A stretch of 64,000 bases of DNA, taken from NCBI GenBank assembly GCA_964588495.1, contig CAZPPS010000010.1, positions 1,281-65,280 on the forward strand. Direction: 5' to 3'. This document shows, one piece after another, positions 1 through 64,000 of the stretch. The stretch comes from an uncultured bacterium (GTDB lineage: Bacteria; Chlamydiota; Chlamydiia; Chlamydiales; JAAKFR01). Below the pieces are notes generated by a model, which was given only the letters and a program-made list of their open reading frames with translations, did no database searches and was not told the origin of the DNA. Position 1 is the stretch's first letter, and the number at the start of each line of letters is the position of its first letter. Position numbers and translations under genes: made by a program.

Positions 1-7765: not shown

Positions 7766-8926
7766 TTAGTGGCGTGTAGAGGGGCGGGTTGCGAAGAAGG
7801 GGAGGCATCCCAGCAAATAGCCAACGATGGCGCCGGTGATATGGGCCGTGTTTGCCATGCCGAGGGTGAGGGTAAGCGTGCCCGCGAGTTGGAGGAAGAA
7901 GAGGACGAGCTGGAGGACGAACGTTCCGAGGACGAAAACGATGAGGAATACGAGGGTAAAACGGTTTAACAGATAGCCTTCCCAAGGGGCCCGTTGTTGT
8001 CTTGCCCAGATGAAGGCTGCCATCCCCATGATGACTCCTGAAAGACCGAGAAAAAAAGGACCGCTCACAAAATATTGGGCTATGTTTGCGAATATTCCCG
8101 TGATGAGGATGAGTAAAAGGTAGCGGGATTTGCCTAAGCGGAATTCAATTTGATGTCCTAAAATCATCAACCAAAACAAGTTAAAGAAAATATGCAAAAA
8201 GTCGAGATGCATGAACACTGGCGTGATCAGGCGCCAGATTTCCCCTGCACGGATTTTTTCAAAAAGAGGGCCTGTGTATCCTTTGAGGGCATCTCTATCC
8301 CTGAAGTTGAGTAAAATGTCATAGAGGCCGATCCAGACATTGGTATTCTGAATTTGGTTGATCAAGTTTTGCGATTCAATGCTTGGCGCTTCAGGAGTAT
8401 AGATTTTGTAGAGCTGATCGCGCAGCTCAAAATAGTGGGGATAGTCGAAAAGGAGTTTTTTTTCGGTTTTCGTGAAAAAAGGGGCCTGGATAACGCCCTT
8501 GATTTGGTGATTTTTGGGGGTGTCTTTATGGAAATGATCAAATATGAACAGTAGAATGCAAGCCAACAAGATCAGGATGGTAATGGGTCCGTAGGGTGAG
8601 GAGGTTAAGAAGCGTGCTTTTCTTGAAGGCCCCTGGTCCGAATTTTCAGAAAAGTTGGCTTTTTGTTCGAAGCTCTTTTTTTGGAGGGGATTTGTAAAAT
8701 GGGGGTGGGCTTTGAATCGGGGATCTTCTGGGTTTTTCTCCTAGTGCGCATAAGTCTCAAGGGCCTGCTCAACAAGATCTTCGTCAACAATCCAGAGGCG
8801 AAATACTGTCTTCCCTCCCTCTTTTGCCTCTTCACAGCTATTTTCAATCCCCTGGTTTGTCAGATAATAGGAAAATGCTTGAGGATTGATCCCTTCTTTT
8901 TCAGGGATTGTACAGATCAGTCGCAT
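7766..8926 (-). pseudogene. glpG: GlpG-like rhomboid intramembrane serine protease interrupted by one in-frame TAG (8741-8743)
   Basis: The core ORF 7766-8569 has rhomboid motifs (FMHLDFLHIFFNLFWL, GLSGVIMG, AHITGAIVG). ORF 8744-8926 is in the same frame, and I confirmed codon by codon that nothing but the TAG interrupts 8926 to 7766. The region around the stop (ALETYAH*EKNPEDPRFKA) parallels the E. coli GlpG N-domain (ELARFLENPADPRYLA, from memory). Confidence 0.7.
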
Positions 8927-9408
8927 GTCTGTACCTTTGCAATGACATCCGAGGTGGATAAACCCTCGATCCGATCGACAAGATGCAATTTTCCGCCGTT
9001 TTTTTTGACAACTTCAGATTCAATGCAATTTTCCCCATACTCGATCCCATTGACATGAACATCCGGCTTGATTTTTTCCAAAATTGCTCTTGGGTCTGTC
9101 TCATCAAACCAGGTGAGATAGTCGATAAACGTTAAAGCCGAAAGCATCTCCAGGCGGTGCTGCAAGGTAATAATGGGGCGTTTTGCACTTTTGTAGGCTT
9201 TAACCGATGTGTCGCTATTGACGGCGACAATTAAAATATCGGCCCTTTTTGAGGCCTCATAGATCATGTACATATGGCCAGCATGCAAAAGATCAAAAGA
9301 GCCATTGAGTGTGGCGATCCTTTTATTTTGTGCGCGCAATTCCCGAATTCTTTCTTCAAGGTATTCGGGGGGGATGATTTTGCTTTGGCTGTATTCTTTC
9401 CAGCTCAT
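8917..9408 (-). CDS. Cytidylyl/adenylyltransferase-fold protein (RfaE domain II / HldE C-terminal-like)
   Basis: NGSFDLLHAGHMYMI (HxGH nucleotidyltransferase motif), VAVNSDTSVKAYK..RPI, VNGIEYG and STSDVIAKV are present. The stop overlaps the glpG-like ATG by 10 nt. Confidence 0.65.
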   Translation of the reverse strand: MSWKEYSQSKIIPPEYLEERIRELRAQNKRIATLNGSFDLLHAGHMYMIYEASKRADILIVAVNSDTSVKAYKSAKRPIITLQHRLEMLSALTFIDYLTWFDETDPRAILEKIKPDVHVNGIEYGENCIESEVVKKNGGKLHLVDRIEGLSTSDVIAKVQTCD

Positions 9409-9417
9409 TTTTGAATC

Positions 9418-11859
9418 CTATTCTTGGAAAGCAATATGGAAAATTTCATCGTAGTGATCGACAAAATGCACTTTCAGATCTACCTTCAAATAGTCGGGGA
9501 GCTCGTCGTAGTCCCGCTGGTTATCTTTTGGGAAAATCAGCTCTGTTAAGCCCGATCTTCTGGCAGCAATCAATTTTTCGCGAATACCGCCGACTCCCAA
9601 GATCCGTCCTGTTAGGGTAATTTCCCCAGTCATTCCCAAATTATCGAGAATCGGAGTATCCAAAAGAAGGGAAATAAGAGCGGTTACCATCGTAGTTCCT
9701 GCAGAAGGGCCATCTTTAGGGGTCGCACCTTCTGGAATATGGATATGCACGTGCGATTTTTCGAAGAAAGTGTGTCCCGGAGCGTACTTGTAGATGGCGC
9801 TATGGAGATAGCTCCACGCAATTTGAGACGATTCTTTCATCACATCGCCTGCCTGACCCGTTAAGGTCATGTCCGTACGATCTGCGGCCACTTTAATTGC
9901 TTCGATATAAAGGGTAGCCCCTCCGTGAGAGGTCCATGCAAGGCCTGTTGCCACGCCCACAGGCGTCCTTTCATAAAAGCGGTCGCTTAAGTAAATCGGC
10001 TTCCCAAGATATTCTGTGAGGTTATTTTTGTTGATCGCGTGTTTCAGCTCTTTTTTACGCTTTCCTTTCTCCCTTTCTCTGACAACTTCAAGAGCGACTT
10101 TGCGGAGGATTTTTTTAAGAAAATTCTCCAGGCTTCGCACGCCTGCTTCTCTAGCATACCCATTGATAATCGTCCGCAGAGCATCGAGATTGAACGTAAT
10201 ATCATTAATACTCAACCCCATTTGCTTGCGCGCTCTTGGAAGGAGATATTTCTTGGCGATCTGAAGCTTTTCTTCTAGAATGTAGCCAGAAAGCCTTAAG
10301 ACCTCCATTCTGTCGAGAAGAGGCTCTGGTATGGTGTCGATCATGTTGGCTGTCACGATAAAGAGAATATTGGATAAATCAACACGGACATCGAGGTAAT
10401 GGTCTAAAAAGTCCCGGTTTTGCTCAGGATCTAACACTTCGAGTAAAGCAGACGCAGGATCGCCGTGATAGCTCATCCCCATTTTGTCCACTTCATCGAT
10501 CATGATCACGGGATTCATCGTTTGAGTTTGCTTCAGAGCCTGAACCAATTTTCCAGGCATCGCTCCAATATAGGTTCTTCTATGCCCTTTAATTTCTGCC
10601 TCGTCACGCATGCCTCCTACAGAAAAGCGGAAAAACTTCCGGTTGAGGGCACGGGCAATGCTTTTGCCAATACTTGTTTTACCAACCCCTGGAGGGCCGA
10701 CAAGGCAAATGATGCTCCCCTTGAGGCCGCCGGTCAATTTTCCAACGCTGATCAGCTCGAGAATGCGTTGCTTGATTTCCTCAAGTCCGTAGTGGTCCTT
10801 GTTAAGAATGGCTTCGGCTTTCACCAAATCGTGTCTTTCTTTGCTAAAAAGACCCCAAGGGATAATTGTGAGCCAATCCAGATAGTTGCGGCAAACGGTA
10901 TATTCAGCAGAAGTGGAGTCGAGTGTTTGCAATTTCTCCATCTCTTCTTGGATGGTGGTCATTGCTTGTTGTGGCACTTCGAGCTTTTTAATGCGCGATT
11001 CAAATTTCTCATTGTCGATCGATTTTTCTTCTTTTTCAAGCCCCAGCTCTTTTCGGATCGTTTTGAGCTGTTCCTTTAAAAAGTACTCTTTCTGGCTTTT
11101 GGTAATCGTCGCTTCGATTTTTTGGTTGATGCTGCTCTGAAGGCGGCTTAAATCGAGCTCTTTTTTCAAAAGAGCCAGCGCTTTAGTGATTCTGGATTCC
11201 ATATCAAAGGCTTCCAAAACCTCTTGGAGCTCTTCGCGGGTGGCAGTCGTTAAAGCCACAGCAAAATCGGCAAGTTTGCCAGGTTCTGTAAAATCGGAAT
11301 GGCCCAAAAAGATCTGCAGCTCTTCTTTAAAGAGGGGATTGAGCTTTAAAAGCTCTTTGATCACAGAAATGATATTGATCGAATAGGCTTTTAACTCTTC
11401 AGAAATGATGTGAGATTCTGGATGGTAGCGGACTTTTGCACGCAAATATTTGTCTTGAACGGCATCAACAATTTCGATCCGCTCTTCCATATTGAGAATA
11501 ACCTGCGCGCCGCCCCCTTCCATAGGGATGATGCGTAAAACGCGTGCGATCACACCCACTTTATAAAGCCCTGGAAAGCCCACTTTGTAAATATTGGCGT
11601 TTTCTTTTTTGGTTAAAACAAGGCCAACATATTTGGCTTCTTGTTTGGAAATCAGTTTGAGAACCTCATAGAAGGGGCCCGGCTCAATGACAATGGGGGC
11701 TGCCATTCCAGGAAAAAAGGGCCTGCGATTAAGCGGCAAGACAAATATATCATCAGGAAGATCGGGAGACGTTGATTCGCTGGCAGAGTCGAAGGCGTCT
11801 TCGAGCGCCGTTTCCAATTCAGCTTCAAAGGTTTCTTGTTCTTCTTTTCGTTTTCTCAA
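9418..11859 (-). CDS. lon: ATP-dependent Lon protease
   Basis: This 813-aa protein has an N-terminal LON domain, Walker A GPPGVGKTS, Walker B MIDEVDK and a proteolytic domain with PKDGPSAGTTMVTALIS. Confidence 0.97.
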   Translation of the reverse strand: MRKRKEEQETFEAELETALEDAFDSASESTSPDLPDDIFVLPLNRRPFFPGMAAPIVIEPGPFYEVLKLISKQEAKYVGLVLTKKENANIYKVGFPGLYKVGVIARVLRIIPMEGGGAQVILNMEERIEIVDAVQDKYLRAKVRYHPESHIISEELKAYSINIISVIKELLKLNPLFKEELQIFLGHSDFTEPGKLADFAVALTTATREELQEVLEAFDMESRITKALALLKKELDLSRLQSSINQKIEATITKSQKEYFLKEQLKTIRKELGLEKEEKSIDNEKFESRIKKLEVPQQAMTTIQEEMEKLQTLDSTSAEYTVCRNYLDWLTIIPWGLFSKERHDLVKAEAILNKDHYGLEEIKQRILELISVGKLTGGLKGSIICLVGPPGVGKTSIGKSIARALNRKFFRFSVGGMRDEAEIKGHRRTYIGAMPGKLVQALKQTQTMNPVIMIDEVDKMGMSYHGDPASALLEVLDPEQNRDFLDHYLDVRVDLSNILFIVTANMIDTIPEPLLDRMEVLRLSGYILEEKLQIAKKYLLPRARKQMGLSINDITFNLDALRTIINGYAREAGVRSLENFLKKILRKVALEVVREREKGKRKKELKHAINKNNLTEYLGKPIYLSDRFYERTPVGVATGLAWTSHGGATLYIEAIKVAADRTDMTLTGQAGDVMKESSQIAWSYLHSAIYKYAPGHTFFEKSHVHIHIPEGATPKDGPSAGTTMVTALISLLLDTPILDNLGMTGEITLTGRILGVGGIREKLIAARRSGLTELIFPKDNQRDYDELPDYLKVDLKVHFVDHYDEIFHIAFQE

Positions 11860-11992
11860 TGTTTTCCCTAAGTTTAATTACGGCAAAGTGTAACAAAACC
11901 CTTTCAAACATGCAAGGGAAGCAAAAACTTTCACTTTTATTCAATCTTGTAAATAGCATATGATTTTATTTTGTATATAAAGAATAAAAGAA

Positions 11993-12592
11993 TTGTTTAC
12001 AGTAATAATTGATACAAGTACTGATAAGTCGTTGATAGTCTTTACTTCCGGCGAAAAAGTCCTTTTAAATTTATTTTTGCCTTCTGGGATTCATAGCTCT
12101 CGACTTTTGATGAGCCTGATTCAGGAAGGGTTAGAAAAGTTAAATTTGAATTCTAGTGTGATTGAACTTCTCGCGATTGCTACAGGCCCTGGTTCCTATA
12201 CGGGAATCCGTGTTGGGGCGGCTGCGGTTTTGGGACTTGCTTTCCCTAGGAATTTGCCCATCGTGAGCTTTTCATCGCTTGAAGGTTTTATTTCACATGA
12301 AGAGGGGCAGTTTGCCTCTCTGATCGACGCCCGTATCGGAGGCGCCTATGTCTTATTGCAGCAAAAAAAAGAGGGGAATATTGTTTTCGAACAAGCTCCC
12401 CAGTTTGTTCCCAGTGAAGAAATTTCTGCTTATACCGCCTCTTATCCTGTGCAAGCGGGGCCTCATATCAGCTATCCTGATTCTGAGTATTTGGCAAAGC
12501 GCGTTGCCCAAAAATTCAGAGAGGGGAGCTACAGCACTGATATTCAATTGACTTACCTAAGAACACCCGAATATCTGCCCTCGCGTGCCTGA
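11993..12592 (+). CDS. tsaB: tRNA t6A biosynthesis protein TsaB (YeaZ)
   Basis: IIDTSTDKSLIV ... ATGPGSYTGIRVGAAAVLGLAF. The start is TTG in the ORF track. Confidence 0.8.
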   Translation: MFTVIIDTSTDKSLIVFTSGEKVLLNLFLPSGIHSSRLLMSLIQEGLEKLNLNSSVIELLAIATGPGSYTGIRVGAAAVLGLAFPRNLPIVSFSSLEGFISHEEGQFASLIDARIGGAYVLLQQKKEGNIVFEQAPQFVPSEEISAYTASYPVQAGPHISYPDSEYLAKRVAQKFREGSYSTDIQLTYLRTPEYLPSRA

Positions 12593-12610
12593 CCGTCTCC
12601 GTCTCTGAGA

Positions 12611-12742
12611 GTAATTCAACACGAAGACACGAAGACACTAAGGCACAAAGAAAAAAATATGGTAAAATTGTAGAAACCCTATTTTTTTGATTTTTCCTAT
12701 CTCTTTGTGTCTTTGTATTTTCGTGTCTTTGTGTTGAATTTC
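12611..12742. repeat. Family A nested palindromic repeat, copy A1
   Basis: The arms are aattcaacacgaagacacgaagacactaaggcacaaag and ctctttgtgtctttgtattttcgtgtctttgtgttgaatt (imperfect reverse complements). Both arms are built of ACACRAAG 8-mers. Confidence 0.85.
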
Positions 12743-12805
12743 TCTTAGGTACGCAAATTGTTTTTTTGATGAAATCTCCCTGCTAATCCTATACAATCTA
12801 TTTTT

Positions 12806-13438
12806 ATGTTGATGAGCCTGATTCCCGATGTCACCGTCTTAGTAAACTGGATTACCACCTATGGGAGTGTCGTTTTATTTATCTTGATGTCTTTAGGAAT
12901 ATTGGCTCTGCCGGTTCCTGAAGAGACTTTGATGGTCATCGCAGGTATTTTGATGCGCAAAGGGATCCTTCAAATCCCTCCCACAGTGCTTTTTGCCTAT
13001 GCGGGGGCTATGTGTGGCATTACCATGAGCTATGTTGTAGGGCGCACAGCGGGAAATTTTCTGATTTTGCGCTATGGCAAATGGGTCGGCATTACAGATG
13101 TCGCCCTAAACCATGCCCACCGCTGGTTTGAAAAGCTCGGCAAATGGCTCCTCATTGTGGGCTATTTCATACCAGGCGTACGCCATTTGACGGGGCTCAT
13201 TGCGGGGACCACGTATATGAAATATTCCCATTTTGCCCTCTATGCCTATACAGGAGCCTTTTTGTGGGTATCCCTATTTTTGTCTCTGGGCTATTTTGTA
13301 GGAAGCTATTGTCTTGAGTGTTACGAACAGCTTGGAAAAGCAGATGTTGTGATCGTATTGCTCGCCATTATCTCAGCAATTATTTTGTTTTTTTATATCA
13401 AGTGGCACTACAAACGGTACAATAATAGAAAAAAATAA
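12806..13438 (+). CDS. DedA family inner-membrane protein
   Basis: LALPVPEETLMVIAGIL, GRTAGNFLILRYGKWVG and IPGVRHLTGLIAG are typical DedA/SNARE-associated motifs, and the protein has multiple TM segments. Confidence 0.8.
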   Translation: MLMSLIPDVTVLVNWITTYGSVVLFILMSLGILALPVPEETLMVIAGILMRKGILQIPPTVLFAYAGAMCGITMSYVVGRTAGNFLILRYGKWVGITDVALNHAHRWFEKLGKWLLIVGYFIPGVRHLTGLIAGTTYMKYSHFALYAYTGAFLWVSLFLSLGYFVGSYCLECYEQLGKADVVIVLLAIISAIILFFYIKWHYKRYNNRKK

Positions 13439-13449
13439 CTCGCCGGATC

Positions 13450-16400
13450 TTAACCCTTTGGTTGGGCGTCTTGGATCTCCTGCCAAAGTTGCTGGAAGTT
13501 TTCGCAGTTGTTTACACGCTTATTCATCCTCTCACCCTTTTTGATAGTCCCGACAAGAAAAGCCAGATCGCACACTATATCTTCAAACCACTCTGAGCCG
13601 ATCAGCTTCTTAAAAACTTCCTCCGGAAACCCGTTTTGAGCAAGAGCTCCATCTGCTGTGAAAAGGGCTCCTTTACGGCAACTTGGGAGCTGTTTTTGGA
13701 AATAAGCCGCTTCCCTATCGCTCACAACGCAGGCAATAAAGTTAGTTTGACTATGAGCTACCAGAAAATACAGGGAAGGTTTTAGGAATTTTTGTTTTAA
13801 TGAGACTCTGCTGGCTTTTGCTGTGTTGATAAATTTATGAGACAAAAATAGATTTTCAGTAAAAAAGCTCGAATTAAAGAGTTTGCATGCTGGGGTTGAA
13901 AAATTGGCTGAGAAGAGCTCCTCGAGGCTAAAATTTTCATCTATGGGGAGCATCGTTTCGGGAATTAAGCCATTGGTTGTTACGGTTTGCTGCTCTTCAA
14001 CTTCTTCTTCCTGGCAATAAAGCTGCATCTGTTCTCCAGCAACACGATAAGTGGCAAGTTCTTTGATGCTTTTTTGAAAGGTTAAAATGAGCTCTTTAAG
14101 TGCGGCGTGCAAATCTACCGCTTCACTCCAAGATTTTTGGTAGCCATATTTTTTATATTCTTCCTGGGCATAGCGGGCCAAAACAACGGAGGTTTTTTCG
14201 AAAGATTCTTCACGCCCAAACCGGACTAAGGGGTCATTGATAAACTGTTTAATAAATCCTTTTCGATAATTCCGTTGCCAAAGCTTGATTTGAGCCTTTG
14301 GGTCATGCAATGTACCTTTGAGAGCCGTTCTGGCGGGTTTTTGGACAAGAATATCGATTTGTTGATAGGCGCTTGAAATCAGCTCATTTTCTTGCACTTC
14401 GATTTCATTCTTTTGTGTCCATCGAATCAACGATTTTGGTGTGCACACACAATTCATATCTTCTTCAATTTGGGCGCTCAATCTGCTATCGATGATCCAG
14501 GCCGCAATGCTTGCCTTTTTATGCAAAAGTCCTCTTAGGCGCGTAGCGCCCTGAGCCAAATCGCCGATGGTTAAGAGCTCTCCGATGAGAAGAAGTCCCC
14601 TTGCATTTTCTTTTTGCAAAGCGTCGAAACCAACTGCGTGGACAGGATCTACAAAGGTCAAAAGATTTAGATCTTCCCATTGATAGCCCAAAACTTTGAG
14701 TCCTACTACCAGATCACCTTCAGGGATGGCCACCGGCTCGTCACCGCCTGTGAACCAAATCATGAGCTCATCTTCTTTAAAAAAGACAATCCCGTCATAG
14801 GAAAGGGTCACTTCCTCATCTTCAAGGAAAGTAAAAAAGTCTTGTGCGATCTGAATACTTTCAAAATCTCTGAGCATGCCCCCAACATCAATGATCATCC
14901 CCAATTGATCAAAAATTTTAGAGTCCTGTTTCCATAGCTTTAAAAACAGTCCAAAAGGGTCAAAAAAAGAGGCAATGTTGATCATTTGACTGTTCCGCTC
15001 TTCTGTCAGCACATCAATTACCCTAGGAATAAAATCGGAATTATATTTGGAATGTTCAAATTTCCCATAAATTTCCTTGGGCCCTAAATAGGCTGAACAG
15101 ACAGTCGTATCTTTAAACCCTTTAAGAAGATGTTGTGGAGTTGCTACGAGCTGGCTTGAACAAAAAGTCAATTTGGGAAGAACTACATTTTCAAGATCGT
15201 CAAAAATTGCCTTCAGATCGGCCCATGGATTTCTTTGAAGGGTCCCTTGAATGGTCAAAATTAAAGCAATATATGGTTCTTCAAAATAGGCCTCGCTCGA
15301 CTTTCTTCGATGGGCTGGCATTTCAATTCCATCTCTACTTTTTTGGTGATTCATCCGTCCAACGGTTTGCATCGCAAATTCGTAAAAATGCAAAAAATAG
15401 TGGCGTGCTAAAAATATCATTCGTGCTTTGGCTGTTTTTTTGTGCTCTTCCCCCTCGAGCCATTTAGACTTTAAAGCCTTTGGGTTGTGCCACCAATTTT
15501 TAATAGCTAGTTGCTCTTCCTGCGGGATATTTAAAAAAGGGTGCTCCACCAGTTTTTGAATCAAAAAAAAGCGGACACACTCTTTTTCAGATTCAGACAT
15601 CATCGCTTGCTTATTCTGAAGGATTTGGGCAACATCCAAGACTTTGCGTCCATCGCTTAAGACAGACTCTGGATCGACCAAAAACTTGTAAATCAATGTG
15701 AAGATTTTGATGTCACACTCAGGAAGTGACCGTTTTGTGCCAATCCCTATTTTTGCCTGCATCAAAGGACTTAGATTGACCCTTCCCTCATCGACTAAAA
15801 CCAAACATTTTTCCTCAAAAAGATGGAGAATCAGACTCAAATAACGGACTTTTTCACAATCGCCGTTCTCCAAGGCGAGCTGGTATTTCAGATAAATAGA
15901 GTAATAGACTTCGGGGATTATTTTGAGGCTATCCGAAACAAGATACTCTTCAAGCTTTTCAAAAACCTGCTTCAAATCATCCGCGCTCGTCTCTGTTTTT
16001 AAGGCGACCTCAAAAGCCTGCAAAGACATCCCATACCCTTTTTTGAGGATGATTTGCTGCTTTTTTAAATCCACTTTATAGAGGCCAGGAGGTGAAATGC
16101 TGACAGGCGTCAGCCCTTTTTTTCGCGCCTGTTTTTGCAAAAATGGAATCAGAAATGTCCCTTTTCCCCCTCCAGCTTCTAGCTCAAAGAGGCAATTTGT
16201 TTTATTTTGCAGCCAGCTGATCAGCTCAAGCTGAGCCCTTTTAGCGATCAATTCCGTACGTGATTGGAAAATGAGAAATTCAGGATTTTGGATGGGGTCG
16301 ATTGTTCCCAAAAGGGCTAGATCTTTCGATTTTTTGAGATGGCAGTTGAGAATATGGTAACGGAGTGTTTCTATGATCAGTTCTTTAATCACACTTTCCG

Positions 16401-19400
16401 ATAACGAAGGATTTGCCTCTCTCAAAATATTGAGATTTTGCCTTTCGGCAGCTTGCGTCAAAATCCCCTCAACTGTGATGAGAGGAAGATTTTTCCCCTT
16501 TTTTCGCAAATTGAGCTTAAAAAGATCAGGTGGGATGGAATTGGCTTTCTCTTCGATTTGACTTTTGAGCGTTTGAAGCTCGTGAGGCTTTATTTCCAGA
16601 AATTGAGGATCGAAACTTAACCTTTGGACATGTTCCGAAGAAAATTCCCATTTTATAGGCTGTAATTTTGGAGGCTCGGGAAGAGTGAGCATTTTTCTAT
16701 CCCAATACATGATAAAAATGCTCTCGGTAAAGGGAGTTGTCTTTTCAAAAGTCTTTGCTATTTCAACAATTTTTAAAAAGACAGCTGAGTTTGTTTCCAG
16801 CTCATCGGAGGTAAAAGGGGGAAAGTGCTCGGGATGCTTGTGGATGATGTAGAGAAGCTTGGTATAGGCTAAAATCTCGTCTTTATCATTTCCATGTGCG
16901 CTGCGGGCAAGATAAAAAAGATCCAGAATATAGAGTCCTGATTTTGCCCTCTCATAAAGCTCTATAAAGTGATACATAATATCACAAAGAGTCATTCTCA
17001 CAAAGTGGGGATTAAATGCAGGGCCACTTACAACCCGATAATAATGTAAATTCAAAGTGTAGATAGTCTTAGGAAAAAGCTGGAAGCTTATCGGAAATTT
17101 TTCTTGCAGTACACTTTTGGAGCTCACAAGTTTTTTTCTGACTGCCAAAATATAAGGAAGCGTGTCGATGTCCTCTAAAGCTTCTAAAAGGAAAAGCTCT
17201 TCATCTGGCTTTGGCCGGATATATTCAGGAATTTTGGGGTAAACGGGCCCTGCAAGACGCAAATAATCGCAATAACGGTCGCTGATCCATGTAAAAAATG
17301 GGTTGTCCGATTTTAACTTTTCCCGTGAAAAGCCTTTTTGTAGAATCTGGGTTTGGTTTTGAAAAAAAGCAATTCCTAAATGGAGATAGAAAGCTAACCC
17401 TTCAGGTGACTGATCGGGCAAAAAACAAAAACTTTGAAAAAAATCGGTGCAGTAATGGTGGCAGCGCCAGTTTTTAAGAATTTTTAGCGCCTCTTCAAAA
17501 TTCCTAAAACTTGCCAGCAGATGGGCTAAAAAAAGATGCCCTTCGGGACTTTCAGGTTTAAGGGATTCTGTCCGGTAAAGAAAGTAGGGAACTTTTACTT
17601 GAAGTTTCTGGTAACTTAAAAAAACCTGGGAAAAAAAGTTGGAATCGCTCTGTGAAAGGCTATTGGAGGCGATGATCACAATTTTTTCAGCAGCATCATT
17701 TTCAAGAACAAGGGCTCCATCAAATGTGGGCAAAGAGCTTAAGGTTTGATCAGAGGCGATAAAAAATCCCGGATAGTTAAGCGAAGACACTACCCATCGG
17801 CCCTTATGATTTTCTCCTTGAAATTGCAGTTTGAGAGACAAGATATCAAGGGAATGAATCTGCTTTTTGTTATTGATCCAACACACAACATCTTCATCTT
17901 TAATTCCAAGCCGGGAAAAAAAATTGGTCTTCTTTGCATTTAACAATTTCAAGGGGAGGATCTTGCCTGAAGGGTCCACTTTGTGGACTTGCCCGTCTGA
18001 AATCAGCGCCCATGGAGTGTCTGTGTTTTCATCTGTAACAACAAATTCATCTTGACGACTAAATCGAGAAAAAAAATTGGTCGGTTCTCTATTTAGAAAT
18101 TTTATGATGGTGGTCGTGCCTGAAGGGCCCACTTCCAATATGTTGATTCGCCCATTTGAAATCAGCGTCGACGGATTGCTTGTGTTTTCATCTGCAGATT
18201 TTATAAAAAGGCATTTGAAGAGAGGGTTTGGAGACTCTGTTTTGAGGTAAGAGAACTCTTTGTCTTCGATTGTGAATGTTTTTCTAATATTACTGCGACA
18301 AAAGACTTTTTCATATCCACGCGGGATCCATAGGACCTGCTGACCTGGGATGAGTATTTCTTTTTGGTTGCGTAAGACAAGACAGTTTTCAAGATCAAAA
18401 GTATAGTGATCGACTTGGCCTCGATGCAGAAAAGAAAGCTCGGAGGAGAGTTCAGAAGAAAGGTCGCTTTGCCATTGTTGATCTTGAGGAAACTTATTTA
18501 TTATCCCAGTGGGGTAATAAATACCTTCCAAAAGCCACTTTGGAGTCTCTTTGTCATCATTTGGATGATAGTTGATCCAAAAGCCCCCTTTTACCCACTC
18601 TTTTAAAGATAAGAGGTCAGAAGGAAGATCGACGCTATAGAGAAAAAGCAGATGGGAATAGAGAGTGCTGAGATCCTTTTTTTTAATGATACGACTCAAA
18701 AGGATCTCTTCATACTGCTTTAGGAGTCCTTTTTCTATTTGAAATCCGGCCTTTTCAATGTGGGTTTCAATTAAAATCCCGATCCGGATGAAAAATAAAA
18801 GCTCTTTCAGATTTTGTGAGTGAAAATTAATTCCTTCATTTACCAGAAAACGGCATCTTTCCTTTAGAAGAGGATTTTCTTTTAGCCTTTGGATAAGAAG
18901 AGCATCCGCAGTAAAGAGGGTTTTTTCGATATGCTCTTTAACGGTTGTGTTTGCTACCAAATCGAGATTTGCAAGCACCCATTGAATGAGAGAAGTGATT
19001 TGAAGTGAGGGGTGAAGACCTATGCGGACCCAATCTTGTTTGATGCGCTTTAGGGGTCTGCAGTAGATTTGATTTTCATTTTGGATTTTAAGGTCATTCT
19101 GATTGTTTTCTTTTCTGTCAAATAGGGCACCAGGGGCAAATGATAGACCCCATTTACTATTCAAATGGGTCTCTAGATAACTGATATAATAATCCCCTTT
19201 GGTATCCTGCTCAAGCTCGCACAAAGGCTTTCCTACCGAAACAATGTGGCCCCCCAAATAGAGCGACCAACACATTTGAGCCAAATATTGATAATAGTAA
19301 AAATCTTGCGGCAGCTTGCTTTCCCATAAAAAAGGGTACTCATGGGATGGACCAAATTGTCTTAAAAACTTTAAATAGGAAGCTGTTGGATCTTGGGTGT

Positions 19401-27595: not shown

Positions 27596-28360
27596 ATGAG
27601 CGAACAATTTCCTGATTTTAACCAAGTGATTGCTCTCCACACTGCAAAAGGTCTGGAGTGGGACTTAATCTCTGAAATGGCTCCTCTCTTGCCACGTGGT
27701 TGGTGGGAGCTTGCACGCTTAAGCTCTGAGTATCGGATCGAATTTACCCATGAATTTTGGCAATCCAAGTTTCCCTATGTAGAAGCAGGGATTTTCGAAA
27801 ATTTTTTCACCCATCTCGAGGACATCGGGATTTTTGCTGTGCAGGCCAAAAAAGAGGGCCCGTTTGATGTCCATATGGTCTATACCCTTAAAGACGGGGC
27901 TGGTTTTTTTCAGGGAGAGCCACCTGCAAGCGTTGTGACCACACATAACTTGTCACAAAAATTTGGTAATTTAAGTTTTCCTCTCGATTATCTGGCTTTT
28001 TTGGAAATTCATGATGGTTTTAGCAAATACACAGACACCGGCATGATCAAATCGCGTGACATGGCAAGAGCCTATCAAAAATTTCAGCAGCTTTTATCCA
28101 ATGAGATTGTTGTAAACACCGATGGCAATGCTGTCGAATCAGAAAGTTTGGTCCCTTTTTATGAGTCTTCTGTTCTTCACTGCTACCAATGCTTTTATAC
28201 CGATTGGTATCCCAAAGAAGAGGTGGGAAATGTCTTTTTTTCTGAATATGAGCGCACCATTAGTGATGTGAGCGATCCTTATTTGCTGAAGGAAAATCAG
28301 GCTTTTCCAACGTTTACCGATTGGCTGAAATTTTATTTGGAGGAAGATTGGCATCTGTAG
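27596..28360 (+). CDS. Hypothetical protein, possibly with a SMI1/KNR4 (SUKH)-like C-terminal domain
   Basis: LSQKFGNLSFPLDYLAFLEIHDGFS ... LVPFYES ... is reminiscent of SUKH domains (weak, by eye). Its 3' end overlaps the hprK-like ORF by 40 nt. The track starts at TTG 27563. Confidence 0.35.
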   Translation: MSEQFPDFNQVIALHTAKGLEWDLISEMAPLLPRGWWELARLSSEYRIEFTHEFWQSKFPYVEAGIFENFFTHLEDIGIFAVQAKKEGPFDVHMVYTLKDGAGFFQGEPPASVVTTHNLSQKFGNLSFPLDYLAFLEIHDGFSKYTDTGMIKSRDMARAYQKFQQLLSNEIVVNTDGNAVESESLVPFYESSVLHCYQCFYTDWYPKEEVGNVFFSEYERTISDVSDPYLLKENQAFPTFTDWLKFYLEEDWHL

Positions 28361-28863
28361 TCAGCGTTCATGGATCTTGTGTCGATGTGTTTGGAATGGG
28401 GCTCTTAATTATGGGAGAGCCCTCAATTGGCAAAAGTGAAGCTGCTTTAGGCCTTGTCCGGAGGGGGCATCGTCTTATTGCAGATGATGTTGTCAAGCTC
28501 TCTAAGCAGAGTGAAGAGATGCTAGAAGCAAGTGGCTATGACGCCTCCCGCTTTTTTCTCGAACTCAAAGGGATGGGTGTGATCAACATTGCCGAGCTTT
28601 ACGGGATGTCAGCTGTTCAGGAAAAGAAAAATCTTGATCTTGTAGTCAAGTTGGAAGTGTGGAATGATAATCAATTTTACCAATCGGACACAAGTCTTGA
28701 AGAAACGGTGACTTTTTTGGATGTGGACATTCCCTTTCAAAATTTGCCAGTGACTGCAGGACGGGATGTTGTCCTTTTTTTAGAGACACTCGTGTTGAGA
28801 TTGCGATCAAAGCAGATGACAAAGATCGAAAGAAAAGGGAGTTTGTGGCAATGCAGCAATTGA
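28321..28863 (+). CDS. hprK: HPr kinase/phosphorylase, short form (catalytic C-terminal domain only)
   Basis: VHGSCVDVFGMGLLIMGEPSIGKSEAALGLVRRGHRLIADDVV matches the HprK P-loop region. The N-terminal domain of long HprKs is absent. The start codon is uncertain (TTG 28321 or 28348). Confidence 0.8.
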   Translation: MAEILFGGRLASVVSVHGSCVDVFGMGLLIMGEPSIGKSEAALGLVRRGHRLIADDVVKLSKQSEEMLEASGYDASRFFLELKGMGVINIAELYGMSAVQEKKNLDLVVKLEVWNDNQFYQSDTSLEETVTFLDVDIPFQNLPVTAGRDVVLFLETLVLRLRSKQMTKIERKGSLWQCSN

Positions 28864-29162
28864 TTCAAAAAGTCCGCGTGAAAAATAAGCTCGGTATTCA
28901 CACACGTCCTGCGACGATGATTGTTCAACTTTTGCAGGATGCCAAAAGTGAGGTTCTTTTTACCTATAAGAAAGAGACAATCAATGCCAAAAGCATTTTG
29001 AGCATCCTCATACTTGCAGCTCCTAAGAACGCTCAGATTACGATTCAAGTGAAAGGGGATGATGCTGAATGCACGATGGATCGTCTTTTGGAGGTGTTTG
29101 AAAGCGGTTTTGGTGAAGGGCAGCATGTTGTGAAAAAAGAGGGGAGGCATGTGCTGAAGTGA
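28851..29162 (+). CDS. ptsH: Phosphocarrier protein HPr
   Basis: The active-site His context is GIHTRPA and the regulatory Ser context is NAKSILSIL. The track start GTG 28845 is also possible. Confidence 0.9.
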   Translation: MQQLIQKVRVKNKLGIHTRPATMIVQLLQDAKSEVLFTYKKETINAKSILSILILAAPKNAQITIQVKGDDAECTMDRLLEVFESGFGEGQHVVKKEGRHVLK

Positions 29163-30916
29163 CAGAAACTAATGACGCACATGGAGAGTTTTGTTTAAAA
29201 GGGTACCCAATTTGTCCTGGGATTGCCATCGGTCCCCCTTTCTTTTTTACCGTGGCAGAAGAAAATGTTCCCGAGTTTCACGTTCCTGATCATGAGATTG
29301 AGAAGGAAGTCGACCGTTATTATAGCGCTCTTACCAACTCGCGCACAGATCTTATGTCTTTGCAACACAGGCTTCAAAAAGAAGGTGGAAATGAAGCTGC
29401 GGCCATTTTAGGCTCCCACCTTGAGATCATGCGCGATCCTCTGATGACTGTCGAGATGGAAGAGGCCATTCGGGTTAGAGGCAAAAACACAGAATATGTC
29501 TTCAAAACTGTCCTTGGGGAATATGAAAAGAAATTCAACAAAATCCCCGATGAATTTTTTAGAGAAAGACTCAAGGATTTTCAAGATATCTCACGCCGCA
29601 TTATTGGACATTTGCGCAAACATGAAAGATGTACCCTTGGGCAGCTTAATTTAAGATCGATCGTTTTTGCACATGAACTTTTGCCTTCAGACACTGCAGA
29701 GGCAAATACAGATGTGATCGAAGCGTTTGTCACAAGAACGGGAGCTGAAACTTCCCATGTGGCCATTATGGCGCGGGCAAAAGGGATTCCTTTTGTTTCG
29801 AATGTGGATTTCCCCGATCTTACAGTTTCTGTGCCCCCACGCGTTATTGTGGATGGGTGCTCTGGACAGGTGATTATCAATCCCAGCAAAGAAACCATTG
29901 TTTACTATAAAGAAGAGCAGAAAAAGCAACAGATCAAGACAAAATGTTTGCAGAGCACGGGCATTTTGCCGGCAGAGACAATGGACGGCTATAAAGTCCG
30001 CTTGTCTGGCAACATTGAAATGACAGAGCTTGACACTCTCAATGACTTTGGTGGGGAAGGAGTGGGACTTTTTCGCTCCGAATACCTTTTTATTGCACGT
30101 GATGCTTTTCCTTCTGAAGAAGAACAGTTTTTATCTTACAGGAGTCTCACTGAAAAAGTGGAAGGTCACCCTTCTGTGATCCGGACCTTCGATTTAGGAG
30201 GGGATAAGCTCGGCAATTTCCACATGAACCGCTACGAGAAAAATCCTTACTTAGGCTGCCGCGCAATCCGCCTGATGCTCAAAGACAAGGCTGTTTTCAA
30301 AACACAAATCCGTGCGATTTTAAGAGCCAGCGCCTTTGGCGAGGTGGGGATTCTCTTTCCGATGATCTCCGGAATTTTAGAGCTCCGTGAAGCCAAAGAA
30401 GTGGTTGAAGTGGCCAAGAAAGAACTCTTGAGATCAGGCGTTCCGTTTGCCCGCAACATTCCGATTGGTTGCATGATCGAAATCCCTTCTGCTGTCATGA
30501 CAGTGGACACGCTTCTACAGGAATGCGATTTTCTCTCAATTGGAACCAATGATCTTGTCCAATATACCTTGGCAGTTGACAGGGATAATCCGTCGATGAG
30601 CTATCTTTATTTGCCAGCGCATCCCAGCATCGTCAAAATGATTAAAATTGTGGTCGACGCAGGCATTAAAGCCAACAAATCGGTTTCGGTCTGCGGCGAA
30701 ATTGCAGCCGATCCCAAATTTACACCTCTTCTTTTAGGACTTGGAGTACATGAACTTTCCGTCTCAAGTCCTTCAATCCCTGTGATTAAAAATGTGATCC
30801 GCCATCTTTCGATCATTGAAGCCCAGCAACTGGCCTTCGAAGCTCTGCAATGCACAACACCTCTTGAAATTACGGCTCTCCTTGAAAAGGCCTACCAAAA
30901 AATTCACGCCGATTGA
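29159..30916 (+). CDS. ptsI: PTS Enzyme I (phosphoenolpyruvate-protein phosphotransferase)
   Basis: It has the phospho-His region TGAETSHVAIMARAKGIP and a PEP-utilizing C-terminal domain (GLFRSEYLF, GTNDLVQY). It overlaps the ptsH stop by 4 nt. Confidence 0.95.
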   Translation: MTETNDAHGEFCLKGYPICPGIAIGPPFFFTVAEENVPEFHVPDHEIEKEVDRYYSALTNSRTDLMSLQHRLQKEGGNEAAAILGSHLEIMRDPLMTVEMEEAIRVRGKNTEYVFKTVLGEYEKKFNKIPDEFFRERLKDFQDISRRIIGHLRKHERCTLGQLNLRSIVFAHELLPSDTAEANTDVIEAFVTRTGAETSHVAIMARAKGIPFVSNVDFPDLTVSVPPRVIVDGCSGQVIINPSKETIVYYKEEQKKQQIKTKCLQSTGILPAETMDGYKVRLSGNIEMTELDTLNDFGGEGVGLFRSEYLFIARDAFPSEEEQFLSYRSLTEKVEGHPSVIRTFDLGGDKLGNFHMNRYEKNPYLGCRAIRLMLKDKAVFKTQIRAILRASAFGEVGILFPMISGILELREAKEVVEVAKKELLRSGVPFARNIPIGCMIEIPSAVMTVDTLLQECDFLSIGTNDLVQYTLAVDRDNPSMSYLYLPAHPSIVKMIKIVVDAGIKANKSVSVCGEIAADPKFTPLLLGLGVHELSVSSPSIPVIKNVIRHLSIIEAQQLAFEALQCTTPLEITALLEKAYQKIHAD

Positions 30917-30976
30917 CAAGAAAGATTTTATTCTTAATCATCTCTTTTTAAAAGCAAACGCCTATAGGAGGTCACT

Positions 30977-31285
30977 ATGATTATTCAGAAAGTAACAGCA
31001 ATGTGTACTAAAGCATGTGAGACAGAATTTTCCCCACGTCTAAAACAAGCATCCTTTGGATTGGATTGGGTTACTGCAGCAGCCCTTTTGGTAATCGGAT
31101 TGCTCGGAGCGCTCAATGTGATTCCAGTAGGAGTTGGAATAGCCTATGGATTATTAGGAGCAGGCATTGTCTACACCATCGCAATGGCTTTGCAAACAAG
31201 TGCTAAGATCAGCTGCGATTGCAAAGAGAAAAGTCAAGGCATCGGTTCGTCATTCAGTGATAAACTTGATCATTGGATTAAGTAA
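30977..31285 (+). CDS. Inc-like small membrane protein
   Basis: Bilobed hydrophobic region: LDWVTAAALLVIGLLGALNVIPVGVGIAYGLLGAGIVYTIAMAL. Confidence 0.5.
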   Translation: MIIQKVTAMCTKACETEFSPRLKQASFGLDWVTAAALLVIGLLGALNVIPVGVGIAYGLLGAGIVYTIAMALQTSAKISCDCKEKSQGIGSSFSDKLDHWIK

Positions 31286-31304
31286 TACCTGTCTAGGCAC
31301 TATA

Positions 31305-31440
31305 CTTTACAGGAGTGCGGCGATTATTCGCAGACCTTCAGTGGACAAAAAGGCCTTTTAGGGTATACAGAGTCAACTCTCACCGGATTTTTATCCGATT
31401 GAAGGGCGGCGAATAATCGCCGCACTCCTGGAAGGTTAAC
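31305..31440. repeat. Family B palindromic repeat, copy B3
   Basis: The left arm is ctttacaggagtgcggcgattattcgcagaccttca and the right arm is ccgattgaagggcggcgaataatcgccgcactcctggaaggttaac. Confidence 0.85.
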
Positions 31441-31458
31441 TTAAGCAACCTAAGCCTG

Positions 31459-32043
31459 TTACCTTTGATGCAGAGAGAGAGTTTCTAATATGAAATCGGC
31501 GCGTTCCTTAACGGAAACTTTGGGCAGCACGACAATCTCGTAGCCACACATTTTATATTTGATCACTGTCTCGTTGTATTCTTTGATCGCAGCTTCAAAA
31601 TCGTGTTGCCGCACCTCGTCATTTTCAAAAATCTCTTTCCAGGGGGGCGCTACAAAGACTTTTGGGCAATATCTAAATCTTTCGGCAGCGAGCTCGAAAT
31701 ATTGGGGTTGTGGGCGATTGACCTGAATGGCATCAACGATGCCCCTATCAAAAAAAATCAAGCCCTGATGTTCCATCAAGGAGACGAATTTATGAAGATA
31801 GCGAGAAAGTGCTATGTCGAGGAATTTATCCAAATTTTTTTCTGGAACAGCATCTCCATCAATGGCCTTTTGCTCTTTGATGATTTGTCTGCCCGGCTCT
31901 CTTGCGACTTCATAACCCCGATCTAACATTTCTTTTAAAAGGCTCGATTTTCCTCCTCCAGAGGATCCTGAAAGAACAATATAATTTTCTCGAACCAAAG
32001 GAAAATCGGGGTCTTTTAAATAATCATGCTCAGGAACTTTCAT
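31459..32043 (-). CDS. Small P-loop NTPase (AAA_28/COG3911-like)
   Basis: The Walker A motif is LSGSSGGGKSSLL, and size and layout resemble stand-alone predicted ATPases. Function is unknown. Confidence 0.5.
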   Translation of the reverse strand: MKVPEHDYLKDPDFPLVRENYIVLSGSSGGGKSSLLKEMLDRGYEVAREPGRQIIKEQKAIDGDAVPEKNLDKFLDIALSRYLHKFVSLMEHQGLIFFDRGIVDAIQVNRPQPQYFELAAERFRYCPKVFVAPPWKEIFENDEVRQHDFEAAIKEYNETVIKYKMCGYEIVVLPKVSVKERADFILETLSLHQR

Positions 32044-32351
32044 TGCAAACCATAGTGAAGTTTAAAACAGGCATCTTCATCTTCGATGAGTTCATATTTG
32101 AGAGCATCTTGGGGAGTCACCCAGGTAAAGCCTTTATGCTCTTTAAAGTTGATTTTTACAGCGCTTGGATCCCCATCAAAGTGAACACGGTAGGTGTGGT
32201 AGGTGAAATGGTCTTTATCATTATATTCGATGTAGAGGCAAGCGACGGCAATTTTTGGCTTGAAATTGGGCGAGGGCTCTAGATAAATGGTCGCTTTCAA
32301 GGGGCTTGTTGTCAAAAACAAAAGAGCTAGAAGGATTGCTCGTGTAAACAT
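32040..32351 (-). CDS. Small secreted hypothetical protein
   Basis: It has an N-terminal signal-peptide-like MFTRAILLALLFLTTSPLKA. Its stop overlaps the downstream ATG (ATGA). Confidence 0.45.
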   Translation of the reverse strand: MFTRAILLALLFLTTSPLKATIYLEPSPNFKPKIAVACLYIEYNDKDHFTYHTYRVHFDGDPSAVKINFKEHKGFTWVTPQDALKYELIEDEDACFKLHYGLQ

Positions 32352-32378
32352 AGAGCCTTTTTTTCATTTGATACCGTT

Positions 32379-32493
32379 ACCGACCTGAGCTTCCGTTTTT
32401 TTTAACACAAAGACACAAAGGCACAAAGAAAAAAATATATAGGTCTCTTCGTGTCTTTGCGTCTTTGTGTTAAAAAAACGGAAGCTCAGGTCG
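32379..32493. repeat. Family A palindromic repeat, copy A3 (near-perfect)
   Basis: ccgacctgagcttccgttttttttaacacaaagacacaaaggcacaaag pairs with cttcgtgtctttgcgtctttgtgttaaaaaaacggaagctcaggtcgg. Confidence 0.9.
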
Positions 32494-32511
32494 GGCACGC
32501 TCACGGGCGTG

Positions 32512-32820
32512 TTAAAAATTGCCGAAAGGCATGCCTGGAGGAAGGCCCATGTCGGACATGGAGTTCTTTTCAAGCTGTTTGACAGCGTCGTTGTGAGCTG
32601 CTCTGATGAGGTCCTGGAGCCCTTCCACATCTTCCGGGTCGACACATTCGGGTTTGATTTTGATGTCGATTATTTCGTTATCGCCGTTGAGAGTGATGGA
32701 AACAAGGCCGTTGCCTGCAATTCCTGTGGCTTTTTCATCTTTGAGCTTATCTTGCATCTCTTTGAATTTTGCCTGCATCATCTTGGCTTCTTTTTTTCGC
32801 TTTGCGAAACCGCTTCCCAT
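32512..32820 (-). CDS. ybaB: Nucleoid-associated protein YbaB/EbfC
   Basis: About 100 aa, reading MMQAKFKEMQDKLKDEKATGIAGNGLVSITLNGDNEIIDIKI..PEDVEGLQDLIRAAHNDA. It lies immediately downstream of dnaX, the classic arrangement. Confidence 0.85.
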   Translation of the reverse strand: MGSGFAKRKKEAKMMQAKFKEMQDKLKDEKATGIAGNGLVSITLNGDNEIIDIKIKPECVDPEDVEGLQDLIRAAHNDAVKQLEKNSMSDMGLPPGMPFGNF

Positions 32821-32833
32821 GTGATTACTCCTT

Positions 32834-34249
32834 CTATTTATGTTCCAATGAGCCCAGTTTGAATGAGTCCAGTTTGGACGGATTTGACTCTAAAGTTGCG
32901 TTTAATTCTTTTGCCGCAAAACGGACAATTGTGTCAAAGCGACTCTGCTCCTGAACGGGGACAGCTTGCAAGGGTTTGGCAGGTGCCGGCTTTGGTTTTT
33001 CTTCGATTGGTTTAGGTTTTAGTTTTGGCAGCTCTTCTGGCTTTGGTGTGGGATCTTCAGTAATGGATGCCCTTTCTTGTCGAGGGGGCGGTGAGGGGGC
33101 TACAGGAGCGGTTGTTGTCACCCCTTTTTCTAAAGAGATCAACCTTTCTACAAGGCTTTCCAAAGAGACATGTGCGTGTGTGCGCAAAATTTTTAACAAA
33201 AGCATCTCAAGAGCTGTCCGCTCTGATGTGGCGTTTTTAAGGGTGCTTTGTGTGTCAGTAATCAGTTCCAGAATGTGAATCAGCTGCTCTAAACGGTAGA
33301 GAGGGGCTTTTGCTTCATAGATTTTGCTTGCTTGGCCTGTAGGCTTAATCCCATTTTTAATCAGGAGCAGCTTGCGGAAGTGGGTGATCAGCTCTTCGAG
33401 AAAAAAGGAGAGGTTTTTTCCAGAGGAAAAAAGCTCTTCAGCGATTGTGAAAGCAGCTGTCAGGTTATTCTTGGCCCCCTCATCGGTTAGAGAAAAGAGG
33501 AGATCTTTGGAAGGGAGCCCTAAACTTTCGGCTACAGTCTTGGTTGTGATTTTTTTTTGTTCAAATGCGAGAATCTGATCCAATAAAGAGAGGGCATCGC
33601 GCAAACTCCCTTCAGACATCTCTGCGAGCGTTTCTAAAGCTTCTCGTTCGGCAGTAGCTCCACTATCTTGTGTGATCGCAAGGAGCTTGTCTGCCATTTT
33701 GTCAGTGGGGATTCTACGTAAATTAAATCTTTGGCACCGGCTTAAAATGGTTGGAGGAATTTTATGGGGCTCTGTTGTGCAGAAGAAAAATTTGACGTGC
33801 GGTGGGGGCTCTTCCAGGGTCTTCAAAAGGGCATTGAAGGCCTCTTTTGTCAACATATGAACCTCATCGATGAGATAAATTTTATAGCGGGAGCTTGTAG
33901 GGGCAAATCCAATGGTTTCGTTGATTTGCCGGATATCTTCAATTCCCCGGTGGGAAGCGCCATCAATTTCTAAAACGTCAATGGAGTGGCCAGCTGCAAT
34001 GTCACGGCAAGAGGGGCAGTTGTTGCAAGGCTCAGTTTCAGAAGAGAGGGCTTTACAATTCAAAGCCTTTGCAAATAGGCGGGCCAGCGTTGTTTTACCT
34101 GTTCCCCGGCAGCCACAAAAAAGATAGGCATGGGCAGTCCGTTCCTTGACAATGGCATTTTTTAAAGTCGCCACAATCACCGATTGGGCGATCACGTCGT
34201 GAAAAAGTTGGGGACGGTATTTACGGGCAAGAACCTTGTATTCACTCAT
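32834..34249 (-). CDS. dnaX: DNA polymerase III subunit gamma/tau
   Basis: LARKYRPQLFHDVIAQ, GCRGTGKTT, a CNNCPSC zinc module, IDEVHML and SRCQRF are present, with a Pro/Lys-rich C-terminus. Confidence 0.95.
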   Translation of the reverse strand: MSEYKVLARKYRPQLFHDVIAQSVIVATLKNAIVKERTAHAYLFCGCRGTGKTTLARLFAKALNCKALSSETEPCNNCPSCRDIAAGHSIDVLEIDGASHRGIEDIRQINETIGFAPTSSRYKIYLIDEVHMLTKEAFNALLKTLEEPPPHVKFFFCTTEPHKIPPTILSRCQRFNLRRIPTDKMADKLLAITQDSGATAEREALETLAEMSEGSLRDALSLLDQILAFEQKKITTKTVAESLGLPSKDLLFSLTDEGAKNNLTAAFTIAEELFSSGKNLSFFLEELITHFRKLLLIKNGIKPTGQASKIYEAKAPLYRLEQLIHILELITDTQSTLKNATSERTALEMLLLKILRTHAHVSLESLVERLISLEKGVTTTAPVAPSPPPRQERASITEDPTPKPEELPKLKPKPIEEKPKPAPAKPLQAVPVQEQSRFDTIVRFAAKELNATLESNPSKLDSFKLGSLEHK

Positions 34250-34349
34250 AGCTTAAATATTAAACCTTCTTACCTAGTGCTCGGTCAAGCATTTGTTTTT
34301 CCTCAATTGCTAAAAAGAGGAGGGTCCTCTATTCTACAGGATAGGTCAT

Positions 34350-36539
34350 ATGAATGATATTCCTTCAGAAAATTCAGACTCAAACGCAGACGAAGAGATT
34401 GCAGAGTTTCGATTTTCGCGAGCACAAAGTTATTTTGATAAAAGCATTACCATACGCCTCATCATAGGCGGCATATTCTCCCTTTGCCTCTTTTTTTTTC
34501 TCCATTTTCGAGAAACCTACATAGAAATTTTAGAACTGGGCAGTGAAGCGAAGAGCTATGTGGTAGCCCAAGTCGATTTTGCCTTCCCAGATGAAGAGGC
34601 CACCATTATTTTAAGGCAGGAAGCTGCCAACGAGATTGGCAACATCTGGCGGGTCAAAGAAGATCAGGTCAATCAGCGGGCCACAGAATTTCAAAAATAC
34701 ATTACGCAAAACGAGCAAGGAAGCAAGAAATGGGAAGAGCTGAGTAAGGAATATAATTTTAAAGATGTCGCTTTAGCCCTCAGCATCTTTACAGATGGTC
34801 TTTTACAAAGCCGGTTTACCGATATCAAAACCATATTGCGCATCGATAATCTCCCAGCTGCCGAGCTTCCCATCTCTGCCCGCTTTGTCTTTCCATTTCT
34901 CCCTTCAAAAGAGGCTGTACGCCTCCCGATTCAGTTCTGGTCCAATTTTGGCAAAACGGTCTTTACAGAAAATCAGATTCCACAACCTGTTGCGAGCTTC
35001 ATTTTGCACTATTTTGAGCCCTTTATGTGGAATTTTGAAATGGATCAGGGGATGGAATATACGCTGCGCAAAATTGCTCAGTCTAAAATTCCTGAAAAAT
35101 TTACCCGTGTGAGGGCTGGAGAGCGGATTTTAGATCAGGGGGAAAAAGTGCAGCTCCGCCATATTGCGATGCTGCAGGCGATGAAAGAAAAGCTCAATCA
35201 GAAAAGGAATTTGCTCGATCCGATCACCATTGCAGGTTCTTTACTGATGACCCTCCTTTTTGTGGGAGTGGTTGGGATTTTCATCAAAGAAAATCATCGG
35301 GACATCTTCTATTCCAACAGAAAGCTGGCCCTTCTTGCGACGATTTTGGTTTTATCGCTGTTCCTTGCTAAAACTGTGGAAGTTTTCCTCCTCAAGAACC
35401 CCACTCACATGATCGACAATGTCCAATTTCCCCTCTTTGTCCCTTTTGCAGCCATTTTAATTGCAAGCCTTCTCAATATCCGGATCGCAGCTTTTGCGAG
35501 CATCTTTTTAGCGGTCATTTATGCTTTGGCCCTTGCTGTCGACCCTATTCCTTTCTTAATCATCAACATCATCACAGCGATGATTGCGATTATGACAGGG
35601 CAGAAACTGCGCCGAAGAAAAGATGTTTTCATTGTGTGTGGGAAAGCCTGGCTTGCCGCCATTGTGGTTCTTTTAGCTTTCGATCTTTATGGCAACACAG
35701 CCTTTTCTCTAGCCTTTTTGAGCGATCTGACAAGTACTTTTCTGTTTATGCTCTTTACAGCAGTGGCTGTTGTGGGTCTTCTTCCGATTTTAGAGTCGAT
35801 ATTCCAGATCATGACAGACATTACGTTGATGGAGTTTATGGACCCCAGCAACGAGACTTTGCGGCGGCTAACTATTGAGGCTCCTGGAACCTATCAGCAC
35901 TCGATGGTTGTCGGACACCTTTCAGAGTCGGCTGCGGGGGCAATTGGAGCCAACGGCCTTTTTTGTAGAGTCGCCACTCAATACCATGACATTGGCAAAT
36001 TGACAAATCCCCAATATTTTACCGAAAACCAGCTTGGGGGAATGGACATGCACCAATTGTTGACCCCTTTAGAGTCTGCGCAGGTCATTGTAGCCCACGT
36101 TTCAGAAGGGGTGGCTTTGGCGCGCAAAGTGGGGCTTCCGGAGCAGTTTATCGACGTGATCAAGGAACATCACGGCACCACCCTTGTCTATTACTTTTAC
36201 CACAAACAAGTGGAGCTGCTGGGACGGGACCGGAGCAAAATCGATGAAAAAGATTTCCGCTATAGCGGTCCTAAGCCACGCACCAAAGAATCGACCATCA
36301 TCATGATTTCTGACACGCTCGAAGCTGCATCGCGCTGTTTAGATATTTTCAATGAAGAGACTGTGACAGATCTTGTTGATAAGCTGATCGCTCACAAAAT
36401 GGAAGATGGGCAATTTGATGAATCCCTTTTGACCTTTGAAGAGCTGGGAATTGTCAAACAAACCTTGATCAAAACGCTTTTGGCCGCCAGTCATCCAAGG
36501 ATTAAATATCCGCCCCACCATCCTGGAGAAGAGGGATGA
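34350..36539 (+). CDS. 7TM-receptor-type HD-domain phosphohydrolase (PgpH/YqfF-like)
   Basis: A large N-terminal extracytoplasmic region and about 7 TM segments precede a C-terminal HD domain (YQHSMVVGHL...QYHDIGK...EHHGT). Confidence 0.75.
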   Translation: MNDIPSENSDSNADEEIAEFRFSRAQSYFDKSITIRLIIGGIFSLCLFFFLHFRETYIEILELGSEAKSYVVAQVDFAFPDEEATIILRQEAANEIGNIWRVKEDQVNQRATEFQKYITQNEQGSKKWEELSKEYNFKDVALALSIFTDGLLQSRFTDIKTILRIDNLPAAELPISARFVFPFLPSKEAVRLPIQFWSNFGKTVFTENQIPQPVASFILHYFEPFMWNFEMDQGMEYTLRKIAQSKIPEKFTRVRAGERILDQGEKVQLRHIAMLQAMKEKLNQKRNLLDPITIAGSLLMTLLFVGVVGIFIKENHRDIFYSNRKLALLATILVLSLFLAKTVEVFLLKNPTHMIDNVQFPLFVPFAAILIASLLNIRIAAFASIFLAVIYALALAVDPIPFLIINIITAMIAIMTGQKLRRRKDVFIVCGKAWLAAIVVLLAFDLYGNTAFSLAFLSDLTSTFLFMLFTAVAVVGLLPILESIFQIMTDITLMEFMDPSNETLRRLTIEAPGTYQHSMVVGHLSESAAGAIGANGLFCRVATQYHDIGKLTNPQYFTENQLGGMDMHQLLTPLESAQVIVAHVSEGVALARKVGLPEQFIDVIKEHHGTTLVYYFYHKQVELLGRDRSKIDEKDFRYSGPKPRTKESTIIMISDTLEAASRCLDIFNEETVTDLVDKLIAHKMEDGQFDESLLTFEELGIVKQTLIKTLLAASHPRIKYPPHHPGEEG

Positions 36540-37291
36540 AATTTGAAAGGGCCTTAATTACTGGGGCCAGCTCTGGAATTGGGGAGGCACTTGCCCACCT
36601 TTTAACTCAAAAAGGGATCTCTTTGATTGTGTCGGGAAGAAATCAAGAGCGCCTTGAAAAATTAAAAGCCGAGCAAATCCTCGTAGTCGATCTTCAAAAT
36701 CGTGAAGAGAGAAAAAAAATCATTGAGACAATCCGCCAGAAAACGCCCGATTTGGTGATTAACTGCGCAGGTTTTGGCTTTATGGGCGATCTTTTGACAA
36801 TCTCCGTAGAAGAGCAGCTTGCCATGGTTGAGGTAAATGTGATGGCGGCCCTTGAGATTACACTGGAAGCAGCGCGTGCCTTGGTTAGAGCAGGAAAAAA
36901 AGGGGTGATCCTGAATGTCTCCTCTGTGGCGGGCGAATTTCCCTGTCCAGGGGAAAGCGTTTATGGAGCGACAAAGGCTTTTTTGACAAAAGCCTCTCAG
37001 GCTTTAGATGTTGAAGTGCGGGTAAAAGGGATCTCTATACTCGCAAGCTGTCCTGGAATGGTGGCTACTGATTTTACAAACCGGGCGGCAAAAAAACAGG
37101 TGAACAACCTGGGAAGTGTGGTCATGACCCCCCAATTTGCGGCAGAAGAAATTTGGCGGCAAATTGAGAAAAGGAAAAAAAAGCATATTTTCAATTGGCA
37201 GTATCGGGTACTCTCTTGGTTTGCAAAATACTTGGTACCCAATTCACTTATCGAAAAAATTATATGGAAGCAGATCAAACAGAGAACGTAA
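36536..37291 (+). CDS. Short-chain dehydrogenase/reductase (SDR)
   Basis: It has the TGASSGIGEA cofactor motif and the catalytic YGATKAF (YxxxK). Confidence 0.85.
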   Translation: MKFERALITGASSGIGEALAHLLTQKGISLIVSGRNQERLEKLKAEQILVVDLQNREERKKIIETIRQKTPDLVINCAGFGFMGDLLTISVEEQLAMVEVNVMAALEITLEAARALVRAGKKGVILNVSSVAGEFPCPGESVYGATKAFLTKASQALDVEVRVKGISILASCPGMVATDFTNRAAKKQVNNLGSVVMTPQFAAEEIWRQIEKRKKKHIFNWQYRVLSWFAKYLVPNSLIEKIIWKQIKQRT

Positions 37292-38457
37292 ATAATTTTG
37301 AATCTTTGAATTTAGACCCTTTGGTTCTCGATGCCATCCGGGAAATGGGTTATTTAACTCCCACTCCCATTCAGCAAAACACCATCCCCTTGATTATTGA
37401 GGGAAAAGATCTGATTGCTTTGGCTGAAACAGGCTCGGGAAAAACAGCTGCTTGCTGTATCCCCATTTGCCACAAAGTGGATCCCAAAAATATCCACGTA
37501 CAGGCGCTGATTGTGGTTCCGACGCGGGAGCTTGCCCTTCAATACGCGACCGAGGCCCAAAAAATTGGACGCGTCAAGCAGGTCAAAGCTTTTGCCCTCT
37601 TTGGAGGGGAAGACATGCAGATGCAGCGTGCCAAGCTCAAAGATGGTGTGCAAGTTTTGATTGCAACACCAGGCAGATTGATCGATTTTATCTACGCCCG
37701 GGCCATTAATTTGACACAAGTTGAGACACTTGTTCTCGATGAGGCCGATCAAATGCTCGGGATGGGTTTTTATGAGGACTTGGAATTTATTATCCAATGT
37801 CTGAACCACGCCCATCAAACTCTTCTATTTTCGGCAACCATGCCCAAACAGATCCGTTCGATTGCAAAAAACCACATGCAACAGCCGCTTGAGATCTCTC
37901 TGATTTCAGAACAATCAACTCCCGACTCGCTCACGCATCAATTTCTTTTTTGTCCGCAGCCTAAACAGCGCAGAGAAGAGCTATTAACCCTTCTTCAGGA
38001 AACCGATCCCAAACAGTGCCTTGTCTTTGTCAATTCAAGACGGGAAGTCGAAGAGCTCTACTATGCCTTTAAATCGAAGCTCTCAGGTGTTGATTACCTC
38101 CACGGTGGCCTTGAACAGAACATCCGGACAATTGTCACCAATAAATTCATGAAAGGAAAAATCCGTTACCTGATTGCAACAGACATTGCAGCAAGAGGGC
38201 TTGATTTTTCAAACGTCTCCCACGTCTTTAACTACCATTTCCCCTTCGACAATGAAACCTACCTGCACCGTGCAGGACGGACCGGTAGGTCGGGACGGAT
38301 TGGGACTTGCGTCACACTTGTCACTTCCCGCGACTTGTCTCAAGCAAGCCAGCTCTTCAAAATGCTGCACAAAGAGCCTGATTGGCTCAGAAAGCCCCCT
38401 TCGCGCTCTGCATCCACATCTGATAGATCCCCAAGACCTCCCCGCAAACAAGATTAG
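37264..38457 (+). CDS. DEAD-box ATP-dependent RNA helicase
   Basis: It has a Q-motif region (TPTPIQ), AETGSGKTAA, PTRELA, DEAD (LVLDEADQM), SAT and HRAGRTGRSG. The track ORF begins upstream at 37195, but ATG 37264 gives the typical N-terminus. Confidence 0.93.
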   Translation: MEADQTENVNNFESLNLDPLVLDAIREMGYLTPTPIQQNTIPLIIEGKDLIALAETGSGKTAACCIPICHKVDPKNIHVQALIVVPTRELALQYATEAQKIGRVKQVKAFALFGGEDMQMQRAKLKDGVQVLIATPGRLIDFIYARAINLTQVETLVLDEADQMLGMGFYEDLEFIIQCLNHAHQTLLFSATMPKQIRSIAKNHMQQPLEISLISEQSTPDSLTHQFLFCPQPKQRREELLTLLQETDPKQCLVFVNSRREVEELYYAFKSKLSGVDYLHGGLEQNIRTIVTNKFMKGKIRYLIATDIAARGLDFSNVSHVFNYHFPFDNETYLHRAGRTGRSGRIGTCVTLVTSRDLSQASQLFKMLHKEPDWLRKPPSRSASTSDRSPRPPRKQD

Positions 38458-38509
38458 TCGGTAACAAAGAGAGATTATTTTTGGACTTTTGTAGAAAAAG
38501 TTCCGTGTA

Positions 38510-38727
38510 AACTCAACACAAAAACACGAAGATACAAAGACACAAAGAGAGGGAAATTTTTCCTCTCTCGGTGTCCTCTGTGGTTTCATAAATTCCCGAA
38601 AAGCATTTTATCACAAGCGTGTATGGAAAAATAAAAAAACCACAGAGATCAGAGAGTACACAGAGAGGGGGACATAAATAACCCTATCTCTTTGTGTCTT
38701 TGCGTCTTTGTGTCTTCGTGTTGGATT
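38510..38727. repeat. Family A nested palindromic repeat, copy A4 (outer CACAAAGA arms, inner CCACAGAG arms)
   Basis: Outer arms are aactcaacacaaaaacacgaagatacaaagacacaaagagag and tctctttgtgtctttgcgtctttgtgtcttcgtgttggatt. Inner arms are ctctcggtgtcctctgtggtttcataaattcccgaaaagc and aaaaaccacagagatcagagagtacacagagag. Confidence 0.9.
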
Positions 38728-38811
38728 AAAACGCAACTTTTATACAAAAAATCCTCAAGCCTAGACAGGAAACAGAGAGAAGATAGCCTCTCTCTCTTTG
38801 TGTTTAAAGTG

Positions 38812-40389
38812 TTAGGTGGTTTTTTTCGCTTGGAACATGAGCCCCACCTCTGCCAGGTCTCTATCTGTCTTCAGCTTTTGCAAGCTGTATTCCGTTTTTT
38901 GCACAAGTTTTTCGAGATCGGCTAACATGATCTTTCTTGCAGATTCCACGCCGTGCTCCTGACAGAGAGTTAAAAACTCGATTTTTTTACCACTTGCATG
39001 GATTGCTTCATGGAAACTAAGGTGGCTTTCCCGTTTCTGTTGGATTGTCGTTTCGAGATCCTTGACCTCTTGAAGGATAGGGCCTCGCTTTTGTTCCAGT
39101 TCTTCTTCAGTGATCTCAAAGAGCTGACTATCTTCTGGTAGATTAAAGAAATTGAGAGGAGAGCCAAATAAACGTTCTCTGGCATTGTATTGATTGTGAA
39201 TACAGACGCCGATCTCAGCATCTACTGCTTTCTGGTCTTTGATCAACTTATCAAGAATTGCACGTTCTTCCAGGTTCAGCGTGCTAATTGATTTTTGATC
39301 TCCCTCAAATTTCTGACAATAGGTTTGCGTAAGACGGTAAGCGCTGAGTTCATGCTCCTTAAGGGCGATTTCTTTTTCCATTTTATTTTTAGACTTCAAG
39401 AATAAAAATTTCTCTTCCTGCAACTCAAAAGCCTCTTTGTGGCGGAATAAATGCTTTAATTCCTTAAAGTCAAACATTTCCTGAATGTCATAAGAGGGTG
39501 CTCGATTCATAGGAGATTTATTGGGGACTAAATTATCACAACACGCGTTTCCATAGAGGACGTATTCGTCGGATGGAGGCGAAAAGGAGAGAGTGAGTTC
39601 CTTAAAGTAGTGCTTTATATAGGTGATTTCTTTTTTAGAGAACAGGAGCAATAAGTTAGGTTCTTGGAGTTTACAAAAGATTTGTACTTTTCTTTCAAGC
39701 TCTGGAATAGATCCAAACATATTCTTCACTTGACCCTTCACAACCCTGGGTGAAACCTCAAATATTTGCTGAAGGAATGGGTCGCAAGTTTCGCAACTAT
39801 AGATGGAACCCTCGCCTTCAGATCTTTCGACATCCAAAGAGCCCAGTTTTTTAAGTGTTTTTTTAGCTTCCTTATTCGCTTGTAGCAATGTTTCTGAATC
39901 TATTTGCTGTATCTGAGACTTAATCTGATAAAGCGGATGCTTATTTAAAGCATAATTGGTAAACACACAAGCTACACGTCCCAAGTTGCTTGAAGAATTG
40001 GTCCATTCTGTCCAGCTTTCATTTGAAAAAAGGCGGCTGACATAGCCATCTGGCTTTTTAAGGGATTGCATCAATGTTTGATTGTTTGTGTTGTACATCA
40101 TCCAGAACACTTTAGCTAAAGAATTCAGATGTTTGCCATGGGTGCCATTCATGGCCAATACACATTCAAGAGCTTGGGTAAACCCTCGAATTTTGCGCAC
40201 AGTGGTCTCGATCATGTCAGTTGGGCTATAAGTAGTATCGTTAGTGAATATGCGAGTTAGCTCTTTTAGTTGGGACACATTTAGTGATTTTTTTGAAAAG
40301 CCAATGGAAGAATCGGAATAGCCTTGGCAAGCATTTTCATGATAAGCAATATTAGATGTAAAACGATAAGCTTCTGGCGCTTGAGACAT
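38812..40389 (-). CDS. Hypothetical 525-aa protein with coiled-coil-rich C-terminal half (candidate secreted effector)
   Basis: It is a long clean ORF with no recognisable catalytic motif, TM segment or signal peptide. It has charged heptad-like stretches (EKEIALKEHELSAYR..., LEQKRGPILQEVKDLETTIQQKRE). Confidence 0.45.
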   Translation of the reverse strand: MSQAPEAYRFTSNIAYHENACQGYSDSSIGFSKKSLNVSQLKELTRIFTNDTTYSPTDMIETTVRKIRGFTQALECVLAMNGTHGKHLNSLAKVFWMMYNTNNQTLMQSLKKPDGYVSRLFSNESWTEWTNSSSNLGRVACVFTNYALNKHPLYQIKSQIQQIDSETLLQANKEAKKTLKKLGSLDVERSEGEGSIYSCETCDPFLQQIFEVSPRVVKGQVKNMFGSIPELERKVQIFCKLQEPNLLLLFSKKEITYIKHYFKELTLSFSPPSDEYVLYGNACCDNLVPNKSPMNRAPSYDIQEMFDFKELKHLFRHKEAFELQEEKFLFLKSKNKMEKEIALKEHELSAYRLTQTYCQKFEGDQKSISTLNLEERAILDKLIKDQKAVDAEIGVCIHNQYNARERLFGSPLNFFNLPEDSQLFEITEEELEQKRGPILQEVKDLETTIQQKRESHLSFHEAIHASGKKIEFLTLCQEHGVESARKIMLADLEKLVQKTEYSLQKLKTDRDLAEVGLMFQAKKTT

Positions 40390-40645
40390 AAGAAAGCCCT
40401 TTGTGTGTTAATATTTTAATGATAAAAAATTTATCGGGTATTAATCTATACTGAAAGCACGACTTTATTCAAGAAATATTTAGCTCATCAAAATTTTCTC
40501 CTAAGAATTTATAGTAAATTAAGCAGCTCCAGGTCTTTACATGCGAAAATTATCTGATCGGCAAGTAATAGATTCTTATTTATTGGAACAAATTATATTA
40601 AGTGATTAACATCTTTTGTTTTAGGTAAAAACGCATGAGGTATTT

Positions 40646-41473
40646 ATGCAATCATTGAAAAAATTTTGTTTATTAGCAGCCGTTGCTGCCGTGGCTTGCG
40701 GTTCTGTGCAAGCGGAAGAGAACTGTTACGAAAAATATCGGGAATCTGCCATCAGCAGCGCAAGTGGCACTCCCTGGAACGCGGAGCGACACATTGAGCT
40801 GGTAAGACACGCCAATGATCTTGTCACAACGTGCCCGATTCCCAAAGCTTACCCAATTTCCATTGATGATTTGGAAGAAATTTATGGCGTCCGAGAAACA
40901 ATCCCTTTTTTCGCGTATAGCAGCATGATTGATATGGAATCTGCAGCCGTTAAAGCTATCTCAGTTCAAGGGGCTGCCACCCAAACACCCGCGATCGCTT
41001 TTGGGATTCAGCGTACTTTTAACCGAGCAATGCAAGCAGAAACAGTTGCTGGCGGCTTTGGCCCTCTTGCCCGTGAGAATGATCTTGCCATATTGAACTG
41101 TTTCTACAAAAAAGATGCTGTTGTCAATGGTGTTCTTTTTGATCTTCCTATTGAAGATTTGCAGATTTTGACAAAACGGGAAGTGGGCTATAACCTCATT
41201 CCGGTGACTGTGATGCGTTGGGACGATGCGTGCCATTCTTCTCAGCCACAAGCTTTTATCGCCTACACTTTCCAAACCCCCGACTACAAGGGACAAGGAG
41301 AGCGTTTCACAAGCCCAAACGTTAACCCAATTCCCCCCTACTTCAACAACCTCCAGAAAGGGATTAACAAGTGGGGTTCAGACTTTACAGCCATGTGGTG
41401 GGCCACAACCTACCTCGCGGACCAAAAAACCGTCGTGAACGCACTTCCCTACGAAAATATCGACCTGAAATAG
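40646..41473 (+). CDS. Secreted hypothetical protein, weakly gamma-glutamylcyclotransferase (AIG2/GGCT)-like
   Basis: The signal peptide is MQSLKKFCLLAAVAAVACGSVQA. FFAYSSMID ... VVNGVLFDLPIEDLQILTKREVGYNLIPVTV resembles GGCT-like folds (low confidence). Confidence 0.4.
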   Translation: MQSLKKFCLLAAVAAVACGSVQAEENCYEKYRESAISSASGTPWNAERHIELVRHANDLVTTCPIPKAYPISIDDLEEIYGVRETIPFFAYSSMIDMESAAVKAISVQGAATQTPAIAFGIQRTFNRAMQAETVAGGFGPLARENDLAILNCFYKKDAVVNGVLFDLPIEDLQILTKREVGYNLIPVTVMRWDDACHSSQPQAFIAYTFQTPDYKGQGERFTSPNVNPIPPYFNNLQKGINKWGSDFTAMWWATTYLADQKTVVNALPYENIDLK

Positions 41474-41605
41474 GCCGATTTCTCGCTTGTTATTATCGAT
41501 TTTCCCCATTTTCGATAATAACAAGCTTTCTTAATAATAAATTGATTTTACAAAATTTTTTATTTTAGATATCATTAAAGTTATCTATTTTCACAGGATT
41601 AATAA

Positions 41606-42385
41606 ATGAGTCAATCCGCTGGTGTGTTGGGAACAAATTTTGTACAACGATCGCAACCTACAGAGGAATCCTGTATGCCGATCGTATGCAAGACCACTCT
41701 CATAGGTCTTGGCATCCTTTGCATCATCGGAAGTGCTGTGGCGGCAGGAGTTCTCTTTTCTCATTTAGGCTATTCCTCTTTAGGCTTTCTTGCAGGTATT
41801 CCCATTGGGATTGGATTGATCATCCTTGGTGTGCGTTGTACAAAAGATGCAGCAGCGCCTGATCGTGTCCGAGCCCATTCAGAAGTTGAATTGCCAGCAG
41901 CTGCCAAAGAATTAAAAACTTATCTTTTTGACGAACTCTTTAGGAAGGATACGATCAAATACTGCCTGCCCCTTGGGAAAATGGTGTCCATCATCAATGA
42001 TTATTTGAAAGTATTTAATGAGAGACATGGGCTGCAATTGAAAGCGATGATAACCGTGCATGCCAACATTGAAAATGATCCTTGGCAAACGATTAAAATT
42101 CTGGATTGCAGCATTAAACAGGTGGGTCAAGAGTCTCCGTTTTTAAAGGCTCTCAATGATGATCTGTACAAAAATCACGGTCTCATTTCAAACGGGGGTG
42201 ATTCAAATCAGGTTGTCAGAGGTAAACAAAAGCAAACGCCCGTCTATTTTATAAAGAACAACGTTCCAATGTCTCCTCAAATCCAAATTTCACGCATCGA
42301 CATTCGAAAAATATTAAATCTGATTAATGAAGAGCAATATTTTCAGGAGCTCCAGGACGCCTACAAAGGCAAAAAAAGCGACTAG
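41606..42385 (+). CDS. Inc-like membrane protein
   Basis: Bilobed hydrophobic region: TTLIGLGILCIIGSAVAAGVLF..LGFLAGIPIGIGLIILGV. A soluble domain of about 170 aa follows. Confidence 0.55.
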   Translation: MSQSAGVLGTNFVQRSQPTEESCMPIVCKTTLIGLGILCIIGSAVAAGVLFSHLGYSSLGFLAGIPIGIGLIILGVRCTKDAAAPDRVRAHSEVELPAAAKELKTYLFDELFRKDTIKYCLPLGKMVSIINDYLKVFNERHGLQLKAMITVHANIENDPWQTIKILDCSIKQVGQESPFLKALNDDLYKNHGLISNGGDSNQVVRGKQKQTPVYFIKNNVPMSPQIQISRIDIRKILNLINEEQYFQELQDAYKGKKSD

Positions 42386-42395
42386 TTGTTTGCAA

Positions 42396-42536
42396 AGCCT
42401 TCCTGGAGTGTGGCGATTCTTCGTCGCCCTTCAATTGGTGAAAAGACCTTTTGGGTTGGGCAGACGTCTCCCAAACATTGAGTTCCCCTCCGAATTTTTT
42501 GCCCATAGAAGAGCGCCGCACTCCAGAAAGGTTAAG
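42396..42536. repeat. Family B palindromic repeat, copy B4
   Basis: The left arm is aagccttcctggagtgtggcgattcttcgtcgcccttcaattgg and the right arm is catagaagagcgccgcactccagaaaggttaag. Confidence 0.8.
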
Positions 42537-42651
42537 AACCCAAAACTCAGGTTAGGTTAAGATTTTTTTGCGGCGTCCAGGAGGATAAGATTAGTTCCCA
42601 GTTCTCCTAAATTTTGTGATTTTCTTACAAATCATCCTTTAGTTGACTGAG

Positions 42652-43485
42652 CTAATGAGCCTGAGAAAAGCCTAAGGATTTAATTTCCCAGTTTAAAGCT
42701 TCCAATCCTGACTTATTATCCTTGATTGATTGCGATATTTCGGCACTTTCTGCTTTTAGAGTCTCAATTTCTAACCGATACTGCTCTGTATTTTGAGTTA
42801 AATCGCTAATCTGTACTCTGAGCTTGACTATGTTAGTATTTAGGGTACTTTTATGTGTTTCTAAAAACTTTTGTCTTCTTTCTTTGATGATTTCGGCCTT
42901 GGTATCGGCATTGAAAATGACACGCTTATCAAGAAACCTCTTTACTGCATCAGGGTTTTTTAATGTATCCAACTCTTCTCTGTTTTTATCAATCTGTTCT
43001 TGAAATAAAGTAATCATGTCAGTGTCATCTTGCATATGCCGCTGCTGTATAAGGATAGCGTTCTGCTTAGCTTCCAAGTCTCTATTGAAATTCTCGTTTT
43101 TCGATACCAAATCTTTTTGCTTTAGAGTTAACTCATTCCTTTTATCTTCCGCTTTCTTTTCTGTTGTATTTGGGAGTTCTATTGTTACTGTTTCAGGATT
43201 TTCTGGTGGTTTTGTGGCATTTATTGGAGCAGAATCACTACGGAGGCTTTGGTAATCGGGTACAAAGGGAAGATTCTCATTTCTGGAAGGTTGGCCATCG
43301 TTTGGCGTACAGTAGGAACACAAAGCAAATAAACCATGGAAAAGACCTGCTGTTATAGCTCCAAAAACAAAACTTGCAACAGTAGTCGCAATTTTTGTGT
43401 CGGTGTTGTCGCCCCATTCCCGACATCCAGAGAATTCCAGGGGATCGAGAAATTTCCCAATATAATTAGTAATTGAATCGCCCAT
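42652..43485 (-). CDS. Membrane-anchored coiled-coil protein (Inc-like)
   Basis: An N-terminal hydrophobic stretch (IATTVASFVFGAITAGLFHGLFALCSY) precedes a long coiled-coil-like C-terminus (QEQIDKNREELDTLK..., LRVQISDLTQNTEQYRLEIETLKAE). Confidence 0.5.
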   Translation of the reverse strand: MGDSITNYIGKFLDPLEFSGCREWGDNTDTKIATTVASFVFGAITAGLFHGLFALCSYCTPNDGQPSRNENLPFVPDYQSLRSDSAPINATKPPENPETVTIELPNTTEKKAEDKRNELTLKQKDLVSKNENFNRDLEAKQNAILIQQRHMQDDTDMITLFQEQIDKNREELDTLKNPDAVKRFLDKRVIFNADTKAEIIKERRQKFLETHKSTLNTNIVKLRVQISDLTQNTEQYRLEIETLKAESAEISQSIKDNKSGLEALNWEIKSLGFSQAH

Positions 43486-43583
43486 GATTATCCTTTGATT
43501 TAGGCACTGATTATATAGATTAAATTATTAAAAATCAATATAAAAAAATTGAATATCTATTATCGATTTATTAACTATTTTTG

Positions 43584-45365
43584 CTAAATTAACAGTTTTT
43601 TTAGGCTGCCTAAGAGCACGTCGAGCCGTTTGTCGCAGGAGGCGATGGCTTTTTCGACGGCATGGGAATCTGGGAGGTTGTGCTTTTCGGTGAGGGCGCC
43701 GTAGATTTTGATTTTGGGTTCGGTTCCGGAGGGGCGGACGACGATTTTTGTCCCATCTTCGAGCCAGAAGCGGAGGACGTCTGATTTGGGAAGGAGAAGG
43801 GGCTCTTTGTGTCCGGTGGCTAAATTGAGAGATGTGTGGTGGAGATAATCTTCCAGAGTTAGAACGGGAATATCTGCGATCGTTTTGGGAGGGTGTTTGC
43901 GTAAATTTTTCATCATCTCCTCCATTTTGTCAGCCCCTTCTTTACCCTCATAGGTTAAAGAGAGGAGCTTTTCTCGGTAAACTCCGTAGGCTCGGTAGAT
44001 TTCAAAGAGAAGATCGACAAGCGTTTCATTAAACAGTTTTTGCTGAAGAGCTGCTTCACAGAGAGCGGCGGCAGAGATAATCGCGTCTTTATCCCTTACG
44101 TGGGTTCCGAGAAGGTAGCCGTAGCTCTCTTCTGCCCCGAAAATGAAGTTGTGTCTGGCAGTCAACGCATTTTTTTCCTCTTCCCATTGGTGAATCTTCT
44201 CGCCCACATATTTAAAGCCGGTCAAAACATCGAGACATCCGACATTGTAGTTCTCGGCGATTTTTTTGAAGAGCTCAGAGGTGACAATGGTTTTGATGCA
44301 CATGGGCTTTTGAGGCAATTTTTTGGATTCCGTGAGCGCTCTGCAGACAAATTCGAGGAGCAGGCAGGCCACTTGATTGCCATCGAAGAAAAAGGGTTTG
44401 CCCTTATGCATCACAACAACTCCGAGTCTATCTGTGTCCGGATCTGTCGCTATCAATAAGTCGCCGTTGACTTTCTCAAGCTCTTCAATTCCTAGCTTGA
44501 GGGCAGAATGTTCTTCGGGATTTGGGGATTTGACTGTGGGAAAATTGCCGTCAGGTTTGCTTTGGCTCTCGACGAGTGTGACATTCGAAAAACCCCACTC
44601 TTTGAGGGCGCGGGGGATCATGGTGATGCCGCTTCCATGAAGGCTTGAGTAAACGATGTGAAGTTTTTTGCCATTGGCTTGATCATCTTCAGCTTGAAGC
44701 TGCCACTCTTTGATCGCTTTTAAGTAAGCCGCATCAATCTCTTCATCCACTTCATGGATCAGCGCATTTTGGAGAGTTGTGGTCTTGATTTGCGAGAGTT
44801 TTGTGACTTTTTCCACTTCGTCGATGATATTCTGATCATGTGGAGGAAGGACCTGTCCGCCGTAGGACCAATAGACTTTGTAGCCATTATATTTGGGGGG
44901 ATTATGAGACGCTGTGATCAAAATCCCTGCGATGCACTTTTTGTGGAGCACCCCAAATGAAATGTTGGCGACAGGACGGAGCTCTTTATAGAGAAAAACT
45001 TCGATCCCATTAGCAGCAAACACTTTTGCAGCTTCTTCGGCAAATGCACGTGAGTTGTTGCGGCAGTCAAAGCCAATAAAAACAGAACGATTTGCATGTT
45101 GAAGAGGTTGTTGGTTGATGTAGTTGGCAAGGCCTTGGGTGGCAGCGCGCACGGTGTAAGGGTTCATCCGGTTGGTCCCAACGCCCATAATACCGCGCAA
45201 ACCGCCCGTTCCAAAGCTCATCTGCTTGTAGAACGCATCGACCAGTTCTTCAGGGTTTTCTTTTTGAAGGCGGCGGATCTCGTTTTTGGAGGTTTCATCG
45301 TAATCGCCTTCCAGCCACGTGTCGATATTCTTTTGTGTCTTTCGATCTACAACTGCTTGCACCAT
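43584..45365 (-). CDS. Alpha-D-phosphohexomutase (phosphoglucomutase/phosphomannomutase family, long form)
   Basis: The active-site Ser loop is TASHNPPKYNGYKVY and the metal loop is ATDPDTDRLG. The protein is 593 aa. Confidence 0.9.
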   Translation of the reverse strand: MVQAVVDRKTQKNIDTWLEGDYDETSKNEIRRLQKENPEELVDAFYKQMSFGTGGLRGIMGVGTNRMNPYTVRAATQGLANYINQQPLQHANRSVFIGFDCRNNSRAFAEEAAKVFAANGIEVFLYKELRPVANISFGVLHKKCIAGILITASHNPPKYNGYKVYWSYGGQVLPPHDQNIIDEVEKVTKLSQIKTTTLQNALIHEVDEEIDAAYLKAIKEWQLQAEDDQANGKKLHIVYSSLHGSGITMIPRALKEWGFSNVTLVESQSKPDGNFPTVKSPNPEEHSALKLGIEELEKVNGDLLIATDPDTDRLGVVVMHKGKPFFFDGNQVACLLLEFVCRALTESKKLPQKPMCIKTIVTSELFKKIAENYNVGCLDVLTGFKYVGEKIHQWEEEKNALTARHNFIFGAEESYGYLLGTHVRDKDAIISAAALCEAALQQKLFNETLVDLLFEIYRAYGVYREKLLSLTYEGKEGADKMEEMMKNLRKHPPKTIADIPVLTLEDYLHHTSLNLATGHKEPLLLPKSDVLRFWLEDGTKIVVRPSGTEPKIKIYGALTEKHNLPDSHAVEKAIASCDKRLDVLLGSLKKLLI

Positions 45366-45385
45366 TCCAGTCCCCTTAGTTTTTT

Positions 45386-46111
45386 TTAACCATAAAGGGC
45401 GTGGAGATTGTCTGCAAGAGGGGCAAAGAGCTTCTCATTCGATTCGGTAAATGCAAAAGGAAGGCCCTCATCGCCTCCTTCACAGATTCTGGAATTTAAG
45501 GCGACGGTGCCGAGAAGAGGGACGGAAAGTCTTTCCGAAAAAATGTTTCCCCGGCTTTTGCCAAAAGGAGGGCCCACCATGTTTTCGATGAGGCCAAGGG
45601 TTTTGATTTTGAGAAGATCGAAAGCGTGGACAGCTTTTTGAACATCCAAAAAGGCGACTTCTTGTGGTGTTGTCACAACCAGAGCGCCATCAACATGAAG
45701 GAGATTTTCAAGAGAGAGGGGGACATCTCCTGTGCCCGGAGGAAGATCGACAAAAAGGTAATCGAGCTCTGGCCATTTGATTTGGGTAAGCATTTTGTCG
45801 AGCATTTTGTGGAGCATGGGTCCGCGCCACACAACCGATTTTTCTTCTTCCAGAAAAAAGCCCATGGAGGCGCTGTGCACGTTGAATTTGTGAAAGGGGA
45901 GGCATGAGCCATCGGCTTCGATTTTTGGAGAGAGATTGCGCAGACCCATCAGGATGGGCAAGGAAGGACCATAAAGATCGGCATCGAGAATGCCCACTTT
46001 AAAGCCTTTGAGGGCCATCGCAACACTTAAGTTCACAGTCAAAGTGGATTTGCCAACGCCCCCTTTTCCTGCTCCGATTAAAAGCGTTCTCTCAGCTATC
46101 TTTTTTTTCAC
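45386..46111 (-). CDS. mrp: Mrp/ApbC/NBP35-family Fe-S cluster carrier ATPase
   Basis: It has the deviant Walker A GAGKGGVGKSTLTVNL, plus DADLYGPS and DLPPGTGD. Confidence 0.85.
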   Translation of the reverse strand: MKKKIAERTLLIGAGKGGVGKSTLTVNLSVAMALKGFKVGILDADLYGPSLPILMGLRNLSPKIEADGSCLPFHKFNVHSASMGFFLEEEKSVVWRGPMLHKMLDKMLTQIKWPELDYLFVDLPPGTGDVPLSLENLLHVDGALVVTTPQEVAFLDVQKAVHAFDLLKIKTLGLIENMVGPPFGKSRGNIFSERLSVPLLGTVALNSRICEGGDEGLPFAFTESNEKLFAPLADNLHALYG

Positions 46112-46511
46112 TGCGTAGCCGGTTCTCTTCTATGGTTTCAAAAGGGACACAAGGAACTTCCTCGTTTATCCCTTCACATTCTTTGGCAGTTTCATTCCAA
46201 GACTCGGAAGATTTTAAATTTTGGGGCCAAAAAGGGTAGGTGCGGCACTGAATCGGACGGGCGCCATACACTTCACACTTTTTATCTTTTAAAAAGATGC
46301 AGTCGAAGGTTTGTTTCATCTCAACTAAAGAAAAACGATTTCCAACTCTGCGCACATATCTTTGTATGAAAGTTTTGAGGGGCATTTGCAGAAAATCGGC
46401 CATCTCTTGCATTTCTTTTTCATTGACCCACACATAGCCAGGGGCCCCCGTGCAGCATTTGCCGCAACCTGTACACTTGAATTTTAGACCCTCAGAATAC
46501 CAACTGCTCAT
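46092..46511 (-). CDS. YkgJ-family (UPF0153, CxxCxxCC) zinc/iron-chelating protein
   Basis: FKCTGCGKCCTG near the N-terminus plus later Cys residues (CEVYGARPIQCRTYPFWP). Confidence 0.6.
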   Translation of the reverse strand: MSSWYSEGLKFKCTGCGKCCTGAPGYVWVNEKEMQEMADFLQMPLKTFIQRYVRRVGNRFSLVEMKQTFDCIFLKDKKCEVYGARPIQCRTYPFWPQNLKSSESWNETAKECEGINEEVPCVPFETIEENRLRSEKKDS

Positions 46512-46615
46512 TCTTCATCTTTCCTGCGGCGAATGTCACGCATACCTGCAACCACAAACAGTCCCAGGAAAATAACGCAGATGATTCCGATGACAACAGC
46601 TTCACGATCGATCAT
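46508..46615 (-). CDS. 35-aa single-TM micro-protein (own ORF call)
   Basis: Own translation: MIDREAVVIGIICVIFLGLFVVAGMRDIRRRKDEE. The ATG overlaps the upstream stop (ATGA) and the stop overlaps the ykgJ ATG (ATGA). Confidence 0.4.
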   Translation of the reverse strand: MIDREAVVIGIICVIFLGLFVVAGMRDIRRRKDEE

Positions 46616-47079
46616 AGAGTGATCACAATAGGGTTGAGGCCATTTGGTAGAAACCGCGTTGTAAAGACAACGAGAAAATAGCCGTGTTCAGAAGGGGCAA
46701 AGAGGCTTTTGACGCGCTCGTAATTTTTAAAAAAGCATCCTGTCCGTTTGTTCAAATCTACAAGGAGAGCGCAATCTTCTTCTTCAAATTCTACTGTTTC
46801 TGGAAGTGTTTCGTAGAAATGGTCGGAAAAAATCCGGAGCTGCTTTTTGTATAAAAGATCGGCGCACACATGTCCCCAGCCATTTTTTTTGATCAGATTG
46901 AGGATACGGGGAATGGATCTAAAAAGGTTGTCCTGGGGATAACCAGGGCTTTTTAAATGGACATTTTTAATCTCTGTTGCCAAACCTTTGGCTTCTGGTT
47001 TTTCAAGAAGTTCTTCGACTTCAAGATACCCATTGATGTTGAAAAATTTCTGTTGTTCTTTGGAAACGGTAAAACGCAT
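46612..47079 (-). CDS. Hypothetical protein
   Basis: The ORF track extends to 47130, but ATG 47079 (MRFTVSKEQQKFFNINGYLEVEELL) is the more plausible start. No confident motif. Confidence 0.4.
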   Translation of the reverse strand: MRFTVSKEQQKFFNINGYLEVEELLEKPEAKGLATEIKNVHLKSPGYPQDNLFRSIPRILNLIKKNGWGHVCADLLYKKQLRIFSDHFYETLPETVEFEEEDCALLVDLNKRTGCFFKNYERVKSLFAPSEHGYFLVVFTTRFLPNGLNPIVITL

Positions 47080-47135
47080 GCAGAGAGTATACTTGTTTTG
47101 GACTTTTAGGAAGAATGTGATTATTATCAAAACCT

Positions 47136-47846
47136 ATGAAGAACGATTTTTTTCCCGTCAAAGCTGTTGAAGAGAAGTTAAATCTCAGCTTTCAAAATAA
47201 AGATTTGCTCGTCCAGGCCTTTATGCACCGCTCTTTTTGGAATGAAAATCGGGAGGATGTGGCCGGACACAATGAAAGATTTGAATTTTTAGGTGATTCT
47301 GTTTTGGGGCTCCTTGTCGCAGAATACCTTTTTAGAGAGTATCCCAGGCTCGATGAGGGCTCTTTATCCACAATCCGTTCACAGCTCGTCGATGCCCCCG
47401 CGTGCGCTGGCTACGTCCAAAAACTGGAGATTGCCCCTTGGCTCCTTCTCGGAAAAGGGGAGCAGATGAATCAGGGAAAAGGGCGGGAGTCGATCCTTGC
47501 CGATCTTTTTGAAGCGCTCATTGGGGCTTTGTATCTCGACCAAGGGCTTGTGGCTGTTCACAATTTTTTCTTTAGCCACTTTAAAGACGAAGTGAAAAAA
47601 ATGGTGGCAAATCCTTTGAGGAACTGGAAGGCCGAGCTTCAAGACTACACACAGAAAAAATTTCAAGAGACGCCGACGTATCAAGTGATTGAAGAATCGG
47701 GACCTGCGCATAAAAAAATCTTTCGCATCGCTGTGTGGATCAATGAAGAAAAATGGGCAGAAGGGGAGGGATCTTCTAAAAAAGAGGCCCAAATCGAATC
47801 GGCCAAAAATGCCCTTCTAAAACTCGAGAGTTTCGATGGTAACTAA
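47136..47846 (+). CDS. rnc: Ribonuclease III
   Basis: It has the signature ERFEFLGDSVLGLLVAEYLF and a C-terminal dsRBD (ELQDYTQKK..PTYQVIEESGPAHKKIF). Confidence 0.95.
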   Translation: MKNDFFPVKAVEEKLNLSFQNKDLLVQAFMHRSFWNENREDVAGHNERFEFLGDSVLGLLVAEYLFREYPRLDEGSLSTIRSQLVDAPACAGYVQKLEIAPWLLLGKGEQMNQGKGRESILADLFEALIGALYLDQGLVAVHNFFFSHFKDEVKKMVANPLRNWKAELQDYTQKKFQETPTYQVIEESGPAHKKIFRIAVWINEEKWAEGEGSSKKEAQIESAKNALLKLESFDGN

Positions 47847-49194
47847 GCAAAAAGTTGTGTGGTGTTGCGCTGAGTGTGGACACTCCCAGACAAAATGGTC
47901 TGGACAGTGTGCACAATGTTCCAAATGGAACACATTCCATGAAGAAATTTCTATTGAGTCTGTCTCTTCCCGTTTTAGTTCGGCTTCGGCCTTACCTTCA
48001 AAACCGGTGCGCGTTGGGGAAGTACAGCTCGAAAAAACGCCCCGCATCCAGACTCAAATGGGGGAATTTGACCGCCTCTTGGGAGGAGGCATTGTCCCTG
48101 GATCTTTAATGCTTGTGGGGGGCGATCCAGGAATTGGGAAATCAACCCTTCTTTTGCAGGCTTCCCATGCGTGTGCCAAACAAGGGCTCACAGTTCTTTA
48201 TGTGTGCGGCGAAGAATCGGTGGCTCAAACGTCCATGCGGGCCAAAAGAATTGATGTTTCCAGCGACAACCTTCTCCTTCTTTCTGAGACTAATTTTTCT
48301 CTTATTAAAAATCAGATTGAGCAGATCGCTCCCGATATTGTCATCATCGATTCGATCCAGATTATCTACAAAAGTGAAATTCCTTCGGCTCCCGGTTCTG
48401 TTTCTCAGGTTCGCGAAACTGCCACAGAGCTGATGCATCTTGCAAAAGGGAAAGGGATCTCGATTTTTTTAATTGGCCATGTCACCAAATCGGGGGAAAT
48501 TGCAGGTCCGCGCGTTTTAGAGCACCTTGTCGACACGGTTTTGTACTTTGAAGGGGACCGGCAACACAATTACAGAATGATGCGCGTTGTCAAAAACCGC
48601 TTTGGCTCCTCCGATGAGATCGCTGTTTTCCAAATGCAGGAGCGGGGGCTCGCAGAAGTGACAAATCCTTCCCAGATTTTCTTGGAAGAGAGGATGCGCG
48701 AATCCTCTGGTTCTGTGGTGATCCCCACAGTGGAAGGGACGCGTCCGATTTTGGTCGAAGTTCAGGCGCTCGTCACAGACACAGTGTATGCAACCCCTTC
48801 GAGAAGATGCGCAGGGCTTGATCCGAACCGTTTAGCCCTTCTTTTGGCTGTTTTAGAAAAGCGTGTGGGTTATCAACTCCATAACCGCGATGTCTTTGTC
48901 TCGATTGCTGGCGGATTAAAAATCGTCGAGCCCGCGATCGATTTGGGAGTGATTTTGGCAGTTGCCTCATCGCTCACCAACCGCCGAGTCGATCCTGACA
49001 CAGTGGTGATTGGGGAAGTGGGCCTTGGAGGGGAAGTGCGCAGCATTGGACGGATCCAGGAACGTTTGAAAGAGGCCAGTCACATGGGCTTTAAAAAAGC
49101 TGTGATCCCAAAACGGAATCTGGAGCCCAACATGCCCATTGAAGTGCTCGGAATTGAACGTGTGGAGGAAGCGATCCATGCCCTCATCCTTTGA
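47836..49194 (+). CDS. radA: DNA repair protein RadA/Sms
   Basis: It has a zinc finger (CAECGHSQTKWSGQCAQCSKW), Walker A GGDPGIGKSTLL, the KNRFG motif and a Lon-like C-terminal domain. Confidence 0.95.
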   Translation: MVTKQKVVWCCAECGHSQTKWSGQCAQCSKWNTFHEEISIESVSSRFSSASALPSKPVRVGEVQLEKTPRIQTQMGEFDRLLGGGIVPGSLMLVGGDPGIGKSTLLLQASHACAKQGLTVLYVCGEESVAQTSMRAKRIDVSSDNLLLLSETNFSLIKNQIEQIAPDIVIIDSIQIIYKSEIPSAPGSVSQVRETATELMHLAKGKGISIFLIGHVTKSGEIAGPRVLEHLVDTVLYFEGDRQHNYRMMRVVKNRFGSSDEIAVFQMQERGLAEVTNPSQIFLEERMRESSGSVVIPTVEGTRPILVEVQALVTDTVYATPSRRCAGLDPNRLALLLAVLEKRVGYQLHNRDVFVSIAGGLKIVEPAIDLGVILAVASSLTNRRVDPDTVVIGEVGLGGEVRSIGRIQERLKEASHMGFKKAVIPKRNLEPNMPIEVLGIERVEEAIHALIL

Positions 49195-49840
49195 AATCGC
49201 GGTGGGAGCAAGAAACTCTCCTTTATCCAGAAAACAAGTGGAGGAAGTGTATGAAGAGCTCAAAAAAGTGCATCCACATGTGGTTTTCAAGCCTATTTTC
49301 GTAGAAACAGTCGGTGATCGGGACAAAATCACATCTTTGCGCTCCCTCGATAAGACCGATTTTTTTACCCGTGACATCGACCAGATGCTTTTGAAAGGGG
49401 AATGTCGGATCGCGATCCATTCAGCAAAAGATCTTCCAGATCCACTTCCGGAAGGGATTGTTTTGGCTGCTTTAACAAAAGGTGTCGACCCCTCAGACTC
49501 TCTAGTGTTCCCTGAGGGCCAAACCACTCTTCCTGAAAAAGGAATTGTGGCCACATCTTCTGTACGGCGTGAAGAGTGTGTGCGAAAACTTTTCCCAAGC
49601 GCCCGCTTTGTAGACATTAGAGGCACTATTGGCGAAAGACTGGCTCAGCTCGAAAGCCGAAAAATTGATGGGGTTGTGATTGCTGAGGCGGCGCTCATTC
49701 GTTTGGGCCTGACCCATCTCAACCGGATCACCCTTCCGGGCGAGACAGCTCCTTTACAAGGAAAACTTGCGATCACTGCCTGCGCCCACGATAGGGAAAT
49801 ACTTGAAATTATTGCTAGGTGTTATTGTTATTGTTGTTGA
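49178..49840 (+). CDS. hemC: Porphobilinogen deaminase, short form lacking the C-terminal domain
   Basis: IAVGARNSPLSRKQ, AIHSAKDLP and VDIRGTIGERL are collinear with HemC domains 1-2. The protein ends ...ITACAHDREILEIIARCYCYCC. The track starts at 49139, but ATG 49178 is more plausible. Confidence 0.75.
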   Translation: MPSSFEIAVGARNSPLSRKQVEEVYEELKKVHPHVVFKPIFVETVGDRDKITSLRSLDKTDFFTRDIDQMLLKGECRIAIHSAKDLPDPLPEGIVLAALTKGVDPSDSLVFPEGQTTLPEKGIVATSSVRREECVRKLFPSARFVDIRGTIGERLAQLESRKIDGVVIAEAALIRLGLTHLNRITLPGETAPLQGKLAITACAHDREILEIIARCYCYCC

Positions 49841-50285
49841 TGAATGGGTTTAATTTATTTAGCCCATCGGTCACCTGCTGACCTAGCTTGCTAGCTTCAT
49901 TTGATAAAACTTGTGGGGGAGTTCTGGAATCGAATTTGTTCAACAAGGTACTTTTTAATTCACTTGTGTCAGTGACTGAATCCAAAAATTCATTGAAACC
50001 TTCGTACTCTTTCTCCTTTTGCCACATTTTCACAATGCCGATGATCAAGAGAATGATGCTTCCTGCGCCCGCAACGCCAAAGAGGGTAAAGAAGGCGCCT
50101 GAAACTTGGGGATAATTGACCATTAGGGCAGAAAAGGTGGCGAGTGCGGCACACACAAACAGCGTAATGGCAGCAGCTTGTACGACGATTTTGGGACTCA
50201 CATCCCAGTTTTTTGGATACCATTTGCTTGCAGTGCATTCGGCCCAGCAGCTTTTTGGGATAGCAACATTATTGGGATCTGACAT
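49815..50285 (-). CDS. Inc-like membrane protein with poly-Asn C-terminus
   Basis: The bilobed hydrophobic region is VVQAAAITLFVCAALATFSALMV..AFFTLFGVAGAGSIILLIIGIV and the tail is ...NPFINNNNNNT. Confidence 0.55.
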   Translation of the reverse strand: MSDPNNVAIPKSCWAECTASKWYPKNWDVSPKIVVQAAAITLFVCAALATFSALMVNYPQVSGAFFTLFGVAGAGSIILLIIGIVKMWQKEKEYEGFNEFLDSVTDTSELKSTLLNKFDSRTPPQVLSNEASKLGQQVTDGLNKLNPFINNNNNNT

Positions 50286-50319
50286 ATTTTACCTCGTGTT
50301 TAAGGGTTGATGAAGAAAG

Positions 50320-50982
50320 ATGCCAAAACGTGAATTGAAACGCAAGGTCCTCTATTTAGGTTTAAGGATAGACAATTTTATAACCGATGGTGAGCTTGTC
50401 CATTTGCCCATCATCAAAATTGTCCCACGCCCCTTTGCAGGCCCAATCCAAGAGGCTTTTGAGAAGTTGGACACCTTCTCACATGTCCTTTTCACAAGCC
50501 GCACGGCTGTTTCTATTTATTTGGAATACGCCAAAAGAATTCCTCATCTAGATTACATTTGCGTGGGCAGGCAAACCGCCCAAGAGCTTCAGAAAGCAAA
50601 TCTCAAAGCCAGCTATGTTGCAACCGATGAAACAGCTGAAGGAATTGTGGATCTTATAGAAAAGATGCCGCAAAAACCTTCTCACCTTTTCTTCCCAAGA
50701 TCTGCTCAAGGTCGGACAGTCATCTCTGACTATCTAATCGCTAAAAAAATTCCTTTTACAACGCTCGATCTCTACGACACCGTTCCCAATCCGATCCCCA
50801 TTCCCGACCTAGAAACCTTCGAGGAAATTATTTTTACTAGTCCTTCGACAGTTTCTGCCTTCTTCGAACGAGTCCCAATCAAGCCTCCATTAGAAAAATG
50901 CCGTGCCATTGGCCCCATCACGCAAAAAAGAATGGAAGAATTTATCCTAAATCCTTATAATTATGACCATGGGAAAATCTGA
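50320..50982 (+). CDS. hemD: Uroporphyrinogen-III synthase
   Basis: It has the two half-domain signatures VLFTSRTAVSIY and IIFTSPSTVSAFF. Size (220 aa) fits HemD. Confidence 0.65.
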   Translation: MPKRELKRKVLYLGLRIDNFITDGELVHLPIIKIVPRPFAGPIQEAFEKLDTFSHVLFTSRTAVSIYLEYAKRIPHLDYICVGRQTAQELQKANLKASYVATDETAEGIVDLIEKMPQKPSHLFFPRSAQGRTVISDYLIAKKIPFTTLDLYDTVPNPIPIPDLETFEEIIFTSPSTVSAFFERVPIKPPLEKCRAIGPITQKRMEEFILNPYNYDHGKI

Positions 50983-51268
50983 AATCAATTCTATTTCAAG
51001 TCAGGGAACTACTTTTACTACAGTTCCCAAAGAAACCACGAAACTTACTAATAGAGAGAAAAGTGGATATTCTAGCCTAGATACAGTCTCCTCAGCAAAA
51101 CGCCCGGCAGAAGATTCTGATAGCTGCTGCCCTGCCGCAGACCGTCTCTCCAACTGGTTTTCAGCTCTTTCTTGCTGCGAACAAACTTTCTTCATCTTCG
51201 GGAGCCTCTTAACTGTCGGCATCGTCTACCTCGTCACTCTGCTCGTCTTCGCCTGCAAAGATGACTAA
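50963..51268 (+). CDS. Small C-terminally anchored membrane protein
   Basis: A Ser/Thr-rich N-terminus precedes a single C-terminal TM segment (FFIFGSLLTVGIVYLVTLLVFAC). Confidence 0.4.
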   Translation: MTMGKSEINSISSQGTTFTTVPKETTKLTNREKSGYSSLDTVSSAKRPAEDSDSCCPAADRLSNWFSALSCCEQTFFIFGSLLTVGIVYLVTLLVFACKDD

Positions 51269-51279
51269 CTCCGCGTTTT

Positions 51280-51510
51280 AAACACAAAGTCGCAAAGTCG
51301 CGAAAACACAAAGGGTAAATTTTTTCTTTTTCTGTGTTCTCTGTGTGCTCTGTGGTTTTATAAATTCCCAAAAAGCTTTTTTATAAAAAGTGTGCGAGAT
51401 AAAAAAATAACCACAGAGCACACAGAGAACACAGAAAAAGATTTTTTTTTGTTATCTCTACGTGGAGGACAGAATACATGGTCTCGCTTTGCGTTTAGAA
51501 ACACAAAGAG
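51280..51510. repeat. Family A nested palindromic repeat, copy A5
   Basis: The outer left arm is aaacacaaagtcgcaaagtcgcgaaaacacaaagg. Inner arms are ctgtgttctctgtgtgctctgtggttttataaattcccaaaaagc and aaccacagagcacacagagaacacagaaaaag. The degenerate outer right arm is gctttgcgttt..acacaaag. Confidence 0.85.
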
Positions 51511-51567
51511 CTGGTCAAATTTTGGTGGCTCTCCTATTCTAAGGCGAAAGTAACAGGAGACTAAGCT

Positions 51568-52203
51568 ATGGCTAAAAAATTTACTCTTCCAGAATTGCCT
51601 TATGGATATAAGGATCTCGAGCCTGTGATCAGCGGTGACATCATGGAGCTGCATCACAAGAAACACCATCAGGCGTATGTCAACAACCTGAATGCCGCTT
51701 TGGAAAAATATGAAGAGGCTCAAAACAAGGAAGATCTCAATGCGATGATCCAATTGCAGCCTGCTATCCGCTTCAATGGGGGAGGACATATCAACCACAG
51801 TATTTTCTGGACCAATCTGGCTCCTGTAAGTAAAGGGGGAGGCACACCACCAACTGGTGAGCTGGCCAATGCGATTAAAGAAAAATGGGGTTCTTTTGAG
51901 GCATTCATTGAAAAATTCAATGCAAAAGCAGCAGCCATTCAAGGTTCTGGTTGGTGCTGGCTTGGGTTTTGCCCTTCTACAAAACAAATTTTAACCTACA
52001 CACTATCTAACCAAGATCCTCTCGAGGGAACAGCGGGCTTTATCCCTCTGCTTGGAATTGATGTGTGGGAGCATGCTTATTATCTGCAGTATAAGAACGC
52101 GCGCCCCGATTATTTAAAAGCGATTTGGCAGGTTGTTAACTGGGCAAACGTAGCCGAAAGGTATAATAATTGTACTAAAGCTTGCGCTACATGCACCAAA
52201 TAA
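51568..52203 (+). CDS. sodA: Fe/Mn-family superoxide dismutase (Mn-type-like)
   Basis: [36 protein letters not shown] ... [19 protein letters not shown] 12-aa Cys-containing C-terminal extension follows. Confidence 0.93.
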
Positions 52204-52218
52204 CTTATAATAGATGAC

Positions 52219-52383
52219 ATGAACCTATCCCACTATTCGCAAAAAATGCTTTTTGCGCCTTTTTTTGCACATTCTACAACAGCTGCTTGGTCTACTTATT
52301 CAAGTATGCGCTTAGCAGCATTTGTAAAATCTGCAAAAAAATCCATCAAAAATCATATTATTCAAATAGTGGGATAGGTTCAT
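52219..52383. repeat. Family C intergenic element, copy C1, bounded by a 19-bp perfect inverted repeat
   Basis: atgaacctatcccactatt (52219-52237) pairs with aatagtgggataggttcat (52365-52383). The interior gctttttgcgcctttttttgc...tgcaaaaaaatccatcaaaaatca resembles 60761-60869. Confidence 0.8.
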
Positions 52384-52384
52384 C

Positions 52385-53320
52385 ATGCGTTTATTCTCTC
52401 GTGACAAGCCTAAAATAAAGGTTGAAACTGTCAAAGCTGATGGATTTAGCGGCTGGCTAAAATGTACTCATTGCCAGGAAATGATCCACACCAAAGAGCT
52501 GATGCAGAATCTCAACTGCTGTCCCAAATGCGACTATCACTACAGACTCTCGGCCGTCGAACGGATCGAGAGCTTGGTTGATAAAGACTCTTTTGTCGAA
52601 ATGTTTGATGAGCTCCGCTCATTAGACCCTCTAGAGTTTGCAGATACTGAGAAATACACAGAACGTCTGAAAAAAGCCGAAGAAAAATCTGATGGAAGCG
52701 AAGCTATTATTGTGGGAAGCTGCACACTCGATGGATATGCGGCAGCGCTCGGCGTTTTAGACTTTAATTTTATGGCAGGGTCGATGGGCTCAGTTGTGGG
52801 TGAAAGGCTCACCCGGCTGATCGAGTATGCGATTGAAAAGAAAATCCCTCTGATTGTGGTCTCAGCCTCTGGCGGTGCCCGCATGCAGGAATCGATTCTC
52901 TCGCTGATGCAGATGGCAAAAACGTCAGCTGCTCTTGCAAGGCTTCATGAAGCCAAACTTCCTTTCATTTCCGTTTTAACAAACCCCACTTTGGGGGGTG
53001 TGACAGCCTCTTTTGCAACTTTAGGAGATGTCATCGTTGCAGAGCCTGATGCCTTAATTGGTTTTGCAGGTCCACGCGTTGTCGAACAGGTGATCCGTCA
53101 AAAACTGCCTCCGGGTGCTCAAAAATCAGAGTTTTTATTAAAACTCGGTATGCTCGATTGCGTGGTCCCTCGTAAAGAGCTCCGGTCACGACTTGTTCAG
53201 TTTCTCTATTTTTTCACGGCCAATGCTCGTGAATTTGTCACTTTGCATGCAGCCCGCGCCAAACAGCTGCCCTCTGAGAAATTGCAAGAATTGTTTTTAT
53301 TGACAGAAGAAGCCGAATAA
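52385..53320 (+). CDS. accD: Acetyl-CoA carboxylase carboxyltransferase beta subunit
   Basis: It has a zinc ribbon (CTHCQEMIHTKELMQNLNCCPKCDYHYR) and a carboxyltransferase domain (FMAGSMGSVVGE). Confidence 0.93.
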   Translation: MRLFSRDKPKIKVETVKADGFSGWLKCTHCQEMIHTKELMQNLNCCPKCDYHYRLSAVERIESLVDKDSFVEMFDELRSLDPLEFADTEKYTERLKKAEEKSDGSEAIIVGSCTLDGYAAALGVLDFNFMAGSMGSVVGERLTRLIEYAIEKKIPLIVVSASGGARMQESILSLMQMAKTSAALARLHEAKLPFISVLTNPTLGGVTASFATLGDVIVAEPDALIGFAGPRVVEQVIRQKLPPGAQKSEFLLKLGMLDCVVPRKELRSRLVQFLYFFTANAREFVTLHAARAKQLPSEKLQELFLLTEEAE

Positions 53321-53337
53321 GTAATAGTCGATTTCTA

Positions 53338-53379
53338 TCAAAAATCAAATTATTCAAATTCTAATAGTGGGATAAATTC
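53338..53379 (+). promoter_or_regulatory. Leader segment upstream of dut, homologous to the accD leader (52346-52384)
   Basis: tcaaaaatcaaattattcaaattctaatagtgggataaattc-ATG aligns with tcaaaaatcatattattcaaatagtgggataggttcatc-ATG. Confidence 0.6.
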
Positions 53380-53820
53380 ATGGAAGACGTTGAAATCCTC
53401 GTGCTTACAGAAGATGGAGATGTCCCTTACTATGCTTCAGAGGAAGCTGCAGGGGCAGATATCCGTGCTAGAGTCGATCAACCTTTAGTGATCCCGCCAG
53501 GCAAATCTGCCCTTGTTCCGACAGGTCTTCGGTTTGAAATCCCCGTCGGTTTTGAAATTCAGGTGCGCCCGAGAAGTGGCCTGGCTCTGAAAAATCAGGT
53601 GACCGTTTTAAATACTCCTGGGACAATTGATTCCGATTATCGGGGAGAAATTCAGGTGATTTTAATCAATCATGGGCATCAGGACTTCATAGTCACTTCT
53701 GGCATGCGCATTGCGCAGCTCATTGTCTCTCCTGTTTTGCAGGCCCGTTTTGTAAAAGTGGATGCGTTGACAGAAACCGTGCGAGGCGCTCAAGGCTTTG
53801 GCCATACAGGAGTCAATTAG
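53380..53820 (+). CDS. dut: dUTP diphosphatase
   Basis: It has the AAGADI, RPRSGLA and [11 protein letters not shown] motifs. Confidence 0.93.
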
Positions 53821-54311
53821 TGACGGCTGCAAAACCCAATCAGGAAAGACCGAGTCAGAACACATTTTTGATTTCAAAATATCTCAACCCCAAGTTGGTC
53901 AAACACCTTAACGTCGATGAGCGCGATGCTGCTTTAAGAACTTTGGTAGAGCTGCTCGACTCTGAGGAAAAGCTTTTGGATAAAGATGCGTTTTATCAGG
54001 CGATTTTAGAGCGGGAAAAAATTGTTTCCACAGGAATTGGGATGGGAGTTGCCGTTCCGCACGCTAAATTGAGCGGCTATCCTACTTTTTTTATTGCAAT
54101 CGGCATTCACCAAAAAGGAATTCCCTGGGATGCCCTTGATGGAGTGCCCGTCAGGCTCGTATTTATGATTGGAGGGCCTGATGATAAACAGACAGAATAT
54201 TTACAATTGCTCTCTCGCCTCACTTTGGCAATCAAAGACGAAGAGCGGCGAAAAAAAATGTTGCAATTGAGTAAACCCGAAGAGATCATTGCCCTTTTCA
54301 GAGGGATTTGA
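53820..54311 (+). CDS. ptsN: PTS EIIA, nitrogen-regulatory (PtsN) type
   Basis: It is a PTS_EIIA_2-like domain with the active-site His context GIGMGVAVPHAK. The GTG start overlaps the dut stop by 1 nt. Confidence 0.8.
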   Translation: MTAAKPNQERPSQNTFLISKYLNPKLVKHLNVDERDAALRTLVELLDSEEKLLDKDAFYQAILEREKIVSTGIGMGVAVPHAKLSGYPTFFIAIGIHQKGIPWDALDGVPVRLVFMIGGPDDKQTEYLQLLSRLTLAIKDEERRKKMLQLSKPEEIIALFRGI

Positions 54312-54318
54312 GGTACAC

Positions 54319-55014
54319 ATGGATCTAAAAATAAAAGATGTTGCTGAATTATTAAATATTTCTGAAACAACACTCAGAAGGTGGATCAGCGAGGGAAAAA
54401 TTCCTGCGTATCGCTTGAACCGGCAGTACCGTTTCAGCCGCTCTGAGATCGAAGATTGGCTGATCCAGCACAAATTAGATGCCGCTTTTTCTGAAGAGCC
54501 AACGGACGAGATCAAAGATGAAACGGTGCGGCAGGGCAACAATCTCCAGTTCAGTCTTTACCGCGCCATTTATAGAGGCGAAGTGATCTCTGAAATCACA
54601 GCCAACTCTAAAGAGGCCATCATCTGCCAAACGATGGAGCGGATGGCAACCCGTTTTGATTTGGATGCAGAGGTTCTGACAGATTTATTTCTCGACCGGG
54701 AAAAAATGATGCCCACAACCTTGGGTCACGGCATCGGCGTCCCTCATACCCGCGATTTTTTGTTAAATACACACTACGATGTCATGGAAGTTGTCTATCC
54801 CCAACAGCCCATCGATTATGGCGCCTTAGACGGAGAGCCTGTCCACACCCTTTTCTTCCTCTTTGCTTGCGATGATCGGCATCACTTAAATCTTTTGGCC
54901 AAATTGGCTCACTTAAATAACAATGAAAAAACGCGTGCCTTTTTTAGGACCAAACCTTCAAAAGAGCGCCTTTTAGAATTTGTAAAGCACTGGGAAAGCT
55001 CCTTGAGCAACTAA
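54319..55014 (+). CDS. Fusion of an excisionase/MerR-type HTH DNA-binding domain and a PTS EIIA(Ntr)-type domain
   Basis: The N-terminus reads MDLKIKDVAELLNISETTLRRWISEGKIPAYRLNRQYRF. The C-terminal EIIA_2 domain has LGHGIGVPHTRD. The track starts at 54289. Confidence 0.8.
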   Translation: MDLKIKDVAELLNISETTLRRWISEGKIPAYRLNRQYRFSRSEIEDWLIQHKLDAAFSEEPTDEIKDETVRQGNNLQFSLYRAIYRGEVISEITANSKEAIICQTMERMATRFDLDAEVLTDLFLDREKMMPTTLGHGIGVPHTRDFLLNTHYDVMEVVYPQQPIDYGALDGEPVHTLFFLFACDDRHHLNLLAKLAHLNNNEKTRAFFRTKPSKERLLEFVKHWESSLSN

Positions 55015-55054
55015 ACCTTCCTGGATTGGGGCTTTTTTCGCCGCCCCTCAATTG
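55014..55054. repeat. Family B repeat, half copy B5
   Basis: aaccttcctggattggggcttttttcgccgcccctcaattg begins inside the stop codon of the upstream gene, as B1 does. Confidence 0.65.
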
Positions 55055-55139
55055 TAAAAAAGACTCTCTGGTTACCCCGTTTCTATCTTGACAGTCAAAT
55101 AATTATTTGATACATTAAAAGACTAAACCAGGGGGATTT

Positions 55140-55568
55140 ATGGATCAAAACACAGAAGATCTTGCGCGTAAACTAGTCGATTGTTTCAATCAAAATGATC
55201 AAAACGGATTTGATGCAATCGTCGATTCTAAAGTGAATTATCGAGATATTACGTGGAATGGAGTGGATAAAGATTTTGATGTATTTACAGCAAGAGAAGC
55301 AGACTATATCAAAGCTTTTCCAAATAAAAAAACGAAGATCGACAGCATTTTATGCACAGAAGATCAGGCAGTTGTGCGCTGGACAACCACTGGAACCCAA
55401 AAAGGGGAATACCAAGGAGTGGCTCCTACAAACAAAGAGATCACAATCAGCGGAATCAGCATTTGGCGCTTTGAAAACAACAAACTGGTTGAAGCCTGGC
55501 AAATCTGGGACCGTTGCGGTCTTTTGGAGCAGCTTGGCGTCACACACGAAGCCCACGCTCAAAAATAG
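55140..55568 (+). CDS. SnoaL-like / NTF2-fold protein (predicted ester cyclase family)
   Basis: It is about 140 aa, with RWTTTGTQKGEYQGVAPTNKEITISGISIWRFENNKLVEAWQIWD typical of the family (by eye). Confidence 0.6.
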   Translation: MDQNTEDLARKLVDCFNQNDQNGFDAIVDSKVNYRDITWNGVDKDFDVFTAREADYIKAFPNKKTKIDSILCTEDQAVVRWTTTGTQKGEYQGVAPTNKEITISGISIWRFENNKLVEAWQIWDRCGLLEQLGVTHEAHAQK

Positions 55569-55614
55569 AGAGTGATAATTTTAAGCGCTTATTTTGTAGG
55601 CGCTTAAAATTTTG

Positions 55615-64000: not shown

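What the first reader, a model, noticed from the sequence alone, without database searches (positions are those of the whole stretch)
38510..38727. Family A: dispersed nested-hairpin repeats whose arms are made of degenerate 8-mer tandem units (CACAAAGA / CACAGAGA)
At least six intergenic copies exist: 12611-12742, 25039-25112, 32379-32493, 38510-38727, 51280-51510 and 56301-56498. Fragments lie near 58143-58161. Each copy is a long imperfect palindrome whose arms are themselves short-period repeats (acacRaag acacRaag ...). Three copies (A4, A5, A6) contain a second inner palindrome with CCACAGAG-type arms. A4 and A5 share a conserved loop (gtggttt(c/t)ataaattccc(g/a)aaaagc). Arms differ between copies yet stay complementary within each copy. 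That suggests selection for, or a mechanism that maintains, hairpin or cruciform structure rather than primary sequence. They sit at gene ends, often between convergent or tandem genes and next to lineage-specific genes. Possible roles are REP/MITE-like elements, transcription terminators or mRNA stabilisers, or recombination hot spots.
Basis: seen in the sequence. Interest (0 to 1): 0.6.

Follow-up and report, generated by a model that had tools for sequence, protein, structure and literature searches.

The report
Gene-less hairpin repeat of nuclease element
The 206-base nested hairpin between two converging genes of an uncultured chlamydia is a gene-less copy of a widespread selfish-looking DNA element; complete copies carry a small nuclease gene of unknown function between the same repeat-built arms, and nobody yet knows how the element spreads.

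Summary
Window 38516-38721 is a 206-nt nested palindrome. Its outer arms are four ACACRAAG octamers. Its inner arms are CACAGAG-type 9-mers. It folds into one long hairpin on either strand (z about -10.5).

The genome has 49 paired copies with the outer (A) arms and about 43 inner (B) modules.

Arms show almost no copy-specific compensation: 6.4 mismatches per 32 within a copy against 7.7 between copies. The motif sequence itself is conserved (arms 75-82% identical, linkers about 30%).

Both arm types bracket a roughly 125-aa PF13366/GxxExxY PD-(D/E)XK nuclease gene elsewhere in this genome. A arms do the same in four other phyla. Arm type follows protein clade.

Other evidence:
- Internally deleted copies exist in a relative.
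- Same-genus genomes lack the family, and at two orthologous sites the flanking genes abut or lie close together.
- There is no target-site duplication, no Y1 transposase and no terminator U-tract.

Best reading: a non-autonomous, REPIN/MITE-like derivative of a nuclease-carrying hairpin element, of the same build as 23S rRNA intervening sequences. Mobilisation by the nuclease is inferred, not shown.

The scan has reported this nuclease-hairpin link before, in this genome and in at least 671 others.

The parts
38483..38515 (.). Left outer flank. It is copy-specific sequence that pairs with 38722-38754 and forms a fourth, outermost tier of the palindrome. Its last bases, AACTCA, are the family's TTCA-type edge.
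   Evidence: the repeat finder I1 and I11. Family-wide, flank positions 5-24 are more complementary within a copy than between copies (7.39 against 5.97 of 20, p<2e-4).
38516..38547 (.). A-left arm: four octamers, ACACAAAA ACACGAAG ATACAAAG ACACAAAG.
38548..38561 (.). Linker between the A and B arms. Together with neighbouring bases it can also form a small local hairpin at 38539-38575.
   Evidence: I5. Linkers are only about 30% identical between copies.
38562..38583 (.). B arm, pyrimidine version (CCTCTCTCGGTGTCCTCTGTGG). The CTCTGTGG end faces the centre, so the arm is 'inside-out' compared with the gene-carrying B element.
   Evidence: (I4)
38584..38639 (.). Central 56-nt loop of the B module (TTTCATAAATTCCCGAAAAGC...AAATAAAAAAA). 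The loop length is held at 51-60 nt across 43 modules.
   Evidence: Its left part resembles the 3' flank of the gene-carrying B copy (18/30, p about 0.001).
38640..38667 (.). B arm, purine version (CCACAGAG ATCAGAGAG TACACAGAGAG).
38668..38689 (.). Linker between the B and A arms.
38690..38721 (.). A-right arm: CTTTGTGT CTTTGCGT CTTTGTGT CTTCGTGT.
38722..38754 (.). Right outer flank, which pairs with 38483-38515.
   Evidence: I1, I11
37195..38457 (+). Upstream gene, a DEAD-box helicase (motifs AETGSGKT, DEAD, SAT and HRAGRTGR read in the translation). Its stop lies 58 nt before the element.
   Evidence: Orthologues in relatives are about 73% identical, with a different downstream context.
38812..40389 (-). 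Converging gene, a lineage-specific 525-aa hypothetical protein. Its stop lies 90 nt from the element.
   Evidence: No relative was found in metagenome contigs.
12619..12734 (.). Family copy A1, medium class (52-nt loop, flanks GTAATTCA/TGAATT).
25041..25109 (.). Family copy A2, a short hairpin with 2-3 ACGCAAAG/ACACAAAG units per arm.
32405..32470 (.). Family copy A3, short-loop class. It sits at the centre of an unrelated outer palindrome at 32379-32496.
51281..51436 (.). Family copy A5: an A-left arm and a complete inside-out B module. The A-right arm is degenerate.
56308..56499 (.). Family copy A6, a composite of diverged A arms and a B module. CACGG-type arrays lie in its right flank.

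Best explanation
The element at 38516-38721 is a gene-less, non-autonomous member of a family of hairpin-ended DNA elements. Complete members carry a roughly 125-aa PD-(D/E)XK nuclease gene (Pfam PF13366, NCBIfam GxxExxY) between the same arms. This copy is a composite: an A-type hairpin (arms of four ACACRAAG octamers) holds a B-type hairpin (arms of three CACAGAG-type 9-mers) in its loop, and the whole sits at the centre of a further, copy-specific palindrome.

Shown here:
- Both arm types bracket their own GxxExxY gene in this genome.
- A arms bracket GxxExxY genes in other phyla.
- Arm type follows protein clade.
- Internally deleted copies exist.
- The family is lineage-specific, and two other copies occupy sites where the flanking genes abut or lie close together in sister species.
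- The copies make no target-site duplication.
- Their arms are conserved in sequence while their linkers are not.

Inferred:
- The cognate nuclease recognises the tandem units sequence-specifically. The fixed positions are C, C, A, A, G; the two purine positions are free.
- It probably acts when the arms are single-stranded or extruded as a hairpin.
- Its cuts, with host repair or replication, copy the element preferentially into the tips of other hairpins. This would give the nested tiers.
- When transcribed by read-through from either converging gene, the roughly 90-bp stem would be an RNase III substrate, as shown for 23S rRNA intervening sequences. Any effect on mRNA 3' ends is then a by-product.
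For: Gene link in this genome:
- C2:98621-99061 and C21:28800-29247 are A-arm elements that enclose PF13366 ORFs (E 1e-36 to 1e-39).
- C34:25813-26245 is a PF13366 gene between B arms identical in type to the inner arms of the focal element.

Other phyla:
- A arms abut PF13366 genes in Sphingopyxis, Prolixibacteraceae, Flavobacterium, Gemmatimonadota, a spirochaete and an actinomycete.
- Hairpins with these arms occur in loci of 33-69% GC.

Unbiased sample and co-occurrence:
- About 16 of the 30 best PF13366 loci in Chlamydiota lie between inverted short-period arrays.
- All 17 Chlamydiota genomes with the A pattern have PF13366, against 108 of 300 overall. So do 5 of 5 A-hairpin genomes tested, four of them from other phyla.

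Arm type against protein clade:
- Chlamydial A-arm proteins form a 100/100 clade.
- Non-chlamydial A-arm proteins form a 99/95 clade.
- B-arm proteins cluster elsewhere.
- The A label needs 5 changes on the tree, against a shuffled mean of 7.6 (3 of 500 shuffles as low).

Origin and spread of gene-less copies:
- Deletion derivatives: G153 has a full element followed by three roughly 250-nt copies that retain gene fragments.
- The 19 composites share one architecture, so they were amplified as gene-less units.
- Homology between copies ends 4-10 nt outside the arms.

Lineage specificity:
- Same-genus G002 and G003 have 0 pattern hits.
- At the orthologue of C2:49141 the converging genes abut in G002 and G003 (at most a 17-nt gap against 264 nt here).
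- At the orthologue of C7:19331 the gap is about 20-30 nt in G001 and G003, against about 340 nt here.

Constraint on sequence: arms are 75-82% identical, linkers 29-34%.

Hairpin-tip location: flanks are palindromic in a copy-specific way, p<2e-4.

Protein: the model has pLDDT 85. The best fold matches are Cas4, lambda exonuclease and RecE. D84 and E94 are invariant.
Against: - No movement was seen. Copies are old (75-81% identical).
- A minimal nuclease cannot transpose DNA alone, and the other activities needed are not identified.
- Only 2 A-type and 1 B-type intact-looking genes serve about 50 and about 45 copies. The catalytic Lys is Arg in the C21 copy.
- The inner B modules have the opposite polarity to the gene-carrying B copy. 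One Allosphingosinicella gene lies between arms of that reversed polarity. The element's true ends are therefore not defined.
- The bias to gene 3' ends is equally expected for a useful RNA element.
- An earlier check in this scan (seen) priced the 'own nuclease moves it' claim at about 20%.
Confidence: 0.6

Rival explanations
1. This is an Ssn-like partnership with no transposition by the nuclease. The arrays are dispersed recognition sites of a site-specific (single-strand) nuclease that acts on incoming or replicating DNA, for example to modulate recombination, DNA uptake or defence. The gene merely sits among its own sites, and the repeats spread by other means.
For: - There is a precedent in print: small GIY-YIG Ssn nucleases are flanked by hairpin repeats that they bind and cut. 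Of the ssnA homologues, 42% are flanked on both sides, and 81% of repeat-rich genomes have the gene (PMC11893778).
- The same pattern is seen here: co-occurrence in 17 of 17 and 5 of 5 genomes and sequence-specific conservation of the units.
- The fold resembles Cas4 and lambda exonuclease, enzymes that act on DNA ends or single strands.
Against: - It does not explain the deletion derivatives that keep gene fragments.
- It does not explain why arms and gene travel together across phyla.
- It does not explain the nesting at hairpin tips.
- An obligate intracellular chlamydia has little obvious use for control of DNA uptake.
- The family is missing from same-genus genomes.
Confidence: 0.2
2. This is a host-beneficial RNA element: a transcription terminator, insulator or mRNA 3'-end stabiliser between converging genes.
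For: - Copies are enriched between convergent genes (40% against 18%) and depleted between divergent genes (6% against 18%).
- Copies lie closer to the upstream stop codon than to the next start codon (median 44.5 against 91.5 nt, p=0.012).
- The hairpin is very stable on both strands.
Against: - No U-tract follows the stem. T-runs precede it and A-runs follow it.
- A separate terminator-like hairpin lies at 38774-38795.
- There is no G.U over A.C bias on the transcribed strand (29 against 27).
- There is no compensatory variation.
- The family is absent from same-genus genomes, whose orthologous genes abut without it.
- The same arms enclose a nuclease gene in distant phyla.
- No Rfam family matches.
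Confidence: 0.1
3. This is a homing arrangement. The gene-less hairpins are empty target sites, and the nuclease gene is the mobile part. It is copied into a cut hairpin loop by recombination, with the arms serving as homology.
For: - Genes sit exactly where the loops are in gene-less copies, in hairpins of either polarity.
- Loops also accept other hairpins, or a different small gene such as PF05635.
Against: - It does not explain how about 50 gene-less hairpins reached unrelated intergenic sites that are empty in sister species.
- It does not explain why composite gene-less units share one internal architecture.
- The deletion derivatives point from gene-carrying to gene-less, not the other way.
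- Arms of 24-32 bp are short for homology-directed copying.
Confidence: 0.08
4. The copies are unrelated low-complexity sequence or slippage-made simple repeats that look alike by chance.
For: Some single hits in other phyla are plain octamer microsatellites without a partner arm, for example in Vibrio and in Verrucomicrobia LW23.
Against: - The pattern gives 118 hits against 0 for the reversed control in this genome, and 0 control hits in all 301 genomes.
- The arms come in 49 inverted pairs of one polarity.
- Arm length is fixed at 3-4 units, and inner modules and loop motifs are shared.
Confidence: 0.01

Closest known systems
Intervening sequences (IVS) of bacterial 23S rRNA genes that carry a small ORF, such as the Coxiella burnetii IVS with S23p (PMC4990558; read)
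   Same: - Both have a small ORF in the loop of a long stem made by terminal inverted repeats.
- In Coxiella the 5' part of the IVS holds tandem heptamers (GACAGAT, 2-3 copies, varying between strains).
- The IVS sits at the tip of an existing hairpin (helix 45), and the family here lies at the centre of other palindromes.
- The IVS is regarded as selfish and of unknown mobility.
- This genome also has an S23p-type gene (PF05635, C4:71677-71988) between inverted CCGTG/CACGG arrays. Such arrays flank some A copies.
   Different: - The cargo is a PD-(D/E)XK nuclease, not a four-helix-bundle protein.
- The sites are intergenic, not in rRNA.
- Most copies are gene-less and nested.
- RNase III excision has not been tested here.
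REP / REPIN elements with their RAYT (Y1/HUH) transposase (PMC2817692 and PMC3733652, listed; Bertels and Rainey 2011 from my own knowledge)
   Same: - Both are high-copy intergenic palindromes.
- A single-copy gene is flanked by the same repeats.
- There is no target-site duplication.
- Doublets can fold as one long hairpin or as two short ones.
- Families are lineage-specific.
   Different: - This genome has no Y1 transposase.
- The arms are arrays of 8-9-nt units and do not begin with a GTAG or CGTC head.
- The associated protein belongs to another superfamily.
- The same arm motif recurs across phyla.
Ssn nucleases and their NTS/SRM repeats (PMC11893778)
   Same: - A small nuclease gene is framed on both sides by hairpin-forming repeats that are dispersed in many copies.
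- Gene and repeats co-occur across phyla.
   Different: - Ssn is GIY-YIG, whereas this protein is PD-(D/E)XK.
- NTS is a short unique hairpin, not a tandem array.
- Cleavage and biological role are shown for Ssn and unknown here.
Bacterial MITEs such as Correia/NEMIS of Neisseria (own knowledge)
   Same: - Both are short, non-coding and bounded by inverted repeats.
- Both are intergenic and derive from longer coding elements by internal deletion.
   Different: - There is no target-site duplication.
- No DDE transposase parent exists.
- The arms are built from tandem units.
Inverted arrays of GGGAATC heptamers in Xanthomonas, and STRR heptamers in Nostoc/Anabaena (PMC4692102)
   Same: - Intergenic short-period tandem arrays are often paired in convergent orientation, which gives potential stem-loops.
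- No function is known.
   Different: - The units are G-rich heptamers, studied as quadruplex formers.
- That paper reports no associated gene or mobile element.
Foldback (FB) elements of Drosophila and other eukaryotes (own knowledge)
   Same: Long inverted terminal arms are themselves made of short tandem repeats, and most copies are non-coding.
   Different: They are eukaryotic and much larger. The relation is one of analogy only.

Membership tests
PF13366 / TIGR04256 (GxxExxY, PD-(D/E)XK) for the proteins enclosed by A and B arms | Score above the curated cut-off, with the GxxExxY motif and the D...E.K catalytic core | tested here: met
   Pfam 126-129 bits (cut-off 22) and NCBIfam 134.8 bits (cut-off 35). 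GPGLLES.Y, D84 and E94 are invariant. The C21 copy has R instead of the Lys.
REP/REPIN-RAYT system | A Y1/HUH transposase (RAYT, PF01797) gene in the genome, flanked by the repeats | tested here: not met
   No PF01797 match in the own genome (97% complete), while 6 of 14 control genomes give a match.
REP/REPIN-RAYT system | A 20-40-bp palindromic unit with a conserved GTAG or CGTC head (PMC3733652) | tested here: not met
   The arms begin TT(C/A)A-ACAC and consist of 3-4 tandem octamers.
REP/REPIN-RAYT system | High-copy intergenic palindromes without target-site duplication, lineage-specific | tested here: met
   49 pairs; no TSD; 0 hits in same-genus genomes.
MITE (derivative of a DDE insertion sequence) | Direct target-site duplication flanking the terminal inverted repeats | tested here: not met
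   Direct repeats of 2-8 nt are no more frequent than between unrelated flanks. The flanks are inverted, not direct.
MITE (derivative of a DDE insertion sequence) | A parent element with the same ends that encodes a transposase | tested here: not met
   The only gene found between these arms is the 125-aa PF13366 nuclease.
ORF-carrying 23S rRNA IVS-type elements | A small ORF in the loop of a stem formed by terminal inverted repeats | tested here: met
   Full-length A and B copies; a PF05635 copy between CCGTG/CACGG arrays.
ORF-carrying 23S rRNA IVS-type elements | Location in helix 25 or 45 of 23S rRNA, with excision by RNase III | tested here: not met
   All 49 copies lie between, or at the ends of, protein-coding genes. 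RNase III cleavage cannot be tested with these tools.
Ssn/NTS system | A GIY-YIG nuclease | tested here: not met
   The protein is PD-(D/E)XK by Pfam and by fold.
Ssn/NTS system | Site-specific cleavage of single-stranded DNA at the repeat | not testable with these tools
   This needs purified protein and oligonucleotide substrates.
Intrinsic (Rho-independent) terminator | A G+C-rich stem with a short loop, followed directly by a U-tract | tested here: not met
   The scan does not call the element. The flanks are T-run / hairpin / A-run or AATTCA / hairpin / TGAATT.
Known structured RNA families (Rfam 15) | A match at the gathering score | tested here: not met
   0 matches in the window. There are only weak hits to miRNA-precursor models (at most 18.8 bits) at E up to 10.

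The most novel reading that the evidence does not exclude
The tandem-unit hairpins, the GxxExxY-carrying elements, the S23p-carrying elements and the classical 23S rRNA intervening sequences are one undescribed class of mobile DNA. This class targets structure rather than sequence. It inserts at the tips of existing hairpins without a target duplication, uses a minimal nuclease (or a host enzyme) that reads short tandem words in the arms, and so builds nested multi-tier palindromes. Several cognate arm/protein lineages coexist in one genome and nest inside each other.
Probability: 0.2. Interest if true: 0.8.

Novelty: new variant of a known kind. Interest (0 to 1): 0.55.

Why it matters
PF13366/GxxExxY is a very large protein family with no known function. 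Its genes were found in 108 of 300 Chlamydiota genomes searched.

Short-period inverted arrays have been noticed in Xanthomonas, in cyanobacteria and in the Coxiella IVS without an explanation.

Tying a specific arm word to a specific nuclease clade gives directly testable pairs of enzyme and substrate. It could explain where rRNA intervening sequences come from. If the enzymes prove sequence-specific on single-stranded or hairpin DNA, they would also be useful tools, as the Ssn family already is.

For genome annotation, these hairpins should be treated as repeat elements, not as terminators or small-RNA genes. They also break assemblies: several arms lie at contig ends.

Tried and rejected
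- Rfam, at gathering and permissive thresholds: nothing relevant.
- Literature search for the arm sequences: one unrelated hit. Search for GxxExxY or PF13366: the function is listed as unknown.
- Empty site for the focal copy: the same-genus helicase orthologues have different downstream neighbours, so no comparison was possible. The converging 525-aa gene has no relative in metagenome contigs. Three of six other sites tried were also not clean.
No RNA-seq, read-level polymorphism or strain comparison could be made.
- Copy-specific compensation in the arms: the effect is small. In the central loops there is none, and chimeras fold slightly better. A first version of the loop test used a faulty pattern and was discarded.
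- Idea that the inside-out B module is the junction of a circular or tandem form, with its loop made of the 3' flank plus the 5' flank of the gene copy:
  - The 3' flank fits (18/30, p about 0.001), but the 5' flank does not (15/30, not significant).
  - A parallel case for A arms looks better by eye (L059 against the gene copy of the same genome, G142), but it was not tested statistically.
  - I keep this as a lead only.
- Idea that CACGG-type arrays regularly form the tier outside A elements: only 1 of 49 copies has them on both sides.
- Sequence search of the PDB: no hit. PADLOC gives only weak Cas4-like core similarity, and PHROGs gives none.
- Chi-site, rut-site, CRISPR and telomere-like readings were considered and dropped. 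They are incompatible with the inverted pairing, the gene link or the cross-phylum conservation.
Full report
**1. What is there**

The stretch 38516-38721 is a 206-nt palindrome in tiers.
- The outer arms are 38516-38547 and 38690-38721. Each is four octamers of the type ACACRAAG, or its complement.
- After a short linker come the inner arms, 38562-38583 and 38640-38667. They are built from 9-mers of the type (N)NCACAGAG and surround a 56-nt centre.
- Outside the element, 38483-38515 pairs with 38722-38754, giving a fourth, copy-specific tier (pairs I1 and I11).
- Either strand folds into one long hairpin: -90.7 and -96.9 kcal/mol as RNA, z about -10.5, and no shuffle does as well. The DNA fold gives z = -7.8.
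- The element lies between a DEAD-box helicase gene (stop at 38457) and a converging 525-aa gene (stop at 38812).
Two qualifications apply: 51281-51436 lacks a good right outer arm, and 58143-58161 is only an arm remnant.

**2. The family in this genome**

The window is contig C10:1281-65280 of a 2.42-Mb, 71-contig, 43% G+C genome. Its relatives in the genome search sample include a record titled Parachlamydiaceae, in the same order. It is therefore an environmental member of the Chlamydiales.
- I find 141 A arms and 49 pairs. All have the purine-rich arm first.
- They fall into classes by what lies between the arms:
  - 12 with loops of 15-28 nt.
  - 15 with loops of 34-65 nt. Several of these share a loop and AAGTAATTCA/TGAATTACTT edges.
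  - 19 composites of 121-161 nt, like the focal copy.
  - One of 300 nt.
  - Two of 384 and 393 nt.
- The inner module also exists on its own. About 100 B arms form about 43 modules with loops of 51-60 nt.
- The three-unit A pattern occurs 118 times, and the same pattern read backwards never occurs.
- Copies are 75-81% identical to each other, and their similarity stops 4-10 nt outside the arms. They are therefore old, separate insertions and not segmental duplications.

**3. Is it structure or sequence that is kept?**

- The two arms of one copy differ at 6.4 of 32 positions, and arms of different copies differ at 7.7. This is significant by permutation but small.
- Mismatches inside copies are G.T 74 times and A.C 73 times. 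On the strand transcribed from the upstream gene they are 29 against 27. An RNA stem under selection would favour G.U.
- The central loops fold no better than chimeras made from two different copies.
- What is kept is the word itself. Variation in the arms is concentrated at unit positions 1 and 5 (A or G). In the first two units, positions 2, 4, 6, 7 and 8 are at least 95% fixed.
- The same pattern holds in loci of at least 50% G+C from other phyla.
- In the alignment of the 19 composites, the arms are 75-82% identical, the linkers 29-34% and the centre 51%.
- This is the signature of sequence-specific recognition, not of a structure that any complementary sequence could supply.

**4. The gene**

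The two longest A elements, C2:98621-99061 and C21:28800-29247, hold an ORF between the arms. It matches Pfam PF13366 (PDDEXK_3) and NCBIfam TIGR04256 (GxxExxY) far above the cut-offs.

A note from an earlier stage of this scan pointed me to this gene. I tested it independently.

The genome has five such loci.
- The best, C34:25855-26205, lies between B arms of exactly the kind that form the inner hairpin of the focal element.
- A broken copy on C5 and a fragment on C37 lie next to still other short-period arrays.

So each of the two arm types in the focal element has its own nuclease gene elsewhere in the genome.

In the chlamydial A and B copies the start codon lies just outside the 5' arm, and the arm is read in frame (MRLEEFNTK..., MIFDEFLKTTEHTENTE...). 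In Sphingopyxis and Prolixibacteraceae the arm lies just before the ATG.

**5. Beyond this genome**

- The four-unit A pattern is found in more than 108 contig stretches from many phyla, with 33-69% G+C. Many of these form hairpins with loops from 8 to about 500 nt.
- Some single hits are plain octamer microsatellites and should not be counted.
- Among the 108 loci, six hold a PF13366 ORF, and five of these ORFs abut A arms.
- All five A-hairpin genomes tested (an actinomycete, a spirochaete, Allosphingosinicella, Saprospiraceae and the Parachlamydiaceae MAG that is also G142) have PF13366 genes. Several of these genes lie next to A-type arms.
- Within Chlamydiota the A pattern is patchy. It occurs in 17 of 301 genomes and is abundant only here and in one Parachlamydiaceae genome. 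It is absent from both high-quality same-genus genomes.
- PF13366 is present in 108 of 300 Chlamydiota genomes and in all 17 that have the pattern.
- In an unbiased set of the 30 best PF13366 loci, about 16 lie between inverted short-period arrays.
- A tree of 47 proteins puts the chlamydial A-arm proteins in one clade (100/100), the non-chlamydial A-arm proteins in another (99/95), and the B-arm proteins elsewhere. The A label is clustered: 5 changes against a shuffled mean of 7.6, with 3 of 500 shuffles as low.
- My arm labels were partly automatic, and some 'none' or 'other' rows do have A arms on inspection. The association is therefore probably understated.

**6. Signs of a mobile past**

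- In genome G153 a full A element is followed by three tandem copies of about 250 nt. These keep the arms and recognisable pieces of the gene, so gene-less forms arise by internal deletion.
- The 19 composites share one internal plan, so they multiplied as gene-less units.
- At the orthologue of copy C2:49141-49349, the two converging genes abut in G002 and G003 (at most 17 nt apart by the search coordinates, and touching in the sequence). Here they are 264 nt apart.
- At the orthologue of C7:19331-19534, the genes are about 20-30 nt apart in G001 and G003 and about 340 nt apart here.
- There is no direct target duplication. Instead, the DNA just outside the arms is complementary in a copy-specific way (7.39 against 5.97 of 20 positions, p<2e-4). 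The copies therefore tend to sit at the centre of other palindromes, as the focal copy, A3 and C7:19331 show.
- The genome has no Y1/RAYT transposase.

**7. The protein**

- An AlphaFold model made from a seven-sequence alignment has mean pLDDT 85. The first 14 residues, which are the translated arm, are disordered.
- The best fold matches are Cas4 proteins, lambda exonuclease, RecE and an alkaline exonuclease. The scores are weak (TM 0.4-0.5, E about 2e-3).
- There is no PDB relative by sequence and no membership of a defence family.
- The protein is thus a minimal nuclease core of the Cas4/RecB-like branch, not a Holliday-junction resolvase of the Hjc type.

**8. Comparison with what is known**

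- The closest published architecture is the ORF-carrying intervening sequence of 23S rRNA.
  - The Coxiella IVS is a 428-nt selfish element at the tip of helix 45.
  - It has a 28-bp terminal stem, a small ORF (S23p) and two or three tandem heptamers in front of the ORF.
  - It is cut out of the RNA by RNase III (PMC4990558).
- This genome has an S23p-family gene (PF05635) between inverted CCGTG/CACGG arrays. Such arrays also flank some A copies, though rarely on both sides.
- REP/REPIN-RAYT systems share the logic of a single gene among its own palindromes, but their defining features are not met here.
- The Ssn family shows that a small nuclease framed by dispersed hairpin repeats can cut those repeats in single-stranded DNA (PMC11893778).
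- Inverted heptamer arrays in Xanthomonas were described without an associated gene (PMC4692102).
- I found no paper that links GxxExxY to tandem-unit arms.
- Earlier agents of this scan reported the same link in other pieces of this genome and in at least 671 other genomes. A later check there put the claim 'its own nuclease moves it' at about 20%.

**9. Open points**

- The inner B modules are inside-out compared with the gene-carrying B copy: the CCACAGAG end faces the loop.
- A arms occur inside-out in another chlamydial genome.
- One Allosphingosinicella gene lies between arms of reversed polarity.

Both polarities give the same duplex stem, which would suit a protein that reads the stem. 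It also means that the true ends of the element are unknown.

No movement, cutting or transcription was observed.

**10. Verdict**

- The element is best read as a non-autonomous member of a nuclease-associated hairpin family. I put membership at about 0.85. I put the whole statement, including mobilisation through recognition of the arms, at about 0.6. The step 'the nuclease itself moves it' is no better than about one in three.
- It is neither a classical terminator nor a conserved RNA.

Noticed in passing
own genome C4:71677-71988 (outside the window): A 23S-rRNA-IVS-protein family gene (PF05635, four-helix bundle) lies between inverted arrays: CCGTG-type units upstream and CACGG-type units downstream. 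A second small-ORF family therefore has the same build. A broken copy is at C22:24607-24918.
   Followed up: partly
L147 (G153:C1:136800-138400): A full A-arm GxxExxY element is followed by three tandem units of about 250 nt. These are internally deleted copies that retain gene fragments.
   Followed up: partly
L015:456-1464 (spirochaete MAG from a termite gut): Nine A arms in the same orientation are spaced about 115 nt apart. Between them is a conserved G+C-rich spacer of about 83 nt that looks structured. This is a tandem array rather than a set of hairpins.
   Followed up: no
window 22557-22795 and 24957-25160: Two further long palindromes have arms of about 9-nt GATAT/GATAA units. Arrays of the same kind lie next to the PF13366 fragment on C37 and the broken copy on C5. 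They are probably two more arm families of the same system.
   Followed up: partly
window 58200-58226: A canonical intrinsic terminator (CCCGGAG...CTCCGGG followed by T7). It shows what terminators look like in this genome, in contrast to the A hairpins.
   Followed up: no
L180:2520-2688 (own genome C4:88920-89087): An unrelated repeat of about 167 nt has more than 50 matches in same-genus genome G001 and about 10 in G003.
   Followed up: no
own genome C3:6466-6797: An A-arm pair encloses 300 nt with no ORF. The 300 nt hold several copies of yet another palindromic word (GCGCCACTCACGCGGCT-like).
   Followed up: no
L087:5151-5625 (a 33% G+C locus from the cross-phylum scan): An A-arm pair encloses a 79-aa ORF that does not match the GxxExxY profile. 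It may be a different cargo.
   Followed up: no
own genome contig ends (C3:152, C4:155, C10:83, C41:156, C70:101 and others): A and B arms lie within about 300 nt of many contig ends. These repeats are a cause of the fragmented assembly, and copy numbers are lower bounds.
   Followed up: no
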